Below the pieces are notes generated by a model. That model worked only from the letters and a program-made list of their open reading frames with translations, had not been told where the DNA came from and made no database searches. A stretch of 30,801 nucleotides of DNA from Candidatus Heimdallarchaeota archaeon (GTDB lineage: Archaea > Asgardarchaeota > Heimdallarchaeia > Hodarchaeales > Hodarchaeaceae): contig DXJL01000100.1 in assembly GCA_019057635.1 (NCBI GenBank), forward strand, positions 1 through 30,801. The letters are read 5' to 3'. Position numbers and translations under genes: made by a program. Shown here in pieces: positions 1 through 30,801 of the stretch; the stretch's first letter is position 1, and every line of letters begins with the position of its first letter.

Positions 1-347
1 CCAATCTGATGTGGTGGAAATGATAAAATATCTATCCTATTGTCTTGTGCAGCCCAACCAGCAATCTCGGCATCAACGCATCTTACGGATATAATAGGGA
101 AATTTCTTCTTTCTCTTCGTAGAATCTGAACAATTTTTTCCTTTGGTATCTTACTGGAGTCAATATCTAACCTATTTATGAGATCTAAAGAATGAGTACT
201 TGAAAGTGTGTTTAAATCGAATGGTTTGGCGTCCCACTCTCTACCCAACCAGATTTGAGAAAACCCAAGAAGGTTACTAACTTCAAGAATGGCCTGTAAA
301 TTGGAATTAGTATCATGAGTAATATAATCAACAAATTTACGAGGCAC
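1..347 (-). CDS. rnp3: RNase P subunit p30 (Rpp30), 5' part; runs off the window start
   Basis: Not in the ORF track; translated by hand. GTG at 347 opens MPRKFVDY...LGFSQIW...RRNFPIISVRC...WAAQDNRIDILSFP with no stop to the window edge. The 'AAQDNRIDIL' motif and the position downstream of rpl15e match the conserved archaeal L15e-Rpp30-Pop5-proteasome/exosome cluster. Confidence 0.8.
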   Translation of the reverse strand, partial: MPRKFVDYITHDTNSNLQAILEVSNLLGFSQIWLGREWDAKPFDLNTLSSTHSLDLINRLDIDSSKIPKEKIVQILRRERRNFPIISVRCVDAEIAGWAAQDNRIDILSFPPHQI

Positions 348-532
348 ACAAATCACATTCCTGTATATTTTCATGCATTCGAGTATATTTTCTTTCGAGA
401 TACGATCTTATTAAAGGTTACTCTGAATGAGAAGATTTTGGATGAACTGAATAAAGTTCTTATTCATTTTTTGGAGCTATGATTAATGTTTCAATAAACC
501 AGAGCTGATATTATTCAATATTCCCATCTCTT

Positions 533-553
533 AAAATAAAAAAGGAAAAGAGA
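533..553 (-). terminator. T-rich archaeal terminator after rpl15e
   Basis: Minus strand reads TCTCTTTTCCTTTTTTATTTT about 45 nt after the rpl15e stop. Confidence 0.45.
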
Positions 554-598
554 TTTTGGATTGAACGTTTTCTAGATCCATAAAGACGTTATGAAGGA

Positions 599-1162
599 TT
601 ATCTATCATATGATGGACGAGTGTGCTCGCTTCCTTTACCCTTTCGAAGTAGTCCGCGACTTCTCTGCCCTGCAGATGTCTTACCTCTGAAGACACGACC
701 TTTATGACCCTGATTACAGATCCAGTTTATTTTAGGGTCTGATTGAATTTCAGGGGCTTCAGGATCCACTAAAATGACTTCAAACCAGCGATGAAGACCA
801 TCTGTTAATACAGGATAGCTATTCAAAACTTCAAGATTGGGGAATTTTCTTGCACATCTTTCTTCCGCAATCCATTGACGTGACTTTTTTGGGGTAATTC
901 GATTAACACCCATTCGTTTAGATCGACGTCCTTGAACAGGCCGAGATTTTCTGCGTCCTCCTCTCGGGACACGGACACGGGCTAAAATAAATCCTTTTTT
1001 ACGGCGATATCCAAGAGCACGGGCACGATCAATTCTTGTAGAATGATCTAAGCGAACGATACTGGGCTCTCGCCGCCATTTGACTAGCCTTGAGATTCTA
1101 AGCTTTTTGAACTCAACGGTTCGTTCTTTCCAGAATTTAGATACATACTTGTATGAACTCAT
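599..1162 (-). CDS. rpl15e: 50S ribosomal protein L15e
   Basis: TRIDRARALGYRRKKG, RVRVPRGGRRK, IAEERCARKFPNLEVLNSY, FEVILVDP and RVFRGKTSAG are L15e motifs; GGAGGT SD at 1170-1175. Confidence 0.98.
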   Translation of the reverse strand: MSSYKYVSKFWKERTVEFKKLRISRLVKWRREPSIVRLDHSTRIDRARALGYRRKKGFILARVRVPRGGRRKSRPVQGRRSKRMGVNRITPKKSRQWIAEERCARKFPNLEVLNSYPVLTDGLHRWFEVILVDPEAPEIQSDPKINWICNQGHKGRVFRGKTSAGQRSRGLLRKGKGSEHTRPSYDR

Positions 1163-1169
1163 ATAATTT

Positions 1170-1232
1170 ACCTCCGTTAGGTTCTGCGTTTAAACGAATC
1201 ATCTGATCCACGCAACATTCCAGAATGGAGAT
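1170..1232 (-). promoter_or_regulatory. Structured 5' leader of rpl15e (candidate eL15 r-leader)
   Basis: ATCTCC (1227-1232) can pair with the SD GGAGGT; nested TGCGT/ACGCA and GGATC/GATTC helices; GGAATGT...GCAGAACC core. Confidence 0.55.
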
Positions 1233-1260
1233 ACTTATTGGAGGCTCGACTGCTGGCTGT

Positions 1261-1266
1261 TTTAAA
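1261..1266 (-). promoter_or_regulatory. Putative TATA box of rpl15e
   Basis: TTTAAA about 25-30 nt upstream of the structured leader. Confidence 0.4.
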
Positions 1267-1465
1267 TGCTTGCGCTTAAACTGGATAAAAATCGTCATTT
1301 TTCAAATCCCTCCCTATAGAGTATGCTAGATGGTAATTGATCATTAGATCACCAAAAATACTACCCAAATGAGTAGTATCATCGTAATTATTAATTTGGT
1401 CTTTTTCTCAGATAAGTGTGTCTATTAAATAGAATTGATATGAAGCTAAGTCATTTAACTTAGTT

Positions 1466-1687
1466 ATGCAAGAATTAGAGATTAAAGTGAATATAATAAT
1501 GCAATCAGAGCAAATTAAAAAAAGGATTTTGATAACAGACACAATTTCCCCCTCTGCTGTTAATAAACTACGGGAAGAATTTGAAGTAGTAACAAAGCAG
1601 TATTCTCCAGATGAATTACTATTAGAGATAAGCAAGTATCATGAAATTACAAATGCAATTACATATTATAAAATATCGGAACTTTAA
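1466..1687 (+). pseudogene. Truncated N-terminal fragment of a SerA-like dehydrogenase paralogue
   Basis: RILITDTISPSAVNKLREEFEVV...ELLLEISKYH aligns ungapped (25/40 identical, counted by hand) with the N-terminus of the downstream gene. Similarity then stops abruptly. Confidence 0.8.
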
Positions 1688-1718
1688 TACTAGTCTGTTT
1701 AATTGCATTCAATAAGCA

Positions 1719-1769
1719 TTATAAATGTCTTAGATATGTCTATTGTCATTTCTAACGATATCATGACAA
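1719..1769 (+). promoter_or_regulatory. Putative serA promoter (TTATAAA) with downstream 7-bp inverted repeat
   Basis: TTATAAA at 1719-1725; TTGTCAT-N13-ATGACAA at 1743-1769. Confidence 0.35.
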
Positions 1770-1814
1770 ATGAAGACCATATCCTAATCTAAATACCCCA
1801 TCACTAACACAGAG

Positions 1815-2783
1815 ATGAAAAATATAATGATGAAAGTTCTTATTGCAGATTCCATTGCCTCCTCTGCGGTTGCTAAACTTAAGGAAGAATTTGAAGTCGT
1901 AGAACACCACTATACTCCTGAAGAATTATTATCTGAGATTGGTAAATATCACGCAGTGATTGTCCGAAGTGCTACTAAAATACCCCGTGAAGTCATTGAA
2001 GCAGGGACAAAATTAAAAGTCATAGGAAGAGCAGGTGTTGGGGTTGATAATATCGATGTGGGAACAGCCACGAAAAAAGGAATTTATGTTGTTAATTCCC
2101 CTCGTGCTTCTACAATTTCTGTAGCGGAGATGACCATTGCGCTTATCCTTGCTCTTGGCCGTCGAGTGGTTCAAGCGAGTATTAGAACAAAAAGAGGGGA
2201 ATGGCCGAAAAAAGAATTTATGGGGATGGAATTATTTGGCAAAAAATTAGGTTTTGTTGGTTGTGGTAGGATTGGATCGGAAGTAGCAGTACGAGCACTT
2301 GCTTTTGGAATGAAACCCATAATCTATGATCCTTATCTTCCTCCAGAACTTTTCTTGAAATTTGGAGCAGATGAAATTATCGATCTTGGGGAATTATTTG
2401 AAAAATCTGATTTTATTACGATACATGCCTTACTTAATGATGAAACTCGTGGAATGATTAGTGATCGTGAGTTTGACCTAATGAAGCCAACAGCATACCT
2501 AGTGAACTGTGCCCGTGGAGGTATTGTCGATGAAGAGGCCTTATATGTTGCGTTGAAAGAAGGAAAAATTGCTGGGGCCGCACTAGACGTCTTTACGGTT
2601 GAACCAGTAAAAGAAAGTAAATTATTTGAGTTAGAGAATCTCTATGTGTCTCCACATGTAGCTGCATCGACAAAAGAAGCACAAGAGCGTGCTGGAAGCA
2701 TAACAGCAGAACAAATACGGCTAGTTTTATTAGGAAAATTGCCAGAATTTTGTGTGAATGCTCGTGACCTCAAACAGAGTTAA
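1815..2783 (+). CDS. serA: D-isomer 2-hydroxyacid dehydrogenase, D-3-phosphoglycerate dehydrogenase-like (short form, no ACT domain)
   Basis: VRSATK, IGRAGVGVDNID, GCGRIG (NAD-binding), NCARGGIVDE, ALDVF..EP, SPHVAAST.EAQ. The true start may be one of the Met codons a few residues downstream. Confidence 0.88.
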   Translation: MKNIMMKVLIADSIASSAVAKLKEEFEVVEHHYTPEELLSEIGKYHAVIVRSATKIPREVIEAGTKLKVIGRAGVGVDNIDVGTATKKGIYVVNSPRASTISVAEMTIALILALGRRVVQASIRTKRGEWPKKEFMGMELFGKKLGFVGCGRIGSEVAVRALAFGMKPIIYDPYLPPELFLKFGADEIIDLGELFEKSDFITIHALLNDETRGMISDREFDLMKPTAYLVNCARGGIVDEEALYVALKEGKIAGAALDVFTVEPVKESKLFELENLYVSPHVAASTKEAQERAGSITAEQIRLVLLGKLPEFCVNARDLKQS

Positions 2784-3313
2784 TGATTGGAAGCTTTTTT
2801 ATGAAAGATGCTGAAGAATCGGACATGCGGAAGAAAAGCGTAAAATTAAATGCTGAAGAGGATGTGAAAGAGCTCCTTTCTCCAGAAATATTAAGTGTAT
2901 CACAGAAAGTTAGTACTGATGATATGGAGGAAAAATTCCCACATTTACATGCTGAAATTACAAGAAAATCGATGAATATCAATATTGATGTAGTGGAAGG
3001 TAATTTCGGTCCATCTAAACAAGGAGAAGGTCATGAAAATTTAATTGATCCTTTTAGAGATTTTATGCCCTCTGTATCAGATTACTTATGCCGTGCTCGA
3101 ACCGAGAAAGAAGCAAAAGAAATAATCGATTTTTCATTAGGGCAAGGTCGTCTTTCAGAGCAAGAAGCAGATGAGCTATTAGAACAGCTTGAAAAGGAAG
3201 GAGTAAGAGCTTTCGGGACTATAAGAACAAACGGTCACTATTTTCGAAAGGCAAGCAAGATCAGAAATCGTCAGGTAATTAAAAAACGGTATTCTACTCC
3301 TGATAACAAATAG
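2783..3313 (+). CDS. DUF2095-family archaeal protein
   Basis: FPHLHAEI...P.V.DYL.RA.T..EA.EIIDF...G.L...A..L..QL.KEGVRAFG.....HY pattern. Confidence 0.75.
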   Translation: MIGSFFMKDAEESDMRKKSVKLNAEEDVKELLSPEILSVSQKVSTDDMEEKFPHLHAEITRKSMNINIDVVEGNFGPSKQGEGHENLIDPFRDFMPSVSDYLCRARTEKEAKEIIDFSLGQGRLSEQEADELLEQLEKEGVRAFGTIRTNGHYFRKASKIRNRQVIKKRYSTPDNK

Positions 3314-3326
3314 CTGATCTTAGTCT

Positions 3327-4526
3327 CTATACTGCAGCAACAATCTTTATAATATCCGCTGAGCTAAGTTCGTGTTTATCAGAAAGTTTACGGTTGGCCC
3401 TTACATCAATCCCGTAAATAAAGTTCTTATAAAGATCCTGATGAATTATTCCAGCAAGTTCTTTTACAGTAGTTCCCTTGGTGACCAAATAAGTATCAGG
3501 TAATACCTTTCCATCTTGATCACTTAGTTTTGAGGCATCTGCAACTGGATAAACTGGAATGAGTTCCAAAATATTGAATACCGCTTGGTTTAAAGTCTGA
3601 AAAACTCCTGTAGTCTCATATTTTTCAAGGATTTCAGTTTTTATTTTATTGATTATCTCTTCCTCTTTGGAAGAAACCTCACCTATTATTGAAAGGGACC
3701 CACTCGCAGATACATACTCAATTTTATTCTGTTCACTAAACTTTCTCAGAACATTGTCTGTAAGTGCTGATGTGGGGATTATCATCTCTCCATATTTTTC
3801 TTTTAATTTGTTAAAGTTCATTGTAGAGGTGGGGCGATCAATTTTATTTGCCGCAATGATTATAGGCTTCCCCAATAGCCTGACTTCTTTGCATAAATTT
3901 AATATTTGCTCGTCACTCCATTCATCTACCTTAGACGCATCTAATTTCAAGTTTGAGATTGACTTTTGAATGATTGGCTTACTAATCTTAATTCCGGTTA
4001 GTTTATTAGCAATGAAATCGATAATATTTGTACTCTCAGTCTTTGCTTTTCGAACTGCTTTCGTCCAGTCTTTCTTCAGAATACCATTCATCCACTGGGC
4101 AATTTCATTCTCAAGAAAAGCGATATCTTGCTCTGGATCATAACTTCCTGTTTTAACTTGCTCTCCTTCCTCATTCAAAGAGCCAGACACATCTAATACA
4201 TGAATTAAAATATCTGCTTGAGCAAGATCTGATAAAAATTGATTTCCCATCCCTTTTCCTTCATACGCTCCTGGAACAAGTCCCGCGACATCGATGATTT
4301 TTACTGGTATCTTCCTAACATTGTCTACACATTCAGAATTACGAGGCTCACATGTAACGTCAAACTCATGGCACACACATGGAGTAGTAACAAATCCTAC
4401 TCCTTGATTTGGCTGAATTGTAGTAAACGGATAATCAGCAGTTTTTGCTGAGGTATTACATAACGCATTAAGAAACGTGGTTTTTCCGGAAGAAGGCTTG
4501 CCTACTATGCCAATAAGTACACCCAT
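3327..4526 (-). CDS. Archaeal translation-associated Obg/YchF-like GTPase with TGS domain
   Basis: G1 GKPSSGKTT, G2 YPFTT, G3 DVAG + G.G.GNQFL, G4 NKID, Cys cluster CVC...C...C, C-terminal TGS (LAGIIHQDL). Confidence 0.93.
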   Translation of the reverse strand: MGVLIGIVGKPSSGKTTFLNALCNTSAKTADYPFTTIQPNQGVGFVTTPCVCHEFDVTCEPRNSECVDNVRKIPVKIIDVAGLVPGAYEGKGMGNQFLSDLAQADILIHVLDVSGSLNEEGEQVKTGSYDPEQDIAFLENEIAQWMNGILKKDWTKAVRKAKTESTNIIDFIANKLTGIKISKPIIQKSISNLKLDASKVDEWSDEQILNLCKEVRLLGKPIIIAANKIDRPTSTMNFNKLKEKYGEMIIPTSALTDNVLRKFSEQNKIEYVSASGSLSIIGEVSSKEEEIINKIKTEILEKYETTGVFQTLNQAVFNILELIPVYPVADASKLSDQDGKVLPDTYLVTKGTTVKELAGIIHQDLYKNFIYGIDVRANRKLSDKHELSSADIIKIVAAV

Positions 4527-4615
4527 GTTGATTCAATCTCCAGTAGTTTTTGATGGAATATTTACTATACTTATACCTGAAACTTTTAATCACTACTATA
4601 AAATTGTACTAATCG

Positions 4616-5410
4616 ATGAGACAAATCATATTTCCACCCGAGATTCAAGCATTCGAGACACGATTATCATCTAAAACTCTAAAATTACTCAAAAAATCAA
4701 TAGCAAATTTCCTAAAGGATAAATCTGAACTTAAACTTGAAAATTGGTATGAATTAGTAAGAGAACTCCAAGTTCAACATAATATAGACTCACCTAGTCT
4801 TTGGGCATTGACTGCTAAGTTGGCATGGATTTTAACCGATTTAGAATTCTTTGCATCTCATCGCTCACTCTTAAATAAGTTTAAAAAAACCCCTTTGCTC
4901 ACTTGTTACATTGGATTAGGATTAGCGGAATTTATCGATTATGAACGAGGGCTAACCCTTTTAGAAAAAGGTTTTGAAGAGATAAAGCTCGCTATGGATA
5001 AAGATGCGATTATAGATATCATTACTCCATATTCATTGATATTGAGCAATTCTGACAACCATGAGAAATTAGTATCCGTGTACGATGAAATTAGAGACTT
5101 ATTAAGAATTGAATCTGCAAGCCCAATAACCCAATATCCGTTTTTAATCCCCGTATATTTATTTGTGAATAAGAAGAAGAAGAAATACGATTACAAAAAA
5201 CGAGACGAACTTCTTTCATCAATCCTTAAGACAGGAAACAATTTAGATTGCGCCCTCACCTACACGCTCCTATCCTCAGATGAAGACGAAGCCTCCCACC
5301 TTCACAATGTTATGTCATCTTTCAAGCATTTAAGTGCGATCGGTGCAAAAAACAGGTCAATTATTGCATACCAAATTATGCGAATTATTTGGGTAAGAAA
5401 TCTGGTATAG
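4616..5410 (+). CDS. Helical TPR-like protein, N-terminal part (frameshifted relative to 5389..6345)
   Basis: Amphipathic helical repeats; the last ~12 residues look out of frame and overlap the next ORF in the -1 frame. Confidence 0.6.
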   Translation: MRQIIFPPEIQAFETRLSSKTLKLLKKSIANFLKDKSELKLENWYELVRELQVQHNIDSPSLWALTAKLAWILTDLEFFASHRSLLNKFKKTPLLTCYIGLGLAEFIDYERGLTLLEKGFEEIKLAMDKDAIIDIITPYSLILSNSDNHEKLVSVYDEIRDLLRIESASPITQYPFLIPVYLFVNKKKKKYDYKKRDELLSSILKTGNNLDCALTYTLLSSDEDEASHLHNVMSSFKHLSAIGAKNRSIIAYQIMRIIWVRNLV

Positions 5411-6345
5411 AGGGAGCTAGGGAATATTTCAATAAAGCAATAAGCATAGCAAATACTTTAACTCCAGATCAAGATCAACCAGGGCCTCTTGCTGTTTATC
5501 CATTATCCCAAAAAGCCCAAATGCTGATCGAATGCGGAGAACTTGATAATGCAGATCGAACTTTTTCACAACTGCAGAATGTAGCCGAAGTTTTCAATAA
5601 TGATATGTATCAGGCAAGAGCAGAATTTGGACTCGCGTACATCGCCTTTTTATTGTTAGATAATGATTCTGCGTTAAATTACGCTAATAGAGGATTAGCA
5701 CTAGCAAATAAATCACTAAATTATAAACTTAAATGTCATTATGAGTTGAAATATGCTGAGCTTTTGCTTGATTTGAATAAACAAGAAGAAGCAAAGAAAT
5801 TCATTTCTATCCTGGCTGAAAGAAAATTCAGTGATTGTACAGAACTATATTATCAATATATTAAAGGTAAATACGAATTAAGTAATCACAATATTGGATT
5901 GGTAAAGAGTTTATTAGAAGATGTGTTATTAAACTCCGAAGAATGTAAAGAAATTCGATCTTCTGTTTTGTTTGCCCTTACAGAAGGATATTTATACGAG
6001 TATCGGATTTCAGAAGATATTAGCATCCTATCGACTGCTCAAAAAACAATTGAGGATGGTCTTCAAACTATTACAGATACTCCAAGAGTGGCAAAGGGAA
6101 AATGGCTTAATTCAATCCTTCTTATGGCTCAAGGAAAAATGTATGCTGCAGAAGATCTTCTCATTGAACTTACATCTGAGAAAAAAGCAAAAGTGCCAAG
6201 AATTTTAAAACTAGCGGAAGAATTGCTTGATAGAATTAGACAACAGCGTATTGAAAGTGTTGATATTTCGCCTATTTCAAATATAAAAGATGTAGTGCGG
6301 TATCTAAGAGATGCAAAATCATTTATCGAATTAGATTCCAGATAA
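5389..6345 (+). CDS. TPR-repeat protein, C-terminal part
   Basis: AREYFNKAISIA, GELDNADRTF, ARAEFGLAYIA...ALNYANRGLALA and similar TPR-like helices. The frame is open from 5284, upstream of the TTG called as the start. Confidence 0.7.
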   Translation: MGKKSGIEGAREYFNKAISIANTLTPDQDQPGPLAVYPLSQKAQMLIECGELDNADRTFSQLQNVAEVFNNDMYQARAEFGLAYIAFLLLDNDSALNYANRGLALANKSLNYKLKCHYELKYAELLLDLNKQEEAKKFISILAERKFSDCTELYYQYIKGKYELSNHNIGLVKSLLEDVLLNSEECKEIRSSVLFALTEGYLYEYRISEDISILSTAQKTIEDGLQTITDTPRVAKGKWLNSILLMAQGKMYAAEDLLIELTSEKKAKVPRILKLAEELLDRIRQQRIESVDISPISNIKDVVRYLRDAKSFIELDSR

Positions 6346-6356
6346 AGTAATCTCAA

Positions 6357-7829
6357 TCAACTACAGTAATTCTGTTGATAAAAATCTTGAGGATCAACCT
6401 TTAAGGTTTTCCTCCACGCTTGATATGAACCATCACGCAAAGCTAGCTCCTCCATTATAGGTGCTAATTCTCTTCCTCCTATGGATAAGATCGCCTGTAT
6501 AACAGCCCAACGTGTTGGGAAAACTTTGTAAGTTAGATTCTTTCCTAAGTTTTTCTTCAGAAATTTCACCCCTTTATCAATGGAAGCATAATCCACACAC
6601 TGGGTTCCAAATTTTGTTCCTTTTTTCGGCACCAGGGGAGTGATTGATAATTTAAATTTCATATTTGCATTTTTAAGTTTAAGATCAGTCATTAAATCTG
6701 CAATTGCTTTAGCTTCCATATTTGGATCAGAGGTTAAACCAAGAATGAAATAAGTCTTTAATTGTGATATTCCAGATTTAGTAGCTTCTGATGTAAAAGA
6801 ATAAATCTGCTCATTTGAGATTTTCTTCCCAACAGCTCTTCGTGTTTCAGTTAATCCAGTTTCAGGTGCTATTGTGAGTGAATTTTGTCCAGATTGCTTT
6901 AATAAATGAAGAATCTCTTCACCTGAATCTACTCTGATACTGGGTAGAGTAAACCGTAATCCTTTCTCTAAGAAAAAGGTAATCAATTCATTAATCTTGC
7001 TATAGTCTGCCGTACTCGAACCAATTAAGGAAAAGTAGCTTGTTTGAGTTTCAATATTGCCTGAGATTATTAATTGTTGTAAATTGGTAATACTTCGCTC
7101 TCTATGTGGCCGAAAGATTTTTCCAATGAGGCAATAATGACATCCATGGGGACAGCCACGAGAGACTTGTAGAAAGTACCCGTCTAGACCAATTTTTTTC
7201 TGAGGTTGGCCATATATTGGTCTCACCTGTGCTACTGGATAATTAACAGCATCTAAGTTTTCTGTAACAATTGTTTTTACAGATTCTACATAATTATCTG
7301 AACTACAGAACCCAGGAAGAATCGCTATTGAATCGTGAATATTGGTAAACTTACTGTCTATTAAGGTTTCAAGAAAATCGTCTGCAATGGACTCGAATTC
7401 TCCGATAAAAACAAAATCAAATATATCTAGGATCGGGAATGGATTTGCAGTAACTGCAGGGCCGCCTGCAATAAGAAGAGGATGAGAATTATTTCTATCC
7501 TTCGTAAAAAGCGGGATTTTCGATATCTGAAGCATTTTAATTGCATTAATATAGTCTAATTCAAATTGGAAGGAAAAAGCTAACACATTGAATTGAGGTA
7601 GAGCGGAATCTGTTTCTAAAGAACGAGCTATCACATTTTTTTCATTGGGTTTAAAAATTCGTTCAGTAAAAATGTTTTGATGCTGATTTAAGAGGTGGTA
7701 TAGTAATTTCACGGATAAACCTGACATCCCAACCGAATATGAGTTTGGATAAACAAGACCAATTCGCCAATTTATCGAACGAGTTGGTTTTTGAAAAACA
7801 TTAATTTCTCTAACCCAAGAGGTTCTCAT
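6357..7829 (-). CDS. Radical SAM protein with N-terminal B12-binding-like domain, function unknown
   Basis: CxxxCxxC (RGCPHGCHYC); LVYPNSY.VGMS, FSFQFELDY, IAGGP...NP, IGEFE, TIAPETG, YFILGL. Confidence 0.9.
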   Translation of the reverse strand: MRTSWVREINVFQKPTRSINWRIGLVYPNSYSVGMSGLSVKLLYHLLNQHQNIFTERIFKPNEKNVIARSLETDSALPQFNVLAFSFQFELDYINAIKMLQISKIPLFTKDRNNSHPLLIAGGPAVTANPFPILDIFDFVFIGEFESIADDFLETLIDSKFTNIHDSIAILPGFCSSDNYVESVKTIVTENLDAVNYPVAQVRPIYGQPQKKIGLDGYFLQVSRGCPHGCHYCLIGKIFRPHRERSITNLQQLIISGNIETQTSYFSLIGSSTADYSKINELITFFLEKGLRFTLPSIRVDSGEEILHLLKQSGQNSLTIAPETGLTETRRAVGKKISNEQIYSFTSEATKSGISQLKTYFILGLTSDPNMEAKAIADLMTDLKLKNANMKFKLSITPLVPKKGTKFGTQCVDYASIDKGVKFLKKNLGKNLTYKVFPTRWAVIQAILSIGGRELAPIMEELALRDGSYQAWRKTLKVDPQDFYQQNYCS

Positions 7830-7842
7830 ACGTACTCTACCC

Positions 7843-9117
7843 CTACTTGTTTTCTTTAAGGATTACACGACCAGTCTCGGGTTCATAATAAGAAAGACTG
7901 TTTGGTGGAATATTAGTAGATATAAGAGTATGTGCACCAATACGAGAGTTCTCACCAATGGATATCCCAGGCATAATTGAAACATTTATTCCTGTTTTAA
8001 CATTATCTCCCATTATTGTGCCTAATTTTCTTTCTCCACTATCAACCCGATTTCCTTGAATTTGCATCGAAATCGATCTATCATCCAATTTTAAATTAGC
8101 AACCTTAGTCCCTGCACCAAAATTACACCTACTCCCAATGATCGAATCACCTACATAGGATAGATGACCAATAGTTGTACCATCAAGAATAATACTATTT
8201 TTAATTTCCACAGCATTACCAATCCGAACATTTTTTCCGATATAGGTTCCTGATCGAATAAAACTGTTTGGACCAACCACAGCATCTTCGTCAATGACTA
8301 CTGGCCCTTGAATAAACGTTCCTGGGCGTAAGACTGCCGAATCAGAAATTTCCACGGGACCTTCTATTGTCACACCTGCTACTGGCAAAATTTTAGAGTC
8401 ACGGCGTATTTGTTTTAGTCCAAGTGCATTTGCTGCAAGTAAATCCCAGGGGTAACCAGTATCTATCCAATAATCATCAATTTCATAAAAGCCAAAGGGT
8501 CTACCAGCTTGTATTAATTTATTAATTCCATCTGTAAGTTCAATTTCCCCTCGATCTGATTCCTCTAATTTCTCTAGGATTGTAAAAATCTCTTCAGGTA
8601 TGATCATCAATCCTGCATTGATGAAACGACTTGGTGGATCAGGTTTTTTTTCCCAAATATGAACTAGTTTCTCATTAGCGGTTTCTAAACACCCATACTT
8701 CTCTGGTGCATCTACTTCAAATGTCGCTATAACACCATTTAATTTTTTTGTTGACAGAGGATAATTAATGATGTTTTGGATAGTATTTCGACTTGCAAAT
8801 ATATCTCCATACATCATAAAAAACTGTTTTGAGGCAATAAGGTGTTCACACAATTGGATAGCATGACCAGTCCCCTTTTGTTCCTTTTGGGTTACCCAGA
8901 CAATTTCAAATGGATAGGATTCCTTATTTATTCTCGCCATGATTTGTTTTTTTTCGTGTCCAACAACAATAATCGCTCGTGAAATCTTCTCACTAAATGA
9001 GTCCAGAATATTGCAAAGTAATGGTCTCCCTGCGATTGGGAACAATGGTTTGGGTAAATGTTTTGTCAGTGGTAAAAGTCGTGTACCCTTCCCAGCCGTT
9101 AAAACTATTGCATCCAT
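7843..9117 (-). CDS. glmU: Bifunctional sugar-1-phosphate nucleotidylyltransferase/acetyltransferase (archaeal GlmU type)
   Basis: LTAGKGTRLLPLT...PKPL, QKGTGHA, EKK, S.RGEIELTD, W.D.GYPWDLL, hexapeptide region with HLSYVGDS and NFGAGT. Confidence 0.92.
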   Translation of the reverse strand: MDAIVLTAGKGTRLLPLTKHLPKPLFPIAGRPLLCNILDSFSEKISRAIIVVGHEKKQIMARINKESYPFEIVWVTQKEQKGTGHAIQLCEHLIASKQFFMMYGDIFASRNTIQNIINYPLSTKKLNGVIATFEVDAPEKYGCLETANEKLVHIWEKKPDPPSRFINAGLMIIPEEIFTILEKLEESDRGEIELTDGINKLIQAGRPFGFYEIDDYWIDTGYPWDLLAANALGLKQIRRDSKILPVAGVTIEGPVEISDSAVLRPGTFIQGPVVIDEDAVVGPNSFIRSGTYIGKNVRIGNAVEIKNSIILDGTTIGHLSYVGDSIIGSRCNFGAGTKVANLKLDDRSISMQIQGNRVDSGERKLGTIMGDNVKTGINVSIMPGISIGENSRIGAHTLISTNIPPNSLSYYEPETGRVILKENK

Positions 9118-9360
9118 AATAACAACCTATGATTGAAGTAGTTTAAGAATCCTATTCTAAATCCTCAATGTTTTTCAGACTAAATGAGTGAATATAACGT
9201 ATCACTCCTCTAAATGATTTTATATTTAATATGATCGTTTTTATCTGACAACTAATTCCAAGCGATAAAGGGTGGTTAGATATCAACAAGTCATATAAAT
9301 TCTTTTCTCATAATCCTCATGAATATCTTTATTCCTCCATAGAAACTAAAAGAAATCTTT

Positions 9361-9529
9361 AAGCAAAATTACTCATTTCGTGAAATAGTTGGTATTTCAA
9401 TAAATAAAACCGTGATAAAATGTAGAGAAGAGTAATCTATAAGCTTATTACTCGAAGTAGCAACCTAATGAAAAAAGGATCTATTAATTCTGAAGAATTC
9501 GTTTTCAGTTTTCGAAAAGCTTATTACTC
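9361..9529 (+). repeat. Spaced direct repeats AAGCTTATTACTC (9441-9453, 9517-9529; degenerate copy 9361-9374)
   Basis: Two exact 13-mers 76 bp apart. The second sits in CGAAAAGCTTATTA, a BRE+TATA-like element. Confidence 0.6.
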
Positions 9530-9657
9530 ATTAGTGAATTACATTTCATGTATTATTACGGTGTTTCTAGTACTAACAACGAATACTCAACGGATTTGAT
9601 ACGTCCGTTAATTCTTCCACAAGGAATTGTAATCACTTTATAGGAGACAGAAAAAGT

Positions 9658-10185
9658 TTGAACAACACCGAATATCGCACCTCTACTTCTGTTTATTCTG
9701 AAATGAATCGAATGGTGCGTGAAATTGAGGACAGACGTGCTCTCTCTTCAGATTTTTATGAAGAGTTACGCACCCACGCTTCCAAATTAGCGGCTGCTAA
9801 TGGAAGTTCGGATGATGGTTTAGATAAAAAACAAAGATTTAAACGAATCGGTGTAATTATCGATGAACTAAGAGAGAGATATTGGGATCTAACAGATCTC
9901 CTCGCAGAAATCTCTGGAATCGAAATTATGGAAAGTTCACTACCAAGCCAAGCTACACAATTATCAAGAGAAATTATTGATATACTAAAGCATATGGAAC
10001 CCACAGTTCGGAATGCTCATAAATCCCTTCGATCAAATGAATTAGGGACTGTTGTAAAAGATCTTCTTACTGTGGTTGAGAATAGAAAGTTTCGTGAATT
10101 GGATTCGGTTCTGATCCAATTATCAGAAGAAATCGATTCAATAAGTGAGAAATTAGAAGATCTAAGACAAAAGAGAATTATGTGA
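9658..10185 (+). CDS. Hypothetical all-helical/coiled-coil protein
   Basis: 175-aa ORF, TTG start with upstream AGGAG, heptad-like C-terminus, T-rich tract after the stop. Confidence 0.75.
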   Translation: MNNTEYRTSTSVYSEMNRMVREIEDRRALSSDFYEELRTHASKLAAANGSSDDGLDKKQRFKRIGVIIDELRERYWDLTDLLAEISGIEIMESSLPSQATQLSREIIDILKHMEPTVRNAHKSLRSNELGTVVKDLLTVVENRKFRELDSVLIQLSEEIDSISEKLEDLRQKRIM

Positions 10186-10219
10186 ATAACATTCTTCTTT
10201 TTTATCAATTTCCTTCTTT

Positions 10220-10813
10220 TTATTCGATAACAGGTTCCCCACAATTGGGACAGGTAAATGCTCCTGGGGGGATTTTCTGACCACACCTGTTACACATCCA
10301 TACATCTTTTGTTTTTGATGCGTCCCATGCTTTTCTTGTCTTTTTATATTTAACAGATGCCTTCTTGGGTTTTGTTGCTGTTCCTGTTGCATATGCCGCG
10401 ATACAGGCGACAAGGGTGGAAGCAACCACACCAATAATGAACTCATTTGCGATTGTCACATTTGTCTCACTTCCAAAATGAACAACCAGCAGAAGGCTTG
10501 AACCTAAGAGAGTTCCGAAGAATCCAGCTATTACGCCTAAAAGGCCATGTTTTGCTCTAACACCCGCTACCATCCCTGAAATTGCCCATGCTACTAATAC
10601 CGACCAGAATGAAGTTAATGTTTCTGCTCTCAAGAACATTCCTTGGTACATATTCGCAAAAACATGATCAAATCTCAAAGAAGTAATTGCTGCAGCTTTA
10701 GAAGGATCAAATATTAACTGAGATATTTCTAAGGCTGATAAGCCGACAGAAATAACTAATATGGTATTAATTAGGGGATTCGTGGTTTTTGTTCGAGACT
10801 CTGTTGATTCCAT
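10220..10813 (-). CDS. Membrane protein (~4 TM) with C-terminal zinc ribbon
   Basis: Four hydrophobic segments, Lys-rich linker, CNRC...CPNCG. Confidence 0.8.
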   Translation of the reverse strand: MESTESRTKTTNPLINTILVISVGLSALEISQLIFDPSKAAAITSLRFDHVFANMYQGMFLRAETLTSFWSVLVAWAISGMVAGVRAKHGLLGVIAGFFGTLLGSSLLLVVHFGSETNVTIANEFIIGVVASTLVACIAAYATGTATKPKKASVKYKKTRKAWDASKTKDVWMCNRCGQKIPPGAFTCPNCGEPVIE

Positions 10814-11112
10814 TTATGACCGTCCATTTTTCTATATGCTATCTATATTACTATTTCTCCCCTCTTATCAATTATAATGCAAATTTCATACCACACTTAA
10901 TAAATCTTCACAAATCCAATGTAAATTACTTATTCAAATCAGAGAAAGACGATAAGATTAACTCCAATCGATTTCTTTCAATCATTAATCTAACAAAACA
11001 TAAATCTCAATTATACGATTTTGCTTGAAAATAGAGATATTAGGAAATTGGGAGTTATCTCGTAAGGTAACTGTAACTCAGACCTATTCTCTGTAAAATA
11101 TCTCAGGAGTTA

Positions 11113-13143
11113 ATGTCTCTCATGAAACAAATGTCCAGCTTGGATATCTTTGCCATCATAAAAGAATTACAGGGGATTATCGGATATAGAGTGGATAATG
11201 TCTATCGTGATAGTTCGGACAGATTTTTTCTCTTTAAACTTAAAGGAATGGGACGTTATAAAACCCCTTTTTTGTTAATTGAACCAGGTACACGAATTCA
11301 CATATCTGAATTCAAGTATGATGTACCAGAACGACCTGAAGATAAGATATTAGCATTAAGAGCCCATCTTAAGGGAGCAATTATTAAAAACATTAAACAA
11401 ATCGATTTTGACCGATTAGTGGAATTTGAATTATTGGGAAAGCAGACCTATAAGGTAATTGTTGAGCTGTTTGGAACTAAACCCAACTTTGTTGTTGTGG
11501 GAGATGAAAACAAAGTCATCTTTGCTTCTTGGTATAGGAAGATGCGACATAGAGATGTATTACCTGGAAAGGAATTTACATTACCTCCCAGTAGAGGACA
11601 ACCCATTCTTTCTATGCCAGCTGATGAAATAAAAAAAATACTTAGTTCATCCAACAATACAGAAGAAGAAATTGTCAGAGTATTAGCACGAAATACTGGT
11701 GGAGGAGGCATATTAATGGAGGAAATACTAGCCAGAGCTATTATACCTAAAACTAAATTGTGTAGCACAATAACTGAAGAAGATATTGAGAAAATTTTCT
11801 CAGTTATTCAGGAGATCACACAAGAATTAGATGAACTAGAACCATCTGTGTCTATTGATTCTCAAGAGCGACCGATAGCTTTTCAGCCCATTTTATTCAA
11901 ATCAAATCCTTATCAAATAAAGGAATTTGAATCTTTTTCGAGTGCATTGGACTTTTTCTATTCACATGAATCACCTGTAATCTCTCCAGGATTGAATAAT
12001 TATCAACGTAAGAGAGAACAGCATGAAAAGGTCCTGCAATCTCAACAGGAGATTTTAAATCACCATAAGCAAAAACAAATATTATACAAAAAGATTGGAG
12101 ATGCAATATATCTTCACCTCAGTGATATAGATGAATTACTCTCGACAATAATGAATGCCCGGAAAAAGAATGTAACGTGGGAGAAAATAATAGGGAAATT
12201 AGAACAAGCAAAGGAAAATAACATATCGTCCGCGCGAATATTTGAGGGAATCACCCCTAAACGTGGAACTATAAGGATTAATATGAGTTTTGATATCATC
12301 GAGGTAGATTTTCGTCAGAATGCTACAGAAATTGCTAGTAATTATTATAAACGATCCAAAAAAGCAGGACGTAAAGTAATGCCCGCAGAAAATGCGATCC
12401 TAGAGACTAAATCTAAAATTAATTCTCTAAATGAAAATATAGATGAACAAACCGTTGCTGATACAATAATTCTGAAAAGACGGAAAAGAAACTGGTATGA
12501 GAAGTATCATTGGACATTTTCATCAAATGGATTCTTGATTATCGGTGGGAAAGATATCTCTACAAATGATGAAATTGCTAAAAGACGAATGAAGAAAGAT
12601 GACTTCTTTTTCCATGCAGAAGTGCAGGGTGCACCATACACCGTAATTATTCGTGAGAGTAGTGATAAAGAAATATCTGAGGAGGAATTACATCTCGCAG
12701 CTAGAATGGCAGCCAGTTTTTCAAGTGCTTGGAAAGCAGGTTATACCGCAATTGATGTTTATTATGTTCTTGGAGAGAATGTAGGTTTTTCAGCTCCCAG
12801 CGGAGAATATATCCCAAAAGGAGGAATAATGGTAAGGGGAAAAAGAAGTTATGTTCGTGGAACAGTCCTAGAGCTTGCTATTGGATACCAAGAAAACGAA
12901 TTTAATATTAAAGTTATCTATGGATCTCCAGAGCAGGTGTCTAAGCATAGTCCTATTGTAGTTATGATAAAACCTGGAAATGAATCGAAAGGTAAAATTG
13001 CAAAACAAATTCAGAAGATATTTTTGAAGAAAGTTACAACCGCAGAGCAAAAGGCGAAATTAAAAGCCCTTGACCTTAATGAAATTGTACAGGCTGTTCC
13101 TCATAATTCCACGATATTCAATGTTGAGAATACAATAAAATAA
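11113..13143 (+). CDS. rqcH: Ribosome quality control protein Rqc2/RqcH (NFACT/NEMF family)
   Basis: MSSLDI, LRAHL.G...I.Q..FDR, ELFG..N, coiled coil, WYEKYHW..SS.G.LIIGGKD..TND, FFHAEVQGAP, APSGEY..KG..MVRGKR; AGGAG SD. Confidence 0.95.
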   Translation: MSLMKQMSSLDIFAIIKELQGIIGYRVDNVYRDSSDRFFLFKLKGMGRYKTPFLLIEPGTRIHISEFKYDVPERPEDKILALRAHLKGAIIKNIKQIDFDRLVEFELLGKQTYKVIVELFGTKPNFVVVGDENKVIFASWYRKMRHRDVLPGKEFTLPPSRGQPILSMPADEIKKILSSSNNTEEEIVRVLARNTGGGGILMEEILARAIIPKTKLCSTITEEDIEKIFSVIQEITQELDELEPSVSIDSQERPIAFQPILFKSNPYQIKEFESFSSALDFFYSHESPVISPGLNNYQRKREQHEKVLQSQQEILNHHKQKQILYKKIGDAIYLHLSDIDELLSTIMNARKKNVTWEKIIGKLEQAKENNISSARIFEGITPKRGTIRINMSFDIIEVDFRQNATEIASNYYKRSKKAGRKVMPAENAILETKSKINSLNENIDEQTVADTIILKRRKRNWYEKYHWTFSSNGFLIIGGKDISTNDEIAKRRMKKDDFFFHAEVQGAPYTVIIRESSDKEISEEELHLAARMAASFSSAWKAGYTAIDVYYVLGENVGFSAPSGEYIPKGGIMVRGKRSYVRGTVLELAIGYQENEFNIKVIYGSPEQVSKHSPIVVMIKPGNESKGKIAKQIQKIFLKKVTTAEQKAKLKALDLNEIVQAVPHNSTIFNVENTIK

Positions 13144-13158
13144 GGACGAAACCAAATA

Positions 13159-13755
13159 TTACATTATTTCATCATCATCGATTTGATCTTCTATTGTTTG
13201 ATCACCAATGCATTGCTTACATAAAGTGTATCCATTGGCAGTAGATAGATTAACTGAATAGTTACCACAATCATCACAAAATCCTTGAAGATGGGGAGGT
13301 GTTAGTTCAGAATTGGGTTGAGCCATTATCATTTGTTGCTCGCGATGAATAGCCAACAACTCTGGAGCAAAAGTCAGAAGATCATTAGTTGAAACAATAC
13401 CTAATGCTTTGGACGAGTCTTGAGCGTCTACTACTAATATACGTTCGATTTTTAGGTTTGACATATGGCGTATCGTGGCATCTAAAGTCTCATCAGAAGA
13501 AACAAAGCAAACTGGTTTGCTCATGGCATCTCCTGCAAGAACAATGCCTGGATCTAATGCACGACCAACGACTCTTTGAATAATGTCGCCTTTCGTCAAA
13601 ATTCCGACAATATCTTCATCTTTTATTATGACAGAACCGACTTGATGATTTTTCATTAGTTTTGCGGCTTCTGTGACGGGGAGATTACTTGACATGGAAA
13701 TAATTGGGCCTTTTATTAACGCTCCCACTAATACTTCTTCTTGGTCATTGGTCAT
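13159..13755 (-). CDS. CBS-pair protein with C-terminal zinc ribbon
   Basis: EAAKLM...VGSVII...VGILT..DI and LGIVS..DL CBS repeats; G.CDDCG...LCKQC; GGTGA SD. Confidence 0.9.
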   Translation of the reverse strand: MTNDQEEVLVGALIKGPIISMSSNLPVTEAAKLMKNHQVGSVIIKDEDIVGILTKGDIIQRVVGRALDPGIVLAGDAMSKPVCFVSSDETLDATIRHMSNLKIERILVVDAQDSSKALGIVSTNDLLTFAPELLAIHREQQMIMAQPNSELTPPHLQGFCDDCGNYSVNLSTANGYTLCKQCIGDQTIEDQIDDDEIM

Positions 13756-13918
13756 TTAGGAAATCACCTATAAACGCAATTGTTTAATCTCTCGCATAGT
13801 ATAGTCTATAATGAGCGATAGATTCTAATTATTGAAGACTCTCTACCTAAAAAAGCTTTTGCATAAAAACGAATTCCAAGTATACACTGGATCAATTATT
13901 TCTGTGGATAAACTTTCT

Positions 13919-16900
13919 TTAGGCAGAGTCGTTAAAAAAAAGAGTTGTAGGCCGTGGGCCTACATCGAATAAGAGATTCTTGTTTAACTCAATATACCTG
14001 ATCCAAGATTTGGTATATTCTGACAAATCAGCGGAGTACTTATCAGAGAGTTGGTTTATTATTTGAAGATATCTGAGGACCCATCCTTTTGACAGTGTAA
14101 GCTCCAATGTTTTATTATTACAAAATGGACACTTGTCTGATAACGGAACTCTCCTATAAGTTGTTTTACATAATTTACATCTGACAGGTTGTTGAAAAAA
14201 ACGTGAAATAGACAATGTTATCTTAATTAAAAAATCATTGATCAATAAATTATCAACATATTTTCCTTCCTCTACTCCTCGAATACTTTGCAGGCTCTCA
14301 AGAGCGATATTTATCCGATCCACAATTTTTTTCTCAATAAATTTATTCTCTATTGAAAAAATGGATATATCATTGGAAGTCTGAACTGCTAACTCTGGTG
14401 ATGTAAGTAAGGAAATTTCATAGGATAATAAGTTGATTTGTTCTGGATTATTTGGTATTTCCTGATAAAATGTACGATTCATTACCGAAATATTGTGTTT
14501 AGAGTAATCTAAAAGATCTACCCAGCTATCTACTAAATTGATAACCGAAGGTACATCTAAGGCTCCTCCATGAGATGCAGGTATAAATTCACTAGAGAAG
14601 TTGAGTAGAACATCCAGTAGTAGCGTGATTGAATCAGTAGCTCCATTACAAGATCGAGATTTAAGAAGGTGCCAAAGAGGATGAGCAAATAGCACATTAT
14701 TTTTTGAGTATCCAATTATACGTCCTATAACACCGACTTGTGAGGTTGGGGAGATACCCACAACCAATAATCCAATCACATTTTCATAGGATTGTAATCG
14801 ATAATAAGGAGAAGAATTATACTGAAACGATAATTCATCGTCTATAAACTTACTTTGCGCAAATACGAATTTTGCCCCCTCTTTATTAATGATTATATCA
14901 TAAGGAAAGATTTCGATTAATTGTTCCTCATCCGTTAGATCTTCACCATAGATGTCATGAGAATAACCAAGTCTTTGAATTTCGTCTAAAGAGGTACCTA
15001 TCTCATTAGGTGTAAAAGTCCTTATTGGACTATTTGTATAGCTAAATCTCGTGGTACCATCTTTAAATACAAATAACCCATGTTTAGCTCTCAATATTCC
15101 TTTTATTAAATTCTCTGGAATTCCATAGGTATTATCTAGGTATGAAATCCCCTTAACCTTTTTAACTTCAGGAGACCCTGCTTTTTTTATTCCAGAATTA
15201 AACATTCCGTTTATATTAAGCATTTTAGGTTTCGTAGGATATGCTCTTTTCTCACACTGACTACAGATTGAATTATCAGAAGTATGTCCATCACGACATC
15301 TATATTTTAGTTCAGTTTTTTGTTTACACTCGGGGCAATACACTTTGAAGGAATAAATTTTACAGGAAACACAATAACGATCAGCTACACGTATTTCAAT
15401 ACTCGTATCTTGTGGCACCTTAAAGAAATCCTTTTGGGGGCCTCCATGTTTACCTAAAGGAAATAAGCTGTGGTGTGGGGGATTGGTGAATCTTGTCTCT
15501 GCTTTTTCTATTCTGATGAGTTTAAAACCTATCCTTCTGTAACATAACGAGCGAACAGGTATTTTGAGCATTTCTTGACAAAGAAATTCTACAGTTAAAT
15601 CTTCCACATCTTCCTCCAAAATCTCCATCATTTTAGAGAATTCCTGCTTAAATATTGTAAAGAAAGGATTAAGAATCTCAGAATGGATTTTTTCCTCAAT
15701 GATTTCAAATGAGGCGCCTAATTGTTTAATTATTCTTAAAATTTCATCATCTACATGAAGAGAAGTATCAGGATTTGCATTTAATTTTTGTAACAATAGA
15801 ATAAAATCACTTATTGCAATCTCGTTCCAATTAAGTGAAAATTTCGGGTGGAGTGGGATATTGAATGCTTTTGATAATAAAATGGCTAAATCCCAAGTCG
15901 GATAGTAGTTTAGAGGTTCATGGAGCATCTGATTCAATACCCCTTCAGAGAGATTTCCCGACTTTAAGACTTCAGCAATATTAACTTCTTTTGTGGCAAT
16001 TGCACTATTAATTTCCCGATTCCACCATTCTTCCGTCCATGCAGAGAATATAATAGGTGTAGATATTGGGATATCTGAAGTAGACATTAATATATCTCCC
16101 ATTTCCCAAATTTGTTTTGTAGAAATCTTCATTTTGCGAAGTTCATTTATTGAATTTATTCTCTTTAGCGATCCATCCTCTAGTTCAACAAGTGGACCCA
16201 TTATGGAAGAAACAGGATTTATCGCATAAAATCTATCAGAAAAATCTAATTGAACAGTACATCCAGGTGTTAAAATACCTGTAAGCGCCATTGTGACAGG
16301 ATGAATACCAATAGTGCCAAAACCAGTGGTTCTTGATTCACCATATCTTAGTCTAAATCCACCAGCTCGATTTGATTGGGAAAGGAGAGGTTGAGTACTG
16401 CGAATATCTTCCGTTCCGAATGTTCTATTCTGTTTTGGGCTGATAAATCGTAATTTATCTAACCATCCCCATTCGGGAATGCCAGCTTGTAATTTTTGAA
16501 TTATTATTTGTTGTAAGTCGTGAAGTATTCGTTCTAAGGTAACACAAAGTCCCATTCGTAAGTGATTAGTCAATTTTGGTAAATTTCGATACCTTTGAAC
16601 TTCTATTCTCTCATAAGGCTCACTAGATAATTCTACTCCAATATTTTGTATAAATACTCTTACATGATCTACATTGAACTGAAAAACCCGATCATTCATT
16701 TTGAGGAATATTCCTAATTCTTCTTCATATCGTCCAATTGAATCAGGACTTGAATGAAAGCGGTTTAAATGTAAAATACCCCGAAGATAGTCAGAAATAA
16801 GAATTGTTAGGCCAATTATGGTACCTGGAACATACCGGATAGTATTTGCAAAAAAAAGTGTCAAATAGTTTTGTTTAGGATCAATCCTCACTTTGGGTAC

Positions 16901-17260
16901 ATATTCTTTCGGAACTGAACATTGTCCACGACTTAGAATTACGAATGAACTTTGAATTGCTAATAAAATTAACTGTTCCTTGGATTTTTTTATGAACCTT
17001 CCATTGACAATTTGTTTTGCTACATCAGCCGCAAGGAGTAAAAGATTTTTATTCTGATTAATTTTCTCTGGAAGATAATTTTCTAAACCAGGTATGTTTA
17101 ATATGGCGAGAATATTATCAGTTGATGAAGGTGTAATTATTGATTCAATTGAAGAATATGGGTCATATTTGAGACTTCTCGCCTGATTAGCGAGTTTGAT
17201 CTGCGCTGTTAGAGTTTTTTTTATTTGTTCAACATATTCTTGGAATTCTAATTCAATCAT
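13919..17260 (-). CDS. DNA polymerase D large subunit (DP2/PolC) paralogue, predicted catalytically inactive
   Basis: Collinear DP2 motifs: GGFRLRYG, EEWW, PLHPK, LFPLG..GG, KGILRAK...VFKDGT.R, GRIIGY, AHP, LLNFS, RC..C...YRR.PL...C..C. The catalytic NCDGDED reads SCNGATD at 14633-14653. Confidence 0.92.
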   Translation of the reverse strand: MIELEFQEYVEQIKKTLTAQIKLANQARSLKYDPYSSIESIITPSSTDNILAILNIPGLENYLPEKINQNKNLLLLAADVAKQIVNGRFIKKSKEQLILLAIQSSFVILSRGQCSVPKEYVPKVRIDPKQNYLTLFFANTIRYVPGTIIGLTILISDYLRGILHLNRFHSSPDSIGRYEEELGIFLKMNDRVFQFNVDHVRVFIQNIGVELSSEPYERIEVQRYRNLPKLTNHLRMGLCVTLERILHDLQQIIIQKLQAGIPEWGWLDKLRFISPKQNRTFGTEDIRSTQPLLSQSNRAGGFRLRYGESRTTGFGTIGIHPVTMALTGILTPGCTVQLDFSDRFYAINPVSSIMGPLVELEDGSLKRINSINELRKMKISTKQIWEMGDILMSTSDIPISTPIIFSAWTEEWWNREINSAIATKEVNIAEVLKSGNLSEGVLNQMLHEPLNYYPTWDLAILLSKAFNIPLHPKFSLNWNEIAISDFILLLQKLNANPDTSLHVDDEILRIIKQLGASFEIIEEKIHSEILNPFFTIFKQEFSKMMEILEEDVEDLTVEFLCQEMLKIPVRSLCYRRIGFKLIRIEKAETRFTNPPHHSLFPLGKHGGPQKDFFKVPQDTSIEIRVADRYCVSCKIYSFKVYCPECKQKTELKYRCRDGHTSDNSICSQCEKRAYPTKPKMLNINGMFNSGIKKAGSPEVKKVKGISYLDNTYGIPENLIKGILRAKHGLFVFKDGTTRFSYTNSPIRTFTPNEIGTSLDEIQRLGYSHDIYGEDLTDEEQLIEIFPYDIIINKEGAKFVFAQSKFIDDELSFQYNSSPYYRLQSYENVIGLLVVGISPTSQVGVIGRIIGYSKNNVLFAHPLWHLLKSRSCNGATDSITLLLDVLLNFSSEFIPASHGGALDVPSVINLVDSWVDLLDYSKHNISVMNRTFYQEIPNNPEQINLLSYEISLLTSPELAVQTSNDISIFSIENKFIEKKIVDRINIALESLQSIRGVEEGKYVDNLLINDFLIKITLSISRFFQQPVRCKLCKTTYRRVPLSDKCPFCNNKTLELTLSKGWVLRYLQIINQLSDKYSADLSEYTKSWIRYIELNKNLLFDVGPRPTTLFFNDSA

Positions 17261-17267
17261 TTTTATT

Positions 17268-17984
17268 TCACGAATAAATGCGTACTCCGTTCGGAAAAGT
17301 GACGCTTAAAATCCCAACATTATTTATTGATGATATGCCCTCAAAATAATAGTGACCCGTAGTATTGGAATAGGGAGTTGGAGAGAGTGAAGAACTACCA
17401 TTCAAAACATGAATATTTGCAGCATTGATGAAATCCAGAATTGAATATCGAGACTGTTGAATTATCACCTGATTACTAAATATTTCTACACGACCGACAT
17501 AGGAAACACTAAACTCCTCAATAAGTTTCATAGTTGAATATAGATCACTTATTTCAAGGTTAAAACGTGCTTGAATAGCACTGGTATATACTGATCCTAC
17601 CGAGACATTAGAATCTGGGGTCATTAACGCATTAATTGTAAAAGAACTGGATATAAGTTCTAAGGTAGTTAGAATTAAGCGAGATGAATCAACAGCTTCG
17701 ATTGTTGTCAAAAATGACTCTAGCTCTATTCGAGCAAAAGAAGCATTTAAAGAGGAGGTATTATCAGTGTATCTAGCTAACATCATTTCTAAAAATGACT
17801 GTAATTCTCTCTTAATGTTATTATAAGGTTCACGTAATGTTTCTTCATTGGATGTAATCTGTTGTGTTCCGATATTAAGAACTGTAGCACTTATAGCGAC
17901 AACATATACAGCTATCAGCATTGTTGCGAGTATAAACATCTGTCCTCTTCGTTTATCTCGAATAACTATTTTTAATCCCGTCAT
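17268..17984 (-). CDS. Pilin-like protein with class III signal peptide
   Basis: DKRRG|QMFILATMLIAVYVVAI: basic leader, Gly at -1, hydrophobic N-terminal helix. Confidence 0.8.
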   Translation of the reverse strand: MTGLKIVIRDKRRGQMFILATMLIAVYVVAISATVLNIGTQQITSNEETLREPYNNIKRELQSFLEMMLARYTDNTSSLNASFARIELESFLTTIEAVDSSRLILTTLELISSSFTINALMTPDSNVSVGSVYTSAIQARFNLEISDLYSTMKLIEEFSVSYVGRVEIFSNQVIIQQSRYSILDFINAANIHVLNGSSSLSPTPYSNTTGHYYFEGISSINNVGILSVTFPNGVRIYS

Positions 17985-18503
17985 TTAAATTTTCTCCCAT
18001 AAGTACAGTTCTACTAAATATTGAGATGTGAAATGTCCATATTCTGCAGAGGAAAAGGATCCTACAAAATAATTTGATTGAACCCCATCTCCTCCTTGTT
18101 GTAAGGCAAGAATACTCGCTTGAGAGCCAATTAAGTAAATGTATGTTTCAAGAATCGCTTGTCCCTGAACTTCGCTCATTCGTAAGACAAAGCCTAAATC
18201 GTCTTGTAAACTAAATGTAATAAAATCATTAAGGATATCGAGATGGTAAATATATTCTGAATTATGTTCAAGCTGACCATATAAATAAACGACGGGGCGT
18301 AATAGGTTTGCTTCATCGGCCGTAAGTAAAATGTCAGTTGCAGTATTCTGAAGACTTTCTAAATCAGAATCAGATTTATTAACTTGATCCGCAGCACTAA
18401 TGAGTAGTAATGCTAGAATGAGCATGAGTGAAACTGATACAAGTGTTTCGGCAATTTGTAATTGTCCCCTTCGGGTTTTTTTCCAAAAATTGTTCATTTT
18501 CAT
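17985..18503 (-). CDS. Pilin-like protein with class III signal peptide
   Basis: KKTRRG|QLQIAETLVSVSLMLILALLLI; ATGA overlap with the upstream gene. Confidence 0.8.
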   Translation of the reverse strand: MKMNNFWKKTRRGQLQIAETLVSVSLMLILALLLISAADQVNKSDSDLESLQNTATDILLTADEANLLRPVVYLYGQLEHNSEYIYHLDILNDFITFSLQDDLGFVLRMSEVQGQAILETYIYLIGSQASILALQQGGDGVQSNYFVGSFSSAEYGHFTSQYLVELYLWEKI

Positions 18504-19681
18504 CTACTCCTCCACAGAGTTAACCAGCATCTCATCACTGTACCCCGAATATAAACTGGATAGGATTTAGATAATTTGGTAATTTCTCGTGAGCTCTCAC
18601 TTATTTTACCAAAAACTTGATAAAAACTACCAGACGACAGATCAAAATCTAATATCGCTGGAAAGGTTCCGATTCCGACTTTGAATTGATCATTTACCTT
18701 TACTATACTAAAACAAAATACTAATCCTTCATTAGGAACTTGAATTGTTTCATTCCCTTCAAATAAAGACGGTAGATTAATAGATCGATTCGTGAAACTT
18801 CCTTGAGTATTTTTATAAATGTATGATAGAAAATGGGTTTCTGGGGTCTCCTGTAAATCATGTCTATCAGATACTAGAATGGATGAAGAGTTCAATCCTC
18901 CAATCCAGATAGTAGCGTTAGAATCATGGCCTAACAATACATTTTCATGATTAGAAGGAGGAAGTTTCCATGTTACACCCCAAATGGGTCCTTTCTCCGC
19001 AACCGCTATACTGATATGTCTTCCGAAAGGATCATTCAAATTTGGATTATCATATTCTAGTGATGCTTGACCATTTTCATCTGTATTTTTCGTTCCGTCA
19101 ATGCGGATAAATCCTGTTGTTAAATCGAGAGTGAAAAAATGAACTTGACATTCTTTTAGTGGAAGGTAATTATTCGCGTCTGTGACTTGTGTGGTCGATT
19201 CATAAATCGCTGAACTAACTTCTGTGATAGAGATAGATAATTCAAGATAAGGTTGAAGAGATAGCTGGAAATCCTGTTTTGCATCAAGGCCGAGAATATT
19301 TTTGACTGAAGGATAATCAAACTGCTCAAATCCTGAAATAAGATATGTCGGGAATGTAGTACCCGTAATTATTCTAGAAATCTTGGCCGCGTCTAAATTT
19401 ATTGAAGAAATTGCCTTTGATTGTGCCAATCCAAACGTTTCAGGCAGAGATTGCTGGTATCCCCAAAATTGATTTCCTTCTTCTTGTAGCAAGATTCTTC
19501 CGAAGGTATCTAACTCTTTATAGTTTAAATTATTCCGCATCTGGGAATTCAAGCCAGATTGAACATTAATTACGACTAAGATTAATTGGGATAACATTAA
19601 CATAAATAGAAGTAGAGAAACGATAAAATCGATTGCTCGTACTTGTCCTCTTCTTCGTCTTTTCAAACCTAGGTTGAACAT
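18500..19681 (-). CDS. Large minor pilin/adhesin-like protein with class III signal peptide and inserted Ig-like segment
   Basis: KRRRRG|QVRAIDFIVSLLLF; G...W...P..FGLA...LD..KI pilin-like core; VTDANN..PL....V...TDENGQA Ig-like pattern. Confidence 0.8.
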   Translation of the reverse strand: MFNLGLKRRRRGQVRAIDFIVSLLLFMLMLSQLILVVINVQSGLNSQMRNNLNYKELDTFGRILLQEEGNQFWGYQQSLPETFGLAQSKAISSINLDAAKISRIITGTTFPTYLISGFEQFDYPSVKNILGLDAKQDFQLSLQPYLELSISITEVSSAIYESTTQVTDANNYLPLKECQVHFFTLDLTTGFIRIDGTKNTDENGQASLEYDNPNLNDPFGRHISIAVAEKGPIWGVTWKLPPSNHENVLLGHDSNATIWIGGLNSSSILVSDRHDLQETPETHFLSYIYKNTQGSFTNRSINLPSLFEGNETIQVPNEGLVFCFSIVKVNDQFKVGIGTFPAILDFDLSSGSFYQVFGKISESSREITKLSKSYPVYIRGTVMRCWLTLWRSR

Positions 19682-19724
19682 TTTAACCGCTCAAGATGAA
19701 TAACTACCTTTTTGATATTATCAC

Positions 19725-20180
19725 CTAAATTATTTCTTCGTTTTTAGGTGCTCCTGCATTGGCAACTTCCATTTGTATGGTAATCTCATCCAGTCTGTCT
19801 TTTAATTCTAACATTGTGGTCTCAAGCTCTGTTAATTGTAATCCTTTTTCTAAAAGAGTTGTTGCCTGAGTAATAAGTTCATCAGCTTTTTGAGACTTTT
19901 CGCTGCTCAATATGGATACCAAATCGTTAATTGGTGCAAATTTTCCATTTATTTCAGTGATGGCTTTTTCTACTTCAACGATTTTTTTCTCCAATGGACC
20001 TAGGTCCACTCGGACTGGACCAGACATCGCAGCAGGAGGACCCCCTGCAGGAGTTGTGGATACAGGTGCTCCACCAGTACCCATTGATTGGACAAATAGA
20101 AACTCCATATTTGTTAATTTGTCTTCGAGGGCAGAGATCTTCTCCAATACCTCAATTAGCATTTTTTCTTCTTTACCCAA
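19725..20180 (-). CDS. Cytoplasmic coiled-coil protein with Gly/Pro linker
   Basis: Two heptad blocks split by GTGGAPVSTTPAGGPPAA; no TM segment. TTG at 20180 follows a GAGGT SD (the track start is 20204). Confidence 0.75.
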   Translation of the reverse strand: MGKEEKMLIEVLEKISALEDKLTNMEFLFVQSMGTGGAPVSTTPAGGPPAAMSGPVRVDLGPLEKKIVEVEKAITEINGKFAPINDLVSILSSEKSQKADELITQATTLLEKGLQLTELETTMLELKDRLDEITIQMEVANAGAPKNEEII

Positions 20181-20200
20181 GTCTAATACCTCAATATACA

Positions 20201-21196
20201 TCATAGAAGAATTGTAATCTTAAAGAATAAATAGCATATAACTAGTAGGATGCATGAATGCCGTAGGCCAATTTTAGCATCTCCATCACCCATTTTTCCT
20301 GCAATTAATCCAGCAAAGATTGCTTCAATTACCATTAAATGGAAAAAAACCAGTTGTATTCCTGCTACATTGAAGGGCAATGCTGTGGTTGGATCTTCTT
20401 GACTTTGAACTGCATCAACCATTTGAATAGCTAGAGTTTGGAAGAATGAGTACAAGAGTATTATCATTACAAGTGCAAATACAATGAATGATGCATAAAT
20501 AATCCATGTATATGGTTTCATTGCGCCAAGACGTTCGCGTTTCAATCCTAGAACTTCAGATACATGTTTGTGGGCTGATTCGAATACATCTTCAATGGCA
20601 CCACCCGATCGTTCTGCTTCTAAAATTAATAATGATGTTCTCTTCATGAGAGGAGTATCAGCGGTCACAGTAAGGCTTCGCAAGGTCGCACTAAAAGGTA
20701 TACCCCAGCTAATTTTTGAGGCCATTTTTTTCAATTCTGGTGTTAGCGCTCCATATTGATGCTTCGATGCCTCCAGGATTGCTCTGGGTAAGGGAAGACC
20801 CGTTTTCTGAGCATCTGAAATTTCTCTTAATAAAGATGGAATATGATCATCAATGTCATCACGCCACTTTCGATCTGAGTGATAAGCTAAAGCAGGAATG
20901 AGTAATAAAGCAAGAGCAGTAAAAATAGTTACATCTATTATATCAAAAAATCCTATAATTGGATCTTGAATTATTTCACGAACAGAGTATAGAAATGGGT
21001 CCCGGGGAGGGTTTTCAGTTCCTTCTGCTAACTCTGTTGGAGCTGGAAAATCTATAATATGTGTAAGTGCTGGAATATAAAACAGAGATGCAATTATTAA
21101 AAATAACACGAATAAGACAATTGAAATTATCCAATAGTTTCTTTCTTTCTTAGCAGTTAGTTTTCCCAAGTTTTGGATCCTCCGTTCACATATCAC
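20201..21196 (-). CDS. Type II secretion system F / TadC-FlaJ family membrane platform protein
   Basis: IP.LLREI.DAQ.TG..L..AI, YGAL..EL.K....ISWG, EA.RSGG, QA/EAIFAGLIAGKM..G....GL.H. An alternative TTG start at 21169 follows GGAGG. Confidence 0.92.
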   Translation of the reverse strand: MICERRIQNLGKLTAKKERNYWIISIVLFVLFLIIASLFYIPALTHIIDFPAPTELAEGTENPPRDPFLYSVREIIQDPIIGFFDIIDVTIFTALALLLIPALAYHSDRKWRDDIDDHIPSLLREISDAQKTGLPLPRAILEASKHQYGALTPELKKMASKISWGIPFSATLRSLTVTADTPLMKRTSLLILEAERSGGAIEDVFESAHKHVSEVLGLKRERLGAMKPYTWIIYASFIVFALVMIILLYSFFQTLAIQMVDAVQSQEDPTTALPFNVAGIQLVFFHLMVIEAIFAGLIAGKMGDGDAKIGLRHSCILLVICYLFFKITILL

Positions 21197-22094
21197 GCGA
21201 AGCAGTACTAATTAATAATATCATTATGGTCAATAGAATAGGCATTATAAAGTAGGTCAGTGTTAGCATGAATATACTTCCAATTGTAGTCTCAGGGCTA
21301 ATAACAGCAAGAATGGCTAGAATTACTACAAAAAATAGAGGGGCTACAACTCCGATTATCATAAATATTTCAGCTAAAACTCCTAACTGTTCAATAAACT
21401 CTTTAGTTTCCTCTTCTTTAAGTTTCATGTGAGCTCTTGTTTCCGATGACAAATAGAATGTCAAATCACCACCACTGGTGATTGTAGCAGACATGCCGTC
21501 TAAGAACTTTGAAAATCTTTCAGAAGGCGAACGCTCACTGGCAGTCCTTAAAGCCTTTAAAATATCATAACCAAAAATTTCAATGTCCCTAGTAATTCTT
21601 TTACTTTCTTTTGAAATTTCGGGTGCTACTGATTCCTCACCTGCTAATGAATAGAATAATCGGTCAGGTGGGACTCCAGAACTGGCCATTGCAGAGAGGT
21701 AAGAAGCAGTCGATGTTAAACCCGATTCAATTAAAATCTTACGATCTGCGGCTTTCATTTGCGGCCAGTATAAGAAAGGAAGATATGTTATGACTGAGCA
21801 TATTATTGCACTCAATAAACCTATAAACAGAGCGGTAATCAATAATGTTTCAATTGTAATGGTTGAATCCGTATTCTGGAGTATGATTCCTGCTGATAGA
21901 GTAGTAATTACAAAACTAAGGATACCAACAAGTATAGATGTAACAATGGCACTTCCTAAGTAAGCACGAACTGAAATATCCATACCCGCTTTCTTCAAAG
22001 AAGTATTGAGACGCTCAAATCGCCCTTTTTCAATCCAGGGTTCGATGAATCTTCCGAATCTAAGATACCCTACTCTTCTAATTACTTTACTCAC
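21186..22094 (-). CDS. Type II secretion system F / TadC-FlaJ family membrane platform protein
   Basis: L.KAGM.I....Y, AMASSG.P...F, I.RDIE.FG.DI..AL, SPS..F..FL.G..ATI.SGGDL..YL, LAEI.....V.APLF; GTG start with AGGAG SD. Confidence 0.92.
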   Translation of the reverse strand: MSKVIRRVGYLRFGRFIEPWIEKGRFERLNTSLKKAGMDISVRAYLGSAIVTSILVGILSFVITTLSAGIILQNTDSTITIETLLITALFIGLLSAIICSVITYLPFLYWPQMKAADRKILIESGLTSTASYLSAMASSGVPPDRLFYSLAGEESVAPEISKESKRITRDIEIFGYDILKALRTASERSPSERFSKFLDGMSATITSGGDLTFYLSSETRAHMKLKEEETKEFIEQLGVLAEIFMIIGVVAPLFFVVILAILAVISPETTIGSIFMLTLTYFIMPILLTIMILLISTASRDM

Positions 22095-22119
22095 AGGATT
22101 AAACTCCTTGTTTTTCTGT

Positions 22120-23628
22120 TCAAATAGATTTAAGTTCTCTTTTTGCGCGATCCACAGTTTCTAGTGAATTTTGGTAATAGCTATTAATGACCTCAGATAC
22201 TTGCGTGTAATGAGCAAATTTCTTTTTTACCATCCACCTCAGAATGGTTTTTCTTCTCTCAAGTTCATCATAAACTTGTGACTCAGTTAATCCTTGCGAT
22301 TCCTGAATACCTTCTAGAGCATAGGATCTACCATAGTTGATATAAGCATCTTCACGTGCATTCCACCCAAAAACCTTGTTTGTGATGATCTCAGTTGTAA
22401 CTGGATCGATACCCACGATTTCTGTACATTCAATAACTCTACGAACTTGTTTATCCCCTCTTCTAACCTTACGAAGCACCACCAACAGGTTTAAGGTTTG
22501 GATAAGGGTTCGGGGGATATTCATTGGTTCATTTTCTAATCTTCTAATTGTTCCTGTAACACTATCTCCGTGAATAGTTCCCATTCCAGTATGACCAGTT
22601 GCCATTGCTTGGAAGAGGTTATATGCTTCTGCACCTCGTACTTCTCCTACGAAGAGGTAATCAGGTCTCTGACGCAACGCTGCTCGTAAAAGATCGTACA
22701 TGGAGACTTCTCCACGCCTTGATCCATCAGCTTCCCGTCCACCATAGCCTTCTCTCGCAACAGCGGGAATCCAATTTTCATGTGGTAAATGCAATTCAGC
22801 AGTGTCTTCTATTGATACAATTTTCATACCAGGCCTAATAAACATAGCTAAGCAATTTAACAAAGAGGTTTTCCCTGCAGCAGTACCACCTGCGATAACA
22901 ATTGAACTACGATTTTCTAAAGCGTACCATAAAAAGGCTGCAAGGTCTTCATCTATAGTGTTATAAGTTATCATATCTGTTACAGTTAAAGGATCAGAAC
23001 GGAATTTTCTTATAGTAAATGTGCTACCTCTCTGTGTTACCTCACGACCGTAAGTTAATTGAAGACGACTACCATCAGGTAAAGCAGCATCAAGTAAAGG
23101 TCTGGCTACGCTAATGTGTCTACCCGCACGTTGAGCTAATTTAATTATAAAGGAGTCTAGATCCTCCTCTTTATCAAATTTTATATTTGTTTGAATACTT
23201 TCAAATTTCCTATGCCATACATAGATTGGGATACCTACACCGTCACAGCTAATATCTTCTACAGCATGGTCACGCAATATTGCATCTATCTGACCAAATC
23301 CTACAAAATCGCGCGTTATGTGATAATTAATTTTATCAAACGTTTTTTCGTCCATTTTCAAGCCATAATTTTTTGCAATGCCGATGACCTTTTGACGCAA
23401 ATAGTCTCGAGCCATCTCTGGCGATTTCAATACATTAAAATCAACATCTAATTCTTCTTCAAGCACATTTTTAATCATGTCAAGAATATCTTTCTCTTTA
23501 GTACTTAGAGGTATTTCTACTACTGTATATTTCGTTTGCTTTGTGTCAGGGTCAGTAGCAACTAAAGCATAACTGAAAGGGGGGATTAATGGATAGGTTT
23601 CACGAATCAAACTACTAGAATCGGACAT
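22120..23628 (-). CDS. Type II/IV secretion / type IV pilus assembly ATPase (VirB11/FlaI-like)
   Basis: VEDISCDG, FTIRKF, Walker A GGTAAGKT, Asp box SIEDTAEL..PHENW, ALRQRPDY, Walker B FVGEVRG.EA, His box MATGH...TIH. Confidence 0.96.
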   Translation of the reverse strand: MSDSSSLIRETYPLIPPFSYALVATDPDTKQTKYTVVEIPLSTKEKDILDMIKNVLEEELDVDFNVLKSPEMARDYLRQKVIGIAKNYGLKMDEKTFDKINYHITRDFVGFGQIDAILRDHAVEDISCDGVGIPIYVWHRKFESIQTNIKFDKEEDLDSFIIKLAQRAGRHISVARPLLDAALPDGSRLQLTYGREVTQRGSTFTIRKFRSDPLTVTDMITYNTIDEDLAAFLWYALENRSSIVIAGGTAAGKTSLLNCLAMFIRPGMKIVSIEDTAELHLPHENWIPAVAREGYGGREADGSRRGEVSMYDLLRAALRQRPDYLFVGEVRGAEAYNLFQAMATGHTGMGTIHGDSVTGTIRRLENEPMNIPRTLIQTLNLLVVLRKVRRGDKQVRRVIECTEIVGIDPVTTEIITNKVFGWNAREDAYINYGRSYALEGIQESQGLTESQVYDELERRKTILRWMVKKKFAHYTQVSEVINSYYQNSLETVDRAKRELKSI

Positions 23629-23752
23629 CTTGTTTTTACTCCTATTAATTAATAATAACCTGATATAAATATCGTTATGGTTCTCCTTTGTAAGTTTATT
23701 TCAATAATCTTTCTTTTAATAATTTCTAATCTACTCAATGAACTCAATCATA

Positions 23753-24205
23753 TTAAGCCATTTGAATATTGATAATATCACGATTTTTATGAATGTTTAA
23801 AGTCATAATTGGATTAGTGCTTATGAAATGACCAGAAGCTGTGACAAAATACACGGATCCTAATGAGAATCTTATCTGTTGAGTTACTTCAGCATTAAAC
23901 GTGCTTCCAGTAAGGATTATATCTTTCCCATCCGAAGAATTTGTAATATCTAATGCGTATCGGAACCCTTGGCCAAGAGCAGGGGGAAAGTCCAAACGTT
24001 GATAAATTGATTGATTATTCTCTGGATGAATAAGCAAGCTCTGTTGAATCTGCAATTGAATTTGACCTAGAATTGTGTCCAATTCAACTTGTGCAACATT
24101 TTCACGAAATTGGTCACTTAGAGTTGAGAACATACCATTTGTGATGATTACTAAGCTCAAACCCAGGGTGAATATAATCATGAAAGTGATATATTGTGAA
24201 GCCAT
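23753..24205 (-). CDS. Pilin-like protein lacking a basic leader
   Basis: MASQYITFMIIFTLGLSLVII N-terminal helix, then an amphipathic helix and LDFPP..G..Y.L.I; in-frame TAG three codons upstream of the ATG. Confidence 0.7.
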   Translation of the reverse strand: MASQYITFMIIFTLGLSLVIITNGMFSTLSDQFRENVAQVELDTILGQIQLQIQQSLLIHPENNQSIYQRLDFPPALGQGFRYALDITNSSDGKDIILTGSTFNAEVTQQIRFSLGSVYFVTASGHFISTNPIMTLNIHKNRDIINIQMA

Positions 24206-24232
24206 AATAATCTACCGAAATGTCAAATGAAT

Positions 24233-25156
24233 TTATGTTGTTTTTAGATTTATATCGTATTTAAGTAATTGTACCACAATGTCAAAATCATTAAGACTAC
24301 TCAATCCACTTACCAGACTGGTGCTCCATAACAAAGTGGAGGATGGTGTAGAAGTATAGGTTCTTTCAATGATTAGATCCAGCTTTGAAACAGATGGAGG
24401 AGGAGCTAAAGTTTCAGGTACTGACACGTTTTTACTAACATGAACTGTTATTTGTTTATATTGGTTATGAATTGAATTAAAATCTGCTGTTAATGATATT
24501 AAGAAAATTTGAAATCGTATTTCAGGAACAGGCTGCGTAGAAATTGTTAGATAAATCGATACGCGATAATCTAGCGAGATATGATGTTTGCGATCTGGTT
24601 GATGACTTAAAACTAAGTTTGTTAAATCCTGATTATCAGATGTTGCAAACATACCTGTAATAAATGCCTGCTCACGGGTTTTATATGGATCTGGACCAGT
24701 TAGATATTTTGAAGTTCTACGAGGAAGGACAGGACGCGGACTACTATAGACCCAATCAACCATCCCAATTTCTTGGAAGTCAATAATATCATGAACGAAA
24801 TCTACATTTTTGTCTTCTAAATATAATGAAATATAATATACTTTAGGGTTAAATTCAAGAGTGCCTGCCGGTTTAGTGAATAAGAGAGTTCTAAAGCCTC
24901 CAGGATTACCGCTTTCCCTAATCAGAGATTCTATAGTTTCATCAAGGTCAATAAAGCTATTTTTGACCGAACTTATTGTTTGTTCGCTCTGAGCCTGTTC
25001 AATGAATGGGACGACCTGTATAAAAGTAACCATAACTCCTGTAATAATTAGACCAAAAATGATTACTGTTGCGAGAACAGGAGAAACTGCTCTTCGTTTT
25101 TTCCCCAATCTTCGTTGTTTTTCTCTTCTTAGCCGATATATCAACGTTTCTAACAA
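24233..25156 (-). CDS. Pilin-like protein with class III signal peptide (archaeal pilin N-terminal domain)
   Basis: KKRRA|VSPVLATVIIFGLIITGV...P.IEQ.Q......V.NSF..LD; TTG start. Confidence 0.85.
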   Translation of the reverse strand: MLETLIYRLRREKQRRLGKKRRAVSPVLATVIIFGLIITGVMVTFIQVVPFIEQAQSEQTISSVKNSFIDLDETIESLIRESGNPGGFRTLLFTKPAGTLEFNPKVYYISLYLEDKNVDFVHDIIDFQEIGMVDWVYSSPRPVLPRRTSKYLTGPDPYKTREQAFITGMFATSDNQDLTNLVLSHQPDRKHHISLDYRVSIYLTISTQPVPEIRFQIFLISLTADFNSIHNQYKQITVHVSKNVSVPETLAPPPSVSKLDLIIERTYTSTPSSTLLWSTSLVSGLSSLNDFDIVVQLLKYDINLKTT

Positions 25157-25242
25157 GTTAGGTCACTTTATTGATTATTGAGATGAAGTTTGGTGTCGTA
25201 AGGAACTACTTCTTCAATGAAATTTGTTGGATACTCTAGTGA

Positions 25243-25256
25243 TTTAAGGATTTTTG
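25243..25256 (-). promoter_or_regulatory. Possible BRE/TATA for the pilus-DP2 string
   Basis: Minus strand CAAAAATCCTTAAA about 90 nt upstream of the first pilin gene; weak evidence in AT-rich DNA. Confidence 0.25.
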
Positions 25257-25531
25257 TATTGTTTAGGATTTGATAATAAAGAATAGCTTTGTATATCTTC
25301 GCTAGAAGGAGCAAAGGGATAGATTTCTTGACAATAAAATTCAATCATAAATAAACTTTTTTTTCCATTGAAAATACTGTTATTCAGGCTCTAACCAACA
25401 AGAGAAAATCTTGATCGATGTAATGTTACTTCTGGGAGAAAGAAGATAAGGTTATTTCTGGAGAATAAACTTGAACTGGAAATAAGCGATATCCATATAA
25501 GGAAACCAATTATTCAAAGAATGCGTTGACC

Positions 25532-25539
25532 TTTAAATA
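25532..25539 (+). promoter_or_regulatory. Putative TATA box of radA
   Basis: TTTAAATA 38-45 nt upstream of the ATG; AGGTG SD-like element at 25562-25566. Confidence 0.5.
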
Positions 25540-25576
25540 TCTAGTAGAATGAATTAATAACAGGTGTGGTAGAAAT

Positions 25577-26611
25577 ATGTCCCCAAAGAAAAAGGAATCA
25601 GATATAGATTCATCTAGTGATACCAAAAGCGTTAAAAAAAGTGTAAGAGCTACATCCATCACAGATTTACCTGGAATAGGACCTTCAACCGCAGCAAAAT
25701 TGGTTGAAGCAGGATATTCTTCGTTGGAATCCATCGCAACGGTTTCAGTTGGGGAACTTTCATCCATAGCAAGCTTAGGAGAAAAAACGGTCCAGAAAAT
25801 TATTGAAGCAGCACGTGAAGCTTTAGATATCGATTTTGAGACTGCTAAGGTTGTTTTAGAACGAAGAAAAAATTTAGCAAAAATAACAACTGGCAGTCAA
25901 AGGTTAGATGAGCTATTCGGGGGAGGTATCGAAACAGGTGCTGCAACCGAGCTGTACGGAGAATTTAGAACAGGAAAAACTCAGATCGCTCATCAACTCT
26001 GCGTCACGACTCAATTACCAGTGGAAAATGGTGGATTAAGAATAGGAGATGAATATCCTAAAGTTGTTTATGTCGATACCGAAGGAACTTTTCGACCAGA
26101 ACGGATCATTGACATGGCTGAACGCTGGAAAGACAATATAGATGTGGATATTGTTTTAGAAAATATACTTCATGGTCGTGCTCATAATACAGATCACCAG
26201 ATGGTTTTAGTTGAAAAAATGGTCAAAGAGTATCTTCCTACGGAGAATGTGAAACTCTTAGTTGTTGATTCATTGGTCTCCCATTTTCGAGCTGAATATG
26301 TAGGACGGGGAACTCTCGCGACACGTCAACAGAAGCTAAATCAACACATTCATGCAATTCTTCATGCTGCAGAAGTTTGGAACCTCGCAGTTATTCTCAC
26401 AAATCAGGTTCAAGCTAAACCAGATCAATTTTTTGGAGATCCAACAACTGCGGTAGGAGGCCATATTGTAGCTCATGCAGCTCAAACACGAGTATATTTG
26501 CGAAAGTCAAAGGGAGAAAGAAGGATTGCTAGAATAGTAGACAGTCCCCTATTACCAGAGAATGAAGCAATATTTGGCGTAACGGCTGCAGGTATTGTAG
26601 ACGTAACATAA
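25577..26611 (+). CDS. radA: DNA repair and recombination protein RadA
   Basis: HhH LPGIGP.TA.KL, polymerisation motif FETA, Walker A GEFRTGKT, YVDTEGTFRPER, Walker B LVVDS, HFRAEY.GRG.LA.RQQKL, TNQV, GGH...H, IVDSP.LPE.EA.F. No intein. Confidence 0.98.
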   Translation: MSPKKKESDIDSSSDTKSVKKSVRATSITDLPGIGPSTAAKLVEAGYSSLESIATVSVGELSSIASLGEKTVQKIIEAAREALDIDFETAKVVLERRKNLAKITTGSQRLDELFGGGIETGAATELYGEFRTGKTQIAHQLCVTTQLPVENGGLRIGDEYPKVVYVDTEGTFRPERIIDMAERWKDNIDVDIVLENILHGRAHNTDHQMVLVEKMVKEYLPTENVKLLVVDSLVSHFRAEYVGRGTLATRQQKLNQHIHAILHAAEVWNLAVILTNQVQAKPDQFFGDPTTAVGGHIVAHAAQTRVYLRKSKGERRIARIVDSPLLPENEAIFGVTAAGIVDVT

Positions 26612-26652
26612 AAAGTGTTTTTCCTCTTTTTCTTGATACAGAGGTAGCATGA

Positions 26653-27327
26653 TTGAGTCTAACAACAGACAAATTCCCTCCAATTGTTATCGCTGAACTG
26701 TCCCTTAAAATTCTGCGAAAGACTTTTGCTACAAAACTAGGTTTTAGACCTTCTCTATCAAAAGAGAATCTTGAAAAAACTCTACGTTCTATTGAATCAT
26801 CCCTTATGGTCATGAAATATTCCTATCTACCAGTTAACGAGTTGTTACTACATAATGACTTGGAAAGCATACACACGTATGGATTACAATTATCTGAAGG
26901 CCTCAAACCTGCTTATTCCACCCCATCATCCATTCAGTTATCATTAGCTAATCTTAATTGGGGAATTAACATTTTCCAATATCTAGGCCGTCGTATAAAA
27001 ACTGCAAATTCTAAATTAGGGGCTGGAGTTGATTTAAAAGTAGTTCATGTGAGAAATGTGCAAAAAATAGGAAATTTTTTACTTACACGCGCCTATGACA
27101 ATAATAATTCGTATACAATAATGACCAATATCCTAGATCTACGTCCTAATCGAAATTTCGGTGTAGCGTTTCTTCCACCAAGAGAAATTGGAGGAAAGCT
27201 ATCCGAAGCCATGTATATTGACTCTGAGGAAAGAGAGGAAGAAGCGGGGGCATTATTAGCCCCCAATCAAGTAGATCTTAGAGGCGTCGATGCAATACTT
27301 CATCAGCTTATTGTACAGAAATTCTAG
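26653..27327 (+). CDS. Archaeal tRNA-binding protein (helical N-domain + C-terminal EMAP/OB-fold)
   Basis: MKYSY, GVD..V..V.NV, TIMTN, VAFLPPRE.GG.LSEAMY; TTG start with GAGGT SD. Confidence 0.75.
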   Translation: MSLTTDKFPPIVIAELSLKILRKTFATKLGFRPSLSKENLEKTLRSIESSLMVMKYSYLPVNELLLHNDLESIHTYGLQLSEGLKPAYSTPSSIQLSLANLNWGINIFQYLGRRIKTANSKLGAGVDLKVVHVRNVQKIGNFLLTRAYDNNNSYTIMTNILDLRPNRNFGVAFLPPREIGGKLSEAMYIDSEEREEEAGALLAPNQVDLRGVDAILHQLIVQKF

Positions 27328-27335
27328 GATGGAAG

Positions 27336-28010
27336 CTAGATATCAAAAAATGTAATGATTTCACTTAAATCTTCAGATTGACAAACAAAATCTGCACAGT
27401 CAGCTACTTTTTTGGAACTAGGCTCTATTGCAATCGATATATTTGCTATCTTGAACATATCCATATCAGCACTGGCATCTCCGATTGCTATTGATTTCCC
27501 TAGAGGAATTTTATATGATTCGAGAAGGGATAAGAGAATTTTCCCTTTATCCAGAACATCTACATTTACCTCTACATCACCAGTTATTCTATTTTTTCTA
27601 CGGATTAACTCATTAGCTACCCAAAAATTGAAATTATATTTGTGTGCAACCTTTTCAACTAGATCCTTCAAGCCTTGTGATATAATAACTAAAATACATT
27701 TGTTTTCTTTAAAAAAGGTAAGAAGTTCGGAAATTCCGTCTCTTAATTTGATAGTAGCTAAAGCTCTTTGATATTCCGATTCAGAATGGTTAATCCACGG
27801 GTAAGCATCTGCTATACAAAACTTTGTATAGTTGATCTCGCCATCAATAAATTGTTGTAAAGCAATTTTCCCGTGAGTTGCCCAAGTACCAAAGTATTCA
27901 TGAACAGCTTGCCATGAAGATCGATAATCTGCTGTAGTTAGTGTTCCATCAAAATCAAAAGCAATTAAAGATCCTTGAAAGTTTCTGATTCGATTATTTC
28001 GCACAATCAT
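27336..28010 (-). CDS. HAD-superfamily phosphatase, phosphoserine phosphatase (SerB)-like
   Basis: Motif I DFDGTL, SSW..VH, motif II IISQG, ANEL, motif III DKG, motif IV GDASAD..MF. Confidence 0.88.
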   Translation of the reverse strand: MIVRNNRIRNFQGSLIAFDFDGTLTTADYRSSWQAVHEYFGTWATHGKIALQQFIDGEINYTKFCIADAYPWINHSESEYQRALATIKLRDGISELLTFFKENKCILVIISQGLKDLVEKVAHKYNFNFWVANELIRRKNRITGDVEVNVDVLDKGKILLSLLESYKIPLGKSIAIGDASADMDMFKIANISIAIEPSSKKVADCADFVCQSEDLSEIITFFDI

Positions 28011-28173
28011 GATTTAGTCAAGTCAATTAAGAATAAATGTGCCTTTCGATCTCTTTGATTTTCCAGAAAAAATTAATTAAAAAAATTCCGAAAAGTATCT
28101 AAAGAAGAAGGCACCAGTACAATTAAGATTCAGAAGTAGTACTTGTGCCAATTAAAGAAAAAGGGACATTCTT

Positions 28174-29205
28174 ATGCGAGTAATTATAAGCGGAATCAGC
28201 GGTTCAGGAAGATCTGATGCCATAAGGGAAATGGAAAAGTATGTCAAAAAACATCATCCTAAGAAGAAAATAATTATGATGAACACTAATCGGATGATGT
28301 GGGATACTGCAAAAGAGTTAAGAATGGATGTAAAGCGAGAAAAAATGTTAGATCTCTCACCTCCAACTTTACAGGCACTTAGATCAACAGTTTTTGAGCG
28401 GATACTGAGAGAAGTTGAAGAACATGAAAAAAATCAAAAAGATGTTGCTATCATAATAAATACTCATGCTACATTCCGCTGGCGTGAACATCTCATGTCT
28501 GGGTGGGATTTCTTTTATTTAACCAAACTAAAACCAGATATATTTATTACCGTTATCAATGTGATTAATGATATTTATGATACTCTCGAAGCTAATCCTC
28601 TTTGGGGTGGGATGAATAATCGATTACAGTTAGGTATTTGGCAGGAAGAGGAAGCCTTTATAACTAAACTTATGGCTGAATCTTTGAAAAAGCCCTTCTA
28701 CATTGTTGCACGACGTCAACCTCCTATAACCTTATACCGCCTGATATTTGAACATGATGTGAGTGAAAAGGTATATTTATCATATCCAATGACTCATATT
28801 AAGGATGAGTCCAAAAAAAAAGAGATTGAGGGGTTGGGAAACAAACTCAGAGATTTAGGGTTTGTTGTATTCGATCCTGGAACAATGGAATTAGAGAAAG
28901 TTCATGTAGATATTCCAGAGGATATAAGAGTTTTTGATTTTTATCAAACTGTCTACAGAGATTTTCAATTAATAGATCAAGGAACAGTAGTTGTCATCTT
29001 TTATCCTGAGATCGTACATTCGTCAGGAGTTGTGAATGAGCAAGCGTACGGATTTAGAAATAATAAATATGTTTTTGCTGTGTTTCCTGCGGAGAATTAT
29101 AGCCCATTTACATCATTTTTTGCTGATAAAACTTTTATCTCTGTTGCTGATCTCATTAAGTTCTTAAAGGAGGAGTTTATTCCCTCTCGTAAACAGAGAG
29201 CTTGA
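28174..29205 (+). CDS. Archaeal adenylate-kinase-like P-loop domain fused to a nucleoside 2-deoxyribosyltransferase-like domain
   Basis: N-terminal GISGSGRS, INTHATFRW, LKPD.FI; C-terminal VYLSYPMT, VFDP, RDF.LIDQ, S.GV.NE..Y. Confidence 0.7.
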   Translation: MRVIISGISGSGRSDAIREMEKYVKKHHPKKKIIMMNTNRMMWDTAKELRMDVKREKMLDLSPPTLQALRSTVFERILREVEEHEKNQKDVAIIINTHATFRWREHLMSGWDFFYLTKLKPDIFITVINVINDIYDTLEANPLWGGMNNRLQLGIWQEEEAFITKLMAESLKKPFYIVARRQPPITLYRLIFEHDVSEKVYLSYPMTHIKDESKKKEIEGLGNKLRDLGFVVFDPGTMELEKVHVDIPEDIRVFDFYQTVYRDFQLIDQGTVVVIFYPEIVHSSGVVNEQAYGFRNNKYVFAVFPAENYSPFTSFFADKTFISVADLIKFLKEEFIPSRKQRA

Positions 29206-29892
29206 ATGAATTATGAAGCACGGTTTTAAAGAGTATTCATATTTTTTTTCTCTCCTCCTGACTAAAAGTATACCACTCATCAAGAAAAGGAGTGGAGATA
29301 CAATCCAAGAAGTATTTTTCTGGGAGGAGGTAGATTCCAGTACATTAGCGGTTGAAGAACTATCCATAGAAACGGTAATCGAAGTGGTTGTAGGAGATGA
29401 ATTGTTTGAAGGTATGGGTGGTCTCCAAGGATCTGGTATTCCAGATAAATTTACCATTATTGAACTTAAATCGGTTGAATTGAACTGTGTAAGCATCCCA
29501 GAATCTACTAAAGAAGTAAACCATAAATTTGCAGTATTAACTGCAGCAAGGTCAACTCTTCCACTTAGCTCTTCACCCATGGCATTCCACATTAATTCCT
29601 CCCAGTCAGATCCTCTTATCCCTTCAGGAGCTATTTCTTTATCGACTGCTAAGATTTCGGAAACAAGTGCTAGACTTGATTCTATTGAAAAAATGGTTTG
29701 ATTAAATGCGGATGAGCTAATTGTGGCTGTATCATGAGAGAATGTTACTTCCCGCGAGTACTCCGTAAGTAAAGAAGATTCAATGGCTCCATGTATTCCA
29801 TATTGTCCTGTAAGTTGGCCGATATAATTTGCTGTTCCATGAAATGGCATTGTTGCATCTACTACATAATGAGACAGAAAATTTAACTGCAA
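29164..29892 (-). pseudogene. 3' half of a Zn-dependent phospholipase C / S1-P1 nuclease-like surface protein with S/T linker and C-terminal TM anchor
   Basis: Begins directly at SHYVVDATMPFHGTANY.GQLTGQYGIH...E. No signal peptide or N-terminal Zn ligands. Ends in an S/T-rich linker, WIVSPLLFLMSGILLV and RRREKK. Confidence 0.7.
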
Positions 29893-30139
29893 AACTCAAA
29901 ATGGCAAGAACTAGGAGAACCCAGAAAATATCTGGGAAACCCAGATTAAACACTCCTCTTGGGCTGTAATTTTCATTCATTATATCAACAGTATTAGTGC
30001 CAATTGTTGCAGCTACTAGTGCAACTGATAAGATGACACCAGCAATAACTGCAAATGTGGCAATAATGACTTCCAAGCTTCCCCTGAGTTGATCTTTAAT
30101 TGCTGCTCTAGTAATCATTGTGTCTTCCTTCTTGTACAA
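29780..30139 (-). CDS. Membrane protein, probably 3'-truncated at ~29885
   Basis: Two TM segments, then an out-of-frame tail read through the PLC-like sequence. The likely start is MITRAA (~30118), after AGGAAG. Confidence 0.5.
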   Translation of the reverse strand: MYKKEDTMITRAAIKDQLRGSLEVIIATFAVIAGVILSVALVAATIGTNTVDIMNENYSPRGVFNLGFPDIFWVLLVLAILSFAVKFSVSLCSRCNNAISWNSKLYRPTYRTIWNTWSH

Positions 30140-30196
30140 ATACTGTCTATACGCAATATTAAATATTTCCCTAAATCCTTGTTAATGTTAGAGTGG

Positions 30197-30532
30197 TTAG
30201 TCTTCAGTTGCGATAATTATCAAAAAACCTACAGTTATCAACGTAACAAGAGGTAGAAGAAGTATGAATATTTCTGGCACGTTTAGTGATTCAAACTCGG
30301 TGTTGAAGAGCAATAAAAACAAAGGATAAATTATTAGTTTACCTATTGCGATAAGAAGAGTACCAAGGGAGTATCCAGATATTTCAGCAATTATTAGCCA
30401 TGAGAAAATTACTATGAAAGATCCTTTATGCTCTTTTATTAAACTAGGACCTTTCTTTATGAAATTACTTAGCTTCTTCGCAAAAAGAATTGACTTTCTT
30501 TGCTTTATTTCCAACGTGGCTTGTGGAGACAA
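30197..30532 (-). CDS. Small hypothetical membrane protein
   Basis: 111 aa, basic N-terminus, 2-3 hydrophobic segments; 3 bp after the upstream stop. Confidence 0.6.
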   Translation of the reverse strand: MSPQATLEIKQRKSILFAKKLSNFIKKGPSLIKEHKGSFIVIFSWLIIAEISGYSLGTLLIAIGKLIIYPLFLLLFNTEFESLNVPEIFILLLPLVTLITVGFLIIIATED

Positions 30533-30535
30533 TTA

Positions 30536-30801
30536 TTATCCACCTCCAAACGCTGTTCCAGTTTTTTCACCCAATAATCGCTGTGTTATAGCCATTCCGA
30601 TTGCTGCGACTAGCAATTGAACCAACCCCATTGTTCCTGCAGGTATTGTCCCTGCTCCTCCACGATTAATTTGGTCATAGATTCCCTTTGTTAATGGATC
30701 TGAAAGCCTAGAATACATGAAAATCGGTTTAAAAGGTTGATTAATCGGTGTAATCATGATAGATGTAGAAACTTCCGTAAAACTCGTAATTAACGTTAAG
30801 A
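30536..30801 (-). CDS. C-terminus of an ABC transporter permease (FbpB/ThiP-like); runs off the window end
   Basis: The frame is open to the window edge: LTLITSFTEVSTSIMI...PLT.GIY...AGTMGLVQLLV, resembling the last helices of binding-protein-dependent permeases. Confidence 0.6.
   Translation of the reverse strand, partial: LTLITSFTEVSTSIMITPINQPFKPIFMYSRLSDPLTKGIYDQINRGGAGTIPAGTMGLVQLLVAAIGMAITQRLLGEKTGTAFGGG

Follow-up and report, generated by a model that had tools for sequence, protein, structure and literature searches.

Whether the PolD large subunit (DP2) encoded in the window is a spare copy or the only DP2 of its genome, and for what a copy with an altered active site might be kept, are the questions raised by this locus. 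Most archaea depend on PolD as their essential replicase. Eukaryotes retain of it only the C-terminal domain, fused to family-B polymerases (PolBs), and the small subunit, in the form of inactive B-subunits, and the Hodarchaeales, the order to which the window belongs, count among the archaea most closely related to eukaryotes so far known. The window is the whole stretch of 30,801 nucleotides analysed here. An earlier reading made from the letters of the window (the sequence-only reading) had described the gene as a catalytically dead paralogue of DP2 selected for a non-catalytic role.

The DP2 gene of the window

The open reading frame begins with ATG and includes no internal stops over its 1113 aa. 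It had been called collinear with DP2, and three DP2 Pfam domains, PF03833, PF24844 and PF24846, were indeed matched in that order, all with scores far above the cut-offs (Table 1). Among solved structures the best match is to P. abyssi DP2 [6hms_B, E 4e-144]. The NCBIfam equivalog cut-offs are missed, with a score of 718.9 versus 1269 for NF003103, and of 616.8 versus 702.15 for TIGR00354 (615.4 in the genome search, also below).

Table 1. Features of the DP2 gene, with coordinates in the window and residue numbers of the predicted protein.
Feature	Residues	Window coordinates	Strand	Remark
DP2 (PolD large subunit) gene, intact, 1113 aa		13919..17260	(-)	sole DP2 of its genome
DP2 N-terminal domain PF03833	8-270	16451..17239	(-)	E 1.9e-36
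NTIRYVPGT for canonical GPIRxAGGT	139-147	16820..16846	(-)	
DP2 central domain PF24844, with first double-psi beta-barrel	284-659	15284..16411	(-)	E 1.5e-61
GCTVQLDFSDR for canonical GTxxxxERPGK of barrel 1	333-343	16232..16264	(-)	
KLIRIEK for canonical RMGRPEK	580-586	15503..15523	(-)	
Zn-I (C630, C633, C642, C645) and Zn-II (C655, H659, C666, C669) ligands		15248..15376	(-)	retained
DP2 catalytic domain PF24846, second double-psi beta-barrel	699-930	14471..15166	(-)	
GISPTSQVG for canonical GLAPHTSxG	835-843	14732..14758	(-)	
Catalytic loop HLLKSRSCNGATD	864-876	14633..14671	(-)	HMMER alignment to P. abyssi chain
C-terminal 185 residues used for complex prediction	929-1113	13922..14476	(-)	
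KITLSIS for canonical DxxGNLR	1013-1019	14204..14224	(-)	
Zn-III ligands (C1028, C1031, C1044, C1047) and conserved YRRVPL string		14114..14182	(-)	retained
C-terminal tail LLFDVGPRPTTLFFNDSA		13922..13975	(-)	conserved in genus

Loss of the catalytic aspartates

The two invariant, catalytically critical Asp residues of P. abyssi DP2 are D956 and D958, according to the available text of Sauguet et al. 2016 (PMC4996933). In a HMMER alignment to 6hms_B they correspond to N872 and A874 of the window protein, which bears out the loss of both catalytic residues that had been noted earlier, and the third acidic position of the loop is preserved as D876. The 13-residue loop string had been placed at 14633-14668 and in fact extends to 14671. 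All of the eroded motifs quoted in the sequence-only reading were found as written, and the GPIRxAGGT motif is eroded in each of the 18 full-length genus sequences aligned. More broadly, 244 columns are invariant in 8 canonical DP2 and 98 of them are preserved in all 17 genus proteins.

An assembly error was considered as the source of the loop change and rejected. Contigs from two other public runs, belonging to two other studies, span 14633-14671, and all differences between them and the window lie outside this segment. An independent metagenome-assembled genome (G002, 96% aa identity) has the identical catalytic string.

A single DP2 of inactive type in Hodarchaeales

Searches of the window's own genome with the PF24846 and TIGR00354 profiles each found one DP2. 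As this assembly consists of 214 contigs and is 91.6% complete, a canonical polC could in principle be missing from it, and the gene could then be an extra, diverged paralogue beside a catalytic copy. However, of 24 genomes of the order searched with PF24846, 23 have exactly one DP2 catalytic domain each, in every case of the inactive type; the closed 4.9-Mb genome G010 is among them. The 24th genome, G007, is a 1.4-Mb contig of 71% completeness and gave no PF24846 match. The sequence-only reading had itself proposed a search for a second, canonical polC as a way of refuting its claim of a paralogue; none was found in the own genome or in the 24 genomes of the order, and since these include a closed genome, the idea of a second copy fails by that test and is hardly credible.

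In none of the 23 Hodarchaeales genomes with a match does DP2 have the first catalytic Asp. In the genus the D956 position is occupied by N in 20 of 21 sequences and by S in one, and the D958 position by D in 15 and by A, V or N in 6. The third acidic residue is present in all 21, and the loop consensus, AHPxWHxLKTRNCNGD[IV]DS, is strongly conserved. The loops of two sister-family genomes read TANGDID and NVFLGAV, one of them without any acidic residue. Among class relatives outside the order, [CA]DGDED was found in 15/15 recovered loops (17 relatives searched). In a wider survey of the best 150 representatives and the query, drawn from 1.84 billion proteins, 147 were scorable; both Asp are present in 135 of these and D..E in 3, and the first Asp is missing in 9, of which 7 are of the Hodarchaeales group, counting the query. 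One representative, P0151, has KASDPA at the loop, and no genome locus was found for it.

Acidic residues two and three of the loop are retained in most of the order, where metal might therefore still be bound in a residual or altered way. The window DP2 itself might still be a DNA polymerase, with a metal site remodelled around Asn872, Asp876 and other acidic residues, and the strong conservation of the loop, the third acidic residue shared by all 21 genus sequences and 13 alignment columns that turned acidic in the genus would be in keeping with this. However, none of those 13 columns lies within loop 860-880, where compensating acidic residues, named in the sequence-only reading as grounds for abandoning it, were looked for. 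Furthermore, the invariant and critical D956 and D958 (PMC4996933) are both gone from the window protein, the barrel-1 ERPGK and RMGRPEK motifs are also lost, and one sister-family loop has no acidic residue at all, making a working polymerase improbable.

Phylogenetic placement

A quick LG+G4 tree was built from 46 rows, namely 13 of 19 Hodarchaeales rows, 7 loci with canonical DP2, every third of 69 intein-free representatives (23 in all) and 3 added sequences. A long branch separates the Hodarchaeales DP2 from every canonical DP2, so that they do not lie beside other Heimdallarchaeia DP2, and the two sister-family DP2 join the tree as long branches. Given this long-branch placement, orthology rests on single-copy status and not on topology; a tree of these 46 rows cannot show orthology or a donor.

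Four loci with Nitrososphaerota titles (L092-L095), an unrelated lineage, carry a DCGGD[VIA]DS loop, which is a very similar replacement pattern. Their DP2 are full length and have lost the first catalytic Asp, and they group with a canonical DP2 in the tree. They are possibly the Nitrososphaeria group without active DP2 that is mentioned in the available text of PMC7544198; by their titles these loci belong to a phylum other than that of the Hodarchaeales.

Purifying selection and gene integrity

Nei-Gojobori dN/dS is 0.08-0.14 for DP2 pairs with dS of 0.35-1.76. When domains were considered separately, using only pairs with a finite dS of at least 0.28, values of 0.05-0.18 were obtained in each, the dead loop region of barrel 2 included (0.05-0.16 for residues 830-900). 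All are far from 1, the value that the sequence-only reading had named, together with disrupted orthologues, as the sign of a decaying pseudogene. Besides the own genome, 20 genus genomes gave a match, and in 16 of them the frame is open over its full length of 1107-1130 aa, without an internal stop; such frames persist across genomes that are just 45-53% identical to the window protein. Among the others, the DP2 gene of G015 has an in-frame TGA, and those of G005, G017 and G020 are cut by contig ends. None of the sequencing runs listed as containing the gene is of RNA, which speaks neither for nor against its expression.

The TGA in one genome, together with an identity of only 28% to same-class canonical DP2, against 37-39% between Heimdallarchaeia and Woesearchaeota/Pacearchaeota DP2, might point to a slowly decaying pseudogene that has not yet acquired stops. 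However, dN/dS of about 0.1 in all domains, the 16 full-length frames in other genomes and a confident structure model argue strongly against decay, and this explanation has next to no likelihood. The residues needed for polymerase catalysis have been lost from the window DP2, but its frame is unbroken and purifying selection acts on it, in agreement with a non-catalytic role of the kind first suggested.

Predicted fold, zinc modules and C-terminal tail

An AlphaFold2 model of the window DP2 (pLDDT 89, pTM 0.88) was matched by Foldseek to the P. abyssi DP2 chains 8ppt_B, 6t8h_B and 9f29_B with TMq values of 0.85-0.86, and the two-barrel PolD fold is therefore predicted to be retained. The ligands of all three zinc modules are also in place, the first ligand pair of Zn-II being Cys/His and not CxxC.

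The tail differs. LLF[DE]xGPRPT.L[IFV] is found at the C-terminus of 17 of 17 genus proteins and replaces a tail of the QxxLxx[FW]F type, with which 7 of 8 aligned canonical sequences end and which we take to be the PCNA-interacting tail. This replacement weakens a simple picture in which the same replisome contacts are kept.

A new conserved tail and a strongly constrained dead loop (dN/dS 0.05-0.16 over residues 830-900) could also mean that the protein is not a passive scaffold and that its cleft has been remodelled to bind a different ligand or do something new, such as holding nucleic acid or controlling the DP1 nuclease. The recurrence of DCGGD[VIA]DS in the unrelated Nitrososphaerota-titled lineage points the same way, though those proteins group with a canonical DP2. 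However, the loop may be conserved for structural reasons, and such a gain of function is judged rather unlikely.

The DP1 partner

The gene for the small subunit, DP1, is present in one copy in the own genome and was found in 19 of 21 other genus genomes. All 19 full-length genus sequences, that of the own genome among them, have the metallophosphoesterase motifs DxH, GDxx[DE]G, GEHD, H and GHxH, with the exception of one GERD; motif III is GEHD here in place of GNHD. In two sister-family genomes, G022 (85% complete) and G023 (80%), DP1 was not found with either the protein or PF04042 (E ≤ 0.01), and the partnership with DP1 may therefore not hold across the order.

When DP1 (410 aa) was modelled with the C-terminal 185 aa of DP2, the complex score was 0.88, whereas the highest-scoring of 3 controls reached 0.00, though PolD complexes are already solved and the score may reflect likeness only. 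Of 80 solved complexes, 58 attain the mark applied to this score, as do 2 of 110 mismatched pairs. Contact agreement across the runs is at least 78% and partner pLDDT at least 63, and the DP2 residues predicted to contact DP1 are approximately 1011-1058 and 1080-1098. DP1-DP2 is a textbook pair, and the score may reflect a complex already familiar to the prediction method.

Other polymerases and a model for DP2 retention

The own genome includes two PolBs with YGDTDS and a third, of 1474 aa, with ELDTDG and a C-terminal CxxC...CxxC that forms a Zn ribbon end after a long low-complexity linker. Among solved structures, the third is closest to catalytic subunits of Pol epsilon (E 1e-58). All but one of the 23 other Hodarchaeales genomes have this Pol-epsilon-like PolB, group B10, against 0 of 17 class relatives (E ≤ 1e-20). 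The B10 and DP2 genes are on different contigs. Co-occurrence of a dead DP2 with B10 amounts to a single phylogenetic event. As PolBs with intact motifs are present in the genome, the idea of a dead enzyme survives.

Canonical PolD links primase and CMG helicase. The window protein, which is the one DP2 of its genome, has lost its catalytic residues and is under selection, is predicted to fold as PolD and to bind DP1, and is probably a non-catalytic DP2 of PolD that has been kept vertically and may serve as a partner of the DP1 nuclease and as a replisome scaffold. In the ancestor of Hodarchaeales, the first catalytic Asp of DP2 would have disappeared along with many of the active-site motifs, a loss that on the tree appears to coincide with B10 being present. 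The second Asp would have been lost later, in the subclade of the window, and DNA synthesis would have passed to the family-B polymerases. Purifying selection would have retained the whole PolD fold, the three zinc modules and the C-terminal DP1-binding domain. A DP1-DP2 complex is most likely still formed, and its DP1 may have kept 3'-5' nuclease activity. Like canonical PolD, this complex would be a hub that holds parts of the replisome together.

A bolder extension starts from Pol epsilon. B10 is the closest archaeal relative of its active half, and in eukaryotes its dead C-terminal half and Dpb2 anchor the enzyme to CMG/GINS and primase. A split archaeal forerunner of the Pol epsilon holoenzyme could then exist, in which the dead DP2-DP1 pair is the half that lacks catalysis and tethers the helicase, with B10 performing leading-strand synthesis. 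The distribution of the two genes (dead DP2 in 23/23 genomes with a match, B10 in 22/23 other genomes of the order versus 0/17 class relatives), the predicted retention of DP1 binding and the Zn ribbon of B10 behind its linker are all compatible with such a system, and if it were true Hodarchaeales would preserve an intermediate of the PolD-to-PolB takeover behind the eukaryotic replisome. However, the co-occurrence is one event, and a yeast two-hybrid assay between the B10 C-terminus and a Hodarchaeal DP1 was negative, as given in the available text of a 2025 Nat Ecol Evol paper (PMC12680538); the extension is therefore considered unlikely.

Relationship to known systems

The sequence-only reading knew of no inactive DP2 family, but one has been reported. 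In the available text of Kazlauskas et al. 2020 (NAR, PMC7544198), a Heimdall_B3/LC3-like group is described as being without active DP2, with a co-occurring PolB of group B10 that has a Zn-binding C-terminus and, in B3, a DP1 with all five motifs. This is the same lineage, as the window DP2 is 96% identical to B3_Heim DP2 and 71-72% identical to the DP2 of two Hodarchaeota MAGs, and the inactive DP2, the co-occurrence with B10 and the intact DP1 motifs are all reproduced here. That report covers two MAGs in a passing mention, whereas 23 genomes of the order are covered here. Within the texts available, PMC7544198 alone states the inactivity; the terms 'inactiv' and 'catalytically' have 0 occurrences in the available text of PMC12680538, and the supplements of both papers, including Figure S16 of PMC7544198, may hold a fuller account. 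An inactive DP2 in the B3/LC3 lineage was thus already known (PMC7544198), and the order-wide spread, the single copy, the purifying selection and the stepwise loss of the two Asp are new. Loss of the canonical C-terminal tail is also added, together with the predicted retention of the fold and of DP1 binding.

Compared with canonical P. abyssi DP2 (5ijl, 6hms, 6t8h, 8ppt), the window DP2 is alike in domain order, predicted fold, the three Zn modules and the presence of a DP1 gene in the genome, and differs at D956/D958, in its eroded active-site motifs, in its sub-equivalog scores and in its tail. The C-terminal polymerase module of Pol epsilon is inactive and the DP1-derived B-subunits are inactivated, according to the parts of PMC7544198 and PMC4996933 that are available. 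There, too, catalysis has been lost and the module kept in the replication apparatus beside an active polymerase of the Pol epsilon type. However, that module has the fold of family B and is fused with its active counterpart, whereas the window DP2 is a separately encoded two-barrel protein of family D, and its DP1 partner still has nuclease motifs.

Hodarchaeales, in which a complete and apparently polymerase-dead PolD stands beside a Pol-epsilon-like polymerase, would offer a living system for the shift from PolD to family-B replication, and the same system asks why the non-catalytic remainder of PolD is kept. The generality of the dead DP2, the strong selection on it and the apparently live nuclease motifs of DP1 make the matter testable with recombinant proteins. 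A further comparison is with archaea in which DP2 has been lost outright, namely Baldrarchaeia and Aenigmatarchaeota (PMC12680538) and Crenarchaeota (PMC7544198), as described in the available parts of these papers. These likewise have no PolD catalysis and use PolBs as their synthetic enzymes, but they deleted the gene, some fusing its C-terminal domain to a PolB, whereas Hodarchaeales retain the entire 1100-aa protein.

Catalytic residues of DP2

The window encodes a DP2 (PolD large subunit) that matches the three Pfam DP2 domains collinearly (N-terminal, residues 8-270; central, 284-659; catalytic, 699-930). The solved DP2 chains of P. abyssi and T. kodakarensis match it over its full length, with 6hms_B the top match (E 4e-144), and it falls below all NCBIfam polC equivalog cut-offs (718.9 against 1269; 616.8 against 702.15). 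In the HMMER alignment, D956 and D958 of the P. abyssi chain align with N872 and A874. This Asp pair is described by Sauguet et al. (2016; PMC4996933) as invariant and critical for polymerase activity, and with both residues replaced, residual or altered catalysis by the window's DP2 is very unlikely. Because the identical string occurs in the separate MAG G002 (DP2 96% identical at the aa level), and because contigs from two further runs in two further studies (X2 record 1, X3 record 10) are unchanged across the motif, with all differences elsewhere, the change is no assembly accident. The sequence-only reading had this string right but ended it one codon short of 14671; its six motif replacements were all found exactly as quoted.

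Features of the window and polymerase genes of its genome (G000)
Feature	Position	Strand	Remarks
DP2 gene	13919-17260	-	single open frame, ATG start, 1113 codons
DP2 catalytic string HLLKSRSCNGATD	14633-14671 (residues 864-876)	-	
DP2 C-terminal tail LLF[DE]xGPRPT.L[IFV]	13922-13975	-	conserved in window DP2 and 16 other genus loci
Type-IV-pilus-like cluster and 238-aa ORF	17268-23628	-	238-aa ORF closes the cluster
T2SSE ATPase	22120-23628	-	part of the type-IV-pilus-like cluster
Two PolBs, ~850-870 aa			motif C YGDTDS; motifs intact
PolB homologue, 749 aa	G000:C91:12716-14965	+	motif C IVDS, not DTDS
B10 PolB, 1474 aa			motif C ELDTDG; motifs intact; C-terminal CxxC...CxxC

Copy number

The gene had been labelled a paralogue, with a second, canonical polC to be sought in the genome. 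None was found: the window genome (3.19 Mb, 214 contigs, 91.6% complete) gave a single match to each of two models, that of the catalytic domain and TIGR00354, and the paralogue reading was rejected in the absence of a second DP2 there or in 23 genomes of the order. In the profile search, 23 of the 24 Hodarchaeales genomes have a single catalytic-domain match, the odd one out being G007 (one 1.4-Mb contig, 71% completeness). Double protein-search matches in two genomes are halves of one gene broken across contig ends. As the 23 include a closed genome (G010; one contig, 4.9 Mb, 96% complete), there is scarcely any likelihood that a canonical paralogue is merely missing from the assembly. Among the nearest public loci, the DP2 locus shares 96% identity with its counterpart in Heimdallarchaeota archaeon B3_Heim and 71-72% with the loci of two MAGs titled Hodarchaeota.

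Selection and predicted fold

Orthologue comparison with dN/dS and structural superposition on PolD had been proposed as checks, and both fit a maintained protein. Full-length open frames of 1107-1130 aa without an internal stop are present in 16 of the 20 matching genomes elsewhere in the genus; the gene is truncated at contig ends in G005, G017 and G020. Pairwise Nei-Gojobori dN/dS is 0.08-0.14 at dS 0.35 to 1.76, and 0.27 for the closest pair (dS 0.06). By domain, pairs with usable dS give 0.05-0.18, covering the catalytic domain and residues 830-900 around the dead loop. The sole DP2 of this genome has lost its catalytic residues and is under strong purifying selection in every domain. The gene is not decaying, and these ratios and frames leave a pseudogene with almost no probability. 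A single in-frame TGA at a Gly codon, near window residue 236 (LRM*MC), interrupts an otherwise intact 1107-codon frame in L008, the DP2 locus of G015 (contig C1), and may reflect an error in the sequencing of this one-contig assembly, a nonsense mutation of recent origin or recoding.

DP2 of the window group is fast-evolving. The window protein shares 28% identity with canonical DP2 of its class, and the latter share 37-39% with DP2 of Woesearchaeota and Pacearchaeota. Erosion of GPIRxAGGT, the barrel-1 ERPGK motif, RMGRPEK and the His of GLAPHTS is genus-wide. Of 244 columns invariant across eight canonical DP2, 98 are kept and 69 lost in all 17 full-length genus proteins. The zinc ligands of Zn-I, Zn-II and Zn-III are all present in the window DP2, the first Zn-II pair being Cys/His. 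Of 8 canonical DP2 in the alignment, 7 end in a QxxLxx[FW]F-type tail. This tail is gone from the 17 genus loci, and the one found instead may be a binding peptide for some partner. An AlphaFold2 model (49-row alignment; mean pLDDT 89, pTM 0.88) superposes on P. abyssi DP2 within PolD complexes with TMq 0.85-0.86.

Distribution of the loss

Within the genus, the first Asp is replaced by Asn in 20 of 21 sequences and by Ser in one. The second is retained in 15, is Asn in G011, and is Ala or Val in five (G000, G002, G004, G018 and G020), these replacements being confined within the genus to the window's subclade. The third acidic residue is Asp in all 21. The loop in G011 (L018) reads CSGNID, both catalytic positions having been lost independently of the window's subclade. 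Loops in the two sister-family genomes are TANGDID (G023) and NVFLGAV (G022). Loops were recovered from 15 of 17 class relatives in other families (G036 gave N-terminal pieces only, G039 no match), and all 15 read [CA]DGDED, many behind an insertion after the Asn. Loss of the catalytic residues is therefore order-wide and occurred in two steps.

A HMMER scan of 1.84 billion representatives returned 790 proteins at E <= 0.001. Among the best 150 plus the query, 4 were unscorable; both Asp are present in 135 of the 147 scored, D..E in 3, and the first Asp is absent in 9, namely seven of the Hodarchaeales group (query included), P0078 (CGGEVD) and P0151 (KASDPA). P0151 is a 1117-aa homologue on a long branch, and a search for its genome locus found none. 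P0078, placed by the tree with a canonical DP2, represents L092-L095, loci from Nitrososphaerota- or Conexivisphaerales-titled MAGs that encode full-length DP2 with DCGGD[VIA]DS. Gly replaces the first catalytic Asp and V, I or A the next Glu, the same pattern as Hodarchaeales NGD[IV]DS and possibly convergent with it. These loci are possibly the Nitrososphaeria group said in PMC7544198 to lack an active DP2.

DP1 and family-B polymerases

The window genome has one gene for DP1, the PolD small subunit (517 aa; top solved match 5ihe_A, E 3.6e-47), and 19 of the 21 other genomes of the genus likewise carry exactly one DP1. Searches of the two sister-family genomes (G022, 85% complete; G023, 80%) with the protein and with PF04042 detected no DP1. 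Phosphoesterase motifs are retained in all 19 full-length genus sequences, the window genome's included, with motif III altered: GEHD replaces canonical GNHD in 18 of the 19 (L072-L090) and L088 has GERD, which by sequence is a lineage-wide change at a metal-ligand position. With DP1 (410 aa) and the final 185 residues of DP2 both entered as alignments, the predicted complex scores 0.88 (best of 3 controls, 0.00), a mark attained by 58 of 80 solved complexes and 2 of 110 mismatched pairs; since PolD complexes are already solved, this measures interface likeness, not persisting binding. Contact agreement between runs is at least 78% and partner pLDDT at least 63.

Four family-B polymerase homologues were found in the window genome. 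The 749-aa homologue is, judged by motif C, probably another inactivated polymerase. Among solved structures, the 1474-aa protein matches Pol epsilon catalytic subunits best (E 1e-58), with archaeal PolBs at 1e-14. At E <= 1e-20 it is present in 22 of 23 other order genomes and in 0 of 17 class relatives, a distribution equal to that of the dead DP2; the co-occurrence represents one phylogenetic event, and is therefore a coincidence in time and not a statistical association. B10 frames of 1901-2021 aa occur in G003, G008, G018, G020 and G021; their matches to the 1474-aa protein split at about residue 935 or 981, pointing to insertions of ~450-550 aa that are probably inteins.

Proposed role and relation to published work

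The DP2 fold and DP1 interface are both predicted by modelling to be kept. It is likely that a non-catalytic DP2 persists in complex with DP1 and that PolBs replicate the genome. The complex would serve as a hub for replisome contacts and may still be a 3'-5' nuclease dependent on DP2. In canonical PolD, primase and the CMG-like helicase are linked via DP2 and DP1 (PMC8096248, PMC9023282), and Heimdallarchaeal PriL is reported to interact with the DP2 C-terminal domain (PMC12680538). We consider it unlikely that the remodelled cleft has a new activity, although two things hint at it: the dead loop is constrained, and an unrelated lineage shows a similar replacement.

The sequence-only reading knew of no inactive DP2 family and was mistaken: Kazlauskas et al. 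(2020; PMC7544198) state that active DP2 is missing in the Heimdall_B3/LC3-like group, so the inactive Hodarchaeales DP2 was already known in substance. The same paper, drawing on its Figure 7 and Supplementary Figures S15 and S16, reports that B10 PolBs bearing a Zn-binding C-terminus accompany this group, that DP1 of B3 may still be active, and that both subunits are active in other Heimdallarchaea, e.g. AB125. A 2025 Asgard replisome survey (PMC12680538) treats Hodarchaeal DP1 and the Pol-epsilon-like PolB; 'inactiv' and 'catalytically' are absent from its main text as consulted. The present analysis adds the extent of the loss across the order, single-copy status in a closed genome, estimates of selection, the loss of the two Asp in two steps, predictions of fold and interface, and the altered C-terminal tail. 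The dead DP2 is genuine and of biological interest, bearing on the origin of eukaryotic replication by family-B enzymes, though its core fact is already in print.

Genomic neighbourhood

The chromosomal stretch around DP2 is ordinary in character, and no replication operon surrounds the gene within the window. DP2 starts 7 nt past a 238-aa ORF (weak DUF7261 match) that is kept upstream in genus loci. The pilus-like cluster also holds a pair of T2SSF genes, and several small ORFs in it match no family. CBS-domain and NFACT genes lie downstream of DP2, and RadA, ribosomal protein L15e and an Obg-like GTPase are encoded elsewhere in the window. Pilus-like surroundings are odd for a replication gene, and they are conserved across genus loci.
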